NCBI GenBank assembly: GCA_049317285.1
Contig: JBMOIO010000001.1
Location: forward strand, 86,388-148,192
From: Minisyncoccia bacterium
GTDB taxonomy: Bacteria > Patescibacteriota > Minisyncoccia > Phycocordibacterales > UBA9973
Direction: 5' to 3'
Length of the DNA stretch: 61,805 bases
The number at the start of each line of letters is the position of its first letter. Within the stretch, counting starts at the first letter, position 1. The notes under the pieces are model-generated. The model saw only the letters and a list, made by a program, of their open reading frames with translations, was not told the DNA's origin and did not search any database. Positions 1-61,805 of the stretch are shown here, one piece after another. Both the position numbers and the translations under genes were made by a program.

Positions 1-513
1 GACCAGTGCCATACCGAGCCATAGCCCTGCTACGACCATAGCAGATCCGAAGTCTGGCTGAAGCATAATCAACCCAATTGGAAGTGCTGCGTAGAGTGCA
101 GAAATAAGTAGGTGCTTGATGCGCGCTATTTCTACGTGCCTGCGAGAAAAATACTTTGCAAGAATAGCAATCACTAAAAGCTTTACCAAATCGGTCGGTT
201 GAAAAGACACCCCACCAAAATCAAACCAGCTGGTTGAACCCTTCACAGTCTTCCCTACCAAAAGGACCAAGACGAGGAGGCTCAACGCAACACCATAAAA
301 AATCGTGATATAGCGGGAGTCGCGCAGAAAGCGCACATCCATTTTTGCGATTACAAACATAATCCCTATTGCAACCAAGAGCCATATCAATTGCCGAACA
401 AAGAGTCCACTATTCCCTTCGAATGAAGTCATTGTGGCAAGCCCACCGAGCGCAATCGGAAGAATTGCAGCAACCAGTATCCAGTCGAACCCACTGGTCA
501 ATTTCCCCATCAT
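1..513 (-). CDS. SEDS-family cell-wall polymerase (RodA/FtsW-like), N-terminal 171 codons; remainder lies beyond the window edge
   Basis: Not in the ORF track because it runs off the window. Hand translation from ATGATG at 513 gives MMGKLTSGFDWILVAAILPIALGGLATMTSF...IMLQPDFGSAMVVAGLWLGMALV. It is multi-TM with a QPDFG motif as in FtsW/RodA. The start overlaps the upstream stop (ATGA). Confidence 0.8.
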   Translation of the reverse strand, partial: MMGKLTSGFDWILVAAILPIALGGLATMTSFEGNSGLFVRQLIWLLVAIGIMFVIAKMDVRFLRDSRYITIFYGVALSLLVLVLLVGKTVKGSTSWFDFGGVSFQPTDLVKLLVIAILAKYFSRRHVEIARIKHLLISALYAALPIGLIMLQPDFGSAMVVAGLWLGMALV

Positions 514-1289
514 AGCGTCTGTGCAGTAAATGGATTAAAGCGCACCACGATTTCAGTGCGAAGCACTTCTGTCGGCAAAGCAAAGGGCCAAGTGAAGTTT
601 ACCGTTTGGGTGGTAAGTGCGGGAATCTTTGGCACCAATACTTTTGAAGCGGTAATCACATTATCTTCTTTGTCGTAGAGAATCGCGACAACATCAACGT
701 TTGAAAAATGATACCGGGCAGTGTTCTCTAGGGTTGCAATTAGTCGCGTACCGGTCTCTGACGGCTCAAGCAGTGTGCGGTCAGTCTTTACTACAACTTG
801 CGAATACGCGCTCGGAATTTTTTCCCACACAATCGGCTCTGTAAAAGTAAGCGTCGTTCGCGCAACAGCGACGTTTCCGGTCGGAATCAATGTTTCCACT
901 ATTGCCGTACGCCCCAAGGGACCAAGAAATGTTTTGCCCGATCGTTCAATAATAAGCGTATTTTTCTCGTCATAGAGCTTAAACGTATATCCAACTATCT
1001 GCGCTCCTGCAGTTGGGTTGTTGTGCTCAATATACGCTACAGACTGAGCGACAGTGGGTGTTATCTGGAATGTTCGCACCCAGCGAATCTTTGGGTTTGA
1101 GAGCTCATTGGGACAATACTGTAGACATGATCCTCCGCAGTCCACCCCCACTTCGTCCCCATTTTTTCGCAAATCATAACAAGTTGGCACTACAGAGGTC
1201 AGCTGTCGAAACACTAAAAAGGCAATGCTTGCACACACTAAGAAGACGAGGGCTATATAGGTTAGTTTTCGGCGTTCTGCCCAATTCAC
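510..1289 (-). CDS. hypothetical membrane-anchored protein (N-terminal TM helix, Cys-rich segment, beta-rich ectodomain)
   Basis: 259-aa ORF translationally coupled to the RodA/FtsW-like gene (ATGA overlap). No family recognised. Confidence 0.6.
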   Translation of the reverse strand: MNWAERRKLTYIALVFLVCASIAFLVFRQLTSVVPTCYDLRKNGDEVGVDCGGSCLQYCPNELSNPKIRWVRTFQITPTVAQSVAYIEHNNPTAGAQIVGYTFKLYDEKNTLIIERSGKTFLGPLGRTAIVETLIPTGNVAVARTTLTFTEPIVWEKIPSAYSQVVVKTDRTLLEPSETGTRLIATLENTARYHFSNVDVVAILYDKEDNVITASKVLVPKIPALTTQTVNFTWPFALPTEVLRTEIVVRFNPFTAQTL

Positions 1290-1305
1290 CCCCCTATTCT
1301 ATAGT

Positions 1306-1333
1306 AAAAAGCCCACACTATGAAGTGTGAGCT
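1306..1333 (-). terminator. intrinsic terminator after the 1338-2090 gene
   Basis: Minus strand reads gctcacact-tcat-agtgtgggc followed by ttttt. Confidence 0.55.
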
Positions 1334-1337
1334 TTAA

Positions 1338-2090
1338 TTATTGGTTTGCGTTTGTTGGAACTGGTAAAAATTCCTTCACATTCAATTTCATAGAGTTGAA
1401 CATCCCCTTTAACATTGCTCCATTATTTGAAGCAAGCGCATCACTGATTGCTTGAAGCTCCTGTGACGTACATGACCCGTCAAACATAAGCTCCCTGATT
1501 CGATGCGCAAGCGCCCGTTTAATAGTCTTCACATCAGTGGTTAATGAAGGAATCATGTATAAAAAATCCGAAACAAATTTATAGTTACCGATTTTCTTAA
1601 GCATAGGCTGAATCTGGAATGGAAACGCTTCTTTTGCGTCCTCCTCTAAGAGTTGACCCATAGGAACAAACTTCCCGGAAACAGACCCAATATGCTTCAA
1701 TATTGGCATATCATAAATGCTGCACAATATATCATAGTGCCACCCGTGATAGTTCTGAATGCTTTTGATTACCTCGCGTGTACTTGGAGTACATTCTGTT
1801 TTTTCAAGAAACACTCGTATCTGAAACGCTGTGCGATACTTCCCTTTTTTTATACAGTAAGCAAGTTCTTTCATAGCAAAATCTCCATATGCCCCAATAA
1901 GTGCAATCAAAGACTTGTGACTTGAATGGTGTAGTTCAGAAATAAGATTTTTGAAATAACACCCAAATAATTCCAAATCACCCGGATTAGTAAATTCATG
2001 TTGTTCCAAAAATACTGTGTAGGTAGGAATTCGTCGTTCGAATTTCCCTCTGGGGAAAAGGAGTGAATCAATTGTAAGGTCCTCTTTCAT
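1338..2090 (-). CDS. hypothetical protein, A+T-rich orphan (the maximal ORF extends to a TTG at 2156)
   Basis: ORF track 1338..2156. I checked that its first codon is TTG, so the ATG at 2090 (MKEDLTIDSLLF...) is the more likely start. It has its own terminator and no recognisable domain. Confidence 0.55.
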   Translation of the reverse strand: MKEDLTIDSLLFPRGKFERRIPTYTVFLEQHEFTNPGDLELFGCYFKNLISELHHSSHKSLIALIGAYGDFAMKELAYCIKKGKYRTAFQIRVFLEKTECTPSTREVIKSIQNYHGWHYDILCSIYDMPILKHIGSVSGKFVPMGQLLEEDAKEAFPFQIQPMLKKIGNYKFVSDFLYMIPSLTTDVKTIKRALAHRIRELMFDGSCTSQELQAISDALASNNGAMLKGMFNSMKLNVKEFLPVPTNANQ

Positions 2091-2181
2091 GATCAGTTCG
2101 TTTTTTAAAACACTACTCCTAAAAACAGTGTTCGTCAATACACCCTTGTAATACAAGGCTCTATTTCAATTCCACGAATAC

Positions 2182-2208
2182 AAAAAACACTCTTGCGAGT
2201 GTTTTTTG
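2182..2208 (-). terminator. intrinsic terminator at the end of the 23S-5S operon
   Basis: Minus strand reads aacactc-gcaa-gagtgtt followed by a T-run, about 25 nt after the 5S 3' end. Confidence 0.6.
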
Positions 2209-2232
2209 TATGTTTCATTTATTCAAATCCAC

Positions 2233-2346
2233 AGTCCTGGCAGCTACCTACTTTCCCCACAAAAGTGAGTATCATCGGTTCTACAGGTCTTAACTTCTCT
2301 GGTCGGAATGGGAAGAGGTGTGACCCCTGCGACAAACCACCAAGAC
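2233..2346 (-). rRNA. rrf: 5S ribosomal RNA
   Basis: The reverse complement reads gtcttggtggtttgtcgcaggggtcacacctcttcccattccgaccagagaagttaagacctgtagaaccgatgatactcacttttgtggggaaagtaggtagctgccaggact, which has typical 5S helices and loop motifs. Confidence 0.9.
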
Positions 2347-2546
2347 AGTGGATTCGAACAAATTATTTTTTATGTTTTTTCTGACCCCGCATAGCGCTTT
2401 CGCGCGACGTGGGGATGATTTCCAGATTTCCTAATAGGAATCGGGCAATTAGTACACCTCAGCTCAACATATTACTACGCTTCCACTTAGTGCCTATCAA
2501 CGTGATCATCTCTCACGGCCCTCAAACGATATCTAATCTTGGAACT

Positions 2547-2579
<33 letters not shown>

Positions 2580-2721
2580 ATTCCGAACATAGCTACCGGG
2601 CGGTCCAGCTGGCGCTAGAGCCCGTACACCAGAGGTTCGTTCACTCCGGTCCTCTCGTACTAGGAGCGAATTTCCTCAAATATCAACGCCTGCAGTAGAT
2701 AGGAGACCAACCTGTCTTACG

Positions 2722-3133
2722 CTTCTTTTCACTCATTACTGAGCGGAACGGACTATATCTTGTACTCTTGCGAGCACCTCAACGTGTAGTCTCTACGGGT
2801 CCCCACTTCGTTCTTACGAACTTCGCGGGGTTCCCTCGGTGTTGTCCTCTCTTGCGAGTGGGGATTTCACCGATATTAGTTGAGCATGTCATTCAATGTC
2901 ACCATTGAAGACCGCCGTAATAAGATGGTTCTCACTTTTCCCACTTCGCGCTCACGCTCCGCGGGATATATCTTTTATATACAAGTGAAATTGCAGGATC
3001 ACTTGTATACATTTTAAACGAAAAGACTAAAACAGAATTATTCTGCTGATCATTTTATTGTAAAAAATGAACAAAAATTTCCTCGGGATTCAGACGGGTC
3101 GAGCAATCACAAGATAAATCTTATAATTACTCG
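2722..3133 (-). mobile_element. group I intron-like insertion in 23S rRNA at E. coli position about 2593 (the I-CreI-type site), with no ORF
   Basis: The conserved exon sequence gggttcagaccgt | ... | cgtaagacaggttgg (E. coli GGGUUUAGAACGU|CGUGAGACAG) is interrupted by about 412 nt. The upstream exon ends in U and the insert ends in G, as expected for group I splicing. Confidence 0.7.
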
Positions 3134-3160
3134 ACGGTCTGAACCCAGCTCGCGTACCTT

Positions 3161-3193
<33 letters not shown>

Positions 3194-3446
3194 TCTCCAG
3201 CCCCGGGATAAGGTGAGCCGACATCGAGGTGCCGAACTCCGCCGTCGATATGAACTCTTAGGCGGAACTAGCCTGTTATCCCCGGAGTAGCTTCTATCCG
3301 TTAATCTTCAACCGCATCTAATGCGAATTGTCGGTTCACTATGTTCTGCTTTCGCACCTGCTCGGGATGGCCCCCTTACAGTCAAGCCAGCTTATGCCAT
3401 TGCACTATCGGCACGGTTTCCATTCGCGCCTAGCTGACCTTTGAAC

Positions 3447-3487
<41 letters not shown>

Positions 3488-3794
3488 ACCAATCAGGCAC
3501 TGTCCAACGGCGTTTTTTCCGCTGTTGTTAGAGTATGCCCATGTAAAAAGAAGTATTTCACTGACGACTCCACGCGGACCGAAATCGGCGCTTCAAAGTC
3601 TCCTTCCTATGCTACGTATTACACAAACATACCCAATACCAAACTATAGTAAAGCTTCCGGGGTCTTTTCGTCTAACTGCAGGTAACCGGCATCTTCACC
3701 GGTATTGTATTTTCACCGAGCTGGTCCCCGAGACAGTTCTCCAGTCATTACACCATTCGTGCGCGTCGGAACTTACCCGACAAGGAATTTCGCT

Positions 3795-4005
3795 CAACTA
3801 TTCCTCTCAGTTGGACTCTCTCTTTACCCTCCTCTTTCGAAGTTCGGGTCTGTGACGTTGGTCTCTCGTTAATCACAATGGACTATTTCTTCATTACGGA
3901 AGAATAGGTAGCTTGAAATGTAAATGATTATTGTATTTAATTGTTTATCGTTTTCTATAGACGGTCCTAGTCCGTTCTAGGCTCTTCAATAAAGAAAAGC
4001 CCAGA
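3795..4005 (-). mobile_element. small group I intron-like insertion in 23S rRNA at E. coli position about 1931, with no ORF
   Basis: The exon sequence acggtcctaaggt | ... | agcgaaattccttgtcgggtaagttcc (E. coli GGUCCUAAGGU|AGCGAAAUUCC) is interrupted by 211 nt. The upstream exon ends in U and the insert ends in G. Confidence 0.6.
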
Positions 4006-4040
<35 letters not shown>

Positions 4041-4785
4041 CAGGGCTTGTACAGGTCAGCTTGATATAATCGCACCACCCGTAATTAACCTTCTGGCATT
4101 GGTCAGGTGTCACCCCCTATACATACTCTTACGAGTTCGCAGGGAGCTGTGTTTTTGATAAACAGTTGCCAGGAAATCTTTCGCTGCGCCCCCCATAATG
4201 GTGAATTCAACATATAAATACATTAAATCCACCATTATGGGGGGAAGCCTTATTCCGAAGTTACGGCTGCTTGTTTGCCGAGTTCCTTGGGGATCTCTCA
4301 CTCGTTCGCCTTGGTCTACTCGACCTAACTACCTGTGTCGGTTTACGGTACGGGTTCTATAATACTAATCTTAGAAGCTTTTCTCGGAAGCATGCTCACG
4401 TGACTTACCGCTGGCGTACCAGCTATCGGGTCGTACCTGTTAGTTCAGCATTAAAGCTAGGGGCACGGATTTACCTGCGCCCCACCTTCGATACGCCCAC
4501 CACAATCCAATAAGTGGCTCACGCTACTATCCTTCGTCACTCCATCGAATATTACAGAAGTGTAGGAATATTAACCTACTGTCCATCGGCTGCGGCTTTC
4601 GCCATTACCTTAGGACCCGACTAACCCTGGGATGATCGTCATTGCCCAGGAAACCTTAGTTTTTCGGCGGGAAGGGATCTCACCTTCCTTGCGGTTACTT
4701 GTGCCAACATTCTTACTTCCACACGCTCCACCATGGCTCACGCCTTTGGCTTCACAGCAAGAGTGGAATACTCTCCTACCGCTCC

Positions 4786-5005
4786 CGAACTTCATAAAAG
4801 AAGGAATTACTCGTTTCTTTGTTTGGTCGTGAGATGGGTACTTCAAATAATAAAGAAATTTTGTCTAGGTCGTTCTTCTTAAGAGAGAACTTTTCCTACT
4901 AAAGATGAATCAGTGGGTTAAAAGGCCACTGTTCCTGCTTTGATTTCAATATATTATCCGTACCCGCTCCCACTAAAGAAACTTTCGCTTCCTTTATGAA
5001 GTTCG
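4786..5005 (-). other. IVS-like expansion of 23S helix 45 (about 220 nt where E. coli has about 22 nt)
   Basis: It lies between the conserved blocks ...ggaatactctcctaccgctcc and cgagccctcaaattcggtac... The ends form a long stem (cgaacttcataaaagaagg / gcttcctttatgaagttcg). Confidence 0.6.
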
Positions 5006-5086
5006 CGAGCCCTCAAATTCGGTACTACACTTAGCCCCGATTATCTGCGGCGCGAGATCTCTTGATGAGTGAGCTGTTACGCTTTC

Positions 5087-5118
<32 letters not shown>

Positions 5119-5692
5119 TCATTGTCTGAGAAATCTTACCTCCTTAAGACGCACTTAGTGTAAATTTAGGGACCTTATTTAGAGATCTGGGCTGTTTCCC
5201 TTTTGACTGACGGAGCTTAGCCCCCGTAGTCTAACTGCATCGTTTTTAATCCTTGGTATTCGGAGTTTGATAGGCGTCGCGAGATTGCTCCCTGTCGAAA
5301 CCTTCCAGTGCTCTACCCCCAAGGGGAACACGATACGCTAACCCTAAAGCTATTTCGGAGAGAACCAGCTATTACCAGGTTCGATTAGCTTTTCACTCCA
5401 ACCCACAAGTCATCCGAAAGCGTTGTACGACTTACCGGTTCGGACCTCCATGCGCATCTCTGCGCACTTCATCCTGCTCATGGGTAGCTCACCTGGCTTC
5501 GGGTCTCATAAGTACGACCAATTACGCGCTATTAACACTTGGTTTCCCTCTGGCTCCGGAACTTTATTCCTTAGCCGAGCCGCACTTATGAACTCGTTGG
5601 CTCATTCTTCAATAGGCACGCCGTGACGGATATAAATACCCGCTCCGACTCCTTGTAAGCATATGGTTTCAGTACTATTTCACTCCCCTCTC

Positions 5693-5737
<45 letters not shown>

Positions 5738-6577
5738 TTCTACAATGTATTTAGCCTTACCGGTTAGTTCCGGCAGATTCCTCCAAGCTATTCGTGTCTT
5801 GAAGTACTCAGGAGTAGAAACAAAAGAGGTATCTGTATTTCGAATACGGGGCTATCACCCGCTATGACGTTGGTTTCCAACAACTTCTTCTATACAAACA
5901 CTTTGTAACTCTTCTCGTAAAACGACGTTTCTATCCTACAACCCCGGTTTCCGAAGAAACCGGTTTGGGCTCCTCCCTTTTCGCTCGCCGCTACTTGGGG
6001 AATATCGCAGCTACGCTGCATTGTTTTCTTTTCCTCCCGGTACTGAGATGTTTCACTTCCCGGGGTGCGCTCCGACAACTCTTATGGTCGTCAGTAATAG
6101 AGGTTTACTCTATTGGGTTTCCCCATTCAGAAATCTCCGGGTCAAAGGTTAGAGGCACCTCACCGAAGCGTATCGCCGCCACTCGCGTCTTTCATCGCCA
6201 TGTAGAACCTAGGCATCCACCATATGCTCTTATTTCCTATTAGGAAATCTAGAAATCATGTTCCTCTCAATTCATAACAATTGAGAGGTTATTTTAACGT
6301 CCGTTGTCCTTCGACCGCTCGAGGGACATTTTCTATTGGACGGCTCTGTCTCTCCCTACCTGCAGCAGCACCGCTTCCTACCTTATCAGTTGGGAAGTGG
6401 TGCTCTTCTCTTACTCAGAGAAATGCCACGGGAGGACAGGATTGTTTTTATCAAATAACGCTCCATTTGATTCTCACAGAAAAGCCGCCGATTTCTCGGC
6501 GGCCCAAGCGACAAATTGTCAGGGCTATGCCGAGAAATATGTTGCTGTTGTTTCTGCAATACTCATTTGGTCCGGCT

Positions 6578-6606
6578 AGTATAGACGAGTGCGCTTTGGA
6601 TGTCAA
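6578..6606 (-). promoter_or_regulatory. sigma70-type promoter of the 23S-5S operon
   Basis: Minus strand reads TTGACA-17 nt-TATACT (gggTTGACAtccaaagcgcactcgtcTATACTagcc), about 320 nt upstream of the 23S 5' end. Confidence 0.65.
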
Positions 6607-6623
6607 CCCTTATGCCATAAAGC

Positions 6624-6651
6624 AAAAAACGACCTCTGAGGGTCGTTTTTT
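6624..6651 (-). terminator. intrinsic (bidirectional-looking) terminator after the 6683-7387 gene
   Basis: aaaaaacgacc-tctgag-ggtcgtttttt. Confidence 0.65.
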
Positions 6652-6682
6652 GCAAGACTTTTTAGGGTCTGTTTAGGGAGTA

Positions 6683-7387
6683 CTAGGAGCGGTTTTGGTT
6701 ACCGTGATTTGCAGAAAAGTCATCTGCCATACGTCCAACAAAGCGTCCTGCAGCCTCCTTTCCACCAAGACCGAATGCGAGGCCCATAGCGATAGCCACC
6801 ATCAAGACGATTCCGGTAAAGAGGATCTGTCCAAAGTATCCGAAGATACCGAGCTTGTCGAGCGCAGTAACAAGAGTAAGAATCCAGATTGCATAGTAGG
6901 CAACTGTTCCGATCATGCGCGCAGAGCGAACGTTTGCCATTGCAGCACCGCCAACGATGAGCTTGCGGGTAAAGTCAGCAAGAAGGGTACCAGCAACAAG
7001 GATAAGTACTGCGATGATCACCTGTGGGATGTAAGCAACAATCTGCTGAAGGAAGATTGATACCTGATCAAGTCCAAGAAGGTTGATAGATGCAGTAAAG
7101 AATCCGAGGATAATCAGCCACTTCACGAGCCATCCGATGATACCTCCGATATGGAGCTTCCATCCAGCGCGTGCGAGCACCTGTTCGGTCCCTGCGTTCT
7201 TAAAGAGCTTATCGAGCTTGAGTGCATCAATAGCACTAGTCACAAGCGCGCCGAGCGTTGAAGCAACGATCCAGCCAATGATAAAGATTACGATCGCAAG
7301 AAGAATGCGTGGGAATGTTGCGATAAAGCCGTACCAAAGCCCCTGTAATGACAAGAGGAAGACTTGGCTCCATGTTTGAATAAGCAT
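6683..7387 (-). CDS. conserved TM-helix-repeat membrane protein (mechanosensitive-channel-related N-terminal type)
   Basis: 234 aa with repeated hydrophobic helices and a short polar tail. It resembles the 'conserved TM helix' repeat family. The functional call is tentative. Confidence 0.6.
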   Translation of the reverse strand: MLIQTWSQVFLLSLQGLWYGFIATFPRILLAIVIFIIGWIVASTLGALVTSAIDALKLDKLFKNAGTEQVLARAGWKLHIGGIIGWLVKWLIILGFFTASINLLGLDQVSIFLQQIVAYIPQVIIAVLILVAGTLLADFTRKLIVGGAAMANVRSARMIGTVAYYAIWILTLVTALDKLGIFGYFGQILFTGIVLMVAIAMGLAFGLGGKEAAGRFVGRMADDFSANHGNQNRS

Positions 7388-7480
7388 AGTGTTTTTTCTG
7401 CACCGAAGTGCGTGAGTATAAAAGTTACTGGTAAGTACTGGAGGTGTTCCCTACAGTACTCCAAGTATACCCCCAAAATA

Positions 7481-8110
7481 CTAGTTTGGTAAGGCAAGTG
7501 TGGAGAACTCTTTCCCGATCACGAGCTTCTCGTGAGAGTAGTCAAAGACGTCACGAAGCAATTTGTCGTACATTGCCATTCGGTATTTAAAGTCAGCGGT
7601 GTCGAATACCGCATAGCGAAGTTCTTTACCGAGCTCGCTTTCAAGGACAGAGATGGTTTTTTGGAGGAAGTTCTTGCGGAGATTGTCTCCAACAATAAGG
7701 AGGTCGAGTTTTGTTTCAGAGTCTTGAATAAAAATACCTGAGACAACAAGGAGTTGTACTCGACCCACTGGCTTAAAGCGCTTTGCAAGCTCTGAGTGCT
7801 TGAAGAACTCGCCTTCAACCAACAATTGCTTGAGCTCTGCAATATACGGAAAGTCCGCGTTTAATATCCAGCCCGCGATGCGCTTTTTCGTGATCTTGCC
7901 TCGACGGTCTTCGAACTCCTGAATAAAGGACTTCTTTTGGATAAATGACATACCTAAAAGACCGGTCACCGCCTTTCGGGCAATAGCTCGCTGCAAGCGT
8001 GAGCGCTCGACAATGTCGTCAATACTAAACGGCTCGTCCGCGTTCAGCAAAAAGAGTCGCATGATTTTCACGCGCGGAATACCGCCCAATAACTTTCCTA
8101 AAATATCCAT
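7481..8110 (-). CDS. winged-helix plus minimal nucleotidyltransferase-like protein
   Basis: 209 aa. The N-terminus looks like an ArsR-type wHTH (PRVKIMRLFLLNADEPFSIDDIVERS). The C-terminus has an hG[GS]...DxD-like pattern (VVSGIFIQDSETKLDLLIVGD). Confidence 0.6.
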   Translation of the reverse strand: MDILGKLLGGIPRVKIMRLFLLNADEPFSIDDIVERSRLQRAIARKAVTGLLGMSFIQKKSFIQEFEDRRGKITKKRIAGWILNADFPYIAELKQLLVEGEFFKHSELAKRFKPVGRVQLLVVSGIFIQDSETKLDLLIVGDNLRKNFLQKTISVLESELGKELRYAVFDTADFKYRMAMYDKLLRDVFDYSHEKLVIGKEFSTLALPN

Positions 8111-8200
8111 TTTCGTAAAACTCCACCTCTCTTTAAAAGTGTACCTAAAGTATATCCCTCTGCCTCCCTTGCATACAAGCCCATTTTGGGGTGTAAAAAG

Positions 8201-8226
8201 AAAAAAAACCCGCCGTTAGCGGGGTT
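8201..8226 (-). terminator. intrinsic terminator after the 8242-8544 gene
   Basis: Minus strand reads gaaccccgc-taac-ggcgggtttttttt. Confidence 0.65.
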
Positions 8227-8241
8227 CCCTGTACCGATGCC

Positions 8242-8544
8242 TTAAGAAGGTGAGTTACACCTCGGATAAATAACCTGTTTAATGATCTTCCTTGCAGAAG
8301 AACATTCCTTTTGCGCATAAACAACCGAAGTCGCTGAAAGCGCGGTAATCTCATAGATGTTGTACACATCAAGCGTACTGTACAAAGAGACATTCACTGT
8401 AAGAAGTGTTTGGGTGATTGTACCGTGGTCGGTAGACATATCCCCTGTTTGCTGTTTCTTTGGGCGAGCATGAGCTAGACCTGTGAGACACTGTGTTACT
8501 ACAAGGAGGTTACTTATCATTAAAACAATGATAAGTTTTCTCAT
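8242..8544 (-). CDS. small secreted hypothetical protein (signal-peptide-like N-terminus)
   Basis: 100-aa ORF, MRKLIIVLMISNLLVVTQCLTGLAHA..., with its own terminator. Confidence 0.45.
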   Translation of the reverse strand: MRKLIIVLMISNLLVVTQCLTGLAHARPKKQQTGDMSTDHGTITQTLLTVNVSLYSTLDVYNIYEITALSATSVVYAQKECSSARKIIKQVIYPRCNSPS

Positions 8545-8597
8545 AACTGAAAGAACTAGAATTACAGAATATACTTTTTATAAAAATAGTCAACAAA

Positions 8598-8625
8598 ACA
8601 AAAATCCCCTTTCTGGGATTTTTGT
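8598..8625 (-). terminator. intrinsic terminator downstream of rplL
   Basis: Minus strand reads aaaaatccc-agaaag-gggatttttg. It lies about 115 nt after the rplL stop. Confidence 0.65.
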
Positions 8626-8740
8626 AAAAGTAAGAGTTCAATGGAACCACCTGGTCGGAACATTACTGCTCCACCTTTGGCCTGAATTTACTTGTGGGGT
8701 AAATTCATGCACCTCCGGTCCTGTAAATTAAAATAAATTA

Positions 8741-9103
8741 TTATTTTAATTCTACAGCACCTCCGGCCTCCTCAATGCTCTTCTTCAAAGCTTCTGCTTC
8801 TTCTTTCTTCACGCCATCTTTGATGGTTGAAGGTGCGCCGTCAACGAGATCCTTCGCTTCTTTAAGTCCGAGGCCAAGAGCTTCCTTAACGACTTTCATA
8901 ACAGCGATTTTCTGTTCGCCCGCGGAAGCGAGTACAACAGTGAAGGTGTCTTTTTCTTCAACTGCGCCCGCAGCTGCTGCTGGTGCCGCTGATACTGCTG
9001 CTGCAGATACACCGAATTTCTCTTCGATCGCTTTCACGAGGTCGTTGAGTTCTAGTACTGATGCTCCTTCGAGCTCAGTAAGAAATGAATCAAATTTTGC
9101 CAT
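8741..9103 (-). CDS. rplL: 50S ribosomal protein L7/L12
   Basis: 120 aa: [32 protein letters not shown]...AAPAAAAG...[39 protein letters not shown]. Confidence 0.97.
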
Positions 9104-9139
9104 AATAAATTAAGTTAGATTAAGTAATGAGTACTAGGG

Positions 9140-9628
9140 TTAGCTCTTTTGCTTTGCTACCTCGTTTACGCCAATAGCCAAACGCTGCATCGGACTCTTG
9201 AGCAAGAATGCGATCTGTGAAAGGAGTACTTCGCGCGTAGGGATAGTTGCAATAGAGAGCATCGCCTCTTTGTCCTTGTATTCCCCTGAAAAGACTCCGC
9301 CCACGATAGTGACCGCGCCTTTTGTGGATTTCTGAAATTCGTAGATTTCGCGTGCTGGTGCAAGTGCATCAGTTGAATACGCGATAGCGATTTCACCGTT
9401 GAGCTCTGGAAGCTCGCCTGTGTAGCCACGTTCTTGAAGTACTCGCTTAAGAAGGGTTTTCTTCCCTACCTTGTAGCCGACATCAGCTGCCCGAAGCGCA
9501 CGGCGAACCGCGTTACTTGTAGCGACAGTGAGCTTGTCGAACTGTACGAATACGACGCCCTCGGAAGAGCCAAGAATATCAGAAAAAGAAGAAACAATAG
9601 ACTGCTTTTTCTCTTTTGAAATTGCCAT
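9140..9628 (-). CDS. rplJ: 50S ribosomal protein L10
   Basis: 162 aa, located directly upstream of rplL, with L10-like sequence (MAISKEKKQSIVSSFSDILG...VATSNAVRRALRAADVGYKVGKKTLL). Confidence 0.93.
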   Translation of the reverse strand: MAISKEKKQSIVSSFSDILGSSEGVVFVQFDKLTVATSNAVRRALRAADVGYKVGKKTLLKRVLQERGYTGELPELNGEIAIAYSTDALAPAREIYEFQKSTKGAVTIVGGVFSGEYKDKEAMLSIATIPTREVLLSQIAFLLKSPMQRLAIGVNEVAKQKS

Positions 9629-9749
9629 AATATGAATTATTTAATGTACGTGTAGATAAAGTGAGAATTCGACCTCGGCAGGGCTTATAGTGCCTGCTGT
9701 CTTCGACCTACACTGGAGAGTACTATACTAAAATCGCCCCGAAAGTCAA
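9629..9749 (-). promoter_or_regulatory. rplJ promoter (TTGACT-16 nt-TATAGT, 9722-9749) plus a structured leader of about 90 nt (possible L10 autoregulatory leader)
   Basis: Minus strand reads aTTGACTttcggggcgattttagTATAGT. In the leader, GUGUAG...CUACAC closes a stem, there is an inner GCAGGC/GCCCUGC hairpin, and AGGUCGAA occurs twice. Confidence 0.4.
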
Positions 9750-9750
9750 T

Positions 9751-10218
9751 CTATGGAGTGACCGTGATCAGTCCTCCTGATGCAGTACCATCACAGCTGA
9801 TGTAATACTTTCCTTGTAGATTTATAGCAACAAGAGCGTGGTTGTTAGCGGAGATAGTATACGCACGGCCGTCGATTGAAATACTGCGTTCAGTGTTTGT
9901 TTTGTTGTTAAACACCACTACCGTTTTGCGCGGTACCGTAAGTCTGTCTGGATACGCCTGACACGTATCGTCAAAGCTCATTGTCTTGTTTTCATATTCA
10001 GCAAGTATTTCTTCTCGTGAACGATCTGAAGAAGTTATTGGTGCAATGACAGAACTCAATGGAAAAAGACCTCCTTGCTCATCGGTTACTACCTGGTGAG
10101 GTTTGTCTAAAAATACAATTGGACTCTGCAGTCGCACATATCGGATACCAAAAGCAAGCGCAGTCGCAACCAGTACAATACTGAGAGCTATGATGATGAT
10201 AACGGCTCGCTTATGCAT
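9751..10218 (-). CDS. membrane-anchored hypothetical protein, paralog of the next gene
   Basis: 155 aa with an N-terminal TM helix. The C-terminal beta-rich domain ends ...GKYYISCDGTASGGLITVTP, comparable to ...GTYSISCDEQKDLASLTVE in its neighbour. Confidence 0.6.
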   Translation of the reverse strand: MHKRAVIIIIALSIVLVATALAFGIRYVRLQSPIVFLDKPHQVVTDEQGGLFPLSSVIAPITSSDRSREEILAEYENKTMSFDDTCQAYPDRLTVPRKTVVVFNNKTNTERSISIDGRAYTISANNHALVAINLQGKYYISCDGTASGGLITVTP

Positions 10219-10222
10219 GTGA

Positions 10223-10741
10223 TTACTCTACAGTAAGGCTCGCGAGATCCTTCTGTTCGTCGCAGCTAATAGAGTATGTTCCCGCAGTCTTAATGCGAAG
10301 CGTTTTATAGTGACGCTCTCCGACAATGTATGAATCAGTGCCTACAGTAAAGGTACGAGGTTCATCAGTCGCATTTACCAACAGCGCATGTTCCCCTGCT
10401 TTAACAGTAGTGGTCTTAGGGTCAGGAACGCATGCACCAGAGAAGGTGATAGTCTTTCCTGTATTAGCATCGATTGCAGCGAGGTATGCCGCTTCGCCTG
10501 ATGGATATGAGTTTGTGCGAGGCTGTGTCGTTGTTTCATTTTCAGCTTCTACCAAGGTAGTTTCTTCTTCTACTGGAGCTTTTGGAGCATTCGTTATGCG
10601 AGGGAGCATGACAGCGAGGACGACTACAACAATGATCGCTCCAAGAGCAATAAGGAGGTTTTTGTTGTTCTGTATAAAGGTTTGTCTGTTGTTATTCTGT
10701 GTCATATGCCTCCATTCTAGCAAACTCACGGTAAAAGGCAT
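10223..10741 (-). CDS. membrane-anchored hypothetical protein, paralog of 9751-10218
   Basis: 172 aa (alternative ATG at 10705), with a TM helix followed by a cupredoxin-like beta domain. No metal ligands are evident. Confidence 0.6.
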   Translation of the reverse strand: MPFTVSLLEWRHMTQNNNRQTFIQNNKNLLIALGAIIVVVVLAVMLPRITNAPKAPVEEETTLVEAENETTTQPRTNSYPSGEAAYLAAIDANTGKTITFSGACVPDPKTTTVKAGEHALLVNATDEPRTFTVGTDSYIVGERHYKTLRIKTAGTYSISCDEQKDLASLTVE

Positions 10742-10743
10742 GA

Positions 10744-10771
10744 TTTACAAAATACAAAAAAGTTATATAAT
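10744..10771 (+). promoter_or_regulatory. promoter giving a probably leaderless mRNA for the priming glycosyltransferase
   Basis: TTTACA-16 nt-TATAAT, with the ATG (10778) only 6 nt after the -10 element. Confidence 0.5.
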
Positions 10772-10777
10772 ATTACC

Positions 10778-12055
10778 ATGATTCAGCACCGCCGACTCGT
10801 CCTTCTGCTGGGAGACTGCCTTGCGCTTACCCTCTCGCTCCTGTTGATGACCTCTCTGCGTTTTGACCGGGCAAGCGAGTATTCGACTATCCTTTTTCAA
10901 CAGAAACTCTTTACCCTCCTCTTTATTATCTGGCTGGTCGTCTTTTTCATTTTCGACCTGTACAATATTCGCCGTGTAAACCCAAACCCTCGCAATATCG
11001 GACTACTCATTACCGCTATGGCGATAAACATACTTTTAGGACTTGCCTTTTTCTATCTCTCTCCTCAAGAAAGCATCAATCCAAAAACGAACCTTGCTCT
11101 TGTCGGGGTATTTTCTTTCCTTATCCTCTTTGCATGGCGCCGTCTGTTCTATCATCTCTTCACTGTCCACTTTACCCGAAGGATTGCAATCATCGGTACT
11201 AGTCCACTATTTGCCCACCTCATTGCTGAACTCGCGTCTAACCGCCAGCTCGGCACGGTTGTGTACACATGGGAAACGGTTCCTGAAACAGCGCCTGCTG
11301 AACCTATTGATATTCTCATCACTGAACAGCTCGATCCGCACAACCTTCTCGCTTTCACTCGCACACTTGGGGCCGAAGTCATGTCGCTCTCTGAGGCGTA
11401 CGAGACGCTTTTTGCAAAAATCCCCCTTGAGCTTATGACTGATGAAAAGGCTATTGAATATATGTCTCGCACAAGCAATATCGGACTTCACTTTGTCTAC
11501 CGAGTTTTTGAAATACTCTTCGCTGTATCAGTCCTTATCATCATGTCTCCCTTATTACTTGTCGCAGTTATTGCGCGATATATCGAAGACGGCTCCCCGG
11601 TCTTTTTCAACCACACCCGCGTCGGCAAAAACGGGATGCTCTTTACTCTCTACAAACTGCGCTCTATGACTAAAGATGCTGAGAAAGACGGGGCGCAATG
11701 GGCAACGCAAAAAGACGCACGAATCACCCGACTCGGCCGTATTCTCCGAAAGACCCATATCGATGAAGTTCCTCAGATGATAAATATCATCAAGGGCGAC
11801 ATTGCACTTGTAGGACCGCGCCCCGAGCGCCCTGAATTTGTCTCAAGTCTTGAAGCATCTGTCCCTTACTACTTTCTTCGCCACAGCATCCGCCCAGGCT
11901 TTACTGGGTGGGCGCAGATCAAATACCGCTATGCGCGCAGTGTCGACGATTCTCAGGAAAAGTTTGAATACGATCTGTACTATATTAAAAACGGAAGCCC
12001 ACTTTTGGATATTGGTATCGTACTAAAGACATTCCACATTATTTTCACGCACTAA
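10778..12055 (+). CDS. polyprenyl-phosphate phosphoglycosyl transferase (WbaP/EpsL-type 'bacterial sugar transferase')
   Basis: 425 aa with N-terminal TM helices. The C-terminal motif is LYKLRSM...ITRLGRILRKTHIDEVPQMINIIKGDIALVGPRPERPEF. Confidence 0.9.
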   Translation: MIQHRRLVLLLGDCLALTLSLLLMTSLRFDRASEYSTILFQQKLFTLLFIIWLVVFFIFDLYNIRRVNPNPRNIGLLITAMAINILLGLAFFYLSPQESINPKTNLALVGVFSFLILFAWRRLFYHLFTVHFTRRIAIIGTSPLFAHLIAELASNRQLGTVVYTWETVPETAPAEPIDILITEQLDPHNLLAFTRTLGAEVMSLSEAYETLFAKIPLELMTDEKAIEYMSRTSNIGLHFVYRVFEILFAVSVLIIMSPLLLVAVIARYIEDGSPVFFNHTRVGKNGMLFTLYKLRSMTKDAEKDGAQWATQKDARITRLGRILRKTHIDEVPQMINIIKGDIALVGPRPERPEFVSSLEASVPYYFLRHSIRPGFTGWAQIKYRYARSVDDSQEKFEYDLYYIKNGSPLLDIGIVLKTFHIIFTH

Positions 12056-12059
12056 CTAT

Positions 12060-13526
12060 ATGATGCAACGCATTAAGAATTTTCTTTTCAAAAACACTAG
12101 CGATAAACAAACAGTGGTAAAAAATACTTTCTGGCTCTTTCTTGGAGAAGTAGTGGGGCGTCTTTTGAAATTGGCCCTCATTATTTATACCGCGCGAGTA
12201 CTAGGAGCAGAAGGATGGGGTGTATTTTCATACGCCTTATCCCTTGCTTCACTCTTGATGGTTTTTTCGGATGTGGGAATTACAGGACTTATTACGAGAG
12301 AAATTATACAAAAAAAGAAAGATTTCTCAGTTTTTATTTCGACTGCATTACTTGCAAAAACTATTTTTTTATTCGCAAGCACATTGTTAGTACTCTTTGC
12401 GGGTCCATTTCTTTCTCACATTCCCGAAGCACGAGTACTCTTCCCTCTTTTCGCAATCGTTCTCTTCTTTGATGCTGCGCGGGATCTTATATTGGCGATA
12501 AACATTGCTTTTGAAAAAATGGAAAAGGATATGCTTGTAAAAACAAGTATGGGTGTCATAACCCTTATTCTTGGAGTTATTTTGTTGCGCATAGAAGTTG
12601 CTCCGATTTCTGTGGCAATTGCTTATGCAGTTGGTAGTACTGTCGGATGCGTTATGGCATTTCTCATTATTAAAAAAGATCTTAAGGGATTATTTTCTAA
12701 AAGTAACAGCCGTACACTGCGTCTTGTACTGCAGACCACATGGCCCTTTGCTATAGTTACACTTATTGGCATCATTACAGGAGCCACTGACGTATATATG
12801 CTTGGTATATGGAGAGACCCCACAGAAATTGGTCTCTACACCTCAGCGCAAAGAATTCAACAATTTATTATAATAATCCCCATCATGCTAGGAACAGCAG
12901 TCTTTCCTTTATTATCCCGATTAGTTAACACTGATAATAATCAATTTGGAATAGTTCTAGAAAAAACACTTTCATTTGTCTTTGCAATGGGGATACCAAT
13001 AGTGTGTGGCGGTATTCTGCTCTCCAGTGAAATAATGACGTTTCTTTTTGGAACAAGCTATGTAAATGCGGGGCCCCTCCTGCAAATGCTTATGGTTTCC
13101 CTCTTAGCCTCTCTCCCGCTGGCAATACTCTCAAATTCAATTTTTGCCCATAATGGCCAAAAAAATATTGCCATTGCATATCTGTCAGGTTTGGGTATAA
13201 ACATCCTCTTAAATATATTCCTTATTCCACAATATGGGGCGTTGGGGGCTGCATTTGCAACAGTTCTTTCAACAACAATAATAACCGTGATTATTTGGAG
13301 TAAGCTTAAAAACATACAGCGCTTTGAGATACTTCCTAGACTTAAAAAAGTTTTTCTCTCTACTGCTAGTATGATAATTTCTATACTTCTTTTAAAACAG
13401 ATTGATTTGCATGTGGTAATAACAATACTCATTTCCTCTTTTGTTTATATAGGCTCTCTACTGCTCCTTAAAGAATCGATACTATCCGAAGCGCGCTCAC
13501 TGCTTAACAATAAATCTCTTGTATAA
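12060..13526 (+). CDS. Wzx-like oligosaccharide flippase (MOP superfamily)
   Basis: 488 aa with about 12-14 predicted TM helices and a typical polysaccharide-biosynthesis-protein N-terminus (NTFWLFLGEVVGRLLKL...). Confidence 0.8.
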   Translation: MMQRIKNFLFKNTSDKQTVVKNTFWLFLGEVVGRLLKLALIIYTARVLGAEGWGVFSYALSLASLLMVFSDVGITGLITREIIQKKKDFSVFISTALLAKTIFLFASTLLVLFAGPFLSHIPEARVLFPLFAIVLFFDAARDLILAINIAFEKMEKDMLVKTSMGVITLILGVILLRIEVAPISVAIAYAVGSTVGCVMAFLIIKKDLKGLFSKSNSRTLRLVLQTTWPFAIVTLIGIITGATDVYMLGIWRDPTEIGLYTSAQRIQQFIIIIPIMLGTAVFPLLSRLVNTDNNQFGIVLEKTLSFVFAMGIPIVCGGILLSSEIMTFLFGTSYVNAGPLLQMLMVSLLASLPLAILSNSIFAHNGQKNIAIAYLSGLGINILLNIFLIPQYGALGAAFATVLSTTIITVIIWSKLKNIQRFEILPRLKKVFLSTASMIISILLLKQIDLHVVITILISSFVYIGSLLLLKESILSEARSLLNNKSLV

Positions 13527-13533
13527 TAATTCT

Positions 13534-14304
13534 ATGCCCACGATCAGTATTTGCATCCCCACTTATGAAATGAAAGGTCTTGGAACAAAGTTTTTAAGGG
13601 AAAGTTTTGATATTCTTACACAGCAAACCTTCAAAGATTTTGACATAGTTATATCAGACCACTCAAAAGATGATTCAATAAAAAACCTTTGCGAAGAATA
13701 TAGCCCTATACTGACAATTCACTATTACCGAAACGATGAAAACAGAGGCAGCTCTTCAGCTAATATAAACAATGCTATCAGGCATGCAACGGGTGGATTG
13801 ATAAAAATACTGTTTCAAGATGATTTTCTCTTTCACGAAAGAGCGCTCGAGGAAATTGTAGAACATTTTGATATACAAAAAGACCACTGGCTCCTTACCG
13901 GCTGTACACACTCTTGTGATGGTGTACATTTTTTTAACCCCCTTTTTCCAAAAGTAAACTCTATTAGTTCACTCTGGATAAAGACGGTCTATAGTTCCCC
14001 TTCCACTCTTACAATAAAAAATACAGCGCCTTTGTTGTTCGACGAAAGTTTACTGTGGCTTATGGACAGCGATTATTACAGACGCTATCATGACACATTT
14101 GGTGAGCCTAAAATTCTTAAGACTATCAATGTCGTAAACCGCGTTGGCGCCCATCAGATAACAAACAGTTTGGCAACCGAAAATATCAAAAGAGATGAGT
14201 ATGTGCGCGTGCTAAAGAAACATGAGCATGGTATTAATTTCTGGTATTATAGAATTATTGGGCTTATGAAAAATGTGCTCAAATCACTCTTTTTTTGGAA
14301 ATGA
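13534..14304 (+). CDS. family 2 glycosyltransferase
   Basis: MPTISICIPTYEM...QTFKDFDIVISDHSKDDS. The track ORF starts at a TTG at 13519, and the ATG at 13534 is the likelier start. Confidence 0.85.
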   Translation: MPTISICIPTYEMKGLGTKFLRESFDILTQQTFKDFDIVISDHSKDDSIKNLCEEYSPILTIHYYRNDENRGSSSANINNAIRHATGGLIKILFQDDFLFHERALEEIVEHFDIQKDHWLLTGCTHSCDGVHFFNPLFPKVNSISSLWIKTVYSSPSTLTIKNTAPLLFDESLLWLMDSDYYRRYHDTFGEPKILKTINVVNRVGAHQITNSLATENIKRDEYVRVLKKHEHGINFWYYRIIGLMKNVLKSLFFWK

Positions 14305-14972
14305 AAACTCTCTCAACAGTCACTCTCTGCGCAGTCAGCAGTATAAAAATAGATGAAACAATCCAAGCGCTGAAGAAAAGCATGCGGGGCATTGCGTATG
14401 CAAAAGTACTCCTTATCACCCATGAAAAAATTTCTCTTAGCCATATCGGCATAACAGTGATCACCATAGAGAAGCTCGACTACAATGCCTACAGTCATTT
14501 TATTGTGTACCGCCTAAAGGATTATATCGATACTGATTTTGTCTTACTTGTTCAATATGATGGATATGTACTACATCCCAAGAAATGGAGTGATACATTT
14601 TTACAGTACGACTATATCGGCTCTCCGTGGCCAAAAAATCTTCATTTTATGGCTGATGGCACAAATGTTCGTGTTGGGAATGGAGGGTTTTCTCTGCGAA
14701 GCAAAAAACTATTACATCTTCCCTCCGAACTCAACCTCCCTTTTACTGACGGAGGGACAGGATTCTTTCACGAAGACGGGGTTATTTGCCTGTATTATAG
14801 AAAAGTTCTCGAGAGCGCCGGCATACAGTATGCCCCTATTGAAATTGCATCGCGATTCGGAAGAGAACGGTGGTGCCCAGATTCAACACTCTTTCCTTTT
14901 GGATTCCATAACGGGCGCACGCTGCGCAAGTCATTTAAAAAATTATTGCGTACACTCCATTTACATTCATGA
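14301..14972 (+). CDS. DUF5672-like putative glycosyltransferase
   Basis: MKTLSTVTLCAVSS...VGNGGFSLRSKKLL pattern. The ATGA overlaps the upstream stop. Confidence 0.65.
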   Translation: MKTLSTVTLCAVSSIKIDETIQALKKSMRGIAYAKVLLITHEKISLSHIGITVITIEKLDYNAYSHFIVYRLKDYIDTDFVLLVQYDGYVLHPKKWSDTFLQYDYIGSPWPKNLHFMADGTNVRVGNGGFSLRSKKLLHLPSELNLPFTDGGTGFFHEDGVICLYYRKVLESAGIQYAPIEIASRFGRERWCPDSTLFPFGFHNGRTLRKSFKKLLRTLHLHS

Positions 14973-15973
14973 TCACCACAGAACTTTACAACGGACAAGG
15001 ACTCGGGAATCAACTATGGTGCTATGTTACTGTGCGGTGCATCGCCCTTGCGCGTGGGTATGAATTTGGTATCGGGGCGCCTGAAAAATTCAAAGCTAAG
15101 GAATTTATGAACCTCGACTTTGGCAATACTGTTGTGGGCGGAAGTGGGCCGGAAGGTGGGCCCCCTACTCTATTACCCACAGATATTATGCACTACTATC
15201 GTGAACAAGAGCTCCGTCATCCTCACACAGGTGCTGACATACGCCTCTACGACCCGAATCTGTTTTCAATAGAAGACCACACCAAAATCGACGGGGTTAT
15301 GCAGGGAGAAGCATACATTGGTCCATATAAAGAATCTATACGAGAATGGCTTTCAATACATCCCTCCGACAAGTATCTTCATTTTTCTTCGGACGACATC
15401 TGCATTATTAACTTTCGTGGTGGCGAATATGCCCGCAATGCCGACCTGTTGCTTCCCCGGAAATATTGGGAAGATGCTGTTACACATATGAGAGATGAGA
15501 ACCCGGGTATGCGCTTTGTGGTTATAACAGATGACGAAAAAACCGCACAGTATTTTTTTCCTGATTTTGAAGTCCATCATTTTGGCATAGCAGAAGATTA
15601 CACAATCATTCATCGGGCAAAATACCTTATTGTTTCAAATTCAAGTTTTGCGTGGTTTGCAGCATGGCTCTCCACTGACCTTATACGATGTATTGCTCCT
15701 AAATATTGGGCACGTCATGCCATTTCTGACGGATACTGGAGCCTGGGCACTAGTATTACAACAGGGTGGGAATACCTCGATCGAGAGGGCAAGCTTTTTG
15801 ATTATAAGACATGTGTAGAAGAATTTGGAGTATACCAATCACTTCACCCAGAACTCTACAGTGCGAGCAATACAATACCTCCCCATCAGACACACCAAAG
15901 CATTTTTCGACAAGCTATCAAATTCCTCCTACCGAACAGTGTAATTAGATACCTCAAAAAACGGTTATCCTGA
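14969..15973 (+). CDS. GT11-like (alpha-1,2-fucosyltransferase-like) glycosyltransferase, divergent
   Basis: The N-terminus GQGLGNQLW, the motif INFRGGEY and LIVSNSSFAWFAAWLS parallel the GT11 motifs of the 21427-22305 gene. Confidence 0.6.
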   Translation: MITTELYNGQGLGNQLWCYVTVRCIALARGYEFGIGAPEKFKAKEFMNLDFGNTVVGGSGPEGGPPTLLPTDIMHYYREQELRHPHTGADIRLYDPNLFSIEDHTKIDGVMQGEAYIGPYKESIREWLSIHPSDKYLHFSSDDICIINFRGGEYARNADLLLPRKYWEDAVTHMRDENPGMRFVVITDDEKTAQYFFPDFEVHHFGIAEDYTIIHRAKYLIVSNSSFAWFAAWLSTDLIRCIAPKYWARHAISDGYWSLGTSITTGWEYLDREGKLFDYKTCVEEFGVYQSLHPELYSASNTIPPHQTHQSIFRQAIKFLLPNSVIRYLKKRLS

Positions 15974-16033
15974 AATTTACAATACATACTCCCTACTATA
16001 TAATGAACGGATTATTGTATTCAGCCTTTTTCC

Positions 16034-16789
16034 ATGAGAACCCTCGATGAAATTGCACTTACTTATGGCACTGACAAATCCAGTACCTTTCATAACTATA
16101 CCGAAAAATACGACCACTACTTTTCTGTAATGCGAAACAGTACCATACGCATTCTTGAGATAGGTATCCAAAACGGCTATTCATTAAAAACTTGGAAAGA
16201 GTATTTTCCAAATGCCGAGATCTATGGCATCGACATTGTTGATTGTACTCTCATGGACGAACCGCGTATCAAAACACTTATAGGTAGCCAAAATGATACT
16301 ACATTTCTAAAGCAAGTTCAGGAACAGTATGGTCCATTTGATATCATCATCGATGATGGCTCGCATTACAGCACTGATATGAAAATTTCACTGGACACCC
16401 TTTTTCCATATCTCAAACAGGGAGGACTATATGTTGTCGAAGATCTTCATTGCTGTTATTGGCCAGAATTTTCTGACGGGGGTACGGCATTTATGAGTCG
16501 GTTGAAACAACTAATGGACTCTGTAAATGGTAATGGTAAATGGGGGTTCGCATCGATCCAAAATCAAGATCGTGACATGGTATTTCAAGAGCAAAAATTT
16601 GGCAAACCTGACTGGTGGGCAAAACATGTTGAATATGTCCACCTCTATCGAAGTATTGTGTTTATCAAAAAATATACTCAAAGCAGTACTGATATACCTA
16701 AACAGTCAACTACTATACTCTGGGTACCATATGCATGGCGATTAATAGGTAAGATATGGAGAAAAAGTATCAAACTAATTAGAGGGTAA
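16034..16789 (+). CDS. class I SAM-dependent methyltransferase
   Basis: ILEIGIQNGYSLKTWKEYFPNAEIYGIDI ... IIIDDGSH, a Rossmann-type SAM-binding pattern. Confidence 0.7.
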   Translation: MRTLDEIALTYGTDKSSTFHNYTEKYDHYFSVMRNSTIRILEIGIQNGYSLKTWKEYFPNAEIYGIDIVDCTLMDEPRIKTLIGSQNDTTFLKQVQEQYGPFDIIIDDGSHYSTDMKISLDTLFPYLKQGGLYVVEDLHCCYWPEFSDGGTAFMSRLKQLMDSVNGNGKWGFASIQNQDRDMVFQEQKFGKPDWWAKHVEYVHLYRSIVFIKKYTQSSTDIPKQSTTILWVPYAWRLIGKIWRKSIKLIRG

Positions 16790-16793
16790 TACA

Positions 16794-17786
16794 ATGACTA
16801 TTATTGAAAGACTGCAACGAAGATTAAAACGAATGGTGCTACTTCCAATACATCAGCTATTTTCGAGAACACTGCGACCAATTACCTCCCCTGCAATGCT
16901 CCAAGAAATCCTCGCATACCGAAAAGACATCACTATTTATGACGCGTTTATTTTTTTTAACGAACTCGAAACATTAGAACTGCGGCTCAATATTCTAGAC
17001 CCGTATGTTGATTTTTTTGTTGTCGTCGAGTGTACAGAGACATTTTCGGGTATACCAAAAAAATTATATTTTAAGGATAATATCGATCGCTTTGAGAAAT
17101 TTCGACACAAGATACTACATTATATTGTCGATGATGCTCCTATAGATAGAGCCGAATTGGAACAACGCCTTCAATTCAAACAGCTTACTAACCTTGAGCA
17201 AAAAATAATTATTGAGTCACTTACAAATAGCAATGTACCTCGTGGTCAAGATATGTGGCTTCGAGAATTTTACCAACGGGAATCCATTAAAAAGGCTCTT
17301 GTAGGTGTACGTGATACTGATTTTTGTTTCATTTCAGATGTTGACGAGATCTGGAACCCAGAAATAATAATAGACTATGCTGCAAATTGCATCTATAAAT
17401 TTAACCAGACTGTCTATGCCTACTACCTCAACAATCGCTCAAGCGAACCTTGGGCTGGTACATTCGCTACTTCTTACGGACGAATCAAAAACCATTGTCT
17501 CAATAACATGCGTGACGCTGCAAAAACCTCATACACCTATATCAATAACGGTGGCTGGCATTTTACCAACCAAGGAGGTATCGAGCGCATTAAGAGCAAA
17601 ATTGAATCATATAGTCATCAAGAATTTAATACTGCCACGATAAAATCAGATATAGAAAAAAACATAAAAGAAAACAAAGATTTTGTTGGACGATCCTATA
17701 CTTTTTCAATCGATGAATCTGGACTACCTAGCTATCTCCTGGCAAATAAAGGCAAGTACAAAGAATACTTTCGCCAACTCCCTTAG
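16794..17786 (+). CDS. GT17-like glycosyltransferase (beta-1,4-mannosyl-glycoprotein GlcNAc-transferase family homolog)
   Basis: IYDAFIFFNELETLELRLNILDPYVDFFVVVECTETFSGIPKKLYF is the hallmark N-terminal block of bacterial GT17 homologs. Confidence 0.7.
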   Translation: MTIIERLQRRLKRMVLLPIHQLFSRTLRPITSPAMLQEILAYRKDITIYDAFIFFNELETLELRLNILDPYVDFFVVVECTETFSGIPKKLYFKDNIDRFEKFRHKILHYIVDDAPIDRAELEQRLQFKQLTNLEQKIIIESLTNSNVPRGQDMWLREFYQRESIKKALVGVRDTDFCFISDVDEIWNPEIIIDYAANCIYKFNQTVYAYYLNNRSSEPWAGTFATSYGRIKNHCLNNMRDAAKTSYTYINNGGWHFTNQGGIERIKSKIESYSHQEFNTATIKSDIEKNIKENKDFVGRSYTFSIDESGLPSYLLANKGKYKEYFRQLP

Positions 17787-18478
17787 CTTTTTTGAGCGAT
17801 ACAAATAATAAATTCCTTGGTTACATTTGCCTTAGAGATAGCGGGCCAGCTATAACTTTGATAGAAGAAAACAGGATTTGTAAATCCATGTTGGAAAAGC
17901 AGTGTTGTAATTTTTTGTTCGTCAATACAAAATGTTTTATGGAAGCGTAACGAATTTTTGTCCTTTTTTTGCATATAGGGAGTTGAGAGTATCAACCTAC
18001 CCCCTTTTTTAAGCGACGTATTAAAAATAGTTAATACTGTATTAATATCATCCTCCACAAAATGTTCAATTGTCTCAAACGAAACAATGCAGTCAAACTC
18101 TTCTTTAAAATTGAGTTTCAACAAATCTGCTTCCTTAAAGCTCAGATTTTTAATTGTATGATATTTTTGTGTAATATTTGCAATAACCCGCTTATCAATA
18201 TCCGCCCCAACAACACTTTTTGCCTTTTGAGCAAGAATAACACTTCCATAACCAGTTCCACAGGCAAAATCACCAACCGTCTCTCCACTTTCTATGTGGG
18301 AGCTTGCAAATTGATAACGCTTGAGATGACACTTCTCATTATCACTTAGTAATAGTGGTGAAGTAAAAACCATATCAACTCGTTCCCCTCCATTTTCAAG
18401 TGTAAAAAAGACATTCTTAATCTTTTTAAGAAAAAAGTCGAAGTATTTCTTTGGTTGGAGATATTTTGAGTTGCTCAT
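17783..18478 (-). CDS. class I SAM-dependent methyltransferase
   Basis: VGDFACGTGYGSVILAQKAKSVVGADID (motif I) ... FDCIVSFETIEH. Confidence 0.8.
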   Translation of the reverse strand: MSNSKYLQPKKYFDFFLKKIKNVFFTLENGGERVDMVFTSPLLLSDNEKCHLKRYQFASSHIESGETVGDFACGTGYGSVILAQKAKSVVGADIDKRVIANITQKYHTIKNLSFKEADLLKLNFKEEFDCIVSFETIEHFVEDDINTVLTIFNTSLKKGGRLILSTPYMQKKDKNSLRFHKTFCIDEQKITTLLFQHGFTNPVFFYQSYSWPAISKANVTKEFIICIAQKS

Positions 18479-19239
18479 TACTGCTTGATGATAAGACCTT
18501 GCCCTGTTGGAAGTGGTAGTACTACAGTATTGTGACGCGCTGCAAAATCAATATGTCCCCTGCGCTGTTCTTCATGCCCAGGAAAGCCATGATCGTCCAA
18601 TATAATCAACCCTCCCGGTACCATTTTATCCCAGAAAAACTCAAGTGCCTCAATTTCAGGCAATAGGCAGTTCATGTCAATCAATAGCAATGAAACCTTT
18701 GATGAGGGGACTTGCGAAAGTGTTTCAGGTACTGCACCTCTTACAATTATAACATTTTCAAATGGTGCAAAAGTATTTTTTACCATGCCATAAATATCGG
18801 TAGTGTACCCCATTTTTTCTGACCGAATCATCTCTTTTTCGGTACTATATGTTTCAGACATACCAGTATATGTATCCAATAAATAATATTTTTTATTGAC
18901 TGATTCAAAATTGATATAATCAATAATCATTCGAGCGATCATTCCTGTATTAACACCACACTCTACAAAATCCCCTTCAAGATTTTTCATCTGTTTTGCG
19001 GCCCATGCCACAATATATGCTCTCCATCTAAAGTCATAGTTATCCCATGATTCCTGCATCAACTCTTTACCTTTTGTATAGGCATTTGCAAAAGTAGGCT
19101 CATTGAGAAAATTCACGTTCACCGTAGTATACAAACAGTCCTCGGTATAGGTGAATTTGTCCCTAATAGCATAGCTCAACAGCCTTAGCTTTGGGAGTAT
19201 TGATTCTGGAATCATTTTTCTGAGTAGTCTAGTAATCAT
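18478..19239 (-). CDS. TylF/macrocin-O-methyltransferase-family sugar O-methyltransferase
   Basis: GDFVECGVNTGMIARMI ... LLLIDMNCLLPEIEALEFFWDKMVPGGLIILDDHG. Confidence 0.75.
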   Translation of the reverse strand: MITRLLRKMIPESILPKLRLLSYAIRDKFTYTEDCLYTTVNVNFLNEPTFANAYTKGKELMQESWDNYDFRWRAYIVAWAAKQMKNLEGDFVECGVNTGMIARMIIDYINFESVNKKYYLLDTYTGMSETYSTEKEMIRSEKMGYTTDIYGMVKNTFAPFENVIIVRGAVPETLSQVPSSKVSLLLIDMNCLLPEIEALEFFWDKMVPGGLIILDDHGFPGHEEQRRGHIDFAARHNTVVLPLPTGQGLIIKQ

Positions 19240-19256
19240 CGTGGGATTATATCATA

Positions 19257-20090
19257 TTAGTATTCCTTGTAGATTTTCTGTATTACGTACAATAGACGGT
19301 TTGGAATAGGGATAATTTTTAAAAACGTAAAACCAATAATTCGCATCGTCAGCAATATATATGCCACAATATACCCTGAATATACATATTTGTATTTACC
19401 TATAAGAATTCTCATCTTATAGGCTTGGCTGATTCTATTATTAAATGTTAGTGAATCTTCATGCACCATCAGTATGACAGTATTATCTTGCAAATTAGCA
19501 AATTTGCCCAACATTCCAAGCTTCAACCATAGCGCATAGTCCTCAATATGCTTCATGGAGGAAGATTCGTCATACCCTCCAGCGTCATTGATTGTGCTTT
19601 TTCGCATCATAACACTAGGATGCAAAAAACAGTTTTTTGAGAGAATACTCCTTCTGATTTGTACATCACTCTGAGATAACTGATAGGTGCCATACACATC
19701 CCCCCGTTCATTTACAATTGAACCATTTGTACCAACAAGCACATATTCTTTGTGTTCTTCCAAAAAAACTACTTGTTTCTTAAGTTTTTGAGTATCGATC
19801 CAAATATCATCGTCATCGATTCGGGCGATATATTCGCCCATAGCCTCATTGATTCCCCGATTGAGAGACTTCTGAATTCCAGTGTTTTTTTCATTCTTAT
19901 AAGAATGAATTCTTATATCATTTTCTTTGAATTCTTCAATAACAGCTACAGCTTCTGGGTCTAAACCATCATCGATTATTAAAAGCTCCCAGTTCTTGTA
20001 GCTCTGCGCTTGAACACTGTTAATTGCCCTCCCCAAAAAAGGAGGGTGTTTATAGGTCGGCAATATAATACTAATGAGTGGTTGTTTCAT
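19257..20090 (-). CDS. family 2 glycosyltransferase
   Basis: MKQPLISIILPTYKHPPFLGRAINSVQAQSYKNWELLIIDDG. The longer ORF to the ATG at 20144 is less likely. Confidence 0.85.
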   Translation of the reverse strand: MKQPLISIILPTYKHPPFLGRAINSVQAQSYKNWELLIIDDGLDPEAVAVIEEFKENDIRIHSYKNEKNTGIQKSLNRGINEAMGEYIARIDDDDIWIDTQKLKKQVVFLEEHKEYVLVGTNGSIVNERGDVYGTYQLSQSDVQIRRSILSKNCFLHPSVMMRKSTINDAGGYDESSSMKHIEDYALWLKLGMLGKFANLQDNTVILMVHEDSLTFNNRISQAYKMRILIGKYKYVYSGYIVAYILLTMRIIGFTFLKIIPIPNRLLYVIQKIYKEY

Positions 20091-21408
20091 ATCGAAGAGC
20101 GAGCGCAAGCAGTATCCAAAACCAATAGAGCTGGAGCCCGTCATTAAAAAACATGGTTATACAAAATGCTACAAGAGAACCAAGAATGACTAGATGTACA
20201 GGTAGTATTTCTTTTTTTATCGATGCATATATATATTTAAAACCATTTATAACGAGATACAAGAAACTGAGAAGCCCTATAATACCTCCCCAAAGCCACA
20301 TGGTTAAATAGGTATTATGAGGACCCGGGTTTATGAAGATTCCTTTTGCAAACACTACTACTGCGTCCATATGCGTATTAGGACCAAGCCCTAGAGGATT
20401 ATTGAAGACAATAGGAAGGTAGTGGCCCCATATCTGGAAGCGAGGTTCAGGACTCTTTTTTTCATCGCTCAATGAAGCGATAGTTGTTGCCGGTGTAGTG
20501 TCTTTCTTTTTTTGTATTGAATTTTTAATCACCTCTATAAGGCTTTTGTCCTTCAATTCGACTTGAGGCATCTGATCTCCGTCAAAATTCAACACCCTGT
20601 TAGTTGCGGCCTTCTTCCCTTCGTGAGGAACACTAAAGAATCCGAGCATAAGAATAAGAATAAGAAGTACTGCATTAAGAATAGTTTTCTTCCAATTTCG
20701 GTCTCTATATGCAACTGCAACCCATACTATGAACGCTCCTACGATTACTGCAAGAAGAGCGGCACGCTGTACAGTCCAAAATATGAGCGCAGTAAGAAGA
20801 ATTGCCCCTATGATACAAAGGACTCGACGCCAATACTTGTCGGAACTTATCAATGAGTATGCGATACACAGAAATAAAGGAATAAGTAGTGTCTTTGAAG
20901 CAATATGGACGTTATTAGTAAACCCGTGGAAGGCACCATCCTGCGCCAAGTGTAGTGAATATGCCGCTTCTGGAACAAGCACTGCTAGAATATATATTCC
21001 CGGCACTGAAAGTGCATACACGCATTTTTTGATGTACAAATGATCGTTTCTAGAATAATACAGAATGAGTATTCCACTGGTCGCAGCAGCAAGAAATGCT
21101 CCAAATTCATGTACAGTATTCGTCGTTGTAGGAATGTTTCGCACAAATACCGCAATTAGCCAACCCCCTAGAATTGAGCCGAGTAAAATATAAATTGCAA
21201 TCCAAAGTTTTTTTGAGATAGAAGTAAAAAATTCTTTCCATTTATTGTTTACAATAAGATCAACCAATGTAAGCAGTGAAACGATGATGAAAATTATTTC
21301 AAAAGGTTGGGGAATACCAGTCTGTGCAAAACTGCTGTTGCGAAACAGCAAGAGCATAAGTCCGATAAGGAGTATATTTTTATTTATTCTTTCAAGTGAA
21401 AATTTCAT
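20071..21408 (-). CDS. O-antigen ligase/polymerase-like (Wzy_C-type) membrane protein
   Basis: 445 aa, polytopic, with a large polar loop followed by ...PGPHNTYLTMWLWGGIIGLLSFLYL, typical of the Wzy_C family. Confidence 0.7.
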   Translation of the reverse strand: MKFSLERINKNILLIGLMLLLFRNSSFAQTGIPQPFEIIFIIVSLLTLVDLIVNNKWKEFFTSISKKLWIAIYILLGSILGGWLIAVFVRNIPTTTNTVHEFGAFLAAATSGILILYYSRNDHLYIKKCVYALSVPGIYILAVLVPEAAYSLHLAQDGAFHGFTNNVHIASKTLLIPLFLCIAYSLISSDKYWRRVLCIIGAILLTALIFWTVQRAALLAVIVGAFIVWVAVAYRDRNWKKTILNAVLLILILMLGFFSVPHEGKKAATNRVLNFDGDQMPQVELKDKSLIEVIKNSIQKKKDTTPATTIASLSDEKKSPEPRFQIWGHYLPIVFNNPLGLGPNTHMDAVVVFAKGIFINPGPHNTYLTMWLWGGIIGLLSFLYLVINGFKYIYASIKKEILPVHLVILGSLVAFCITMFFNDGLQLYWFWILLALALRYETTTH

Positions 21409-21426
21409 GCAATAGTTTTACCCTGT

Positions 21427-22305
21427 TTATATTCTTATCCACTCGGGCGGTATAAGGTCGCTCGTATCAATCGACGTGTCAACGAACCATTGTTGTGGAG
21501 CTATAACGACCTTATTGGGCGCTTTCGCAAGCCATGCCGCCCACCATGAAAACGAGCTATTGGGGATAATAAAGTGTTTACAGGCTCGCATCAAAGCAAA
21601 GTGCCCTATTGACCGCTCTCCACTATATTCATTTCCTACATACGTCGTCGAATACGGAAAAGAGAGGTTGTCCCTGCACCATGCTATGTCATCAGAAAAT
21701 ACGTACAAGTGCTCTATAGAGACCTTCTCTTTCATGGCTTCAAGCGCCTGGCTATAGTATAGATTACTGACAACCTCATGAACACTATTTCCCACATAAT
21801 CCCCTCGCCTAACATGAATACATACTGAGTTTTTTGATTCAATTTCTTTCTTTAGATTTTCAATATTTTCAGGAAGAGCTAGTCGGGGGGTGAAATCTTT
21901 TCTAATAGTTTCGGCAATAGATTCAAAATACTTGTAGCTTTGCCAATACCCATAGAGATACGCATCGGGACCAAGAGAAAATACTTTTTCATCAAAAGCA
22001 AATCGTTTTTCTTTTCCAAGCGCGGGGAGTACCTTGTCGCGAAGCTTATTTAACAATAGAGATACCTTCCCAAAACCAAAGCTCTTGTAAAAAAATGGTA
22101 TGTTTGCCTGCTGTACTATTTCTGTCTCAACACTAAACAAGTCGAGGTCATAATTGCGAAAGGTAAACCCTTTTCTCGGAGTCCTGTCGAGGAGGTATTC
22201 CAAGTCGAGCCCCAGTGTTGTACTGTTTTTGATAGCGACAGCACGCCCAACTGCGTACTGAAACATCTGATTTCCCAATCCTCCTTGTAGTCGTGTAATA
22301 ATCAT
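21427..22305 (-). CDS. GT11 alpha-1,2-fucosyltransferase
   Basis: MIITRLQGGLGNQMFQYAVGRA ... CIHVRRGDY ... IIPNSSFSWWAAWL are the canonical GT11 motifs. Confidence 0.88.
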   Translation of the reverse strand: MIITRLQGGLGNQMFQYAVGRAVAIKNSTTLGLDLEYLLDRTPRKGFTFRNYDLDLFSVETEIVQQANIPFFYKSFGFGKVSLLLNKLRDKVLPALGKEKRFAFDEKVFSLGPDAYLYGYWQSYKYFESIAETIRKDFTPRLALPENIENLKKEIESKNSVCIHVRRGDYVGNSVHEVVSNLYYSQALEAMKEKVSIEHLYVFSDDIAWCRDNLSFPYSTTYVGNEYSGERSIGHFALMRACKHFIIPNSSFSWWAAWLAKAPNKVVIAPQQWFVDTSIDTSDLIPPEWIRI

Positions 22306-22306
22306 T

Positions 22307-24361
22307 TTAGTTTAGCGTAAAACCCGGTATGTACTGCTGTGCCCTCTCGAGAGAAGAATGATAGTATGCAGTATCTTTCATAGTTGCCGCCAACTGCAAA
22401 ATAAAATAATGGGTTGTATGGATAGTAGGGTCGACTTGGACTGCTTGTTCTAGAAAATCCTTTGCCCCTGCCCTATTTCCTGCAAGCATCTCTATTTGAC
22501 CTGCCAGCCAATACGGCTGAGGATCAGTTGGTGAAAGCCCTATTGATTCCTTTGCGAGCCCTCGTGCTCGAGTAAGTATACTTGCATCAACCGTACCTGC
22601 TATCCTCATGCGTGTGTAGTCAATATGTGCGGCAATAAGTGTCAGCCCATAACTCCCCTTCCTTGACTGTCGCAACTCTTCCATATATTTCCCAATCGCA
22701 TCGAGCTCCTTCAAAGAAGCTTCTTTTAATAGAGGATCCCCTGTTATGATATCCTTTGCATTTTCGTTATATGCTTTGTGTACTTTATTGAACAAGATAA
22801 TACTGTCATAGCCATCCCCCATCGGAGAGATTCCCGCAAACTCACTCCATCGCGTTGCACGTGCCGGAAGATTTGTATTATATACAGCGTTCATCGTGCG
22901 ATCTTTTTGATAGGGCAAAGCGATGGTATATATAAACAGTACTATCGCGCCACAAACAATACTCCAAAAAATAATCTTTTCGTTTATAGAGAGTTCACGC
23001 AGATACGTACCACTTTCTTTCTTTTCAGCAGAAAGACCATAGAACATACCAGTAATCACGCCGAGTATGGCAAGTGATAAAAGTGACTCAAATATAAATT
23101 GGGCTTGAAACAACCATCCACTCAATGCACCGATAAGCAAGCTTGCTTCCATGGCCGAGATCGTTGCTTTGCGCTTTGCCTTTACTATTGCAACCACGAT
23201 TGATAGGAGGAAAAATAGAAGCCCCGCCATAAGTACTACTCCGCCCGTCACGAGCGTTTCAAAGAACAGGTTATGAGTCCTACTCACCCATATTTCACCA
23301 TTTGGTATATTGAGCATTTCTGGTTTAAAAAATGTATGGTACGTACTATCAAATGTACCAGGTCCCCACCCCACGACCGGGCGCTCCATGAATCCTTGCC
23401 ACGCTATATCCCAAAAGATAAGACGCATTGGTGACGCTTGCTCGACAAAACGTTGGTGTATCGTCGTCGTAGGAGTGAAGAGCTGTATTCCGCCTAGTAT
23501 AGTACCTCCGAGTACAAGAACGAGGAATCCGATACCAATAGATTTCTTTATAACGCTCTTTTGTAGCGCAAGATAGGTAAGAATCGCCATGATCACACCA
23601 AATACAATACCTAGAGCAGCACCTCGGGCTACTCCTATCAGGCTCGTCATACCCGAAAAAGAAGCTTGGCCCATGAGCACCTGCCAGTTTACAAACAGTG
23701 GCGACAATCCGAGTATGCCAACTGCTGTCATCCACCAGACTTTCGAAGAGGTTTTCTTCGCAGCAGCAAAGAGTATGAGGGCAAAAAATAGGTGCAATAG
23801 TACATACGTTCCAGCGATTGAGGAGTTTCCTGTCGTTGCACCACTCCGTGGTTGCGCAAACCATGTGCCTATACCGTCAGGAGAAAGTATGGTGAATAGT
23901 GAAAGTATTGTTGCGCCGATTACTGAGGCGCGCAAAAGCGACCAATAGACACTCTTACCGCGTAGTACCACAAGCGTATAGATAGTGAGTGCAAATATCG
24001 TAACGTACGTGATAGCAAATACTCCATCTGTCAAACCAAATGAAGAAAAAAATGATGTTTCCCTGTCAGTACTAGCTACCGATACTATGATAAAAGCACC
24101 GAGATATGCAATGAGTCCATATCCGTACCAATTACGAAACAGTGTCCTTGGTATCCACCGAGCGTGTATCCATGTGTACGCAGTAGCAATGCCAAGAATA
24201 AGGACAATTGACCCAAAGAAAAAATACCGAAGCGATGCATAGGTCGTACTAACCCCGGGCACATAAATGAGTGGTAAACAGAAAAGCAGAATAAGGCTCA
24301 GGTTCATAGCAAGTGTAACGGAAAAGAGCTTTTCTTCCCAGTTTCGACGCAGTGCTTTCAT
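22307..24361 (-). CDS. Wzy_C/O-antigen-ligase-like polytopic membrane protein with a C-terminal TPR domain
   Basis: 684 aa with 10 or more TM helices. It has the motif ...WVSRTHNLFFETLVTGGVVLMAGLLFF and a soluble C-terminus of about 200 aa with TPR-like repeats (WLAGQIEMLAGNRAGAKDFLEQAVQVDP...). Confidence 0.7.
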   Translation of the reverse strand: MKALRRNWEEKLFSVTLAMNLSLILLFCLPLIYVPGVSTTYASLRYFFFGSIVLILGIATAYTWIHARWIPRTLFRNWYGYGLIAYLGAFIIVSVASTDRETSFFSSFGLTDGVFAITYVTIFALTIYTLVVLRGKSVYWSLLRASVIGATILSLFTILSPDGIGTWFAQPRSGATTGNSSIAGTYVLLHLFFALILFAAAKKTSSKVWWMTAVGILGLSPLFVNWQVLMGQASFSGMTSLIGVARGAALGIVFGVIMAILTYLALQKSVIKKSIGIGFLVLVLGGTILGGIQLFTPTTTIHQRFVEQASPMRLIFWDIAWQGFMERPVVGWGPGTFDSTYHTFFKPEMLNIPNGEIWVSRTHNLFFETLVTGGVVLMAGLLFFLLSIVVAIVKAKRKATISAMEASLLIGALSGWLFQAQFIFESLLSLAILGVITGMFYGLSAEKKESGTYLRELSINEKIIFWSIVCGAIVLFIYTIALPYQKDRTMNAVYNTNLPARATRWSEFAGISPMGDGYDSIILFNKVHKAYNENAKDIITGDPLLKEASLKELDAIGKYMEELRQSRKGSYGLTLIAAHIDYTRMRIAGTVDASILTRARGLAKESIGLSPTDPQPYWLAGQIEMLAGNRAGAKDFLEQAVQVDPTIHTTHYFILQLAATMKDTAYYHSSLERAQQYIPGFTLN

Positions 24362-24394
24362 TCCAAAAGAGTACCATACATCGAGGCCCCATAC

Positions 24395-24423
24395 AAAAAA
24401 CCACCCCTCGGGGTGGTTTTTTG
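24395..24423 (-). terminator. intrinsic (bidirectional) terminator after the surface-protein gene
   Basis: aaaaaaccacccc-tcg-gggtggtttttt. Confidence 0.7.
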
Positions 24424-24470
24424 TTATCTAGATTTCTATGAGAGAGATCTATCTAACTTAAACTAATCGA

Positions 24471-26408
24471 TTAGAAAAGGTTAAGGAAGAGAGGGTCAGT
24501 CTTGTAGTCACCTGGAAGAGCAAAGTCGTAAACATTGTCGTCACCACCTGCTTCATGATCCCATCCGATTGCTTCAAGTGAAACTTGAGCAAATGCGTCA
24601 CCAGTAGCTGTAACGTTTACTGTAAGAGTAAATGTTTCAGAATCACCTTCTTCTACGAGGAATGAGTTAGCGTAGTCAGCATGAGTTGTGCTGCCAGTTG
24701 CAGTCATAACACAGTTTGTTGAGTTGCTTCCATCATTAGTGATTTTGTATGAAGTAGTAGTTGATACTTCAGAACCGTTATTGTCCTCTGTACAAGTGTT
24801 ATCAATGAAGATATCACCATCAAATGCAGTGATCTTGTACTTGATAACGAACTGACCTTGGTCACCAGTACCTGAAGTGTCAGAAGTAGTAGTCTTAGTT
24901 TCAGTAGCGCTTACGAGTTCGATGTTAAATCCAACGTCGTATACCACTGAAGCTTCACCATTTGCTGAACCTGTAAGGTCACCAGATGCAAGACCTTCAC
25001 CAGATTCGTCTTCAGCATCGATCAATGCAACACGAGTAGCATCAAGTTCTACCTTGATTGTGTCAGCTTCATCGAGAGCGTCAGCTACGCTGAGGAAGGT
25101 TGCCTTAACCCAGAATTCTTCTGTGTCACCAGCATCAATTGTAATATCGAGGTCTTCGAATGTTACAACTTCTGTAGTTCCAGCAGATGAAGGAATGCTC
25201 TGAGAGTCAAGCTTTGTTGTACCGTGGTACAAGTCGAGACTTGAGATCATGTCGTCAACATTTGCTGCACCTGTAACAGTTACGAGAACAGGGATTTCCT
25301 TAACAGTGATATCTGAATCACCTTCAGCTTCAAGCTCGAAAGCAAGAAGAGCTACGTTGTCAGTATCAGCAGTTGCATCAACATTGATAACGTGTGCAAG
25401 GTTGATTTCATCTTCATCACTATTTGCAGAAACAGAAAGTTCTACATCATTTGCTGATGCAAATGTAGCGAATGAGAATGAGCGAACACCTGTTGTAGGA
25501 TCTTCTGTTGTTGTTGCACCTTGTGCATCAACGAAACGAACAGAAGTAACGTCAACAGTCCATGTGTCAGTAGCGTCATCGTCGTTACTGTCAAGGTTTG
25601 AAACACCTGAAAGCGCTACGTAGAGCTCTGCAACATCACCTTCGCGGATAACAGTGTCGCCAGAGAGAGAGATAGTCTTCTCTTCGTCATTGTCGTCGTT
25701 GAATTCGTCAGCGTCAACAGTTGCAACCTTTGTAGAACCGAGCCAAACAGTTACTTCAGAAGCAACGTCTTCGAGGTCAGTTGTAGTAGCGGTTGTACCA
25801 GTGCGAGCGAACTTCAGCTTTACAGCTGTAACGCGAACGTCTGATGAACTGTCTTCAACATCGAGTTCAAGACCCAAAACCTTTACGTTGTCTTCATCTT
25901 CTCCAACTTCTTCGTTACTGATTCCAGAAACGAGAGAGTAGTCGATTGATCCAACTGAACCAGTGAGGCCACCAGTTGTAGTTGATCCACCTGAAGTAGC
26001 TGAATCACACTTTACGCCAGTTGTAGAAGAGAATCCTACAGCTGAAGTACAGCCTGCTGGGAAGTTGCCAGATGATACTGAACCACCAGTGTTCGCTGCG
26101 ATAGCAGTGCCAGTCTGAGCACCTACAACACCATCAACAGTGAGGCCTTTTGCTGACTGGAAAGCCATAACAGCTGCCTTTGTCTTTGCACCGAAGTACA
26201 TAGATTCCATTCCTGGAGATCCAGCACCAGTAGTAGATACCAAGAAACCGTGTGCGTTAAGAGACTCTTGAAGACTCTTAACCTGTGAACTAGCCTGCCC
26301 CATCTTGAGGAGACTTGAGTGCGTGTAAGCCGCTTCTACATTAGCCGCGCCAAAAGCGATGACAAATGCAAGAGCTGCACCTACGAGAAATTTAAATTTT
26401 GTAGTCAT
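24471..26408 (-). CDS. secreted, highly acidic Thr/Ser/Asp-rich surface protein with an N-terminal peptidoglycan-binding domain (S-layer-like candidate)
   Basis: 645 aa with a signal peptide (MTTKFKFLVGAALAFVIAFGAANVEA). A PG_binding_1-like block (VKSLQESLNAHGF...AVMAFQSAKGLTVDGVVGAQT) is followed by repetitive beta-rich D/E/T/S-rich modules with very few K or R. Confidence 0.8.
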   Translation of the reverse strand: MTTKFKFLVGAALAFVIAFGAANVEAAYTHSSLLKMGQASSQVKSLQESLNAHGFLVSTTGAGSPGMESMYFGAKTKAAVMAFQSAKGLTVDGVVGAQTGTAIAANTGGSVSSGNFPAGCTSAVGFSSTTGVKCDSATSGGSTTTGGLTGSVGSIDYSLVSGISNEEVGEDEDNVKVLGLELDVEDSSSDVRVTAVKLKFARTGTTATTTDLEDVASEVTVWLGSTKVATVDADEFNDDNDEEKTISLSGDTVIREGDVAELYVALSGVSNLDSNDDDATDTWTVDVTSVRFVDAQGATTTEDPTTGVRSFSFATFASANDVELSVSANSDEDEINLAHVINVDATADTDNVALLAFELEAEGDSDITVKEIPVLVTVTGAANVDDMISSLDLYHGTTKLDSQSIPSSAGTTEVVTFEDLDITIDAGDTEEFWVKATFLSVADALDEADTIKVELDATRVALIDAEDESGEGLASGDLTGSANGEASVVYDVGFNIELVSATETKTTTSDTSGTGDQGQFVIKYKITAFDGDIFIDNTCTEDNNGSEVSTTTSYKITNDGSNSTNCVMTATGSTTHADYANSFLVEEGDSETFTLTVNVTATGDAFAQVSLEAIGWDHEAGGDDNVYDFALPGDYKTDPLFLNLF

Positions 26409-26999
26409 AGATTATTTACTATTATTAATCGTTTGCAGTTTGTCCCGAGTCATTCTCCGAAGAAAATGAAAAGAGTAAGTGTGATGTCGACAAACACCAC
26501 AAACAAACATACAACGTTGTCTCAGTGCACTTATATCTTTTTCATACAAATGCAACGGACGTGTAATTTGCAGAGGAGAGTGAATTACTGCACTCCCTAT
26601 CTGCCGTGTCGACAAGGCCGATATCGTGTCTTCGTCTCCACCCCGAGCCGGCGCATACTATATATAGTGCGCACCGTTTGGAATGGCGACAGAAAACAAA
26701 AAAGGGCAGCCGTCGAAAACTAATACTATTTTGTTGATTGCTCAACGAGATAATTATTTTGTTTTCAATGAAATGCCCCCTTCGTGATTCTCATCACGAA
26801 TTTGTCTTCTGCCGCCTGTTGCGTTTGACCGCACCAGGAGAGACAGAGACAGTCATATACTACCACAAAATCGCCATAAGCGCGAGTGGTAGTACGACCA
26901 CAATAGTATATCGTAGTGCTGCTCTTGTCGCAAAAACAAATTCGTGGAAAACCACCTACAAATAAGACGAAAGACTTGTTTATCTCTTACAAAAAAGAA

Positions 27000-27668
27000 T
27001 TATATCGCCATGTACACACTCCAGCGTTTTGCTCCACGCTTAGTGATGCGCCCAGTTGCAACCAAGGTCCCGAGCTCTCTCTGTATTGTCTTTTCGCTCG
27101 TGTCCGGAAACAGGAGTGCAATGTCCTTGATACCCGCACTTTTGCGCTCATTGATAAAAGACAATATATGCTGTTGGCGCTCAGGCTTTACTGCATTTTT
27201 AGCATTAAAAATAGGCTCATTGTTTCGCACAACACTCTGTCCGATAGAAGAAAGTGGTGTGTGTGTCTTTTTAAATGCAACACTTCGCTCTGTCCCATAG
27301 TGCGCACCCAATGCTCCTGGTTGTGCTCCAAAATGCATTTCCAATGTCGTGGTAAGTGTGTCAGAAGAGCTATCGGAAAGTGCTAAAAAGTGACGGAGCT
27401 CAAGTGTGATGATTGATGCATTTCTCTCAGAAATAAGGCGAGCAAGGACTGCTACAGAAAGGAGGTCTGAAATGCCCCGAGCAAGGCGCGCTCCCACATC
27501 GCCAGCGGGTGCGCTCAATAATGTTACTGCGTGTGTGCGGAGGGTGTTTTTGAGTGGGTCAATATCGGACAAGTGGGCCGTGACAAGATACAGTGCCGCG
27601 GCAATTTTTTGCCCCTTTAAACTGTCCTTTATAGAATGACCTGAAATTGTTGATTTTTTTTGTATCAT
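27000..27668 (-). CDS. putative transcriptional regulator with a C-terminal DeoR-like winged HTH
   Basis: 222 aa. The C-terminus reads ERQQHILSFINERKSAGIKDIALLFPDTSEKTIQRELGTLVATGRITKRG. Confidence 0.6.
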   Translation of the reverse strand: MIQKKSTISGHSIKDSLKGQKIAAALYLVTAHLSDIDPLKNTLRTHAVTLLSAPAGDVGARLARGISDLLSVAVLARLISERNASIITLELRHFLALSDSSSDTLTTTLEMHFGAQPGALGAHYGTERSVAFKKTHTPLSSIGQSVVRNNEPIFNAKNAVKPERQQHILSFINERKSAGIKDIALLFPDTSEKTIQRELGTLVATGRITKRGAKRWSVYMAI

Positions 27669-27853
27669 TTGCGTATATTTTGTCTTTTATGTGTCTCTGA
27701 TATGTCTTATAGACAACACTATGTACGAGAGCAGTATAACGGACACATTCGCGCACCACAACTATAGGGTGTGTCGTAATAAACCGTTGCAAATAAATAG
27801 TTTTTTCCTTTTGTGCTTGATATACTGTCAGCGTAGCACCCGCCAAAATTTTC

Positions 27854-28108
27854 ATGCAGTACGTGTATGTATTACAGAGCAAGAAGGATAAAGGTTTTTA
27901 TACTGGTTGTACAGAAAACTTAAAGGGGAGGCTTTCTTCGCATAATGCCGGAAAAGTCGAATCTACCCGAGACAGAAAACCTTTATCCCTTGTGTATTAT
28001 GAAGCCTTTATAAACAAGGCCGATGCATTTCAAAGAGAAAGGTGGCTTAAGACTGGTTGGGGTCGAAATCAAATTATGAAATTATTACAGAATTATCTAA
28101 AAATTTAG
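27854..28108 (+). CDS. small stand-alone GIY-YIG nuclease-domain protein
   Basis: 84 aa: YVYVLQSKKDKGFYTGCTENLKGRLSSHN... Confidence 0.8.
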   Translation: MQYVYVLQSKKDKGFYTGCTENLKGRLSSHNAGKVESTRDRKPLSLVYYEAFINKADAFQRERWLKTGWGRNQIMKLLQNYLKI

Positions 28109-28124
28109 GCGGGCAAGCATCTCT

Positions 28125-30281
28125 ATGGCAAACAAGAAACCGGGACCAAAAAAGAAAGATACTACTACCAATCATATTGTCATTGGCCTCCTCCTTATAC
28201 TGCTCTCTCTCCTCACGCTCGGCGGAATCCTCGGCGGAGCAGGCAAGGGTGGTATCTTGGTTGCAAGAGGAACCTACTGGCTCCTCGGAGCCGGACAGCT
28301 CATGCTCCCGGTTGCTTTCTTTACGACAGGGCTTCTGATGATACAGAAGCGCCAGATGGAAATAACGCTTCGTGAAAGCATCAGTGCAAGTGTTGGCTTC
28401 CTCGCACTCCTGACACTCCTCGCGCTCTATGATGGTGCGTTTGGTGGAGCGATAGGGCGCGTGATTGCAATACCGCTTGTCGGAGCATTTGAAATATTCT
28501 TTAGTGCGCTCATCCTTTTGTTTTTAGTTGTCGGATCCTTTACTCTCTTCTTTGATCGGTCACCAAACATTCTTCCGCTCTTGCGATCTATTCTCGAGCG
28601 CATCCTCAGTATCTTTAAAAAGCGCGAACAAGGGATGGTCACAGACGAGACAGATGAGGACGACGAGTCATACGAAGCACCAGCAGTAGTCACAGCGTCA
28701 GTTGCCGTACCAAAAGAAAACAATCCTGAGGTAAAAATCAACGATGCCACAGCCGGCGAGCGCGAACTATTGATCGACACAAAAAAGCACAGCGGGATTT
28801 ATGGCGTGTACACTCCTCCCCCGCTTTCTCTTTTGGAAGGCGACCGAGGGAAGGCAAATGTCGGCGACGTGAAAGCAAATGCAAACATCATCCGACGCAC
28901 GCTTTCAAACTTCGGTATTGAAGTGGAGATGGACGAAGTGACTATTGGCCCCACCGTCACCCGCTATGCCCTCAAACCCGCCCAGGGCGTGAAGCTTTCA
29001 CGTATTGTAGGCCTTCAGAGCGACCTTGCCCTTGCGCTTGCTGCGCACCCTATTCGTATCGAAGCCCCTATTCCAGGAAAGGCACTCGTGGGTATTGAAA
29101 TCCCGAACAAGGTCAAGGCAATGGTGGGCCTTGCAAGCCTCATCGGCGACGCTTCCTTTGGTGCAGCAAAGCCGCTGACTGCAGCTATCGGCCGAAACAT
29201 TGCCGGCAAGCCAGTCCTCTACAGTATTGCGAAAATGCCCCACCTTTTGATTGCAGGTACGACCGGTTCTGGTAAGTCGGTGACTATCCATGCGATCATC
29301 ACCTCTCTGTTGTACCGACACGGGCCCGACGACCTTCGCTTTATCTTTGTGGACCCAAAGCGCGTCGAACTCACCCTCTACAACTCTATCCCTCACCTTT
29401 TGACCCCTGTCATCACTGAAAGTAAAAAGGCTATTCTTGCATTGAAGTGGGCGGCAACAGAAATGAACCGACGCTACGACATTTTAGAAAGCGAAAGTGT
29501 GCGCGATATCGACTCCTACCACAAGAAGCATGAGAAAGCCTTTGCAAAAGGAGCTTCTGGTAACGACGAGGGCGGACCGGACCGCATGCCCTATATTGTC
29601 ATCGTCATCGATGAGCTTGCCGACATCATGCAAGCCTACCCGCGCGAACTAGAAGCCGCGATTGTGCGCCTCGCGCAGATGTCCCGTGCGGTTGGTATCC
29701 ACCTCATCCTCTCCACCCAGCGCCCTGAGGTAAACGTCATCACAGGATTGATCAAAGCAAACGTGCCGAGCCGTATTGCGCTTCGTGTCCCGACACAGAT
29801 CGACTCTCGCACTATCTTGGATACTGGGGGCGCTGAAAAGCTCCTGGGTATGGGAGACATGCTCGCCCTTGTTGGCACGAGCCAAGCAGAGCGCTTGCAA
29901 AGTGCCTTTATCACCGAAGACGAGGTGAAGAATGTGGTTGCATACCTCAAGAACTCCTTTAAAGACGATATTCGCGACACCATCGAACTCTCTGGCACCA
30001 TGACCGGCGAAAAAGCGATGTTTAGCGACGACTTGGAAGGTACTGACGATGACGCCCTCTATGAGGAAGCCCGCATGTGCGTGGTTGAAGCCGGTAAGGG
30101 CTCTACTTCCTACATTCAGCGCAAGCTCAAAGTGGGCTATGCTCGAGCTGCACGCCTCATGGATATGCTCGAAGAGCGCGGAGTAATAGGGCCTGCCGAC
30201 GGAGCAAAACCGCGCGAAGTATTACAGGGTAAAATGCAACATTCAGTCGTCGATGAGGTAGCTGAGGAGATGGGTCTATAA
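28125..30281 (+). CDS. ftsK: DNA translocase FtsK
   Basis: 718 aa with N-terminal TM helices, Walker A (GTTGSGKS), IVIDELADIM, and a C-terminal gamma/wHTH region (STSYIQRKLKVGYARAARLMDMLEERGVIGP). Confidence 0.95.
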   Translation: MANKKPGPKKKDTTTNHIVIGLLLILLSLLTLGGILGGAGKGGILVARGTYWLLGAGQLMLPVAFFTTGLLMIQKRQMEITLRESISASVGFLALLTLLALYDGAFGGAIGRVIAIPLVGAFEIFFSALILLFLVVGSFTLFFDRSPNILPLLRSILERILSIFKKREQGMVTDETDEDDESYEAPAVVTASVAVPKENNPEVKINDATAGERELLIDTKKHSGIYGVYTPPPLSLLEGDRGKANVGDVKANANIIRRTLSNFGIEVEMDEVTIGPTVTRYALKPAQGVKLSRIVGLQSDLALALAAHPIRIEAPIPGKALVGIEIPNKVKAMVGLASLIGDASFGAAKPLTAAIGRNIAGKPVLYSIAKMPHLLIAGTTGSGKSVTIHAIITSLLYRHGPDDLRFIFVDPKRVELTLYNSIPHLLTPVITESKKAILALKWAATEMNRRYDILESESVRDIDSYHKKHEKAFAKGASGNDEGGPDRMPYIVIVIDELADIMQAYPRELEAAIVRLAQMSRAVGIHLILSTQRPEVNVITGLIKANVPSRIALRVPTQIDSRTILDTGGAEKLLGMGDMLALVGTSQAERLQSAFITEDEVKNVVAYLKNSFKDDIRDTIELSGTMTGEKAMFSDDLEGTDDDALYEEARMCVVEAGKGSTSYIQRKLKVGYARAARLMDMLEERGVIGPADGAKPREVLQGKMQHSVVDEVAEEMGL

Positions 30282-30299
30282 TATACTAAAGAAATACAC

Positions 30300-30692
30300 A
30301 TGACACAGCGCAGCAACACATTCCCTCTACCCAAATTCCTCATCACTGCAGTTATTCTCGGTGTCTTTGCTCTCGTTTTGTATAATATACGCGACCTAGT
30401 ACTCGGCACTCCTCTTGAAGTGGTGGCAGCACAAGATGGTACAACCCTCGACAGCACCTTTCTCCCCCTCTCAGGCGTTGCCCGCCATGCGCGCGAACTC
30501 TTGATAAACGGCAGAACTGTTGCCATAGACCGTGCTGGCAATTTTACTGATGCAATTATCCTCTCACCCGGGTATAATATAGTCGAGGTTGCGCTCAAAG
30601 ACCGTTTTGGCAACACAGAAACACGCACCTACCACTGGGTAGTTGAGGTTCCTTCTTCTGTAGCTCAAACAGACGGCGCACATTATCAGTAA
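30300..30692 (+). CDS. membrane-anchored hypothetical protein
   Basis: 130 aa with one TM helix and a small beta-rich ectodomain. Confidence 0.55.
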
Positions 30693-30706
30693 TTCCCCTA
30701 TCCCTT

Positions 30707-31780
30707 ATGGCTAAAAAAGCAGCACCGAAAGAACACGGCTCTTCTATTGAAGAGACTATCAAATCCATCCAGACCAAATTCGGCGAAGGAGCAATCATGA
30801 AGCTTGGAGACTCTCCAAAGGTAGACATTTCTGTCATCCCTACTGGTTCGATCGGCCTCGACATTGCACTTGGTATCGGTGGCGTACCCCGCGGACGTAT
30901 CATGGAAATATTTGGACCTGAGTCTTCTGGTAAGACCACTCTCGCCCTTCATATCGTCGCCGAAGCGCAAAAGCTTGGCGGTATTTGCGCCTATATCGAT
31001 GCAGAGCACGCAATGGACCCTGACTATGCGGGGAAAATCGGCGTTGATATCACTCAACTCCTCATTTCTCAGCCTGACACGGGCGAACAAGGGCTTGAAA
31101 TCTGCGAGTCATTGGTGCGCAGTGGCAAGATTGATGTCATCGTTATCGACTCTGTTGCAGCGCTCACTCCAAAAGACGAAATCGAAGGCGACATGGGTGC
31201 AAGCCACATGGGTAAACAAGCACGCCTCATGTCTCAGGCGCTTCGCAAGCTCACCGCTATCGTTGCTCGCAGTAAAACTGTTGTGATCTTCATCAACCAG
31301 ATCCGTATGCAAATCGGTGTCATGTTCGGTAATCCTGAAACAACTCCAGGGGGCAAGGCGCTCAAGTTCTACACCTCTATCCGACTCGACATTCGCCGTA
31401 TTGCCCAGATCAAAAAGGGCGAAGAAGTGGTGGGCTCTCGTACTCGAGTGAAGGTGGTGAAAAACAAAGTTGCGTCGCCATTTAAGCAGACCGAATTTGA
31501 TATTATCTACGGCGAAGGAATCTCTCTTGAAGGAGAGCTCCTCGCGCTTGGCGAAAAGCTCGAAGTGATCAAGAAAAGTGGGACCTCGTATTCCTATATC
31601 CCCGCTCCAAAGAAGTCTGATGCCGGAAAAAGCGAAGACGAACTCGAAGTGAAACTCGGGCGTGGCTACGATGCCAGCCGAATCTTTATGCGCGAGAACC
31701 CAAAGGTTCGCGACGCAATCCAAAAAGATGTGCGCAAGCGCATGAAAGAAGTGGTGATGACCTCAAGCTCCGACGAGTAA
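30707..31780 (+). CDS. recA: recombinase RecA
   Basis: 357 aa: [20 protein letters not shown]..., [11 protein letters not shown]..., [10 protein letters not shown]. Confidence 0.98.
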
Positions 31781-31795
31781 TCCCCTTTTTACCCT

Positions 31796-31830
31796 TAAAA
31801 AGCAAGCATATACAGTGCTTGCTTTTTTTG
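31796..31830 (+). terminator. intrinsic terminator after recA
   Basis: aaaaagcaagc-atatacagt-gcttgcttttttt. Confidence 0.7.
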
Positions 31831-31870
31831 TTGAAATATGGTATAATGTATACGAATTTAACAACTACAT

Positions 31871-32239
31871 ATGAAAGGAAGAAATGAAATAGTTATCACT
31901 ATAGATGATAAATTTGTTGGTACATTCCTCAACCAAATGCTCAACAACAAATATCTTGACCTTGGCGAAGAACATGCCAATGAGGCCGGTATTGTTTTGA
32001 TAGGGTATCTCACCGCCTCTCCAGAAGAACGTGCCGACAAAGAGCGCGCCGGAGAAGTGCTAAAAATACTTTCAACAGTATTTAAAGAGTATTCAAAAAA
32101 CTTTATAGGCATTTTTAGTATCCTCTACGAAGGCCTGTGTAGTGCAGTAGACGAAGAAAAGAGGATTTCCTATGGAAGAGGCATTGCGATTATGTTGTAT
32201 CAGTTCTGCGAGTATATCAACGGACTATCTATGCGTTAA
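31871..32239 (+). CDS. hypothetical protein (not RecX-like)
   Basis: 122-aa ORF flanked by an extended -10 element (TGgTATAAT, 31839-31847) and its own terminator. Confidence 0.5.
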   Translation: MKGRNEIVITIDDKFVGTFLNQMLNNKYLDLGEEHANEAGIVLIGYLTASPEERADKERAGEVLKILSTVFKEYSKNFIGIFSILYEGLCSAVDEEKRISYGRGIAIMLYQFCEYINGLSMR

Positions 32240-32251
32240 AAAATGTACTGG

Positions 32252-32280
32252 AGCCGACCCAAAAGGGCCGGCTTTTTTTA
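32252..32280 (+). terminator. intrinsic terminator
   Basis: agccgaccc-aaaa-gggccggcttttttt. It lies inside the 5' extension of the track ORF 32243..32911, which argues for the later efp start. Confidence 0.65.
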
Positions 32281-32317
32281 TGGACTTTTCCCCTCCCCTG
32301 CGATACAATCCTTTTCT

Positions 32318-32911
32318 ATGGCATTACTTGAATACAACGAAATCCGCGAACGAAAAATCATTGTCTGGGAAGGACAACCCTATGAAGTGATCCACTCTCA
32401 TGTCTTTCGCAAACAACAGCGAAAGCCAGTAAACGCAACGAAATTGAAAAACCTCATCACTGGCCGTGTTGCCGAAATCTCTTTTGGTTCGTCTGAAAAG
32501 GCTGAAGAAGCAGACATCATGACCCGCCCTGCCGTCTACCTCTACAAGGCAAAGGGCGAAGTCTTTCTCTCTGACCTCAAAGACAAGAGCAAGCGCTTTT
32601 CTATCAAAGAAGAAATCACGGGCGATAAGATCAAGTTCATCAAAGCAAACAGCGAAGTTGAGCTCATCATCTTCACGAACGACGACGACGAAGAGCAAGT
32701 AATCGGCATCAAGGTGCCTATCAAGGTAGAGCTCGAAGTCACTGAAGCGCCTCCTGCAATCAAGGGCGCAAGTGTAACGGGCGGAAACAAGCTCGCAACG
32801 GTTGAAACCGGCGCGCAGATTACCGTACCGCTATTCATCGAAGTAGGTGAAATGATCCGCATCAACACCGACACCGGTGAATATGCCGAACGCGCAAACG
32901 GCGGATTTTAA
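32318..32911 (+). CDS. efp: translation elongation factor P
   Basis: MALLEYNEIRERKIIVWEGQPYEVIHSHVFRKQQRKPVNATKLKNLITGR... The ATG at 32318 was chosen because a terminator precedes it. Confidence 0.9.
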   Translation: MALLEYNEIRERKIIVWEGQPYEVIHSHVFRKQQRKPVNATKLKNLITGRVAEISFGSSEKAEEADIMTRPAVYLYKAKGEVFLSDLKDKSKRFSIKEEITGDKIKFIKANSEVELIIFTNDDDEEQVIGIKVPIKVELEVTEAPPAIKGASVTGGNKLATVETGAQITVPLFIEVGEMIRINTDTGEYAERANGGF

Positions 32912-32917
32912 TACCAC

Positions 32918-32954
32918 AAAAAAATCCCAGAGGTTGAACCTCTGGGATTTTTTT
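32918..32954. terminator. bidirectional terminator between efp and rpsR
   Basis: aaaaaaatcccagagg-ttgaa-cctctgggattttttt. Confidence 0.75.
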
Positions 32955-32960
32955 GTATCG

Positions 32961-33161
32961 TTAGTTTGCGACGAATGGCAAGAGTGCCATGAATCGAGAA
33001 CGCTTTACTGCTTCAGCCAAAGAGCGCTGGTTTTTTGCAGAAAGACCAGTGCGCTTGCGAGGCAAGATACGGCCGTTTGGGTTCAAGAATCGCTTCAAGC
33101 TCTCAATATCTTTGTAGTCGATAAATCGAATGTTGTTTGCGTTAAAGTAGTCGTTTTTCAT
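32961..33161 (-). CDS. rpsR: 30S ribosomal protein S18
   Basis: 66 aa: ...[50 protein letters not shown]. Confidence 0.95.
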
Positions 33162-33175
33162 AATAATTCAATGAC

Positions 33176-33670
33176 TTAAAACGGAATGTCCTCAAGGTTG
33201 ATCTCTTCGTCGGGGTATTCAACAGTATCGAGGTCTGGCTGCGCTCCCTTTTGGGGGGCTTCAGCGTCTGAGTATCCTGATGATGTTGGCTGGCCAACTG
33301 ATGCCGGAGTGTATCCAGTATTAGGACCACCCGCTGCACCACCTGTCTTTGGACCAAACTGGAATGTTTCAAGAACAATTTCAGTGCGGTACTTTTTCTG
33401 GCCGTCAGCTGCGTCCCAGCTCCTGGTCTGAATGCGTCCTTCGACATATAACGAGCTCCCTTTTCGGGCGTACTGAGCAAGGTTTTCAGCAGAGCGACCA
33501 AATGCCACAACATTGTGGTATTCGGTATTTTCCTGGCGAGTCCCGCTTTGGTCTTTCCAAACGCGGTTTGTCGCAAGCGAAATGCTCGCTACTTTGTTCC
33601 CCGTTGGGAGTGCTTTTAGTTCAGGGTCGCGTGTGAGATTGCCGATGAGAAAAACTTTATTGAGATACAT
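33176..33670 (-). CDS. ssb: single-stranded DNA-binding protein
   Basis: 164 aa: MYLNKVFLIGNLTRDPELKALPTGNKVASISLATNRVWKD..., with an acidic tail ending DIPF. Confidence 0.95.
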   Translation of the reverse strand: MYLNKVFLIGNLTRDPELKALPTGNKVASISLATNRVWKDQSGTRQENTEYHNVVAFGRSAENLAQYARKGSSLYVEGRIQTRSWDAADGQKKYRTEIVLETFQFGPKTGGAAGGPNTGYTPASVGQPTSSGYSDAEAPQKGAQPDLDTVEYPDEEINLEDIPF

Positions 33671-33732
33671 ATGTTCTAAGTGTATAGGTTGTAATAGTAC
33701 AGTGCAAGAGTGTTCTTAAAGGTTCTAAGGCC

Positions 33733-34278
33733 TTATATTTCGTCCTTTTCTTCAGTTGAAGCTTCTTCTGTTGCTACAGTTTCAGCTACTTCTGCTTCAA
33801 GGTCGGGCAAAGTTTCGTGCACTTCGAGCGTGTCTTCGTCTTCACCTACTTCATCCTCTCCAAGGAGATCTGCATCAGGGTCTTCACCAGTCACGTCTTC
33901 TGCACGGCGTGCTTCGAGCTTTGGCTTCTTAAAGGCCACCAAGTTTTCAGCATGTGTCTTGATAAGCATGTAGCGCATAATCGCGAGATTTGCGTCAAAT
34001 GCTTTCTTGAGTACTGCCATTGCTTCGGGCTCTGCCGTGAACTTCATCCAGCCGAAATACCCTTGACTCCACTTCATTTTCTTTGAAGCGACATTTTTCT
34101 CGATACCATAAGCGAGATCAATAAAGTCTGGATTTCCTTCTGCGATAACCGCACCTCCTGCCTTTTCTATTTCAGCCTTGAGTCCTGAAACAATTGCTTC
34201 AAGCTCTGATTCCGGAGTAGTTGGGGTAACAAGGTACGAGAGTTCGTATGTACGAGTGTCTTGTGACATTTCTTCCAT
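33733..34278 (-). CDS. rpsF: 30S ribosomal protein S6 with a long acidic C-terminal extension
   Basis: RTYELSYLV...IAEGNPDFIDLAYGIEK... in rpsF-ssb-rpsR synteny. The start was taken at the ATG at 34278 (or 34269), because the longer track ORF covers the promoter. Confidence 0.85.
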   Translation of the reverse strand: MEEMSQDTRTYELSYLVTPTTPESELEAIVSGLKAEIEKAGGAVIAEGNPDFIDLAYGIEKNVASKKMKWSQGYFGWMKFTAEPEAMAVLKKAFDANLAIMRYMLIKTHAENLVAFKKPKLEARRAEDVTGEDPDADLLGEDEVGEDEDTLEVHETLPDLEAEVAETVATEEASTEEKDEI

Positions 34279-34368
34279 ATAATTGCGTTTTTTTCTAACA
34301 AAATGAGCCCGCTTCGGACCAAGTCTCCCAAGCATACAAGGCGAAGGAGAAACGGGGGCTACCGGCAC

Positions 34369-34397
34369 ATACTACCCCAAAAGGCAGCTTTTGTAAA
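34369..34397 (-). promoter_or_regulatory. promoter of rpsF-ssb-rpsR
   Basis: Minus strand reads TTTACA-17 nt-TAGTAT, followed by a leader of about 85 nt. Confidence 0.55.
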
Positions 34398-34415
34398 ACA
34401 ACATATTCAAAAGGG

Positions 34416-35207
34416 CTAGGTGAGAGAAAAGAGGGTTTTGGCATTGGCGAGCAGGCGCTGTTGTACCTCTAAAAGGTCGAGATTCTTAATCTCAGCGATT
34501 TTCTTCACCACTTCGACAACATATGCCGGCTCATTGCGGCGGCCTCTGTAGGGGGCAGGAGCTGCGAAGGGGGCATCGGTCTCTGAGAGGATTCTCTCAA
34601 GCGGGACATGTGCCACGAGCTCCTCATATTCCGGGACAAAGGTGATCACGCCTGAAAATGAGATATGGAAGCCGAGACTCAAAAAGCGGTCGGCGATTTC
34701 TTTCGTTCCCGCAAAAAAGTGCGCGGTCCCGCGCATCAAGGACCACTGTTCCTTATGCGCTTCGAGCATTTCGAGCGCATCAGTATATGCGGTCATAGTC
34801 CCCGATTCTGGGCGGATATGGAGCATGAGTGGAAGGTCGAACCGTGCAGCAAGCTCTATTTGCGCCTGAAAAAGCTCTCGCTGTTTTTCTTTTGCTTCAG
34901 GTGTTCGTTCGGATTCACGGAAGTAATCGAGCCCGCACTCGCCTATAGCAACAACACGGGGTGTTGAAGCGAGGTCATACATCTGCGACGGATTAAAACT
35001 TTGTGCCCATTCTGTCGGGTGCTGCCCCACGCACGCCCAGATGTCGGGGTTACTTCCAGCAAGCAAAACTGCACGCTCGCTCGTCACTGCATCGATACCA
35101 ATACAGATAGTCCCTACCCCCGCTTCGCGCATGCGAAGAATTGCCTCTGCTTGGTCGGCATCAAACTGCGCGAGATTAAAATGTGAGTGAGTGTCTATTG
35201 TATGCAT
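34416..35207 (-). CDS. TatD-family metal-dependent hydrolase/DNase
   Basis: 263 aa: MHTIDTHSHFNL... GECGLDYF ... LMLHIR ... ETDAPF. Confidence 0.9.
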   Translation of the reverse strand: MHTIDTHSHFNLAQFDADQAEAILRMREAGVGTICIGIDAVTSERAVLLAGSNPDIWACVGQHPTEWAQSFNPSQMYDLASTPRVVAIGECGLDYFRESERTPEAKEKQRELFQAQIELAARFDLPLMLHIRPESGTMTAYTDALEMLEAHKEQWSLMRGTAHFFAGTKEIADRFLSLGFHISFSGVITFVPEYEELVAHVPLERILSETDAPFAAPAPYRGRRNEPAYVVEVVKKIAEIKNLDLLEVQQRLLANAKTLFSLT

Positions 35208-35326
35208 ATATAATTATTTCGCTCTCATAAAAACACTGTTTTACCGCCGCATTTTTCTGCTGAAAAATTGCTGTTACTCGGCTCAGTCAGCCTGCGCGAC
35301 GCACTAAAACAGTGTTTTCATTCTCG

Positions 35327-36787
35327 CTAATCAAGTCTGTTGAATAAAGGGTTCTCTGGCATCTTTTTTTCTTTCACCAAGTCCATAATTGTTTGAGCAG
35401 TAGTCGGCATAAACGGTTGGAGCAAGAAGCCGATAATATAGAGGCGCGTTGCAAGCTCGGCGACAATTGCTTGTGCGCCCGCCATGTCGGTCTTTGCGAG
35501 CTTAAACGGCTCCTTGTTTTGGATGAGCCAATCAAGTCCGGTGACTTCGCGCCAGATATCGTCCATCGCATTTTTCAGATCGAAGCTTTCGATTTTTTCC
35601 TTAAACCCTTCTGGCACTGCGTCATCAAACTCGAGCAAGTCTTCGTCTGTTGGAAGCGTGTACTCTACCTCATAGTTCACCACCATTTTCATAATGCGCG
35701 ATACGAGGTTGCCAAGGCCATTTGCCAAATTTGCCTGGTAGCTGTCCCGAAAACGCTCCTCAGTAAAAGGACTGTCTTCAAAGCTCGTGATTTCTCGAAG
35801 AAGAAAAAAGCGGAGAACATCTACACCATACTCGTTTGAAATGCCGAGCGGGTCGATCACGTTGCCGAGTGTCTTTGACATGCGCACACCTCCGTCCGCT
35901 GTGATAAAACCATTGACCACTATCTGGTGCGAGTTGGGTACGTCTGCCGCCATCAGCATTGCTTGCCACATCGCGCCTTGGAACCGGGTATTATCCTTTC
36001 CGCAATATTGCACCGGAGTTCCGTTCATCCAGTATTTCTCAAATGATTCGTCATTGTGTGGCCAGCCAAGGGTTGAGATATAGTTCACGAGCGCATCAAA
36101 CCACACATACATGACCTGACTGTCGTCGCCCGGCACTGGCACACCCCATGCCATTTTTTCTTTTATGCGAGAGATGGAAAAGTCCTGCAGCCCCCCCTCA
36201 ACGAACGCCTTGATTTCATTGAAGCGAAATTCAGGGATAATAAATGCTGGGTTGGCTTCATAAAACGCCAAGAGCTTTTCTTGGAATGCTGAATATTTGA
36301 AGAAATAGTTTTCTTCGTTGATGATGTGAAGCGCTGTTCCTGGATGCTCCGGGCACTCCCCGTCCACGAGCTCTGAATCAGTTTTTTCTGACTCGCACCC
36401 TACGCAGTATTTTGCCTCATAGGTCTTTTTATAAATATACCCATTGTCATACACGCGCTTCCAAAACTCCTGAGCGGCTGCCACATGGTGCTCGTCTGTG
36501 GTGCGGATATAGTGCACAGCATCGGTCACCCCAAAAGAAGCAACCTGCAATTTAAAGGTATCAAACCCCTTATCAACAAATTGCTGAGGAGTTATTCCCG
36601 CTTCCAGTGCTTTTGTATAGATTTTTTGCCCATGCTCGTCAGTACCGGTATTGAAAAAAACATCAAAGCCTTGGAGTGCTTTATAGCGGGCTACTGCGTC
36701 CGCCCGCACAAATTCAAGCGCGTGCCCCATATGAAGCGGCGCATTCACGTACGGAAGCGTAGTGGTGATATAGAATGGTGTTTTCAT
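35327..36787 (-). CDS. metG: methionyl-tRNA synthetase (short form)
   Basis: 486 aa: YITTTLPYVNAPLHMGHALEF ... KMSKTLGNVIDP. Confidence 0.95.
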   Translation of the reverse strand: MKTPFYITTTLPYVNAPLHMGHALEFVRADAVARYKALQGFDVFFNTGTDEHGQKIYTKALEAGITPQQFVDKGFDTFKLQVASFGVTDAVHYIRTTDEHHVAAAQEFWKRVYDNGYIYKKTYEAKYCVGCESEKTDSELVDGECPEHPGTALHIINEENYFFKYSAFQEKLLAFYEANPAFIIPEFRFNEIKAFVEGGLQDFSISRIKEKMAWGVPVPGDDSQVMYVWFDALVNYISTLGWPHNDESFEKYWMNGTPVQYCGKDNTRFQGAMWQAMLMAADVPNSHQIVVNGFITADGGVRMSKTLGNVIDPLGISNEYGVDVLRFFLLREITSFEDSPFTEERFRDSYQANLANGLGNLVSRIMKMVVNYEVEYTLPTDEDLLEFDDAVPEGFKEKIESFDLKNAMDDIWREVTGLDWLIQNKEPFKLAKTDMAGAQAIVAELATRLYIIGFLLQPFMPTTAQTIMDLVKEKKMPENPLFNRLD

Positions 36788-36796
36788 AGCAGAAGA

Positions 36797-37861
36797 TTAC
36801 AGGCTTTCAGGGTTTACGACAATAGGAGCAAGTTTTTGTTTTTCTATATCACTTAAATATTCAAGGACAAACACTGCAACTGGGATTGCGATAATCGCAC
36901 CCCAGAATCCTGCAAGCGTGATTCCCATGATAAATGCCAAGAGGACGACGAGGGGTGGTATGCCGACCATGCGACGAGCAATGACCGGAGCGAGCACATA
37001 GTTTTCAATCTGCTGGACAATGACAAAGAAAATCATGACCTTCACCCCAAGCACCACTCCTCCGTCGATCACTGCAAAGAGTATCGCCGGGATTGCAGCG
37101 AAGATAATCCCAAACGGCACAAGCTCTGCAATACCGCTGACCAGACCAATAATAAAAGCGTACTGCACACCCAAGAGTGCGAGAACGACAATAGTGACCG
37201 CTCCGATAACAAGCCCTAAGAGAAGCTGTCCTTTAAACCAAATACCGATTTTTCTCTGAGTGCGAGTCCATAGTCCGATCACATATGCTTCGTGTTTTGC
37301 TGGAGTGAGAATGCGCAGAAAGTTGTCGATCCCCTTTTCTTGAATCGAAAGGTAAAATGACATGACAATCACCAAAATGATATTGAGAATTCCTCCAAAT
37401 GTTGAACCGATCACACTCGTTGCGCCCTGTGAGAGTATAGCGCTTGCATTTTTGATACTGACAAGGAATTCAGACATCGAAGACTGCTCCGTGAGCGTGC
37501 TGACAAACTGTGTCGCCCCTTCGATGGACTGACTGCTGATATTTGAACTGTCTGGAATATACCCAATCAGCATACCGATCATGCCGGAGAGCTCGCGAAA
37601 GACAATAGGGACAAAGGTGTAGAAAATTGCCGAAATAAAGAGAATAACAAAGGCAAAAATAAGCGGCACAGAAAGGGTTCTATGCATCTTGTAGCGGGCA
37701 AGCATGCGCACGCCCGCTTCGACAAACGATGTAATAACAATAGAAACAAGCACTAAGAGGAGTGTTTCGCGGAGCATGTAGAGTATCCAGGCGCCTACTA
37801 TCATCAATATAGCCCGGAGCATGGTGTCAGTACTGATACGGATCGTGCGAGATTCATTCAT
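36797..37861 (-). CDS. AI-2E family transporter (PerM/UPF0118-like permease)
   Basis: About 354 aa, polytopic. The start was taken at the ATG at 37861 because the track start at 37897 is a TTG. Confidence 0.75.
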   Translation of the reverse strand: MNESRTIRISTDTMLRAILMIVGAWILYMLRETLLLVLVSIVITSFVEAGVRMLARYKMHRTLSVPLIFAFVILFISAIFYTFVPIVFRELSGMIGMLIGYIPDSSNISSQSIEGATQFVSTLTEQSSMSEFLVSIKNASAILSQGATSVIGSTFGGILNIILVIVMSFYLSIQEKGIDNFLRILTPAKHEAYVIGLWTRTQRKIGIWFKGQLLLGLVIGAVTIVVLALLGVQYAFIIGLVSGIAELVPFGIIFAAIPAILFAVIDGGVVLGVKVMIFFVIVQQIENYVLAPVIARRMVGIPPLVVLLAFIMGITLAGFWGAIIAIPVAVFVLEYLSDIEKQKLAPIVVNPESL

Positions 37862-37899
37862 TACCCCAATGGTACCACTGCCGGCAGGTGGGAACAAGC

Positions 37900-39180
37900 C
37901 TACAAGTCAGTGATGAGAGACTCGAGTGGTGCCGTTTTGGTCGAGGGGCCGACAAGGGAAAATCGTACACGCTTTGGCTTGAAAATATCCTTTGCGACCC
38001 GCCTGATATCTTCAGGGGTCACCGCACGATATTCTTTGGTGATCATTTCAGGAGTTCTGATTTTTCCAGTCAACAACAGCTGGCTTGCGAGAAAACCAGC
38101 AACCATATCAGTCGCCTCAAGGCCCATACCGAGCATACCAATACTAAACTCCCGTGCCTTTGAAAGCTCAGCGTTTGAGACAAGTGCCGTTTTTCGCTCT
38201 TTGAGGACGCGAGTGATAGCGCGGAGAACTTCGCTGACACGCTTTGTGTCCACTCCAGCGGTGATAACAAACTCGCCGTGCGTACTGTGCGGATCCTGCT
38301 CTGCACGAACATAGTACGCAACTCCCATCTCTTCGCGAAGCAAATGAAAAAGTTGTGAACTCATCCCGCCACCGAGAATTGTCGCGAGAAGCGAAACCGC
38401 AGCCCCGTCTTTGTGCCCCAGTGGCACAGAAGGAAATCCAATAGCAATATGGGTCTGATCAATCGGCTTTGCTGTTGCTCTCACACTTTGTGTGCGGGTA
38501 CTTGCGCGCACCGGTGCATAGACACCCTTGTCCCCTTTTGGAAAAGAAGTGAATGTTTTTTTGATTGCGTCGAGAACCATACTCTCATCAAATGCGCCGA
38601 CAACTGCAACAACAGTATTGCGTGCCGTATAGTGCGCGGCTTTATAGCGGACAATGTCTGTGCGAGTAAATGCTCGCACAGACTCTTTAGTGCCGATCAC
38701 TCCTCGCCCTGCCGGCGTGTCGCCGTACAAAAGCGCTGCAAGAGACTCCATCACTTTTGCAGCCGGCATATCTTCGTACATATTAATCTCTTCGATAATC
38801 ACCCCCTTCTCTTTTTCTATTTCCTCGCTTGGAATCGTTGCGTTGATGACAATATCCCCCACCATTTCAATAAGTGTTGCACTATGGCGCGGGTTGCTCT
38901 TGGCATAGTAGCCGGTGTATTCGTCAGAGGTAAATGCATTGGTAATAGCGCCGATCTGCTCAAACTCCTCATTGATTTGCTTCGCGCTGGGACGAGTCGG
39001 TGTTCCCTTAAAGCACACATGCTCGAGAAAATGCGAGAGACCGTTTTGTCGCTTTGTTTCCTTATTTGAGCCGGTACCCACCAATGTGAGCATAGTGACG
39101 GTCACCGCGTCTTTTTGCGGGACCAGTACAATGCGCAAGCCGTTTTGTAGGGTTTTGTTTAGAATCTTCATGTCCCCCAT
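37900..39180 (-). CDS. M16-family zinc peptidase (insulinase/pitrilysin-like)
   Basis: Inverted zinc motif HFLEH (GLSHFLEHVCFKGT). The start is the ATG at 39180 or 39171, because the track start at 39216 is a TTG. Confidence 0.88.
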   Translation of the reverse strand: MGDMKILNKTLQNGLRIVLVPQKDAVTVTMLTLVGTGSNKETKRQNGLSHFLEHVCFKGTPTRPSAKQINEEFEQIGAITNAFTSDEYTGYYAKSNPRHSATLIEMVGDIVINATIPSEEIEKEKGVIIEEINMYEDMPAAKVMESLAALLYGDTPAGRGVIGTKESVRAFTRTDIVRYKAAHYTARNTVVAVVGAFDESMVLDAIKKTFTSFPKGDKGVYAPVRASTRTQSVRATAKPIDQTHIAIGFPSVPLGHKDGAAVSLLATILGGGMSSQLFHLLREEMGVAYYVRAEQDPHSTHGEFVITAGVDTKRVSEVLRAITRVLKERKTALVSNAELSKAREFSIGMLGMGLEATDMVAGFLASQLLLTGKIRTPEMITKEYRAVTPEDIRRVAKDIFKPKRVRFSLVGPSTKTAPLESLITDL

Positions 39181-39396
39181 TAAACCCTTTCGGCGCAAAA
39201 TACACAACTCTTGCAAAATAAAAGCTCAAAGTGGTATGGTAAAAGAAAAAATAATGGAAGCAGTAATTGTCGTATTAGTGTTCGCAATCCTTGTACCATG
39301 CTGTTTTACAGTCAAAAAAGGAAGAGAATTATTTTATTCTGAAAAAAATAGCCCTCAAGCACAAAAAGGTCCCGCATAATGCGAGGCCTTTTTTTA

Positions 39397-40812
39397 TTAG
39401 TGAAGACTCTTTTTCAAAAACTCGCTGAGTTCGGAAATAGTCTTTCGCTCTTGCGCCCCAGTGTCTCGATGACGAATAGTCACCGTGTCCTTAAGTTCTT
39501 CTCCTTCTTGCCCAAGCGTTTCAAAATCAATGACCACGCAAAACGGTGTCCCAATCTCATCCTGACGTCGGTAACGTTTTCCAATGTTGCCGTTGTCGTC
39601 AAACTCACACATATAGTCTTTTCGAAGCATCATGAATACTTCTTTTGCTTTCTCGACAAGCTCAGGTTTGTTCTTAAGAAGTGGGAATACAGCACATTTG
39701 ATAGGAGCAAGTTTTGGATGAAGTGCCAAATACATTCGAGTATCTTCCCCTTCTCCTTCTTCTCGATAGGCATTGTCGAGAAACATCAGGAAATGTCGAG
39801 CAAGCCCAGCTGATGTTTCTACGATATGAGGAATAAATCGCTCTTTTGTTTCTTCATCAAAATAATCAAGCGATACACCTGAGAACTTTGAGTGTTGAGA
39901 AAGATCCCAGTCTCCCCGAGCATGAATTCCTTCTACTTCTTTGAATCCTTCGAGACTTTCAAAATTGTATTCGACATCGTATGCATCACTTGCGTAGTGA
40001 GCAAGCTTTTCGTGTTTGAACCATCTCAGCTTCTCTTTTGGAATACCAAGCGCCAGGTACCACATGAGGCGGGCGTCTTGCCACATCACAAAGTGCTTTT
40101 GCGTATCTTCTTTCTTATGAAAATATTGCATTTCCATTTGTTCAAACTCACGAGTTCGGAAGATGAATTGCCGTGCATTGATTTCGTTTCGAAACGCCTT
40201 CCCAACCTGTGCAATCCCAAATGGTAACTTAACCCGAAGTGAGTCGAGTGTATTTTTGTATTCCAAATATATTCCTCCACATGTCTCTGGTCGCAAATAT
40301 ACACTATTCTCTTCATCAAGGACATCCACTGGTGAGCCCAGATTAGATTTGACCATCATAGAGAAAACGCGTGCCTCAGTGAGTGTTGCTTTTCCACAGT
40401 TAGGACATACAAGCTTTTTTTGTTCCCGAAGTGTATCAAGCTCAGTGTTAATAAATTCGATACTTGCTTTGTCTGCACTTATACCAAAATCTTCGAGTAT
40501 ATGATCTGCACGAAAACGCGCCTTACAATTTTTACAATCTACCTGAGGATCGTTAAATCCATCAACGTGACCTGACGCTTTCCACGTTGTTGGATGCATA
40601 AAGATAGCACTATCGAGCGCGACCACATCGTCTCGTATTTGTATCATAGACTTCATCCATTCATTTCGTATATTCTCTTTCAGGAGCATTCCGTAATGCC
40701 CGTAGTCATAAATCCCTGCCATTCCTCCATAAATCTCTGACGAAGGAAAGACAAACCCCCTGCGTTTGCACAGACTGATAAGTTGTTCCATTGTAGTGTT
40801 TTGCTCGGTCAT
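39397..40812 (-). CDS. glyQS: glycyl-tRNA synthetase (homodimeric GlyQS type)
   Basis: 471 aa: LCKRRGFVFPSSEIYGGMAGIYDYGHYG..., class II motifs, and an anticodon-binding C-terminus. Confidence 0.95.
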   Translation of the reverse strand: MTEQNTTMEQLISLCKRRGFVFPSSEIYGGMAGIYDYGHYGMLLKENIRNEWMKSMIQIRDDVVALDSAIFMHPTTWKASGHVDGFNDPQVDCKNCKARFRADHILEDFGISADKASIEFINTELDTLREQKKLVCPNCGKATLTEARVFSMMVKSNLGSPVDVLDEENSVYLRPETCGGIYLEYKNTLDSLRVKLPFGIAQVGKAFRNEINARQFIFRTREFEQMEMQYFHKKEDTQKHFVMWQDARLMWYLALGIPKEKLRWFKHEKLAHYASDAYDVEYNFESLEGFKEVEGIHARGDWDLSQHSKFSGVSLDYFDEETKERFIPHIVETSAGLARHFLMFLDNAYREEGEGEDTRMYLALHPKLAPIKCAVFPLLKNKPELVEKAKEVFMMLRKDYMCEFDDNGNIGKRYRRQDEIGTPFCVVIDFETLGQEGEELKDTVTIRHRDTGAQERKTISELSEFLKKSLH

Positions 40813-40824
40813 ATATATGTACGG

Positions 40825-42711
40825 CTATGGTAGCACTTTCTCCTTCCCGGGGCTATAGGCCGGGTCTGCGTCGAGGCGGGTAGAAAGATCAGGCAAAGTT
40901 CGAGTGAGCGGCACATTGGCAACTGTATCGGTGGCTGTCACGACAGTCGGCTCAAGGAGCGGAAGCTCAAGTCCAATCTGCTCAGTGGTTGGGCGAACTT
41001 TCACTTGGAAAGAAACACTGCGAGACTGAGGAGTGCTTGTTGCGCGCGGCACCACGCCCACATCCCACGAAACAGTGCGTGTTTCCGGGTTGTACACTAT
41101 CGGCTCTGCCTGCGGACTCACCACACCGCTCCATACAGCAGTAAGCGGAAGTACGGCAGATGCACGATAAGAAGAAAGTGCATTTTCGCTCGGGCGCGCA
41201 GTCCAGGTAATAGTGTAGGTTGTTTCTTGATTTGCCTTTGGAGGAAACGGCCCGGTATTTTTAATAAGGCCGACTGAATAAAATGACTGAACAGCAAACT
41301 GCAGGTGCGATGCGTAGCGCACTGTTGCTTCATCAATGTTTGCAATGCTTTGCTCAGCGTATCCGCGCTCCGGGAATGTTCCCTTGATTGAAAGCGCAAG
41401 CGTTGCATCATTGGCGGCACGCGCGGAAAGCGTATTGAAAGTAAATGAAAGCTGCCCTGTTTGCCCCGGCTCAAGGACGCTTAATACTGCGTTTGATTGT
41501 GCATTCCAGGTAATAGTTCGAGCAAGTGGGTCAAAATACCCGCTGTCAGCGCGAATAGAATTTGCGTCAATACTCTCACCCGCGAGCGCGAGAGTAAATG
41601 TTGGGTCAGTGATGCGCTCGCCTGAGGTATTGGTCCATGAGACAGTCCCATTAACCGAGCCGCCGATAGGAACAGCCACTACATCGGTTCCTTCGCCGTT
41701 GATAAACAGCTCGCTTGCAATAAAGGGCTCTGAAAGAGTCATGGAGTGAAGCGCTGAATTGTACACAACGGCAATACGATTGTCGGAGATACTCTCAGGT
41801 GTTCCAACATACACTCGAAATGCCTTCTCATCCCCCTCTTCACCAATCAGTTTTCCTTTAATGCTAATCGTTTGCTCAGCGCCTTTTTGCAGGTCGCCCA
41901 AAGTCCACACATTATTTCCTGAAATCGGAGCAGGAACCGAAGACTGGTAGACGAAGCCGTTTGGATACTCAACACGAGCAAGAACATTTGAAAGCAGGTT
42001 GTCTCCAGTAAAGAGGTTGCGAAGCGTGAGAGTAAACGGCTGGTTTGAAGCAAGGGCTACCGGCGCGTCGAGCGTGAGCGCAAGCGGGCTTGAGCTTATT
42101 TTTACTGAAAAGACTTTTTCCTTTTGGAAGGTAGAGCTTGAACCTGCGAGCGTATATGAGAGTCGGGCTGTGATAGTGCGGTCTGTCCCCTGCTCGCCAT
42201 ACAAAACAACAGAGAATTCTTCACTCTTTGTCTTGCCGCTTGGGATTGTTCCTAATACCTTTTGAATGCGGACAACATCGCTTCCTGCTACATCGGTTGC
42301 ACCTTTTGGATAATCGAGCGTAAGTGTTGCATTCACCAAATCGCTTGAATTTTTGTTCACAATCTCCACCTGTATCGGGAGCTCTTCTCCGCCAGCAACA
42401 AACGAGCTTCCGAGCACATTGAGGTCGACATTTTTTGCAGAAAGGGTCAATGCTCCGCGATACACTGAAAACGCGAGCACTGCAAACGCTACGAGAAAAA
42501 AGAGAAAGGAAAATATGAAAAATCGCTTATATCCGGAAATGCTCGTGCGTTTGATTGGTTTATCGTGCTCAAGCTCGGTCTCGCCCCACGTAGACGCAAC
42601 ATTGTGCTTCAGCGGGCGCAAGATACCGAACTTTCGTTTTGGAACGCTTTCAGGGTCGCGCGCATAGAGGCGCTTTTGCAGTTCGGCAATATGATCTATC
42701 TGGTCGGACAT
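40825..42711 (-). CDS. large membrane-anchored hypothetical protein with repeated beta-sandwich-like modules
   Basis: 628 aa with a cytoplasmic N-terminal tail, one TM helix (FFIFSFLFFLVAFAVLAFSV) and a long extracellular region. Confidence 0.65.
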   Translation of the reverse strand: MSDQIDHIAELQKRLYARDPESVPKRKFGILRPLKHNVASTWGETELEHDKPIKRTSISGYKRFFIFSFLFFLVAFAVLAFSVYRGALTLSAKNVDLNVLGSSFVAGGEELPIQVEIVNKNSSDLVNATLTLDYPKGATDVAGSDVVRIQKVLGTIPSGKTKSEEFSVVLYGEQGTDRTITARLSYTLAGSSSTFQKEKVFSVKISSSPLALTLDAPVALASNQPFTLTLRNLFTGDNLLSNVLARVEYPNGFVYQSSVPAPISGNNVWTLGDLQKGAEQTISIKGKLIGEEGDEKAFRVYVGTPESISDNRIAVVYNSALHSMTLSEPFIASELFINGEGTDVVAVPIGGSVNGTVSWTNTSGERITDPTFTLALAGESIDANSIRADSGYFDPLARTITWNAQSNAVLSVLEPGQTGQLSFTFNTLSARAANDATLALSIKGTFPERGYAEQSIANIDEATVRYASHLQFAVQSFYSVGLIKNTGPFPPKANQETTYTITWTARPSENALSSYRASAVLPLTAVWSGVVSPQAEPIVYNPETRTVSWDVGVVPRATSTPQSRSVSFQVKVRPTTEQIGLELPLLEPTVVTATDTVANVPLTRTLPDLSTRLDADPAYSPGKEKVLP

Positions 42712-42727
42712 TGTCTACAGTATACCA

Positions 42728-43303
42728 CTACAAATGGCTTTGCTCGATTGCAGTTTTCACACTTTCCATCATCTTGGCGTGCTGTGCTGTTGTCACGGAT
42801 GCATAGGCTTCGCGAAGCGGGAGTGTAAACAACAGTTCATCAGCCTCAGCTACTGCAATGTATCCAAGGTGCGCGAATACTCGCCACAATGAGAGTGCAT
42901 CAAATAGTTTTGCATCATACCCGCCCTCTTGCAGCATTTCGGCAGACACCAGCACATGCTCATAGAGCTCCTCGTGCACTCCTTCATCCACCAAAAACCG
43001 GGCAAGCGCCGAGAGCGTGCGCACATACGCGCGGGCCATTGATTCGCGCATGCGCTCTTCAAGCGGATTTTTAACCACTTTCGCGCTAATCAGCCGCCAC
43101 ACTTCCCGCCCCTTTACCAAGTCCACCCGAATAATCGAGTAGTCACTACTGTGCGACGCAAGCTTGGCGCCCGGCTTGCGCACGCCTTGCATAGCAGCAA
43201 CCACCAAACCGAAGTCGCGCGTAAAGAGCCACAGGCGCTTGTTCGCTTCACCATGAATAGTGCTCTTAAGTACGATCGCTTCGGTATGGTGGATGGTGTG
43301 CAT
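42728..43303 (-). CDS. recO: DNA repair protein RecO (short form)
   Basis: 191 aa: HTEAIVLKSTIHGEANKRLWLFTRDFGLVVAAMQGVRK..., an OB-fold N-terminus. Confidence 0.75.
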   Translation of the reverse strand: MHTIHHTEAIVLKSTIHGEANKRLWLFTRDFGLVVAAMQGVRKPGAKLASHSSDYSIIRVDLVKGREVWRLISAKVVKNPLEERMRESMARAYVRTLSALARFLVDEGVHEELYEHVLVSAEMLQEGGYDAKLFDALSLWRVFAHLGYIAVAEADELLFTLPLREAYASVTTAQHAKMMESVKTAIEQSHL

Positions 43304-43304
43304 G

Positions 43305-46300
43305 CTACTGCAAGCTTATCGCTTCAACAGCTGAAACAATAATTTCTTTTGCTCCCACTGTCTTTTTCATTTCATCAGAAAACAGTTCAACAATATTTTT
43401 GTACTGCTCAGGAAGAGTGAGAGTAATTACATCGTTGGGCAACAAGTTCTTTTCTTTACGAAGGTCTTGTACGGTTCGAACAAGCTCTCGATATTCCCCT
43501 TCAAGCTTCAATTCTTCTGTCATCGTCACATCAAGCTCGGGTTCTCCTACAAGTTCAGGGTCTTCAACAATCCCCTTCACATTTAGCTCATCCATAATGA
43601 TTTGCAGATATTCTTGTTTGAGTTCGAGATTTTTCACGCGAAGCGAGAGAAGTGGTTGACGTACCGGTATCATCACTTTTTTACGAAGTGCGTTTCCTGC
43701 AGTACACAGTGCCCGAACTTTCTCCATAGATTCAAGTACAGGCGTGTCCCGCAGAGCTTCTTCAGAAGCGGCGTGGGGCCACGTAGACAAATGCACACTT
43801 TCCTCATCATTAGTATTCTTCAATTTCTGCCACATATCTTCAGCAGCAAATGGTGCAAACGGTGCAATTACTTTGGTCAGCGTTTTTAGTACCGTATAGA
43901 GTGTCGCTTTCGCTTGTATGTCTCCATCCTTAATACGGTCTCGGCTTCGGCGAAGGTACCATGTGCTCAAGTCGTCCATAAAGTCGCGAAGCGCTCGCAC
44001 TGGTTCAAAGGTTTTGTACGCATCAAGGCTTTCGGTTGTCAGAGCGATGAACTGATTAAGGCGCGAGAGTATCCATGCGTCGAGCACATTGTCGCTCACA
44101 GTGTCAGTGCTTTCAACTGCTGTATCGCGATAGAGCTCATAAAACGAAAGCACGTTGTACAAGAGCCCGAACACTTGGCGCTGAAGTTCCACCACTGTTT
44201 TCTCGTCGTAGTTTTTTGAATCCCCTGGTTGATTGACCGAGTACATCCACAAGCGCAATGTATCCACGCCATACTTCGCTATCTGCTCCCATGGGTCGAC
44301 AATGTTGCCGATTGATTTGGACATTTTCTTTCCGCTCGCGTCGAGCAAGTGCCCAAGACAAATCACATTCTTGTACGCATTTCCTCGCCCCATGAGTACT
44401 CCAATCGCGTGAAGCGTGTAGAACCATCCGCGGGTTTGATCGATAGCTTCTGAAATAAAGTCGGCAGGAAAGCCAGTGCTTTCAACATACGCTTTGTTTT
44501 CAAACGGATAGTGGTGTTGCGCAAACGGCATGGCGCCTGAGTCAAACCACACATCCATCACTTCTTTGATACGGCGGTATTCTTTTCCGTCTTGCACCAA
44601 GACCACGTCGTCAATATACGGGCGATGCAGATCAAGCTCGTAGCGTTCGTTGTGCGGAAGCGGTACAAAGTCGACATGGCGGATTTCCGCATTGGCAAAG
44701 TTTACATAATCGCGCGTCGTCTCAAAAAGCTTATCAAACGAAATACCTCGTCCGTGCAGCTCAAGCGCACGAGTCACCGCACCATGCGAAATGATGAGAA
44801 TAGTTTTTCCCTGATATTTTTCTTCTATGTCATAGATAAATGCACCAGCGCGCTCTACCACTTCTACATAGGATTCTCCCCCCTCTGCTTTAAAGTTGTA
44901 TCGGTCGTCGCTACTATTTCGAACAGTGAAAAAGTCGTTGAGCGGTTTCCCGTCATAGTCGCCCCCCACTTTCCATTCGGCAAGGCGCGGGTCAGTAACA
45001 ATGGAGTCTTCCGCCATGCCAAGTGCACGCGCCATTTCCTGCGCTGTTTCAAGCGTGCGCAAAAATGGCGACGCAATAATCATGTCGATTGTTGCACCAT
45101 TTAAGCCCCTGAACGCATCAGCCACTTGCTGCACCCCAGCAGGAGTCATTGGGTCGCCGTCTTGGTTTCCATAATTCCACAACCCCTTGAGGTTGTGCTC
45201 GGTCTGGCCATGGCGCATGACAAGATACTTGTTGCCAGACTTTTTAGTGAGATTCTTCAGTGTTGCAATAGAGTCAACAATGATTCGTTGATTGTCGTCT
45301 GCCACCCATACCGGAAGCGGTGTGCCCCAGTATCGCTCGCGGGAAATCGCCCAGTCTTTAATGTTGCGAAGCCACTCCCCAAAACGCCCCTCTTTGATAT
45401 GTGAAGGCTCCCAATTGATATGTTCGTTTTGCGCGACGAGTTCTTCCCTCATGCGCTCCATGCCGATATACCATGAGTCGCGAGCATAATAGATAAGTGC
45501 AGTCTTGCAGCGCCAACAGTGCGGATAGGAGTGTTCGTACTTTTCTTTTTTAAAGAGAAGTCCGCGATGCGCCAAATCTTTTATGATATCAATAGCAACG
45601 TCTTCGTCTTTGACAAACCTTCCTTCAAAAGATCCTGTTCCTTTTACAAAGCGCCCGTCGACGCCCACAGTGTGAAATTTCGGCAAGCCCACTTTTGTGC
45701 CCAATTCAAAGTCGTCTGCTCCGTACATGACGGCGGTGTGCACAATGCCGGTACCGTCAGTGGTGGTGACAAAGTCAGCTGCATACACTTTGTATGCGTT
45801 GGGTAATTTTTCCGACTCCGCCAAAGCTCCGCCGGACACGTCCTTTTTATTCAAAAGCTCTGTGATGTACGGATACAAGGGTTCGTATTCAAGGCCGACA
45901 AGATCAGAGCCCCTTACTTCTTTTATGATTTCGTATTCCCCTTCTATTAAACTGAGACGTTCTTTTGCAAGAATAACTGTTTCAGTATTTTGCTTAACAA
46001 AAACATAGTCAATATCTGCACCAACTGCGAGTGCGACATTTCCTGGCAATGTCCACGGCGTTGTAGTCCACGCAAGAATAAAGGTATTCTCTTCGCCTTT
46101 TACTTTGAACTTTGCATACACGCTCAAATCCTTCACATCTAAATATCCTTGCGCAAGCTCGTGCGAAGCAAGCGATGTGCCACAACGCGCGCACCACGGA
46201 ATGATTTTGTAGTCTTTGTACAACAATCCTTTTTGCTCAACAGTGCCGACAATGTTCCACAATGATTCAATATATGAATTATTGAAGGTGTAATACGCAC

Positions 46301-46742
46301 CTTTTTTATCAACCCAGTACCCGATGCGGTCGGTAAAATCTTCCCAATCTTTGATGTGAGTAAACACACTATCTTTGCATTCTTTGTTAAATGCGGCGAT
46401 ACCAAAGTTTTCAATATCTTTCTTTGAAGTGAAGCCGAGCTTTTTTTCTATCTGAAGCTCAACCGGAAGCCCGTGCGTGTCCCACCCAGCGCGGCGCGGT
46501 ACATGGTAGCCCTGCATTGTTTTGTAGCGCGGGATGACGTCTTTAAATGCGCGTGCTTCGAGGTGATGGAGGGCCGGCTTTGCGTTCGCTGTAGGCGGGC
46601 CTTCGAAAAACACAAACTCACCTTTTGGCGCATCTTTCGACAAAGTCTTTTCAAAAATATTGTTTTCGCGCCAAAATGCCAAAACAGCCTCTTCACGAAG
46701 CGCTGCTAGTGATTTTTGGTTGTTGGATTCTAGATTTGACAT
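43305..46742 (-). CDS. ileS: isoleucyl-tRNA synthetase (type 2-like) carrying an inserted histidine-phosphatase domain
   Basis: 1145 aa: PPTANAKPALHH..., the editing-domain motif WTTTPWTLPGN, WAISRERYWGTPLPVW, DVWFDSGAMPF and KKMSKS. Residues about 505-700 form a PGAM/His-phosphatase-like insert (LVMRHGQTEHN...SPFLRTLETA...LAEW...IISHG). Confidence 0.95.
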   Translation of the reverse strand: MSNLESNNQKSLAALREEAVLAFWRENNIFEKTLSKDAPKGEFVFFEGPPTANAKPALHHLEARAFKDVIPRYKTMQGYHVPRRAGWDTHGLPVELQIEKKLGFTSKKDIENFGIAAFNKECKDSVFTHIKDWEDFTDRIGYWVDKKGAYYTFNNSYIESLWNIVGTVEQKGLLYKDYKIIPWCARCGTSLASHELAQGYLDVKDLSVYAKFKVKGEENTFILAWTTTPWTLPGNVALAVGADIDYVFVKQNTETVILAKERLSLIEGEYEIIKEVRGSDLVGLEYEPLYPYITELLNKKDVSGGALAESEKLPNAYKVYAADFVTTTDGTGIVHTAVMYGADDFELGTKVGLPKFHTVGVDGRFVKGTGSFEGRFVKDEDVAIDIIKDLAHRGLLFKKEKYEHSYPHCWRCKTALIYYARDSWYIGMERMREELVAQNEHINWEPSHIKEGRFGEWLRNIKDWAISRERYWGTPLPVWVADDNQRIIVDSIATLKNLTKKSGNKYLVMRHGQTEHNLKGLWNYGNQDGDPMTPAGVQQVADAFRGLNGATIDMIIASPFLRTLETAQEMARALGMAEDSIVTDPRLAEWKVGGDYDGKPLNDFFTVRNSSDDRYNFKAEGGESYVEVVERAGAFIYDIEEKYQGKTILIISHGAVTRALELHGRGISFDKLFETTRDYVNFANAEIRHVDFVPLPHNERYELDLHRPYIDDVVLVQDGKEYRRIKEVMDVWFDSGAMPFAQHHYPFENKAYVESTGFPADFISEAIDQTRGWFYTLHAIGVLMGRGNAYKNVICLGHLLDASGKKMSKSIGNIVDPWEQIAKYGVDTLRLWMYSVNQPGDSKNYDEKTVVELQRQVFGLLYNVLSFYELYRDTAVESTDTVSDNVLDAWILSRLNQFIALTTESLDAYKTFEPVRALRDFMDDLSTWYLRRSRDRIKDGDIQAKATLYTVLKTLTKVIAPFAPFAAEDMWQKLKNTNDEESVHLSTWPHAASEEALRDTPVLESMEKVRALCTAGNALRKKVMIPVRQPLLSLRVKNLELKQEYLQIIMDELNVKGIVEDPELVGEPELDVTMTEELKLEGEYRELVRTVQDLRKEKNLLPNDVITLTLPEQYKNIVELFSDEMKKTVGAKEIIVSAVEAISLQ

Positions 46743-46780
46743 AGTAGGATTTTAATATAAAATAGAGAAAATTTATAATT

Positions 46781-46975
46781 ATGGATAAGAAAAAAGAAAT
46801 TGAAAAAATGTCTCCGGTAGATGCATACAACAAAGCAGTTGATGATTGTGCCCAAAGTGCTGATATTAAATGCGTTGGCGATCCCGCAACAATGGGTTAT
46901 CAAAATGCTTCACCAAGAGACATTAAGTTTTTTGATGTAGATACTGAGACAATTTTGAAAAACAAAATCAATTAA
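46781..46975 (+). CDS. small hypothetical ORF (64 aa), doubtful
   Basis: It lies antisense within the roughly 230-nt spacer between the T-box terminator and the ileS start. No homology was recognised, and it may be spurious. Confidence 0.3.
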   Translation: MDKKKEIEKMSPVDAYNKAVDDCAQSADIKCVGDPATMGYQNASPRDIKFFDVDTETILKNKIN

Positions 46976-47165
46976 AAACCCGCCCACAGAAATAATCGTT
47001 TAGATTATTTCCAAGGGCGGGATTTTTTTATTCCGCGGTACCACCTTAGTTTGATCTCATTACTGCTATAACGGGCATACCCGCCGGGGTCTAAGTCCCG
47101 CATAGTCCGAAGGACGGCGTGGGATTCTTCCCGAAGCTCAGGGGTGATAGCCCCGTCAATGCTTA
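46974..47165 (-). promoter_or_regulatory. T-box riboswitch leader with an Ile (AUC) specifier, upstream of ileS
   Basis: Minus-strand RNA features:
- A GGGG-CUAUCA-CCCC hairpin with AUC+A in the loop (47141-47154).
- An F-box-like CCGUUA.
- The T-box core AAGGUGGUACCGCGG (47033-47047).
- An antiterminator UAAGG[UGGUACC]GCGG...CCGC-CCUUG.
- A competing terminator CCCGCCC...GGGCGGG+UUUUU (46974-47021).
- An extended -10 element TGcTATAAT at 47173-47181. Confidence 0.75.
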
Positions 47166-47243
47166 TACTTACATTATAGCACATAATACCTTTTTAGACG
47201 AGAGTGATATATCAAGATTTTTCGCCTATTGGAGGGGTCAGAA

Positions 47244-47858
47244 CTAGTGGCTTGCGGGGTCTATCATAGCGATAATGCGCTCAATCAAGCGCTTTGGGTC
47301 GCTGTCATAAATAATTTTCTCTGACGGGCGATTACTCTTTTCCATCAAGTCTTTGATCTGTTCGTCCATAGTCCACGGACCCTCAAGAACACCAATCGGC
47401 TTTCCGTCTTCATAGGCAATAGTAAACTCGTGGATTGTGCCGATACGTCCGCATCCGATAATCACCGCGTCACAACTGCGCGTAAACAACAAGTCGCGTC
47501 CTGGAAATCCAAAGCCGGTGTAAATGATGAGGTCCATATAGTCGACCGGCAAGCGATATGTTTCGAGGTGCTCTTTCTGTGTTGCTGCAGGAGAAAGCCC
47601 GATCGATACTCCATGTTCTTCCTTTGCACCCATCGCAGCCCACAATGGGAAGCCTGCTGTTGCACCAGTAATAACAATGCCTCCCTGTTTGATAACTTGG
47701 CGCCCCAGTTCTTTTGCCGACTCAAGGGCGTTGAGTCCACAATGACCTGTTTCTGCAGCACCACTGATACCAATCTTAACGCGCAAATGACCGTGCTTGT
47801 CAGAAGTTTCAAGCGGGCCATTGTAATAATATTGTGGTGTAGAGTTTCCTTCGTGCAT
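47244..47858 (-). CDS. SLOG/LOG-like Rossmann protein (TIGR00725-type)
   Basis: 204 aa: KIGISGAAETGHCG...ELGRQVIKQGGIVITGATAGFPLWAAMGAKEEHGVSIGLSP. Confidence 0.7.
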   Translation of the reverse strand: MHEGNSTPQYYYNGPLETSDKHGHLRVKIGISGAAETGHCGLNALESAKELGRQVIKQGGIVITGATAGFPLWAAMGAKEEHGVSIGLSPAATQKEHLETYRLPVDYMDLIIYTGFGFPGRDLLFTRSCDAVIIGCGRIGTIHEFTIAYEDGKPIGVLEGPWTMDEQIKDLMEKSNRPSEKIIYDSDPKRLIERIIAMIDPASH

Positions 47859-47875
47859 AAAAATAGTTTTGAGAA

Positions 47876-49273
47876 TTACTTGCAGTCCAATTCTACCACA
47901 TCACCTTCTTCAGGAGCATATGCTTTCACGCCCAAGTAGTCGCGGAGTCTCTGTGTGAGAAAGAGTGATGACTTTGGCTCCCCCATCACGACATACACTT
48001 TCTTTACCGTATCTGCAATTTGCTCCACAAATTCAATAAGATGATCGGAGTCTTTGTGCCCAGAATAGCCATTGATGAATACGACATTGGCTCGCACTGG
48101 AATTGTTTGATGATTAATCTGCACTTCTTTTGCGCCGTCTTGAATAATACGCCCAAGCGTTCCTACTGACTGATACCCTGTCAACAAGAGTGTATTCTTT
48201 GGGTCTGGAAGGTAGTGCGCTTCGTGGTGAAGAATGCGCCCGCCGTTGCTCATACCGGACCCTGCAATCACTATTTTAGGATTTGGTTCGTGGATAATTT
48301 GCTTTGAATCTTCGGTGAGAAGCGTGCTTTTCAAGCCTGGGAAATTAAAAATATCATCCCCTTCTCCTATCTGCTTTTGCGCAAATGCGTTGAAGTACTT
48401 TGAATATTTGCCGTACACTTTGGTGAGCTTGATAGCGAGCGGCGAATCAAAGAATATCGGCATAGCGGGGATGCGGTGGTTTTCCACGAGCTCGTTGATC
48501 TCAAACAACAACTCCTGTGAGCGTTCAAGGGAGAATGTCGGGATAATAAGCGTGCCCTTTCGCTTGTAGTTGTCTTCTAGACTCTCTTCTAAACGGGTTC
48601 GGCGCTCGAGGCGGTCGATATGATTGCGGTCGCCATAGACGCTTTCCATAATAAGGTAGTCGACATTTTTCAAAGCTTCAGTATCGCGAAGCAAAGGAGA
48701 CGGTGAGTTTCCGAGATCCCCTGTAAAGATAATTTTCTTATTGTTGTAGATGATCTCAAGCATGCCAGAGCCCAAAATATGCCCCGCATCGCGGTAGCGA
48801 AAGACAAAATCCCCTACCTTCATATCTTGATGATAGTCCAGCGTCTTCCACTTTCGCAGTACTTTTTCAAGCATCGCAGGCGTATAGATTTTCTGTAATC
48901 GGTCGTCGTCGCTTCGAGAGAGAATGTTCACCGTGTCTTCGAGCATCAATGCTGTAATCTCTTTTGTCGGAATAGTGGAAACAATCTCGCCATCAAAACC
49001 GTCGAAGATCAATTTGGGAATGCGTCCGATATGATCGATGTGCGCATGGGTGATAAAAAGAATATCAACACTCTTTGGGTCATAGATAAACGCTTCCCAG
49101 TTCTTATCGTCCGCAATTTTTGAGCCCTGCGTAAGACCGCAGTCGATTAAAAATTTTTTTGAACCCTCACTATCGGTGCCTTCGAGCAAAAAATTCGCCC
49201 CTGTCACTGATCCTGTGCCGCCGGCGAATGTTACTTTTAGTGTTTTATTCAATATCGTATCCATTGGTAGCAT
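47876..49273 (-). CDS. MBL-fold beta-CASP family RNA-metabolising hydrolase (CPSF/RNase J-like)
   Basis: FITHAHIDHIGRIP (HxHxDH) plus beta-CASP-like downstream motifs. The start is the ATG at 49273 or 49264, because the track start is a GTG. Confidence 0.85.
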   Translation of the reverse strand: MLPMDTILNKTLKVTFAGGTGSVTGANFLLEGTDSEGSKKFLIDCGLTQGSKIADDKNWEAFIYDPKSVDILFITHAHIDHIGRIPKLIFDGFDGEIVSTIPTKEITALMLEDTVNILSRSDDDRLQKIYTPAMLEKVLRKWKTLDYHQDMKVGDFVFRYRDAGHILGSGMLEIIYNNKKIIFTGDLGNSPSPLLRDTEALKNVDYLIMESVYGDRNHIDRLERRTRLEESLEDNYKRKGTLIIPTFSLERSQELLFEINELVENHRIPAMPIFFDSPLAIKLTKVYGKYSKYFNAFAQKQIGEGDDIFNFPGLKSTLLTEDSKQIIHEPNPKIVIAGSGMSNGGRILHHEAHYLPDPKNTLLLTGYQSVGTLGRIIQDGAKEVQINHQTIPVRANVVFINGYSGHKDSDHLIEFVEQIADTVKKVYVVMGEPKSSLFLTQRLRDYLGVKAYAPEEGDVVELDCK

Positions 49274-49679
49274 TGTACCGTTTCTTCTGCTGCAACACAA
49301 AATATGTACCAATCGCACCACCTACCATATCGAGCACAATGTCCGAGACAGAGTCGGGAAATGTGGCAAGCGTCATCGACCCTTTCACCACATACTGCAC
49401 GACATATTCAAAATATTCCCATGCGCCCCCTACCACCAATACTGCGAGCAAGAGCGTCACAACAGTCTCATAGCGATTGAGTTCCATGATGTGTCTATAG
49501 AAAAATGCGGCAGTAAATACCGCTAAAAAGACTCCTCCAAGAGTATGCATCATCATGTCGTACCACGGTATTGAGACATACCAATAAAACGCGCTTGCCC
49601 CGAAGTGGAGTCCAGACAACAAGAGGATACAAAACAGTGAAACAGCAGCGATTCGCTTTTGTAAACCTGATTCTATCAT
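49245..49679 (-). CDS. small integral membrane protein, function unknown
   Basis: About 144 aa from the ATG at 49679 (MIESGLQKRIAAVSLFCILLL...). The longer track ORF would run through a strong terminator hairpin. Confidence 0.6.
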   Translation of the reverse strand: MIESGLQKRIAAVSLFCILLLSGLHFGASAFYWYVSIPWYDMMMHTLGGVFLAVFTAAFFYRHIMELNRYETVVTLLLAVLVVGGAWEYFEYVVQYVVKGSMTLATFPDSVSDIVLDMVGGAIGTYFVLQQKKRYNATNGYDIE

Positions 49680-49696
49680 GTGCTCAGTATACATCA

Positions 49697-49886
49697 GAAT
49701 ACAAAGAACCGATGTGCGCAAGCGCACATCGGTTCTTCATTACGGCTATTGATAGATAGTACCTTAGCAGAAAGCCAAGTGGGGTATCTGGGTGCGAGAA
49801 ACGCCGCGATAAAAATTCTGACGCAAGACTCACCACACGACTCCCCCTATACCAATTGTTCTAGGTACTATAAATCAATAGCCGTA
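49697..49886 (-). ncRNA. candidate structured small RNA (6S-like long irregular hairpin) with its own promoter and terminator; identity unknown
   Basis: Supporting elements:
- Promoter TTGTCC-16 nt-TATAAT (49892-49919).
- A closing stem pairing 22 of 24 positions (49741-49764 with 49863-49886), which encloses 98 nt with two roughly 15-nt unpaired strands and an inner imperfect stem.
- A 14-bp GC-rich terminator hairpin (49705-49736) followed by a T-run. Confidence 0.35.
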
Positions 49887-49945
49887 CATTTATTATACCG
49901 AAACGATACCTTCGGACAAGATAGACAGGTGAAAAAAGTAAGGTC

Positions 49946-50422
49946 TTACATCAATTCATCGGAAAAGATGTACTGCGTATCGATTTTATCGTAGTCAACA
50001 ATCTCGCTCTCTTCAAAAAAGCGCTTGATTTCTATTTGCGCATTCTCGATTGTATCGGATGCGTGCACAACATTTGACTGCATTGAAAGCGCCAGGTCCC
50101 CTCGAAGGGTTCCGGCTGCCGCTTCGTAGCTTTTTTTCGGACCAACGATGATTCGGATACTGTCGATTGCCTTGATTCCTGCAACTGCCATGACAATCAC
50201 CGGAGATGATGTCATGAAGCGCTTAATGCGCGGGAAGAACGGCTTGTCCTTGATATGGCTATAGTGGTCTTCCACTAGCACATCAGAGAGGTGCATCATT
50301 TTCATGCCAATAATCTTCAGTCCCTTGTTTTCAAAACGGGTAATAATGTTTCCCACCAAACTGCGCTGGATTGCGTCGGGTTTGATAATAATAAGGCTTC
50401 GTTCTTCTGTTTCGTGTATCAT
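49946..50422 (-). CDS. ndk: nucleoside diphosphate kinase
   Basis: 158 aa: ERSLIIIKPDAIQRSLVGNIITRFENKGLKIIGMKMM... NVVHASD. Confidence 0.95.
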   Translation of the reverse strand: MIHETEERSLIIIKPDAIQRSLVGNIITRFENKGLKIIGMKMMHLSDVLVEDHYSHIKDKPFFPRIKRFMTSSPVIVMAVAGIKAIDSIRIIVGPKKSYEAAAGTLRGDLALSMQSNVVHASDTIENAQIEIKRFFEESEIVDYDKIDTQYIFSDELM

Positions 50423-50485
50423 GCCCCCAATAGTACCCCCTCCCCCTTATTTAATCAATCGTTCCCTTTTTTATATTTCTCCCTA

Positions 50486-50531
50486 CCCTTTGCATCAAAA
50501 TCTTGCTATAGCAAGATTTTGATGCAAGGGG
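50486..50531. repeat. 46-nt near-perfect palindrome (21-bp arms, 4-nt centre)
   Basis: ccctttgcatcaaaatcttgc-tata-gcaagattttgatgcaagggg, with 20 Watson-Crick pairs plus 1 T:G. It begins 4 nt after the stop of the wHTH/Cas2-fold gene and lies about 65-110 nt upstream of ndk. Confidence 0.8.
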
Positions 50532-50534
50532 TCT

Positions 50535-51023
50535 TTATAAAATAATTTCTATGTCTTTTGTTACGGTAAAAATCTTAACACAATCTTTTAAACCGATTGA
50601 TTTACAGTATTCAATAAATTCCCTGGGAAGTGGTCCAGGACCGAGCCATACGCTCCGCTGCACCATATTATATCCAAATTCTCGCAATTGATGACGAAAC
50701 CATTCCCTTTCCCCTTTTCTATTTTCAGGAATATCAAAAAGTACCAACAGTTTCTTTTTCGCATTACTCAAAGAGGTACGATCAAATAATTTTAGTTTTA
50801 CAGCTATAGATTCTCCGTATACAATCCCGAGCTTTCGCACCATGATACGGTCCGAGCCTTCGCGCTGTATCATGTTCTTTTTCAAAAGTTTTGTAATAGC
50901 ATTCTCAACAGACCGGTGTTTGTACAGAGAAAAAACAGGGAGGCCAAGTGCACTCACGGGCATTCCTTTATATCGATACTTTGGTTCCAACAGTAATTGT
51001 AAAATTTTGTCTTCAATACTCAT
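50535..51023 (-). CDS. winged-helix plus Cas2-like/PaaX-like ferredoxin-fold domain protein (putative regulator)
   Basis: 162 aa with an N-terminal wHTH. It is followed by KKKLLVLFDIPENRKGEREWFRHQLREFGYNMVQRSVWLGP, a beta-alpha-beta pattern with a conserved Asp as in Cas2 and the PaaX core. Confidence 0.6.
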   Translation of the reverse strand: MSIEDKILQLLLEPKYRYKGMPVSALGLPVFSLYKHRSVENAITKLLKKNMIQREGSDRIMVRKLGIVYGESIAVKLKLFDRTSLSNAKKKLLVLFDIPENRKGEREWFRHQLREFGYNMVQRSVWLGPGPLPREFIEYCKSIGLKDCVKIFTVTKDIEIIL

Positions 51024-51114
51024 TTTTTTGCGATAGCATATTTTTGAGTATAGGAAACGAGAGATGAAATTATCTTTAAGATAAAAAGAGAGGAAGGGGG
51101 TGGATAATTTCAGG

Positions 51115-52782
51115 CTACATTTTGGAAGGGAGTGGGAGGGCGAGGAGGCGCAGGCCGTTTGTCATCGTCGTAGCAAACGCTTCTGTGAGTGCGAGCTTGT
51201 AGGGAGACTCTGGTGTATCATCGATCACCTTTGTATTCCCATACCAGCTGTTGAAGCTCTGGGAGAGTTCAAGCAGGTAGGTTACTAAAAAGTGCGGAGA
51301 CCACTCCTGTATTGCATGGGTTAACACTTCTGGAAAATGAATCAGTTGTTTCTCAAGCGTTGTAGTATTCCAGTTTTCTGGAAGTGTGGTATTCCCAGCT
51401 CCCCCCTTTGAAAGGATAGACTGTGCGCGCACAGTTGAGTACTGTAGGTATGGCCCTGAGTCTCCTTCAAAAGATAGTGATGTCTCCGGGTCGAAGTTGA
51501 TATCCTTCCCCGCTGCAGCGCGGAGGATTGAAAACTTAATTGCACCAATAGCGATTGCATCAATCGATTCTTTTGAAATATCTATTGCGCGCTCTGCCAC
51601 TTCTTCGGCAACTGTGTCGATCATGGTTTCTGCAAGTGGTACTCCGCCGAGACGCGACGACATTTTCTCTCCCTTGAAAGACATGCGCCCATGGTGAATG
51701 TGAATGCTCTTATCAGCCCACTCACTATTAATATGTTGTGCGGCATCGAGCACCACCGCAAAGTGTGGTACCTGCTGATTGTCGGTCACAAAGAGCGAGA
51801 GGTCGGGGGCGTAGCGCTCAAACTTCATGGAAAGCAGTCCAATATCCTTTGCCTCGTAAGTGGGGTTGTCTTGGCTGTTGATGAACACTGCGGTATTGAT
51901 GTCTTTGCGATCTTCAGCCGGGACATACACTACAGCACCTTCGCTTTTGCTGAATACAGCAGGGGTGTGTTTCAAAACAATATCCTTCCCTTCTACACCC
52001 GCTTCGCTTTCGTAGATATACGAATCGAAGCTTGAGCCAACGCGCTTCATAATTGTTTCAAAGTAGGCGATGTTAAAGTTCTTGCATGCACAAAACAATT
52101 CCCATTCAGGAGAAAGGGTTTGTGTGTAGAGATTGTCCGCAATTTCTTTTATTCGCGCATGAACACTTTCGTCATCCGAATAGCGTGCTGTCCCCTCTAC
52201 ATATGCATCGCCAAGCATTTCTATGGTGATCGCTGTTGCATCAACCTGCTTTTCCAATAGTATAAAAATGGCTTTTGCCACACCGAGCGAAATGTCTGAG
52301 GGAAATGAAGTGATGGTTACTTCAGCACCAGACGCGCGCGCAAGCTCCACGAGCGACTGCCCTATTGTGTTGTTCATCACGTGCCCAATATGAAACGGTT
52401 TGAAGAGGTTGGGGCTTGAGTGCTCTACTAAAATCTTTTTTCCTTTATGGATTTCTGTATTCCCCCACTCATTTTTTTTCTCAAGAATGGTTTCAAGTGT
52501 TTTTGCAAAGTATTCTGGCGCAAGGGTGAAGTTGATAAAGCCCGGCCCCGCTACACTCACTTCAGCAATATCAGTTCCCTTTTTCTCATTCAGTACAGTC
52601 GCCAAGGTATCGGCAATTTCCTTCGGATTTCTCTCAAGTGTTTTTGCCACAGCAAGCGCAACACTGGTGGCATAGTCGCCGTGCGCGAGGTCCTTTGGCT
52701 CCTCAACGACAATGGCCACCCCTTCAAGTCCATAGGAGTCTTTGAGTGCTTGTGCAATAAGGGTATGAATAGTGCTTTCCAT
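51115..52782 (-). CDS. argS: arginyl-tRNA synthetase
   Basis: 555 aa: SSPNLFKPFHIGHVMNNTIG (HIGH) and a DALR-type anticodon-binding C-terminus. The promoter TGgTATAGT ends 6 nt before the ATG, so the mRNA is probably leaderless. Confidence 0.95.
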   Translation of the reverse strand: MESTIHTLIAQALKDSYGLEGVAIVVEEPKDLAHGDYATSVALAVAKTLERNPKEIADTLATVLNEKKGTDIAEVSVAGPGFINFTLAPEYFAKTLETILEKKNEWGNTEIHKGKKILVEHSSPNLFKPFHIGHVMNNTIGQSLVELARASGAEVTITSFPSDISLGVAKAIFILLEKQVDATAITIEMLGDAYVEGTARYSDDESVHARIKEIADNLYTQTLSPEWELFCACKNFNIAYFETIMKRVGSSFDSYIYESEAGVEGKDIVLKHTPAVFSKSEGAVVYVPAEDRKDINTAVFINSQDNPTYEAKDIGLLSMKFERYAPDLSLFVTDNQQVPHFAVVLDAAQHINSEWADKSIHIHHGRMSFKGEKMSSRLGGVPLAETMIDTVAEEVAERAIDISKESIDAIAIGAIKFSILRAAAGKDINFDPETSLSFEGDSGPYLQYSTVRAQSILSKGGAGNTTLPENWNTTTLEKQLIHFPEVLTHAIQEWSPHFLVTYLLELSQSFNSWYGNTKVIDDTPESPYKLALTEAFATTMTNGLRLLALPLPSKM

Positions 52783-52896
52783 GACAAAACTATACCAGAA
52801 AAGCGGGCTTTTGCTACCGGGTCGCTATTGCACCGTCAGGCTTTGACATTATTGAAATAAAAGGTAGAGTGTTGGAAAATAACTAAAAATTGAAAA

Positions 52897-53157
52897 ATGA
52901 ATAATCAGCTAGAAGAATGGAAGCGGACCGGAATAATGCCGTACCATTGCCAAGACTACACCCCCTTTCATGCGGACTATGAATATCTCCGATGGGTGGG
53001 ACCTTTACTTTCTCAACCAGAGAAAAAAGGGAGAACAGATACTGGTGTGTATGAATTATTTGGAACTCCCCAAATGGAATTTGACCTGACAAAAGGCTTT
53101 CCTCTTCTAACAACCAAAGACGTTCACTTCCATTCCGTCAAAGTAGAGCTTGCATGA
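52897..53157 (+). pseudogene. thyA: thymidylate synthase (ThyA) remnant, N-terminal fragment only
   Basis: [59 protein letters not shown] aligns to E. coli ThyA [59 protein letters not shown]. The TGA falls at the conserved Trp codon, and only about 180 nt remain before folA. Confidence 0.8.
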
Positions 53158-53291
53158 TTTTCGATTACTCGAGGATCAATCACTTCGTCAGCAATACTGA
53201 CAGCAGTAGATTGTGTATTATTTTTAGTTTCCATATTTCAAAGAGTTTAGTTTGGTTCGGATACTATACCTTTTGATACCAAAGTGAAATA

Positions 53292-53320
53292 TTGACAAAA
53301 TAAGAAAACATATATATTGT
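53292..53320 (+). promoter_or_regulatory. putative folA promoter
   Basis: TTGACA (53292-53297) followed by a 15-17 nt spacer and a TATATT/TATTGT -10 element. Confidence 0.45.
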
Positions 53321-53338
53321 AGAGCAAAACTTAAAAAT

Positions 53339-53902
53339 ATGGATATAGGTATGACAATCGTAGTTGGGTATGGAGAAAATTTCGTAATCGGCAACAAGGG
53401 CACATTGCCGAACTGGAAGCTTCCTGGTGATATGGCCCATTTCAAAGAATTGACTATGGATGACGGCAATGGAAGCATAGTAGTAATGGGGAGAAAGACC
53501 TACGAGTCATTTCCCATAAAATATAGACCTCTACCTGGAAGGCATAACTGGATATTTTCCCGCCAAGTGCCTCGGTATGAACCGGTACCCGATCATTTTT
53601 TCACCAACATATGCACATCGTTTGATGAAGTATATTGGCTGCATGATTTTGACGGCGTCACATCAAACAAAAAGATTTTTATTATCGGGGGTGCGGAACT
53701 ATATGCCCAAGCGCTTACTCTCCCGAGAAATGGCTTGCTGTTTGTAGATAAAATAATTGCAACAGAAATTGAAGGTATATTTGAAGGTGACACGTTTTTC
53801 CCGGCACCAGACTATTCACAATGGGAAAGAAAAGTCTTAAAAGAAGTACCTAAAGACGAAAGAAATTCCCACAACTTCAACATTGTGCAGTACATACGAT
53901 AA
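53339..53902 (+). CDS. folA: dihydrofolate reductase
   Basis: 187 aa: MTIVVGYGENFVIGNKGTLPNWKLPGDMAHFKELT...VVMGRKTYESFP...PLPGRHNWIFS...FIIGGAELY. Confidence 0.9.
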   Translation: MDIGMTIVVGYGENFVIGNKGTLPNWKLPGDMAHFKELTMDDGNGSIVVMGRKTYESFPIKYRPLPGRHNWIFSRQVPRYEPVPDHFFTNICTSFDEVYWLHDFDGVTSNKKIFIIGGAELYAQALTLPRNGLLFVDKIIATEIEGIFEGDTFFPAPDYSQWERKVLKEVPKDERNSHNFNIVQYIR

Positions 53903-53910
53903 GGTAAACC

Positions 53911-53942
53911 AAAAAGCCTCCGCTTACACGGAGGCTTTTTTT
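53911..53942. terminator. bidirectional terminator between folA and rplK
   Basis: aaaaagcctccg-cttacac-ggaggcttttttt. Confidence 0.75.
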
Positions 53943-53962
53943 ATTTCTCAAAATTGAGAGTA

Positions 53963-54388
53963 TTAGTCGAGAACTTCGATACCTGCACTTCGTGCTGAAC
54001 CGGCAACGATTTTCATTGCGGCTTCAACAGTATTTGCATTGAGGTCAGGCATCTTGCGCTCTGCGATTTCTCGAAGCTGTGCCTGAGTGATCTTCCCCAC
54101 TTTAGAGGTGCGAGCCTTTGGTGAACCTTTCTCAACCCCTGCTGCCTTCAAAATAAGAGAAGTAACTGGAGGTGTGGTAACAAAGAAGTCGTATGAACGG
54201 TCATCATAGACAACCACTTTCACACCGAGCTTTTCGCCACGCTGCTCTGCTGTTGCTGCGTTGAACTTCTGAACGAAGTCAGAGATGTTCACACCTGCCT
54301 GACCGAGTGCAGGACCTAGTGGTGGAGCCGGAGTTGCCATAGCACCCATAGCCTGGAGTTTGATTCGTTTTGTAATGTTTTTTGCCAT
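53963..54388 (-). CDS. rplK: 50S ribosomal protein L11
   Basis: 141 aa: IKLQAMGAMATPAPPLGPALGQAGVNISDFVQKFN... Confidence 0.97.
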   Translation of the reverse strand: MAKNITKRIKLQAMGAMATPAPPLGPALGQAGVNISDFVQKFNAATAEQRGEKLGVKVVVYDDRSYDFFVTTPPVTSLILKAAGVEKGSPKARTSKVGKITQAQLREIAERKMPDLNANTVEAAMKIVAGSARSAGIEVLD

Positions 54389-54447
54389 AAATATGTATAG
54401 GATTTCTCCCGAATTAGCTAATGTAGAAGCAGTAGCGTAACGGGCAA

Positions 54448-54476
54448 ACTATAGCACTACAGAGTATTTTTGTAAA
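54448..54476 (-). promoter_or_regulatory. rplK promoter
   Basis: Minus strand reads TTTACA-17 nt-TATAGT, between the nusG terminator and rplK. Confidence 0.55.
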
Positions 54477-54482
54477 TGCAGC

Positions 54483-54513
54483 AAAAGACCACCCCTACAG
54501 GGGTGGTCTTTTT
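54483..54513 (-). terminator. intrinsic terminator after nusG
   Basis: aaaagaccacccc-tacag-gggtggtcttttt. Confidence 0.7.
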
Positions 54514-54516
54514 ATT

Positions 54517-55065
54517 TTACAGTTTCTTTACTTGGAGGAAGTCGAGTTCTACCGGCGTTTCTCGCCCGAACAGCGACACCATCACTTTGACCTTTCCGCG
54601 CTCGGAGTCTACTTCAGATACACGACCTTCGGAGTCCTTAAACGGACCGTCCGAGATAGTGATTGTCTCCCCTACTTCAAGGTCGATGGTGTGCTTGGTC
54701 ACATCGTCGTTGTTCATCTGCCCAAGCAAGTAGTCGATTTCTTTTTGAGTAAGAGGGACAGGAGTGACACCTGCACCAACGAATCCGGTAACACGAGGAG
54801 TGTTGCGGACCACAAACCATGAGTCGTCAGTCACCACCATGTCCACAAGAACATATCCCGGATACACTTTCTCTTCAACCTCTACGCGCTTCCCACCCTT
54901 GATCTTGATTTTCTTTTCAATAGGGACAACAACATTAAAAATTTTATCCTCCTTTCCGAGGCTTTCAATGCGCTGGCGAAGGTTTCGCAATACAGCGTTT
55001 TCATACCCTGAGTAGGTGTGGATAGCGTACCAGTGTCTCTCTCCTGTGTGTTCTTGTTTTGCCAT
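54517..55065 (-). CDS. nusG: transcription termination/antitermination factor NusG
   Basis: 182 aa: HWYAIHTYSGYENAV... and a KOW C-terminus (GETITISDGPFKDSEGRVSEVD). Confidence 0.95.
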   Translation of the reverse strand: MAKQEHTGERHWYAIHTYSGYENAVLRNLRQRIESLGKEDKIFNVVVPIEKKIKIKGGKRVEVEEKVYPGYVLVDMVVTDDSWFVVRNTPRVTGFVGAGVTPVPLTQKEIDYLLGQMNNDDVTKHTIDLEVGETITISDGPFKDSEGRVSEVDSERGKVKVMVSLFGRETPVELDFLQVKKL

Positions 55066-55085
55066 AGCTTTAAATATTACTGAAA

Positions 55086-55262
55086 TTAAATAAGTGCGCG
55101 AAGTCCAGCCCGGAATACGCTATCAACGCCTGTGAGGAAGTACCCGAGTGCAAGCGAGAGTCCAATAATAATGAGAGTGTAAGCAACAGTACGCGCACGG
55201 CTTGGCCATACGACGTGGCGCATTTCATTTCGTGTTTCTCTTAAAAATCCCAGTTTTGCCAT
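55086..55262 (-). CDS. secE: preprotein translocase subunit SecE
   Basis: 58 aa from the ATG at 55262: MAKLGFLRETRNEMRHVVWPSRARTVAYTLIIIGLSLALGYFL. It lies in secE-nusG-rplK synteny. Confidence 0.85.
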   Translation of the reverse strand: MAKLGFLRETRNEMRHVVWPSRARTVAYTLIIIGLSLALGYFLTGVDSVFRAGLRALI

Positions 55263-55421
55263 AATAATTTTTGTCTGTCTTACTAAAAACCGCCCCGTGG
55301 GGCTGTATCCGTATACAATACCACAGAGAGTAAAAAGGTACAAGTTATACAGTTTATAAAGAAGAAAAGCCCCAAAAGGAGCCTTTCTTTATAACTTTAT
55401 AGACTTTATTACTTTATAAAC

Positions 55422-56213
55422 TTACCTGATTTCGTAAACGATAGTCACGGTTGAGCTAATGTCAGCAGTACCAACCGGGAGGGCGACATTCCCCGCTCCA
55501 TCTTGCGCCATAAGCTTTTCGGCATACATAGTAGGCATCGGCATTGTGCGCCCGCCAGATTCGTTAAATGAAACGATACGGACCAAATCTACACCCAAGT
55601 CGTCAGCGAGCTTCTTTGCCTGTTCTTTCGCATCCTTGATTGCATTTTCACGCGCTTCTCGTGCTACTTCCTTGTCGTCATCAAAGCCAAAGTTTGGACC
55701 CTGCATATCGGTCACGCCATTGTTCCCGAGGATACTGATAGTGTTTTCAACAAGCGCGAGGTCTTTGATTTTCACGGTCACCGATTGTGCAACTTCGTAC
55801 CCACGAAGCACTGGTTTTTGGTTTGAAGGGTAGGTGTACTGAGGATATGAAGTATAGCTTGCAGTACTGATAGCGTCTTCTTCAATGCCCGCCATTTCAA
55901 GGTCTGCGGTGATTTTTGTAATCTTTGCCGCAACTGCGTCTTGTGCCACATCCACCGAAGCACCTTCACTGCGGACCGTAAAGGTCATGCGGGCTGTGTC
56001 CGGTGCGCGCTCAATACGCCCCTCGCCTGTTACAGTGATAGTGTTCCCCGCCGGTGTCCCACTTCCGATATAGCGATACTCTTTGAGCTTTGCCGCTATT
56101 GCTATAAGTAAAAAGAGTGCGACTAATACTGCAATAATAGCGCTTACGCGAATAATGGTTTGTTTATTTTCTGTAATTAAATCACTCATAGGGTTAAGTA
56201 TATCACGGGCCAT
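55422..56213 (-). CDS. SIMPL-domain (DUF541) protein, membrane-anchored
   Basis: 263 aa: ITVTGEGRIERAPDTARMTFTV... VTIVYEI. Confidence 0.8.
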   Translation of the reverse strand: MARDILNPMSDLITENKQTIIRVSAIIAVLVALFLLIAIAAKLKEYRYIGSGTPAGNTITVTGEGRIERAPDTARMTFTVRSEGASVDVAQDAVAAKITKITADLEMAGIEEDAISTASYTSYPQYTYPSNQKPVLRGYEVAQSVTVKIKDLALVENTISILGNNGVTDMQGPNFGFDDDKEVAREARENAIKDAKEQAKKLADDLGVDLVRIVSFNESGGRTMPMPTMYAEKLMAQDGAGNVALPVGTADISSTVTIVYEIR

Positions 56214-56272
56214 ATCCTTACTGACGGATATGCACTCATTATACTAAGACGAGAAAAAAGGGGGTTTATTAC

Positions 56273-56767
56273 TTAGCAATTAATTGTTGTAGCGCCCCAC
56301 CACTCGATTCCTAACTGAAAACACCCCGCCGGAGAAGGCCCTACTTCATAATAAGCAGAGAAATTTCCCCCATCGTTCGCAGTGAGCGTGCTATAGCTTG
56401 AGCCTTCAAAGTGAACAGCGAGTCCATATTTTGCGCCTCCATTGGTGGAGCTGTAAAGATAGCCTCCATTTGTTCCGTCAGTCGGAAGTGCCGTAATATA
56501 CGGAGCGAGCATTGTGGCAAATGTTGTCAACCATAACACATCCCCACTACTTGTGTTGTTATAGGTAAGCAAAATAGGATAGTGGCCGTTGTCACTGTAA
56601 TACAACTCAACAGCGGTCTGGATTTCACGAAGTCCGGCAAGCCGTTTTGCGTCACGTGCTTTTACCCGAGCACTGTTGAGACTCGCCATCACCACTGATG
56701 CGAGAATGCCAATCACTGCGATGACAACAAGGAGTTCTATTAAAGTGAAACCCTTTTGTTTATTCAT
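56273..56767 (-). CDS. type IV pilin-like protein (prepilin N-terminal cleavage/methylation domain)
   Basis: MNKQKG|FTLIELLVVIAVIGILASVVMASLNSAR..., with a C-terminal Cys pair (..AGCFQLGIEWWGATTINC). Confidence 0.88.
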   Translation of the reverse strand: MNKQKGFTLIELLVVIAVIGILASVVMASLNSARVKARDAKRLAGLREIQTAVELYYSDNGHYPILLTYNNTSSGDVLWLTTFATMLAPYITALPTDGTNGGYLYSSTNGGAKYGLAVHFEGSSYSTLTANDGGNFSAYYEVGPSPAGCFQLGIEWWGATTINC

Positions 56768-56769
56768 AT

Positions 56770-57291
56770 TTAGCAATTGATTGTTGTGGCGCCCCACCAC
56801 TCCGTGCCGAGTCGCCCGCACCCCGCAGGTGCAGACCCTACTTCGTAATAGTACTGCCCATTATTGAAGCTTCCTCCATCATTAATGGACTTTGTGTAGT
56901 TTGCAGAACTTTCAACTTCTGTCATGAGACCATATTTTTGTCCTCCATTGGTTGAAGAGTACATATATGGCTTCCCTTCAGGATCTTGAGGCATCGGACT
57001 GATGTATGCCATCATTGCTGTTGTAAAGGCACCTGTCCAGTTCACATCCTGTGGGTCCGTACGTGCGGGATAAATATATGCAAGTAACTGAGGGTACGTT
57101 CCATAGTCATCATAGTACAATTCAAGTGCAAGAGAAATCTGGCGAAGGTCTGAAAACCGACGGGCATCCCGCGCCTTTCCTCGCGCACTATTTAAGCTCG
57201 CCATCACCACTGATGCGAGAATGCCAATCACTGCGATGACAACGAGAAGTTCAATAAGAGTGAATCCGGCTCGAGAACTCTTTCTATACAT
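56770..57291 (-). CDS. type IV pilin-like protein, tandem paralog
   Basis: MYRKSSRAG|FTLIELLVVIAVIGILASVVMASLNSAR..., ending ..AGCGRLGTEWWGATTINC. Confidence 0.88.
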   Translation of the reverse strand: MYRKSSRAGFTLIELLVVIAVIGILASVVMASLNSARGKARDARRFSDLRQISLALELYYDDYGTYPQLLAYIYPARTDPQDVNWTGAFTTAMMAYISPMPQDPEGKPYMYSSTNGGQKYGLMTEVESSANYTKSINDGGSFNNGQYYYEVGSAPAGCGRLGTEWWGATTINC

Positions 57292-57305
57292 ACAGATAGT
57301 ATAGC

Positions 57306-57986
57306 TTACTTTTTATTAAGGTGGTCTCCTACCAACTTGCCATCAGCGAGGCTGATGATGCGGTCAGTGAGCGCCGCATATTCCGGCTCGTGCGTCACCA
57401 TGATAATAGTCTGCCCCTCTCGATTAAGCTCCAAAAAGGTTTCAAGCACTGCGCGCGAGGTTTCAGTGTCGAGGTTCGCTGTTGGTTCGTCGGCAAACAA
57501 CACTTTTGGGCTGTGCCCTATCGCGCGCGCAATAGACACGCGCTGTTGCTGACCACCAGAGAGCTCAGCGGGTAAATTATTCATACGGTCACCTAAGCCG
57601 ACACGGATAAGTGCCTGCTCTGACTTTTTCCGTGCAGTTTCTTCAGAGTCGCCCTGCATCAACAAGGGCACCATGACATTTTCAATAGCGGTAAGCGATG
57701 GAAGGATAGCGTAGTCTTGGAAAATATATCCCAGGGCGTTGAGCCGCTGGCGGGTGCGGTCGCGCTCGTCCAGCCCGACTGACTCAACACCGTCGATAAA
57801 TATTTCTCCGCTCGTCGGAATATCCAAAAGACCCAACTGGTACAAAAGAGTACTTTTTCCTGAACCGCTTTTTCCGCTAATAGAAACGAATTGTCCGCTC
57901 GGCACAGTAAACGAAACATCCTCAACTGCATGTGTTTCCACTCCCCCGCTAATAAATGTTTTATATAAATGCTTTACTTCAATCAT
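57306..57986 (-). CDS. ABC transporter ATP-binding protein (MacB/LolD/FtsE-like)
   Basis: GKSGSGKSTLL (Walker A), LSGGQQQRVSIARA (signature) and VLFADEPT (Walker B). Confidence 0.93.
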   Translation of the reverse strand: MIEVKHLYKTFISGGVETHAVEDVSFTVPSGQFVSISGKSGSGKSTLLYQLGLLDIPTSGEIFIDGVESVGLDERDRTRQRLNALGYIFQDYAILPSLTAIENVMVPLLMQGDSEETARKKSEQALIRVGLGDRMNNLPAELSGGQQQRVSIARAIGHSPKVLFADEPTANLDTETSRAVLETFLELNREGQTIIMVTHEPEYAALTDRIISLADGKLVGDHLNKK

Positions 57987-58078
57987 AATTAGTTTATAAG
58001 GTTAAATGTTTATAAAGTTATAAAGAAGAGCGACAACTTTCCTTTATAACCTTACAAACTTGATGAACTTTCAACTTG

Positions 58079-59359
58079 TTATCTGCCGAGTATGGCAGAT
58101 AACGTATTTTGCTTAATAACAATGCGTGCAGGAATATATCCCGCGATAATCGTTGCAACCAAAAGAATCATCGTGCGAAGAAGGGTTCCAGGAATTGTTG
58201 CCACCAAGATACCGTCGGAAAACGGAAAGTCGATAGGGTTCGCAACAAAGAATGGCTTCAAAAGACCGAACACAACCGCAATGCCGATTGCAGAACCCAA
58301 GAGTGCATAAAAAATCGACTGAATAATGTACGAAACAGCGATTGCCCGTGGCGAAATGCCGATCCCCTTAAGGATACCGATAAATCGCCTTCGAGTGATG
58401 GCGTTAACAAAGATGACAATAAAGATTGTGATTGCTGCGACAACGAGCCCGATCGAGCTGATCGCATTTCCCAAAATGGCAAACGTTGTCTGGATATCTT
58501 TAAGGAATTTCGGCAATGCCTCTTCCTGAGTTTGCACTCGTGCATACTCGCCTATGCCGGCATCAAGGAGCATTGCCTTTGCGATATTCTGATCCACCCC
58601 GAGATCGAGTTGGATGGCTATTTGGTTTGCATTAAAGTCGCGCCTCCCCACAAGCGCTCGCGCTTCAGAGTCGACCATAATGACTGAACTGTCGAAAGTG
58701 TCTACCTTGCTTGAAATCACTCCTTTGACATAGTATTCCTTTGCTGTGTCACCTCCGACAGTAACCTTGATCTTCGAACCGATTGTCACATCTTTAAGGG
58801 TCTGAAACCCTGGCGATTCAACAGGAACATATTTATAGAGAAGATTTTTTCCCACTACAACACTATTAGTATCACTTGCTGTAATAAACGACCCTTCAAT
58901 AACAAATTTTTCAATGTCTGAGAAATTGCGCTCAACATTCGGATCAATCCCCAACAAGGAGGCCCCTGCACCATCGCGTGTTTCGCCAGGTTTTACTGTG
59001 CTTCGATAGTTACTCTCCACCCGCGCGCTCCCCGTATAGCGCACAGCAAGCGCATGAAAGCCGGGAATCGTTTTTACTGCAGCAACCACTTCAGGGGTGT
59101 GCTCGATATAGGATTTATTGAGAAAGGGTGAGATGAGAATATCACCGGAAGAATACTTGCGGTCCGCTTCGATCGACCCTTCGATCAGCCCCACTAAAAT
59201 ACCCCCAACAACCACAAGGTTAAGAAAAGTTAAAAGCATGACAAAGATAATTAGCCCCGTGGTCCATTTACTCGCACGCCTAAGCTCTCTGCGCGCGAGA
59301 AACATCCCGACGCGAATATCGGTTGCGAGTATGGTCCATGTTCCCTTATCTTTCTCCAT
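58079..59359 (-). CDS. ABC transporter permease, FtsX/MacB-type with a large extracytoplasmic domain
   Basis: 426 aa: TM1, then an ectodomain of about 230 aa, then three C-terminal TM helices (FtsX-like). Confidence 0.85.
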   Translation of the reverse strand: MEKDKGTWTILATDIRVGMFLARRELRRASKWTTGLIIFVMLLTFLNLVVVGGILVGLIEGSIEADRKYSSGDILISPFLNKSYIEHTPEVVAAVKTIPGFHALAVRYTGSARVESNYRSTVKPGETRDGAGASLLGIDPNVERNFSDIEKFVIEGSFITASDTNSVVVGKNLLYKYVPVESPGFQTLKDVTIGSKIKVTVGGDTAKEYYVKGVISSKVDTFDSSVIMVDSEARALVGRRDFNANQIAIQLDLGVDQNIAKAMLLDAGIGEYARVQTQEEALPKFLKDIQTTFAILGNAISSIGLVVAAITIFIVIFVNAITRRRFIGILKGIGISPRAIAVSYIIQSIFYALLGSAIGIAVVFGLLKPFFVANPIDFPFSDGILVATIPGTLLRTMILLVATIIAGYIPARIVIKQNTLSAILGR

Positions 59360-59371
59360 TGGTGAAATTGC

Positions 59372-60877
59372 TTATTCTTTTTGACCCCAAAGCACCTGTT
59401 GCTCTTCGGCAAGACCGCTCGTTACCTCAATAATATCACCGTCTCCGGTCAATCCAATCGTTATTGCACGCGCTTCAGTTTTATTTCGGCGGGCATCAAC
59501 AACAAGGTCAACAAAAGGTCCGTTGTCATTGTTATTCACTACACGACCATGGAGCGTCAAGACTCCTGTTGCGGAACCAGTAGTGATTATCATATCCGCT
59601 GTCATGCCTGGGCGGATTGATTCTGTGGCAAGCAAGAGCGCTTTCACTTTATAGTTGACGATACTGTCGGTTACTGTAGCCGCTGGGTCGACCGACGAAA
59701 TAGTCCCTCGGTATTGCACCTCTGGAAGCGCGTCAAACGTCACCGCGACATACTGCCCTACCGCAAGCTGTCCTACATAGCTTTCATTCACATTCGCCTC
59801 CAAGTACAAGTTTGAAATATCCTGCAAAACAATTGCAGTTGAAAAGGCTTCTGGTACTTCACCTACCTTTACATTGATTTGTGTAATAGTTCCGTCAGCT
59901 GGTGCACGAAGAATGGTTCTCTCGAGAGCTGCGTTTGCTGACTCAAGAGATGCCTGTGCAGTCACAATATCTGCAAGTGCGGCATCAACATCAGCTTGGC
60001 GCGCTGTTGCCCGCTTAAGGTTGAGCTCCGCTTCACGGGTAGCAACTAGTGCGTCTCGCGTTTCAAGTGCGGACTGATACGCATTGAGATTTGTTGCATA
60101 GCTTGCAATATTTTTGTTTGGGATAAGTATTTTCCATCGAGCATCCATAGGGTACTGCTCGGTATTGAGAGGAAAACTGATCAACAGTCCTTTTGTTCCG
60201 AGGGGGCGCGCAATATCGTCGACTTGCGCCTCTCCTTTTTCAATACCAGTAATAGAGAGTGTTGTTTTAGTGTTCTTCGTAAAGCTCAGTCGGTATTCTC
60301 CTTCAAGAGTCCCATTGTACACACCGGAAATACTTGGGTTATTCAAAATGGTTGAAGACTGCGGTTCTGCAACCAAGCCGTCAGAGAAAAGCTTTCGGCG
60401 AGCCTGTTCAACGAGTCCGTCTTGTACTTTTTTAGTCGTATCGAGATTGATCTGTGCCAGCGCGATTTCTTCATTTGACGAGCCGTCAAGGACTTTTTTA
60501 TATCGAGCCTGTGCAGCTAAGTATGTTCCGCGAGCGCTCGTGTAGGAAGCGCGTTCAGTTCCACTTTTGAGTGTCGCAAGAATGTCCCCTTTCTTCACAC
60601 TGTCGCCCACTCTCACTCGCACGGAGTCGACTACTTTGCTTTGCTCAAACGAAAGCGCAAGGTCGGTTGAAGAAACAACTGTACCGCTTGCAGAAACAGT
60701 ACGGACAACATCACCGCGCTTCACTGTTTCTATTGCAATAGTACTATCAGACCCCCCTAGGCGAAGGATGATAAAAAGAGCTACTACTACTCCTGCAATA
60801 ATCGTTCCTTTTACTCCTGTGCTTTTTGCACTCCACCAGTTTTTACTCTTTTGTGCGTAGTGTTGTATTTTTTCCAT
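59372..60877 (-). CDS. HlyD/MacA-family membrane-fusion (periplasmic adaptor) protein
   Basis: 501 aa with an N-terminal TM helix, a lipoyl-like block (VRVGDSVKKGDILATL), a long coiled-coil and a beta-barrel C-terminus. Confidence 0.85.
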   Translation of the reverse strand: MEKIQHYAQKSKNWWSAKSTGVKGTIIAGVVVALFIILRLGGSDSTIAIETVKRGDVVRTVSASGTVVSSTDLALSFEQSKVVDSVRVRVGDSVKKGDILATLKSGTERASYTSARGTYLAAQARYKKVLDGSSNEEIALAQINLDTTKKVQDGLVEQARRKLFSDGLVAEPQSSTILNNPSISGVYNGTLEGEYRLSFTKNTKTTLSITGIEKGEAQVDDIARPLGTKGLLISFPLNTEQYPMDARWKILIPNKNIASYATNLNAYQSALETRDALVATREAELNLKRATARQADVDAALADIVTAQASLESANAALERTILRAPADGTITQINVKVGEVPEAFSTAIVLQDISNLYLEANVNESYVGQLAVGQYVAVTFDALPEVQYRGTISSVDPAATVTDSIVNYKVKALLLATESIRPGMTADMIITTGSATGVLTLHGRVVNNNDNGPFVDLVVDARRNKTEARAITIGLTGDGDIIEVTSGLAEEQQVLWGQKE

Positions 60878-60889
60878 AGTATTCGAAAA

Positions 60890-61414
60890 TTATTTGATGC
60901 CCTCAAGCGTTACCTTGAATATGAGCGTTGCATTTTGCGGAATCACTGGCGGGTATCCCTGTGCTCCATAGCCAAGCTCGCTTGGGATAGTGAGTGTGCG
61001 CTCTTCACCGACCTTCATACCGAGAATTCCTTGGTCCCACCCTTTGATCACCTGCCCGGCCCCAAGCGTAAACTCAAATGGCGTACCTCCGCGCTTGGAT
61101 GTTGCGTCAAAGACACTTCCATCAGTCAGTGTGCCAGTGTACTGCATCACGGCGATTTGTCCGTTTACGATAGCTGTCCCCGAGCCCTCTTTTGTTGTTT
61201 CAATTGTCATGCCGTTTTTTGTTGTTATCTTATTATTACTAACTGGTGCCGTATCTGGCGTGTTTTGCGCAGTACTATTCGGAGACTCCGTTGGACCTGC
61301 AACTATTGGTGCTACCTTGGGCTCAATCACCGGCGTATTTGGTGCCCCCTTAAGCCATAGTGTTATACCCATAATCGCGCCCGCCAATACTATTCCTCCT
61401 ACAATATATTTCAT
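60890..61414 (-). CDS. FKBP-type peptidyl-prolyl cis-trans isomerase, membrane or signal anchored
   Basis: ...[62 protein letters not shown]. The start is the ATG at 61414. Confidence 0.9.
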
Positions 61415-61491
61415 ACAGATGATACTATAGCATATATATAGACTGTTCCTGATATACACACTATATATAGTGTAGGATATCTTTTTATAAA

Positions 61492-61805
61492 TTATTCACT
61501 CTCTGGAGTAGGAGCTTCTGGTATTGGTTCCTCTGCTGGGGGTTCTTCTGCCGGAGGAGTTTCTTCTTCTGTTGGTTCTTCCGGTACAATATCCCCCCCC
61601 TCGTCCGGTGTTGGGTCTGGTGCAGGATCGCCACCCCCCGAACCACTATCGCCTCCTCCATTTATATTCGCATTATTCAACAATTGCTGCAGTTCACTTT
61701 CAGTCACACAGGTCTGCCCGACACAGAGTGTTTCGGTATTCACCCGCCCAATACTCGCAATCCCCTCTGCAATACCCTCAAGGAACTCTGCGACTTTTGC
61801 TGCCA
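61492..61805 (-). CDS. hypothetical protein with a Pro/Glu-rich C-terminal tail; N-terminus lies beyond the window end
   Basis: The frame is open to the window edge (…[42 protein letters not shown]…[20 protein letters not shown]…). Confidence 0.55.

What the first reader, a model, noticed from the sequence alone, without database searches (positions are those of the whole stretch)
44658..45230. Histidine-phosphatase (PGAM-like) domain inserted in-frame inside the catalytic core of IleRS
The ileS ORF is 1145 aa. Between the conserved blocks WAISRERYWGTPLPVW (about residue 478) and DLHRPYIDD...EVMDVWFDSGAMPF (about residue 704 onward), ordinary type-2 IleRS, as I recall Thermus IleRS, has only a short linker of about 50 aa. 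Here about 195 extra residues (about 505-700) read as a complete branch-1 histidine phosphatase:
- LVMRHGQTEHN (the RHG catalytic Arg-His plus Asn)
- IIASPFLRTLETA (second Arg)
- DPRLAEWKVGGDYDGKP (Glu)
- ILIISHGAVTRAL (second His)

All catalytic residues look intact, and there is no stop or frameshift at either junction. I do not know of a described aaRS with an embedded phosphomonoesterase domain. It suggests a second enzymatic activity coupled to Ile-tRNA charging, possibly acting on a tRNA-end phosphate or a nucleotide/metabolite phosphate. That functional idea is pure speculation.
Basis: partly seen in the sequence, partly recalled or inferred. Interest (0 to 1): 0.8.

Follow-up and report, generated by a model that had tools for sequence, protein, structure and literature searches.

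The report
Phosphatase domain nested inside isoleucyl-tRNA synthetase
The enzyme that loads isoleucine onto tRNA in this tiny-genome (Patescibacteria/CPR) bacterium carries a complete, apparently active phosphate-removing enzyme inserted in a surface loop; this undescribed design is conserved in hundreds of related species and recurs in their valine enzyme.

Summary
Residues 505-695 (nt 44658-45230, minus strand) of the 1145-aa ileS product are a full branch-1 histidine phosphatase (Pfam His_Phos_1, E=4e-31). It sits at the tip of the CP3 subdomain of a type-2 IleRS, where about 211 residues replace about 16 in P. megaterium IleRS2.

- **Not a chimera:** all 120 best orthologue clusters carry the domain, and at least 577 species-level Paceibacteria genomes do.
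- **Conserved:** the catalytic set R510/H511/N517/R562/E589/H653 is invariant in 120 orthologues. dN/dS is 0.06, like the synthetase core.
- **Folds well:** AF2 gives pLDDT 95 for the domain alone. The closest folds are PspA, PhoE, GpgP, TIGAR and CobC, not dPGM.
- **Housekeeping host:** the IleRS passes the ileS equivalog cutoff, keeps KMSKS and the editing motifs, and lies behind an Ile (AUC) T-box.

Going beyond the finding, related domains are nested in ValRS of Peregrinibacteria and Gracilibacteria (73 of 120 clusters, 1-4 copies). They also occur at other sites in IleRS. Free-standing relatives share the same consensus.

The substrate is unknown. I favour an autonomous phosphomonoesterase lodged in a permissive loop, with a tRNA-end or aminoacylation-coupled role as the main rival. 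No literature describing this was found. Novelty: new variant of a known kind. Interest: 0.7.

The parts
43305..46742 (-). ileS ORF, 1145 aa: type-2 isoleucyl-tRNA synthetase with a nested histidine phosphatase
   Evidence: - ORF listed.
- TIGR00392 ileS scores 866.6 bits, above the 621.4 cutoff.
- Best solved relatives are P. megaterium IleRS2 8c8w (E=4e-230) and Thermus 1ile.
- The AF2 full-length model has pLDDT 84.3 and pTM 0.75.
- Foldseek target-normalised TM-scores (TMt) are 0.79 to 8c8v and 0.87 to 1ile.
45303..46742 (-). aa 1-480: first Rossmann half, CP core, CP1 editing domain and CP2
   Evidence: - Pfam tRNA-synt_1 covers aa 20-500.
- The editing motif WTTTPWT lies at 46050-46070.
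- This stretch aligns to 8c8w residues 8-468.
46563..46574 (-). Signature motif ALHH (aa 57-60), the non-canonical G/AXHH form of HIGH
   Evidence: - Translation checked.
- H59 and H60 are invariant in 87 orthologues.
- PMC10485003 links this motif to mupirocin hyper-resistance in IleRS2.
45231..45302 (-). CP3 N-terminal flank (aa 481-504, ADDNQRIIVDSIATLKNLTKKSGN). The CxxC zinc knuckle of relatives is lost here.
   Evidence: - Translation.
- Distant relatives L006, L076 and L083 keep CxxC...CxC around the insert.
- N504 is invariant.
- pLDDT is about 92-93.
44658..45230 (-). Nested branch-1 histidine phosphatase domain (aa 505-695)
   Evidence: - Pfam PF00300, E=4e-31.
- AF2 on the domain alone gives pLDDT 95.1 and pTM 0.92.
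- Foldseek matches GpgP, PspA, TIGAR, PhoE and CobC at E about 1e-12.
- The PDB profile search puts PspA 4ij5, PhoE 1ebb and CobC 6nru on top.
- dN/dS is 0.059.
45210..45215 (-). R510-H511 of the RHG motif (H511 is the predicted phospho-accepting nucleophile)
   Evidence: - Codons checked.
- 120 of 120 orthologues keep both residues.
- 97% of 78 IleRS-nested domain representatives (single-copy hosts) keep them, and 100% of tandem copies do.
45192..45194 (-). N517, phosphate-pocket residue
   Evidence: Invariant in 120 of 120 orthologues.
45057..45059 (-). R562, second phosphate-binding arginine
   Evidence: Invariant in 120 of 120 orthologues and in 100% of all groups compared.
44976..44978 (-). 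E589, predicted general acid/base
   Evidence: Invariant in 120 of 120 orthologues and kept in 94% of distant representatives.
44784..44786 (-). H653, second catalytic histidine (SHG)
   Evidence: Invariant in 120 of 120 orthologues and kept in 97-100% of all groups.
44568..44657 (-). CP3 C-terminal flank (aa 696-725, PHNERYELDLHRPYIDDVVLVQDGKEYRRI)
   Evidence: - Translation.
- P696, D704, L705, H706, P708 and D711 are invariant.
- This stretch aligns to 8c8w from residue 485 onward.
44163..44567 (-). Second Rossmann half, with DVWFDSG (44535-44555) and KMSKS (44313-44327)
   Evidence: Motif coordinates checked; these residues are invariant in orthologues.
43329..44081 (-). Anticodon-binding helical domain (aa 888-1031) and type-2 C-terminal domain (DUF5915, aa 1036-1138)
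   Evidence: Pfam PF08264 at E=4.4e-32 and PF19302 at E=3e-11.
47010..47168 (-). T-box leader upstream of ileS. Stem I is reduced to the hairpin CGGGG-CUAUCA-CCCC (47141-47155), which presents AUC (Ile). The T-box motif GGUGGUACCGCGG lies at 47033-47045.
   Evidence: - Rfam RF00230 scores 49.7 bits, E=7.4e-10, below the gathering score of 93.
- Sequence read; coordinates.
- The same leader sits directly in front of ileS in L001.
- The motif is found upstream of ileS in 34 of 69 related loci.
46974..47021 (-). Terminator-like hairpin of the T-box (CCCGCCC...GGGCGGG followed by UUUUU)
   Evidence: Sequence; coordinates.

Best explanation
**Tier 1 (shown, about 0.9).** aa 505-695 is a genuine, complete branch-1 histidine phosphatase of the short PhoE/PspA/CobC type, with intact catalytic residues. 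It is nested at the tip of the CP3 subdomain of the housekeeping type-2 IleRS of a Paceibacteria (Patescibacteria/CPR) bacterium, and that ileS lies behind a T-box leader. The polypeptide is an old, vertically inherited protein under strong purifying selection, carrying two enzyme modules. The synthetase part keeps every IleRS hallmark.

**Tier 2 (inferred from family chemistry).**
- H511 attacks a phosphomonoester and forms a phospho-histidine intermediate.
- R510, N517, R562 and H653 hold the phosphate.
- E589 protonates the leaving group and then activates water.

**Tier 3 (my leading guess, about 0.45).** The phosphatase is an autonomous housekeeping phosphomonoesterase acting on a small phospho-ester or nucleotide. 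It is not a step of aminoacylation. It has been lodged in a structurally permissive surface loop of an essential enzyme. As a result it is made 1:1 with the synthetase and under the same control, which would suit very small genomes with few regulators. The substrate is not identified.
For: **Identity and fold.**
- Pfam His_Phos_1, E=4e-31.
- The PDB profile search puts PspA, PhoE and CobC on top.
- AF2 gives pLDDT 95 for the domain alone.
- Foldseek matches GpgP, PspA, TIGAR, PhoE and CobC.

**Intact chemistry under selection.**
- The six catalytic residues are invariant in 120 orthologues.
- They are 91-100% kept in 78 distant representatives and in all tandem copies.
- dN/dS is 0.059, against 0.036-0.063 for the core and 0.106 for the C-terminus.

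**Real and old.**
- 120 of 120 best clusters carry the domain.
- At least 577 species genomes do, and all 86 inspected loci hold it inside a long ileS ORF.
- There is no compositional break across the insert.

**Host is the working IleRS.**
- The ileS equivalog cutoff is passed.
- KMSKS, DVWFDSG and WTTTPWT are present.
- The fold is preserved.
- A T-box with an AUC specifier lies upstream.

**Evidence that the module is autonomous and the loop permissive.**
- Free-standing proteins of 190-205 aa are 43-49% identical to nested copies and share their subfamily consensus in the substrate cap.
- Insertion site and copy number vary: CP3; after WFESG; before the anticodon domain; after CP1 in ValRS. 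Copy number runs from 1 to 4.
- Unrelated domains (GNAT, IS200-like Y1_Tnp) are nested in one such IleRS, P0233. NCBIfam holds an 'ileS_w_GNAT' model.
- CP3 has a different topology in every solved IleRS (PMC7191050).
- Presence in ValRS is patchy within the clade.
Against: **No activity, substrate or geometry was measured.** I had no model coordinates, so I could not say where the phosphatase pocket faces relative to the synthetic site or the tRNA path.

**Points that argue for functional coupling rather than hitch-hiking.**
- Among the 150 best representatives, the only host proteins identified are IleRS and ValRS; many hits are fragments with no host motif.
- Nesting is much rarer than end-to-end fusion, yet here it recurs.
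- The junctions are predicted with high confidence (pLDDT above 90), which suggests rigid docking.

**A derived substrate cap.** The window's own sub-clade has a conserved cap (W522, W590, R608, R614, Y615, K618, R658) rich in basic and aromatic residues. That would suit a nucleotide-like or RNA ligand.

**Gaps in the survey.** I could not survey whole genomes. I therefore do not know whether a free-standing copy coexists with the nested one, or whether this is the only ileS.
Confidence: 0.5

Rival explanations
1. The phosphatase is a cis-acting site coupled to aminoacylation. It would remove a blocking 2'/3'-terminal phosphate from the tRNA acceptor end (end-healing before charging). Alternatively it would act on a nucleotide produced or bound at the synthetic site. 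In either case physical tethering to IleRS or ValRS is itself what is selected.
For: - The only hosts identified among the best 150 representatives are IleRS and ValRS.
- 73 of 120 ValRS clusters around P0283 carry PF00300.
- In ValRS the domain sits at the homologous position between WGHxIPVW and DTWFSS.
- All insertion sites lie in the connective-peptide or second-Rossmann-half region, and none is at a terminus.
- The junctions are confidently modelled.
- The window's sub-clade has a conserved basic and aromatic cap.
- Precedent from my own knowledge, not tested here: the HD domain of E. coli CCA-adding enzyme has phosphatase and 2',3'-cyclic phosphodiesterase activity, proposed to repair tRNA 3' ends.
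Against: - Free-standing homologues share the same consensus, so the enzyme works without a synthetase.
- The cap is not conserved across the wider nested family.
- Varying sites and 1-4 diverged copies argue against one precise geometry.
- A general tRNA-end repair activity would not need to be restricted to Ile and Val.
- No geometry could be computed.
Confidence: 0.25
2. The domain is a regulatory or protein-directed module. It would be a phosphoprotein (pHis/pSer/pThr/pTyr) phosphatase that reverses inhibitory phosphorylation of the synthetase or a partner. Alternatively it would be a phospho-metabolite sensor that tunes IleRS activity.
For: - The histidine-phosphatase superfamily includes protein phosphatases such as SixA, PGAM5 and Sts (own knowledge). 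Sts/UBASH3 chains appear among the weaker PDB profile hits.
- The catalytic residues are intact.
- Toxin kinases that phosphorylate synthetases are known for GltX and TrpS (own knowledge).
Against: - The closest sequence and fold matches are small-molecule phosphatases.
- No kinase partner was seen among the neighbours I annotated: RecO, a class II aaRS, ArgRS, NDK and a beta-CASP nuclease.
- Tandem arrays of up to four copies are hard to explain this way.
Confidence: 0.1
3. The domain is catalytically irrelevant. It would be a structural spacer or binding platform that merely replaced the CP3 zinc knuckle.
For: - The window's clade has lost the CP3 cysteines that distant relatives keep.
- Some distant members vary the residue after the second His (SHE, SHQ, THS) or have RHA.
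Against: - All six catalytic residues are invariant in 120 orthologues, and 91-100% are kept in distant and tandem copies.
- dN/dS is 0.06.
- A spacer would not keep a phosphate pocket.
Confidence: 0.05
4. The feature is an assembly or gene-calling artefact: a chimeric contig that joins a phosphatase gene into ileS.
For: None found.
Against: - The same architecture occurs in 120 of 120 clusters from four independent data sources.
- It occurs in at least 577 species genomes, on contigs up to 804 kb.
- The junction residues are conserved (N504, Y506, P696, D704-H706).
- There is no GC break.
- The one apparent in-frame stop (L046) is a run of N.
Confidence: 0.01

Closest known systems
Type-2 isoleucyl-tRNA synthetase (IleRS2): P. 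megaterium 8C8U-W, T. thermophilus 1ILE, D. radiodurans
   Same: - Whole-protein homology: E=4e-230 to 8c8w; Foldseek target-normalised TM-scores 0.79-0.87.
- KMSKS, the editing motifs and the type-2 C-terminus are present.
- The ALHH signature motif is identical to that of D. radiodurans IleRS2 (PMC10485003).
   Different: - About 211 residues, holding a whole phosphatase domain, replace the roughly 16-residue tip of CP3.
- The CP3 zinc-knuckle cysteines of Thermus and P. megaterium are lost in this clade.
Short free-standing branch-1 histidine phosphatases: PhoE/YhfR (1EBB, 1H2E), PspA phosphoserine phosphatase (4IJ5), CobC (6NRU, 6E4B), GpgP Rv2419c (4PZ9)
   Same: - Same fold, a size of about 190 aa, and the same catalytic R-H...N...R...E...H set.
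   Different: - Only 18-24% identity.
- Every NCBIfam equivalog falls far below its cutoff: CobC 75.8 against 162.9; PspA 43 against 350.
- Those enzymes are independent proteins, whereas this one is nested in a synthetase.
- The substrate here is unknown.
NCBIfam NF040702 'isoleucine--tRNA ligase, N-acetyltransferase domain-containing' (ileS_w_GNAT)
   Same: - It is a curated precedent for an IleRS that carries an extra catalytic domain.
- One relative, P0233, carries both a GNAT and a His_Phos_1 domain.
   Different: - The window protein has no GNAT domain and scores 323 bits against a cutoff of 1999.
- The added domain belongs to a different enzyme class.
Rv2228c-type bifunctional RNase H / CobC-like acid phosphatase (NCBIfam NF005567)
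   Same: - A branch-1 histidine phosphatase joined to a nucleic-acid enzyme in one polypeptide.
- The insert matches the phosphatase half of this model at 62 bits.
   Different: - That protein is an end-to-end fusion, not a nested insertion.
- The partner is RNase H, not a synthetase.
- The score is below the cutoff of 326.
Other synthetase-enzyme fusions, e.g. Mycoplasma penetrans MetRS with N-terminal ancillary domains (PMC13215547)
   Same: A reduced-genome bacterium enlarges an essential synthetase with extra domains (abstract seen).
   Different: That is a terminal fusion with a different kind of domain. Here the added enzyme is inserted inside the Rossmann-fold connective peptide.

Membership tests
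Histidine phosphatase superfamily, branch 1 (Pfam PF00300) | Profile match above the curated threshold | tested here: met
   108.6 bits against a cutoff of 21.7, E=4e-31, aa 507-680, covering profile positions 2-174 of 194.
Histidine phosphatase superfamily, branch 1 (Pfam PF00300) | RHG motif with nucleophilic His, plus the second Arg, second His, Asn and the acidic proton donor | tested here: met
   R510, H511, G512, N517, R562, E589 and H653 are present. The six catalytic residues are invariant in 120 orthologues (G512 118/120). They align to the catalytic positions of PspA and PhoE.
Histidine phosphatase superfamily, branch 1 (Pfam PF00300) | Alpha/beta fold of the family | tested here: met
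   AF2 gives pLDDT 95.1. Foldseek gives probability 1.00 and query-normalised TM-scores (TMq) of 0.70-0.76 to GpgP, PspA and PhoE.
Histidine phosphatase superfamily, branch 1 (Pfam PF00300) | Phosphatase or mutase activity through a phospho-histidine intermediate | not testable with these tools
   Needs an enzyme assay with an H511A control.
Cofactor-dependent phosphoglycerate mutase (dPGM) | Equivalog-level match to a dPGM model (these enzymes are longer, about 230-250 aa) | tested here: not met
   dPGM models score 29-50 bits against cutoffs of 225-316. The domain is about 190 aa. dPGM and BPGM structures rank below the short phosphatases and align with rmsd 7-8 Å.
CobC alpha-ribazole phosphatase / PspA phosphoserine phosphatase | Equivalog-level match | tested here: not met
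   TIGR03162 scores 75.8 against 162.9. NF045917 scores 43.1 against 350. NF011580 scores 42 against 250.
Isoleucyl-tRNA synthetase (TIGR00392) | Equivalog profile above cutoff | tested here: met
   866.6 bits against 621.4, in two stretches split by the insert.
Isoleucyl-tRNA synthetase (TIGR00392) | Class I signature motifs and the CP1 editing motifs | tested here: met
   KMSKS at aa 806-810, DVWFDSG and WTTTPWT are present. HIGH is replaced by the documented non-canonical ALHH.
Isoleucyl-tRNA synthetase (TIGR00392) | Cognate regulation or specificity for tRNA-Ile | tested here: inconclusive
   A sub-threshold T-box (49.7 bits, E=7.4e-10) with AUC in the Stem I loop lies upstream. It is conserved in L001 and in 34 of 69 loci by motif. 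Charging specificity itself was not testable.
IleRS type 2 (IleRS2) | Closest to IleRS2 rather than IleRS1, with a type-2 C-terminus | tested here: met
   IleRS2 8c8w matches at E=4e-230, against IleRS1 8c9f at 4.5e-99. DUF5915 forms the C-terminal domain. The G/AXHH motif is found only in IleRS2 (PMC10485003).
MupA/MupB acquired mupirocin-resistance IleRS | Exception-model match above cutoff | tested here: not met
   750 and 738 bits against a cutoff of 1900.
ileS_w_GNAT (NF040702) | GNAT domain within IleRS, with the model above cutoff | tested here: not met
   323 bits against 1999, and no GNAT Pfam hit.

The most novel reading that the evidence does not exclude
The nested phosphatase is a third active site of the synthetase that works on the tRNA itself. 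It would strip a blocking 2'/3'-terminal phosphate (or a toxin-added phosphate) from the CCA end, so that IleRS in Paceibacteria, and ValRS or IleRS in Peregrinibacteria and Gracilibacteria, both repair and charge their tRNA. That would be a tRNA end-healing synthetase, evolved repeatedly in ultra-small episymbiotic bacteria.
Probability: 0.2. Interest if true: 0.9.

Novelty: new variant of a known kind. Interest (0 to 1): 0.7.

Why it matters
Aminoacyl-tRNA synthetases are among the most conserved and best-studied enzymes. Their known additions are editing, tRNA-binding or signalling modules.

**What is unusual here.**
- A complete, selected phosphomonoesterase sits inside the Rossmann-fold connective peptide.
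- It is fixed in at least 577 Paceibacteria species.
- It recurs, in 1-4 copies, in ValRS and IleRS of other Patescibacteria.
- I found no paper describing this architecture.

**What it offers.**
- A tractable case of domain nesting in an essential enzyme.
- A possible new link between phosphate metabolism, or tRNA-end chemistry, and translation in organisms with minimal genomes.
- A clade marker.

**A practical annotation problem.** Where a source gives a name, insert-bearing enzymes are mostly labelled only 'class I tRNA ligase family protein'. Automated metabolic reconstructions could therefore score IleRS or ValRS as missing, or miss the phosphatase.

Tried and rejected
- **Word-index search with the insert alone.** It returned only 23 weak hits and missed even the orthologues, so it was uninformative. 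The exhaustive profile search replaced it.
- **Single-sequence genome scan.** It found only 6 loci. The profile scan was needed.
- **Apparent in-frame stop inside the domain in L046.** This is a run of N in the record, not a split gene.
- **Free-standing relatives.** I looked at the gene neighbourhoods of P0235, P0201 and P0239 for a synthetase or tRNA link. The contigs are 1-5.6 kb, with unannotated or unrelated neighbours, so nothing was learned. P0254 is not on record for gene context. It comes from a dinoflagellate transcriptome and is not relevant to CPR.
- **Genome scan for the P0168-type (site-2) IleRS.** It found only distant Peregrinibacteria matches at 26-30% identity.
- **dPGM, CobC or PspA identity.** Rejected on the curated cutoffs.
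- **Literature.** Four searches that returned results and three targeted readings found no mention of a phosphatase in any synthetase. The readings covered the AARS Online domain catalogue and two IleRS evolution papers. Two further searches failed on term syntax. The CCA-enzyme preprint had nothing on phosphatase domains in Patescibacteria.
- **Geometry.** No model coordinates are exposed. I could not measure where the phosphatase pocket lies relative to the synthetic site, the editing site or a docked tRNA.


Full report
**1. What is there**

The minus-strand ORF 43305..46742 encodes a 1145-aa protein.
- Pfam finds a class I synthetase catalytic domain split in two (aa 20-500 and a later part), an anticodon-binding domain and the type-2 C-terminal DUF5915.
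- Between the halves it finds His_Phos_1 at aa 507-680: E=4e-31, 108.6 bits against a cutoff of 21.7.
- NCBIfam's ileS equivalog is passed, 866.6 against 621.4 bits, again in two stretches.

**2. Where exactly the insert sits**

Against P. megaterium IleRS2 (8c8w), query 11-490 aligns to chain 8-468 and query 702-1059 to chain 485-849. So about 211 residues replace about 16.
- The flanks are native IleRS sequence: ...VDSIATLKNLTKKSGN before the insert, and PLPHNERYELDLHRPYIDD... after it.
- In the C. albicans IleRS structure paper, the segment between CP2 and the second Rossmann half is the CP3 subdomain.
- CP3 carries a zinc-binding motif in Thermus IleRS and has a different topology in each solved IleRS (PMC7191050).
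- Distant relatives of the window protein (L006, L076, L083) still have CxxC...CxC on either side of the phosphatase. The window's clade has lost these cysteines.

The domain is therefore nested at the tip of the CP3 hairpin. CP3 is a peripheral and variable insertion of the catalytic domain, not the catalytic core proper.

**3. Not an artefact, and old**

- All 120 best orthologue clusters (62-86% identity; NCBI, JGI, ENA and Logan; contigs up to 804 kb) carry PF00300 together with the IleRS domains.
They are named Paceibacterota, Nomura-, Zambryski-, Taylor- and Kaiserbacteria, Minisyncoccia and Parcubacteria.
- In all 86 loci fetched, the domain lies inside a long ileS ORF. The shorter ORFs are cut off by contig ends.
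- One apparent stop (L046) is a run of N.
- GC content does not change across the insert.

**4. Is it a working enzyme?**

- The catalytic set of branch-1 histidine phosphatases (R510, H511, N517, R562, E589, H653) is invariant in 120 orthologues.
- It is 91-100% kept in 78 more distant nested representatives.
- Against the closest relative (L001), dN/dS is 0.059 for the insert. The two catalytic halves give 0.036 and 0.063, and the C-terminal domains give 0.106. dS is about 1.4, so this is near saturation.
- AF2 folds the domain alone at pLDDT 95.1.
- Within the full protein it reaches pLDDT of about 90-95, with equally confident junctions. The IleRS body keeps its fold: target-normalised TM-scores are 0.79 to 8c8v and 0.87 to 1ile.
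- By sequence profile and by fold, the nearest solved proteins are short phosphatases: PspA 4IJ5, PhoE 1EBB/1H2E, CobC, GpgP Rv2419c, TIGAR and the riboflavin-pathway histidine family phosphatase (HFP, PDB 9mmh). dPGM and BPGM structures align worse.
- No NCBIfam equivalog (CobC, PspA, dPGM, PhoE-like) comes near its cutoff.

It is therefore a generic member of the short-phosphatase group, and its substrate is unknown.

**5. The host is the housekeeping IleRS**

- KMSKS, DVWFDSG and the editing motif WTTTPWT are intact.
- The signature motif is ALHH. This is the non-canonical G/AXHH form that Brkic et al. found only in IleRS2 and tied to mupirocin hyper-resistance. D. radiodurans ALHH has a Ki of 6.6 mM (PMC10485003).
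- Upstream, at 47010-47168, lies a reduced T-box leader (49.7 bits, E=7.4e-10, below Rfam's gathering score).
  - Its Stem I is a short hairpin presenting AUC, the Ile codon.
  - A terminator-like hairpin follows.
  - The same leader directly precedes ileS in L001.
  - The T-box motif is upstream of ileS in 34 of 69 related loci.
- The neighbours are ordinary housekeeping genes.

**6. The wider picture, beyond the finding**

An exhaustive profile search over 1.84 billion representatives gave 131 hits at E<=1e-30.
- **IleRS with tandem copies.** Besides single-insert IleRS, there are IleRS proteins with two tandem His_Phos_1 domains.
- **Other insertion sites.** Copies also occur after WFESG...PYAS and just before the anticodon-binding domain (P0166, P0168, P0191, P0204, P0212).
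- **ValRS hosts.** P0283 has two copies and is confirmed on a 47.8-kb contig with Val_tRNA-synt_C. P0146 has four.
- **Same position in ValRS.** One copy sits at the homologous position between WGHxIPVW and DTWFSS.
- **How common in ValRS.** Of the 120 best ValRS clusters around P0283, 73 carry PF00300. They are named Peregrinibacteria, Gracilibacteria or DOLZORAL124, and others in the same set lack the domain.
- **Species genomes.** These show ValRS insertions in Peribacteria, a Sungiibacteriota and DOLZORAL124_38_8, but not in Nomurabacteria ValRS. Peregrinibacteria IleRS has two tandem copies in CP3.
- **Catalytic residues.** The tandem copies analysed keep the R, H, R, H residues.
- **Mixed cargo.** One IleRS (P0233) carries an IS200-like Y1 transposase domain, a His_Phos_1 domain and a GNAT domain. 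NCBIfam already holds an 'ileS_w_GNAT' model.
- **Free-standing relatives.** Proteins of 190-205 aa are 43-49% identical to nested copies and share their consensus in the substrate-cap region.

**7. How it most likely works**

- **Shown:** the domain is a complete phosphatase under purifying selection with an intact catalytic set, inside a functional-looking IleRS.
- **Inferred from family chemistry:** H511 forms a phospho-histidine intermediate, R510, N517, R562 and H653 bind the phosphate, and E589 is the acid/base.

What it dephosphorylates is not known.

I lean (about 0.45) to an autonomous small-substrate phosphomonoesterase lodged in a permissive loop, so that it is made 1:1 with the synthetase and under its control. 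The reasons are:
- free-standing homologues share the same consensus;
- insertion sites and copy numbers vary;
- CP3 is structurally plastic;
- other unrelated domains nest in the same enzymes;
- presence in ValRS is patchy.

The main rival (about 0.25) is direct coupling: tRNA acceptor-end dephosphorylation, or action on a nucleotide at the synthetic site. It is favoured by:
- the fact that the only hosts identified are IleRS and ValRS;
- recurrence at the homologous site in two paralogous enzymes;
- nesting rather than terminal fusion;
- confident junctions in the model;
- the basic and aromatic cap conserved in the window's own sub-clade.

A protein-phosphatase or sensor role (about 0.1), a dead structural module (about 0.05) and an artefact (about 0.01) rank lower.

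**8. Comparison with what is known, and novelty**

As a synthetase, the protein is a member of IleRS2 (tests met). As a phosphatase, it is a member of His_Phos_1 branch 1 (sequence, residues and fold met; activity untestable). It is not dPGM, CobC or PspA, because their equivalog tests failed.

The combination is the new element.
- Searches of open literature and preprints found nothing on a phosphatase within any synthetase.
- The AARS Online domain catalogue lists none.
- The architecture is visible in databases only as precomputed Pfam hits.
- Where a source gives a name, these proteins are mostly labelled 'class I tRNA ligase family protein'.

I rate it a new variant of a known kind, that kind being synthetases enlarged by accessory or fused domains. 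Interest is 0.7: an aaRS specialist would be surprised by the nesting, its antiquity and its recurrence. The function, which would decide how important this is, remains open and is directly testable.

Noticed in passing
window 47010-47168 (-), with hairpin 47141-47155, T-box motif 47033-47045 and terminator 46974-47021: A reduced T-box leader lies in front of ileS. Stem I is shrunk to a short hairpin whose loop (CUAUCA) presents the Ile codon AUC. It scores 49.7 bits (E=7.4e-10), below Rfam's gathering score of 93. The same leader sits immediately upstream of ileS in L001, and the motif is found upstream of ileS in 34 of 69 related Paceibacteria loci.
   Followed up: partly
window 46563-46574 (-), aa 57-60: The class I HIGH signature is replaced by ALHH, and H59/H60 are invariant in 87 orthologues. 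This is the non-canonical G/AXHH motif reported only in IleRS2 and linked to mupirocin hyper-resistance (PMC10485003). It is identical to the D. radiodurans motif.
   Followed up: partly
window 46743-46973, with a + strand ORF at 46781-46975: An AT-rich spacer of about 230 nt (GC 0.33-0.36) separates the T-box terminator from the ileS start codon. It holds a 64-aa ORF on the opposite strand (MDKKKEIEKMSPVDAYNK...). In the closest relative, L001, the terminator is about 20 nt from the ATG, so this spacer looks like a lineage-specific insertion. I did not test whether the small ORF is real.
   Followed up: no
window 2429-6243 (-), 2729-2934 (-), 2235-2344 (-): A 23S rRNA gene is interrupted by a group I intron (RF00028, 52.2 bits), and a 5S rRNA lies next to it. 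From my own knowledge, rRNA introns are typical of CPR bacteria.
   Followed up: no
P0283/L087 703-5319; P0146; loci L088-L092: Valyl-tRNA synthetases of Peregrinibacteria, Gracilibacteria and Peribacteria (and one Sungiibacteriota) carry 1-4 His_Phos_1 domains. One sits at the position homologous to the IleRS insert, and another sits after the CP1 editing domain. Of the 120 best ValRS clusters around P0283, 73 have PF00300.
   Followed up: partly
P0166, P0168, P0191, P0204, P0212; loci L169, L170, L194: IleRS of Peregrinibacteria/Peribacteria type (canonical HYGH motif) carries two His_Phos_1 domains. They are either tandem in CP3 or placed after WFESG...PYAS and just before the anticodon-binding domain. 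The P0168 cluster occurs on contigs up to 1.06 Mb. All copies keep the catalytic R, H, R, H residues.
   Followed up: partly
P0233 (JGI, 1066 aa, 11.3-kb contig): One IleRS carries three foreign domains in frame: an IS200-like Y1 transposase domain inside the CP1 region (aa 340-461), His_Phos_1 in CP3 (680-854), and a GNAT acetyltransferase after DCWFESG (935-1063). I did not check whether this is a real protein or a gene-call or assembly oddity.
   Followed up: no
window 45231-45302 and 44568-44657; L006, L076, L083: The CP3 zinc-knuckle cysteines (CxxC...CxC) flank the phosphatase in distant relatives. In the window's clade they are replaced by ADDNQ and VQDGKE. The insertion therefore predates the loss of the zinc site.
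   Followed up: partly
(names given by sources): Most insert-bearing IleRS and ValRS that have an NCBI name are called 'class I tRNA ligase family protein', while some insert-free relatives are named 'valine--tRNA ligase'. The inserts seem to defeat the equivalog naming rules. That could make these synthetases look absent in automated reconstructions.
   Followed up: no
window 50535-51023 (-) and 47244-47858 (-): A 162-aa protein has a PaaX-middle/Cas2-like domain (E=2.8e-12). A 204-aa SLOG cluster-4 (LOG-like) protein lies directly upstream of the ileS leader. Neither was investigated.
   Followed up: no
P0254, P0262, P0266, P0268, P0269, P0211: Free-standing proteins made of two tandem His_Phos_1 domains (363-450 aa) rank among the best hits to the insert profile. 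P0254 comes from a dinoflagellate transcriptome (Gymnodinium smaydae), so tandem duplication of this domain is not confined to CPR synthetases.
   Followed up: partly

Follow-up and report, generated by a model that had tools for sequence, protein, structure and literature searches.

The T-box riboswitches closest to the element described here are those of Class III ('ultrashort'), defined by a short Stem I that lacks the IDTM and presents the specifier within an apical loop of five or six nucleotides (PMC10482949). The literature presents T-boxes with an ultrashort Stem I as the translational ileS class, which some accounts soften to 'most' or 'mostly'; the actinobacterial members are described as sequestering the Shine–Dalgarno (SD) sequence, and structures of Class III ileS T-boxes are available (PDB 6UFM and 6UFG, cited in PMC7583486). 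In current accounts, the shape of a T-box is tied to its mode of action: an ultrashort Stem I is the hallmark of slower, reversible translation control, and a long Stem I with its elbow contact is said to be needed in transcriptional T-boxes because the tRNA must be caught before the polymerase reaches the terminator. According to one review, transcriptional T-boxes generally depend on the IDTM contact with the tRNA elbow. The Stem III helix is termed 'indispensable', a role that current accounts place in amino-acid sensing, and G.U as the basal pair of A2 likewise counts as essential in the literature.

The DNA analyzed here, referred to as the window, is a stretch of 61,805 nucleotides; its proteins are also present in SRR30676221. 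The minus-strand element at 47181-46974 is confirmed as a real riboswitch of the tRNA-sensing T-box kind ahead of ileS, the isoleucyl-tRNA synthetase (IleRS) gene, in a Patescibacteria (CPR) host. The original prediction, made from this DNA alone, had called the host CPR-like and CPR a group not known to have described T-boxes, and had likened the element to ultrashort actinobacterial ileS T-boxes that act on translation. On all these points it agrees with what we found: the relatives of the host are all Patescibacteria, labelled Paceibacterota or Nomurabacteria; no paper in the literature searched links T-boxes with Patescibacteria or Parcubacteria; and the literature does describe such an actinobacterial class. 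Read 5' to 3', the leader comprises an extended -10 box, a K-turn, Stem I, Stem II, Stem IIA with the F-box, the T-box core, the antiterminator, and an overlapping terminator with its U-run, and every part listed in the prediction lies in its place and order on the minus strand:

47181-47173, minus strand: extended -10 promoter TGcTATAAT, by direct reading of the sequence.
47162-47136, minus strand: 'ultrashort' Stem I with its K-turn-like base, placed from the sequence and the RF00230 alignment.
47154-47141, minus strand: Stem I hairpin GGGG-CUAUCA-CCCC, a 4-bp helix with a 6-nt apical loop.
47148-47146, minus strand: specifier AUC (Ile), followed by the purine A at 47145.
47134-47084, minus strand: Stem II: lower helix of 5 bp, purine string, and an extended hairpin in the upper part.
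47083-47072, minus strand: Stem IIA hairpin CGGG-UAUG-CCCG, followed by UUA.
47083-47063, minus strand: Stem IIA hairpin with the following UUAUAGCAG, at the position of the Stem IIA/B pseudoknot and aligned to the IIA/F-box part of RF00230.
47074-47069, minus strand: F-box CCGUUA.
47062-47050, minus strand: purine-rich linker GUAAUGAGAUCAA at the usual Stem III site, with no Stem III helix.
47049-47011, minus strand: antiterminator region, with A1 CUAAGG/CCUUGG, A2 GCGG/CCGC and the A-rich loop AAUAAAAAAAUC.
47048-47012, minus strand: antiterminator UAAGG / bulge UGGUACC / GCGG, a 12-nt loop, then CCGC / CCUUG.
47047-47033, minus strand: T-box core AAGGUGGUACCGCGG.
47043-47037, minus strand: T-box bulge UGGUACC, 7 nt, between A1 and A2.
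47021-46974, minus strand: intrinsic terminator, CCCGCCC (47021-47015) and GGGCGGG (46985-46979) with an inner 10-bp helix.
46978-46974, minus strand: terminator U-run UUUUU.

The K-turn-like base of Stem I (5' strand GC-AUU-GA, 3' strand GA-GC) is an addition to the earlier description. In Stem II of the window, the purine string AAGAA faces CUUAGAC in the S-turn region; the family consensus is GAAGAA / AGUAGAAC, whose resemblance suggests that Stem II may form an S-turn, and the window has U in place of the G of the consensus AGUA, as do the leaders L043 and L013. The T-box sequence AAGGUGGUACCGCG (47047-47034) departs from the consensus AGGGUGGNACCGCG at just one of its 13 specified positions (position 8 being N). 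The terminator, given an A-run on its 5' side, also reads as a plus-strand terminator (GGGCGGG-A-UUUUUUU, by direct reading).

A family covariance model built in this analysis, R1, found 38 matches in the 609 kb searched, namely the window leader (128.5 bits, among the best scores) and 37 related loci. The association with ileS is exclusive: every match lies on the ileS strand directly upstream of ileS and none elsewhere, and R1 matched only once in the window although genes for MetRS, ArgRS, and a class II aaRS are also present. Among about 77 related species of Patescibacteria, 36 carry the leader ahead of ileS. Divergent T-boxes in the relatives without an R1 match were considered and rejected, since most of these relatives leave a gap of less than 120 nt ahead of ileS. 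A TGnTAnnnT box ending about 8–12 nt upstream of the Stem I base occurs in 24 of the 38 leaders, and transcription in the window would start near 47166, a few nucleotides before Stem I.

The fold of the RNA covaries across the family. A structure-blind MAFFT alignment of 19 leaders had 90.5% of cells paired vs 31–48% with the partners slid, and 17 of 29 pairs changed on both sides; none of 500 shuffles reached any of five measures. With all 38 leaders, 92.5% of cells pair and 21/29 pairs are compensatory (both sides changed), and RNAalifold recovers the same helices, including the Stem I hairpin, Stem II, and the antiterminator. Pairing is found in 88–91% of cells in the Stem I helix (both-side changes at 3–4 of 4 pairs), in 96% in the lower helix of Stem II (5/5 pairs changed on both sides), in 100% in the nearly invariant Stem IIA hairpin, and in 90% and 98% in A1 and A2, respectively, with compensatory changes. 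A column-pair statistics scan gave nothing for the Stem IIB pseudoknot pairs because the element is nearly invariant; Stem IIA/B is missing in 14 of 38 relatives. The apical loop of Stem I, 6 nt in most of the family and 7–8 nt in some, holds AUC and a purine in all 38 leaders, while its other bases vary. Thus, the predicted T-box identity is borne out by the R1 score, the homologous loci, and the covariation; the Ile (AUC) specifier by its invariance upstream of ileS; the ultrashort Stem I by the 4-bp helix with the hexanucleotide loop CUAUCA; and the proposed check for co-varying homologous leaders upstream of ileS gave the 37 loci above.

The general T-box model, RF00230, aligned to the window leader over its full length (model positions 1-219) with 49.7 bits and E-values of 6.4e-10 in a local scan and 6.6e-08 for the whole window, where it is the only RF00230 T-box match. 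This is below the RF00230 gathering score of 93, the curated threshold for membership; an Rfam scan at default gathering thresholds reported no T-box in the window, and a permissive local scan was needed. The proposed cmsearch check hence returned a full-length, low-E match on the one hand and a sub-threshold score on the other. The shortfall reflects the missing distal Stem I and Stem III: where the model has 76 positions for Stem I and 19 for Stem III, the window leader has 6 and 4 nt, respectively. The leaders of eight relatives scored 37–65 bits against RF00230, all under the gathering score, and annotation by Rfam threshold misses the whole family. The original prediction had named a sub-threshold covariance-model score as grounds for refutation; read formally, 49.7 against 93 is such a score, but we judge this rule too strict, and the comparative evidence decides the identity.

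Three elements of canonical transcriptional T-boxes are absent. Stem I has no distal part, and its 4-bp helix and 6-nt loop lack the IDTM held to characterize transcriptional T-boxes; therefore, the AG bulge and the distal loop are missing, and the tRNA elbow is not contacted through an IDTM. The Stem III linker folds at 0 kcal/mol in the window, and 24 of 38 leaders have no hairpin at the Stem III site, with conserved purine-rich flanks (...AAUGAG and AA.CAA); L081 is a member that does contain Stem III. At the base of A2, the window has G-C, 33 leaders have A-U, and G.U never occurs. The loss of Stem III and the G-C basal A2 pair in place of the canonical G.U had been overlooked in the original description.

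Compared with Class III through review descriptions rather than by alignment, the leader is a Class III ('ultrashort') decoding module joined to a transcriptional platform. It shares with actinobacterial Class III T-boxes ileS as the (here predicted) gene under control, the Ile specifier in a 5–6-nt apical loop, a very short Stem I without IDTM, the basal K-turn, Stem II with purine string and a putative S-turn region, a putative Stem IIA/B element, the bulge with A1/A2, and the limitation to ileS among the aaRS genes seen. In contrast, the Patescibacteria leaders have a terminator and U-run platform (38/38) and no SD, the Stem III helix is missing in the window and in those 24 leaders, and 14 relatives are also without Stem IIA/B. 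Class III ileS T-boxes include those of Nocardia farcinica, Mycobacterium tuberculosis, and M. smegmatis, and the class was reportedly described by Sherwood et al. in 2015. With Class I of Firmicutes (Bacillus subtilis tyrS, RF00230), the leader has in common the competing antiterminator and terminator, the T-box core, the 7-nt bulge, the K-turn, Stem II, the F-box, and the energy balance, but it differs in lacking distal Stem I (76 model positions) and the Stem III helix and in having G-C or A-U, not G.U, at the A2 base. Two relatives (L031 and L035) resemble Class IV (intermediate Stem I, Actinomyces odontolyticus ileS) in carrying an extra hairpin 5' of the specifier, which places it in a side bulge between two helices; the window leader is not of this type, and L031 and L035 end in terminators, too.

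The 5' arm of the terminator is the 3' strand of the antiterminator, and this shared strand covaries with both of its partners. For instance, 32 leaders have the triplet A.U.A at alignment column 392 and 5 have G.C.G; the counts at column 389 are 27 for A.U.A and 3 for G.C.G, and those at column 397 are 21 for C.G.C and 6 for U.A.U. G.C.G variants are found in the window (two positions). Two mutually exclusive structures are thus maintained together in evolution, as the original prediction had them. The window terminator (-27.3 kcal/mol, z = -6.9) is more stable than any of 200 shuffles, and its antiterminator is weak, at about -6 to -9 kcal/mol. A hairpin terminator with a U-run is present in 38/38 leaders (36 scored by script, L006 and L027 confirmed by reading the sequence), with mean energies of about -27 kcal/mol for the terminator (the 36 scored leaders) and -10.5 kcal/mol for the antiterminator (all 38); the values given by TBDB for transcriptional T-boxes are -19.5 and -7.4. 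Folding of the single sequence is uninformative here, and the terminator alone stands out: a minimum-free-energy fold of the whole leader failed to yield the T-box architecture, and z is 0.05 once the terminator is left off. In the fold comparison called for earlier, the antiterminator forms when the RNA is truncated before the 3' arm of the terminator. SD-like tetramers were found in 0/38 ileS genes; with a terminator in every leader and an SD in none, the family points to tRNA-Ile-dependent transcription attenuation.

We therefore consider it highly probable that the element is a tRNA-Ile-specific T-box riboswitch controlling ileS by transcription attenuation. Transcription would start a few nucleotides past the extended -10 box, and the nascent leader would fold so that the apical loop of the short Stem I displays AUC, braced by Stem II together with Stem IIA/B, for binding by the anticodon of tRNA-Ile(GAU). 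If the tRNA is uncharged, its 3' ACCA end would pair with UGGU of the bulge and stabilize the weak antiterminator, and RNA polymerase would proceed towards ileS; if it is charged, the terminator hairpin (-27 kcal/mol) would capture the 3' strand of the antiterminator and transcription would stop at about 46974. Binding of the tRNA, sensing of its charge, and the sites of transcription start and end are predicted features of this scheme. The discriminator of bacterial tRNA-Ile is A73. No tRNA-Ile gene was found in the window, in 84 related loci (ARAGORN, which found the E. coli control), in a separate scan of 60 loci, or in two contigs extending past the window ends, one of them short, where the only tRNA gene was tRNA-Ser(GGA).

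Downstream of the terminator, the locus is arranged as follows:

46973-46743, minus strand: spacer of 231 nt between the terminator U-run and the ileS ATG.
46781-46975, plus strand: candidate ORF64, an orphan 64-aa open reading frame antisense to the spacer.
43305-46742, minus strand: ileS, encoding an IleRS of 1145 aa; the gene that the leader would regulate.

The IleRS has the Pfam domains tRNA-synt_1, Anticodon_1, DUF5915, and His_Phos_1 (residues 507-680), the last an inserted histidine-phosphatase domain, and its homologues are named isoleucyl-tRNA synthetase by their sources; the specifier does match the next minus-strand gene. This IleRS belongs to type 2, the type also known for the actinobacterial enzyme.

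In the closest relatives (L081/L082 and L083), the genes are ordered alike but the spacer is missing, and the U-run lies 13 nt from the ATG; the spacer resembles neither the long spacers found in other lineages nor any other part of the window. Judged by these comparisons, it is a lineage-specific insertion peculiar to this genome. The distance of about 230 nt, which the original prediction listed as unusual, thus stands, but as an insertion in this genome only and not as a feature of the class. A shared mobile insertion as the origin of the long spacers was rejected because they are mutually unrelated and not repeated in the window. ORF64, present on the plus strand as predicted, has no Pfam domain; in a set of 5.8 billion proteins its only match was itself, and tblastn found nothing like it in the 84 related loci. 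It is preceded by a near-consensus promoter-like site (TTGACA-16-TAAAAT, plus strand, 46736-46763), and its end lies 3 nt short of the two-way terminator hairpin. On the minus strand, a weak promoter-like site, TTTTCA-17-CATAAT, lies at 46806-46778, 36 nt upstream of the ileS ATG.

As the insertion is peculiar to this genome, we infer the coupling of T-box and ileS here, with read-through across the 231-nt inserted spacer expressing ileS. Since the insertion brings promoter-like sites on both strands, ileS might have its own promoter, and the switch, intact in sequence, could be a relic that the insertion has separated from ileS, which would be expressed mainly from a spacer promoter while the leader ends an orphan transcript or terminates the convergent ORF64. 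The spacer-free closest relatives, the minus-strand site before the ATG, a TATATT named in the original prediction that is nearer still, the U-runs of the terminator on both strands, and the promoter-like site ahead of ORF64 are all consistent with such a relic. We nevertheless regard it as unlikely. The minus-strand site matches only 9/12 positions in AT-rich DNA, in a scan that returned 5 sites vs 1.8 expected by chance; the leader retains one of the best R1 scores; and intact leaders are also kept in eight other lineages with spacers of 120–400 nt. Moreover, the switch of the window differs from that of its nearest relatives, yet all three strands have changed together (the two G.C.G positions), which speaks for selection on the switch in this lineage.

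Attenuation of transcription is also preferred to control of translation, alone or in addition, in which the hairpin would mainly be a sequestrator that keeps ribosomes from the ileS start, after the manner of the ultrashort ileS T-boxes of Actinobacteria. Decoding modules of this type have been described as translational, and in 29 of 38 relatives the start codon is 0–52 nt past the U-run, often at most 13 nt, and therefore near enough to bring the hairpin within reach of the 30S footprint; an added translational effect may exist in such short-spacer relatives. For the window, where the hairpin is 231 nt from the ATG, we find this reading very improbable: an SD-like sequence that could be sequestered is missing from all 38 genes, a U-run follows every hairpin as in intrinsic terminators, and the terminator and antiterminator energies match those of transcriptional T-boxes. 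Lastly, a chance resemblance, a GC-rich hairpin terminator beside a fortuitous GGUGGUACC motif, would fit the sub-threshold Rfam score and the single-sequence folds but is practically nil in probability, being already refuted by the E-value of 6.6e-08 in the window and by 37 homologous leaders with extensive covariation at the same genomic position.

Our tentative interpretation is that Patescibacteria possess a minimal transcriptional T-box that binds tRNA-Ile and senses its charge co-transcriptionally without the elbow contact, the Stem III helix, and the G.U sensor pair, and in some relatives also without Stem IIA/B, at about 110 nt to the end of the antiterminator; the leaders of L023 and L045 measure 110 nt. 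If the leaders work as terminator switches, three elements held essential for transcriptional T-boxes would be dispensable. In this conserved, covarying family, an ultrashort module is combined with a terminator and Stem III is mostly missing, which makes the leaders natural test cases for the rules linking shape to mode; they also offer very small T-box scaffolds for structural and engineering work. If true, an ileS-confined form would be common to Actinobacteria and CPR, and it could be near the ancestral T-box or have moved between the groups with type-2 ileS. With this finding, the reach of T-boxes includes Patescibacteria, a very large group whose members are mostly uncultivated and of whose gene regulation almost nothing is known. 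As only about half of the related species have the leader, they provide material for tracing its gain and loss.

The leader upstream of ileS (isoleucyl-tRNA synthetase, IleRS) occupies positions 47181-46974 of the minus strand and contains, in order, a promoter, Stem I, Stem II, an F-box hairpin, a linker, a T-box core, an antiterminator, and a terminator. Reading the minus-strand sequence bore out all coordinates and motifs of the original prediction.

Parts of the window leader, from sequence reading (all on the minus strand)
47181-47173: extended -10 promoter TGcTATAAT
Stem I: K-turn-like base (GC-AUU-GA ... GA-GC) around a 4-bp helix GGGG/CCCC
47148-47146: specifier AUC, followed by A, within the 6-nt apical loop CUAUCA
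47134-47084: long Stem II, with the purine string AAGAA facing CUUAGAC
F-box hairpin: CGGG-UAUG-CCCG, then UUAUAGC (F-box CCGUUA)
Linker: 13 nt, purine-rich, between F-box and T-box core
47047-47033: T-box core AAGGUGGUACCGCGG
Antiterminator: A1 CUAAGG/CCUUGG, 7-nt bulge UGGUACC, A2 GCGG/CCGC
Terminator: CCCGCCC...GGGCGGG followed by UUUUU; its 5' arm doubles as the antiterminator's 3' strand

The window terminator has a folding energy of -27.3 kcal/mol (z = -6.9; 0/200 shuffles equally stable), and the antiterminator, folded without the 3' arm of the terminator, reaches about -6.4 kcal/mol. No Stem III helix was found in the window leader, where the linker folds at 0 kcal/mol. An S-turn and a pseudoknot are suggested by sequence resemblance only.

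No T-box is reported in the window at Rfam curated thresholds. With permissive filters, the Rfam T-box model RF00230 aligned to the leader over its whole length with 49.7 bits (E-value 6.4e-10 in a 601-nt region and 6.6e-08 in the whole window), and this was the sole T-box match in the window. The score falls short of the gathering score, 93, because of missing positions in distal Stem I, where 76 model positions align to 6 nt, and in Stem III, where 19 positions align to 4 nt. The original prediction had named this search as a check and a sub-threshold score as grounds for abandoning the T-box; the match is full-length, and the score lies below the cut-off. We consider this low score overridden by the comparative evidence, on which the predicted T-box identity stands. 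Eight family members scored 37-65 bits with RF00230, all below 93, so that annotation by threshold overlooks the entire family.

Relatives were collected by scanning with the N-terminal 400 residues of IleRS, keeping one genome per species, which gave 80 loci. All belong to Patescibacteria (labeled Paceibacterota, Nomurabacteria, Parcubacteria, Uhrbacteria, Kaiserbacteria, and others); thus, the host is a CPR bacterium, as had been guessed from the sequence. About half of the 80 loci carry GGUGGUACC(A/G)CG upstream of ileS, on the ileS strand. Nineteen leaders were aligned with the structure-blind program MAFFT, and the T-box fold of the window was laid onto the alignment. Standard pairs filled 90.5% of cells, versus 31-48% when the 3' partners were slid by 1-3 columns; 17/29 pairs changed on both sides, and none of 500 column shuffles matched any of five measures. 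The hairpin of Stem I, the lower helix of Stem II, Stem IIA, and the antiterminator with its A1-bulge-A2 arrangement also came out of an independent RNAalifold run.

The 19-leader alignment was turned into a covariance model (R1), and its search against both strands of 609 kb (the window and 82 loci) returned 38 matches, i.e., the window leader (128.5 bits) and 37 others, all on the ileS strand and directly upstream of ileS. In the 38-leader alignment, which is fitted to R1, 92.5% of cells are paired and 21/29 pairs are compensatory; co-varying leaders before ileS in relatives, one of the checks proposed, do exist. Where R1 finds nothing, the gap upstream of ileS is mostly shorter than 120 nt, and the leader is therefore truly absent; its distribution is patchy (36 of ~77 species representatives). 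In several relatives (L083, at 2754-2830, as well as L008, L013, L024, L056, and L003), an extra GC-rich hairpin between the Stem I 3' strand and the K-turn 3' strand (e.g., CCCC-AUC-GCCCGCC...GGCGGGC-AAGC) makes the base of Stem I a three-way junction.

All family leaders keep AUC plus a purine, while the remaining loop bases and the stem vary (helices GGGG/CCCC, GAGG/CCUC, AGGAG/CUCCU, GAAGAG/CUCUUC, and UCCG/CGGG). Searches with R1 and RF00230 found no T-box before the three other synthetase genes listed below; the element is specific to ileS.

Aminoacyl-tRNA synthetase genes of the window
35327-36787, minus: MetRS, without a T-box-like leader
39397-40812, minus: class II synthetase (G/H/P/S/T type), without a T-box-like leader
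43305-46742, minus: ileS (Pfam tRNA-synt_1, Anticodon_1, DUF5915)
51115-52782, minus: ArgRS, without a T-box-like leader

A hairpin followed by a U-run, with the 5' arm of the hairpin serving as the 3' strand of the antiterminator, occurs in 38/38 leaders (in L006 and L027 by sequence reading). Mean energies are about -27 kcal/mol for the terminator (36 leaders scored by script) and -10.5 kcal/mol for the antiterminator (all 38), in line with the transcriptional T-boxes of TBDB (-19.5 and -7.4, respectively). The strongest single result for the predicted switch is a three-way covariation, in which a base change in the shared strand is accompanied by changes in both its antiterminator and terminator partners. 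The triplets are A.U.A in 32 leaders and G.C.G in 5 at column 392, A.U.A in 27 and G.C.G in 3 at column 389, and C.G.C in 21 and U.A.U in 6 at column 397; the window has G.C.G at columns 389 and 392. Both alternative structures are therefore kept by selection, as a two-state switch would predict. No Shine-Dalgarno-like tetramer precedes any of the 38 ileS genes, so a sequestrator would have nothing to hide, and the start regions are AU-rich (at 46742 in the window and in the 37 related loci). From these sequences, we conclude that the predicted mechanism is transcription attenuation. The hairpin may additionally affect ribosome access in relatives with short spacers, given that the start codon lies just 0-52 nt past the U-run in 29/38 leaders, and 0-13 nt in many relatives; such an effect is excluded for the window, where ileS is the next minus-strand gene and its ATG lies 231 nt past the U-run.

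The two closest relatives (IleRS identity 86% and 83%) share with the window the gene order beta-CASP nuclease, SLOG-family protein, leader, ileS, and recO, and in these relatives the U-run is 13 nt from the ileS ATG; thus, the long spacer is an insertion peculiar to the window's genome. Antisense to it runs ORF64, a 64-aa plus-strand ORF (46781-46975) without a Pfam domain; its sole homologue in a set of 5.8 billion proteins is ORF64 itself, and the related loci contain no match to it. A near-consensus plus-strand promoter-like site (TTGACA-16-TAAAAT, 46736-46763) just upstream of ORF64, and the end of ORF64 3 nt short of a terminator hairpin that may work both ways, speak for a gene. Owing to an A-rich A2 loop, the hairpin of the window, like those of L004 and L017, is followed by a U-run on either strand. 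Unrelated spacers of 120-400 nt separate terminator and ileS in eight other lineages (L004, L008, L017, L024, L031, L041, L051, and L067), most with a different small opposite-strand ORF (20-118 aa) and the others with none; CxxC motifs and a hydrophobic N-terminus mark the largest ORF, that of L067. Since a weak promoter-like site on the minus strand precedes the ileS ATG of the window by 36 nt, we only infer that ileS in this genome would still depend on T-box read-through, for which the compensated switch changes argue.

Actinobacterial IleRSs are type-2 enzymes. The IleRS of the window is also type-2, as its nearest solved structures are 8c8u-8c9d and 1ile, and it is far from 1ffy. Residues 507-680 form a histidine-phosphatase domain (His_Phos_1, PF00300) inserted within the synthetase core; the insertion is found in all 120 best IleRS homologues, and the fusion is thus clade-wide in these Patescibacteria.

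The window also carries rRNA genes.

rRNA features of the window
2235-2344, minus: 5S rRNA, following 23S
2429-6243, minus: 23S rRNA, 3815 nt versus a 2925-position model
2729-2934: group I intron in the 23S rRNA gene

No 16S or tRNA gene adjoining 23S and 5S was found in the window; hence, the rRNA operon is unlinked. A tRNA-Ile gene was not found in the window, 84 related loci, or two contigs reaching past the window ends. The only tRNA gene found across all sequences examined is a tRNA-Ser(GGA) at 7589-7676 of L084, which belongs to a further assembly of this organism (SRR30676221), ~5.5 kb past the window start.

T-boxes were sorted into four classes in 2023. In Class III, exemplified by N. 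farcinica ileS, Stem I is short and lacks the IDTM that binds the tRNA elbow, an apical loop of 5-6 nt carries the specifier, and Stem II is needed; Classes III and IV act mostly on translation initiation (PMC10482949). Compared through published descriptions of Class III, the window leader and Class III ileS T-boxes have the same decoding module, but the window leader instead has a terminator; in L031 and L035, Stem I resembles that of Class IV. In transcriptional T-boxes, the IDTM-elbow contact is held to be generally required, for tRNA capture before polymerase reaches the terminator, and Stem III is called 'indispensable for function' (PMC7583486), whereas its helix is absent from the window leader and 24/38 family leaders. 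Helix A2 canonically starts with a G.U wobble, which is regarded as the chief steric sensor for the aminoacyl group (PMC7583486). No family member has G.U there: the basal pair is A-U in 33 leaders and G-C in 5, one of them the window leader (47036/47017). Fourteen of the 38 leaders, including L023:2803-2914 and L045:2807-2916, lack Stem IIA/B as well as Stem III and distal Stem I; they span ~110 nt from Stem I base to antiterminator end, and the smallest T-boxes in nature may be among them.

TBDB ran its ultrashort-Stem-I model only on Actinobacteria, and no CPR group is mentioned in its text. Full-text literature searches, of incomplete coverage, for T-box together with Patescibacteria, candidate phyla radiation, Parcubacteria, or Saccharibacteria returned nothing relevant. 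Terminator-type short-Stem-I leaders in Actinobacteria may already have been noted, given the literature's 'mostly' and 'many'. As far as these searches reach, the riboswitch is of a known kind, and the novelty lies in the phylum and in an atypical minimal form that is consistently of the transcriptional type.
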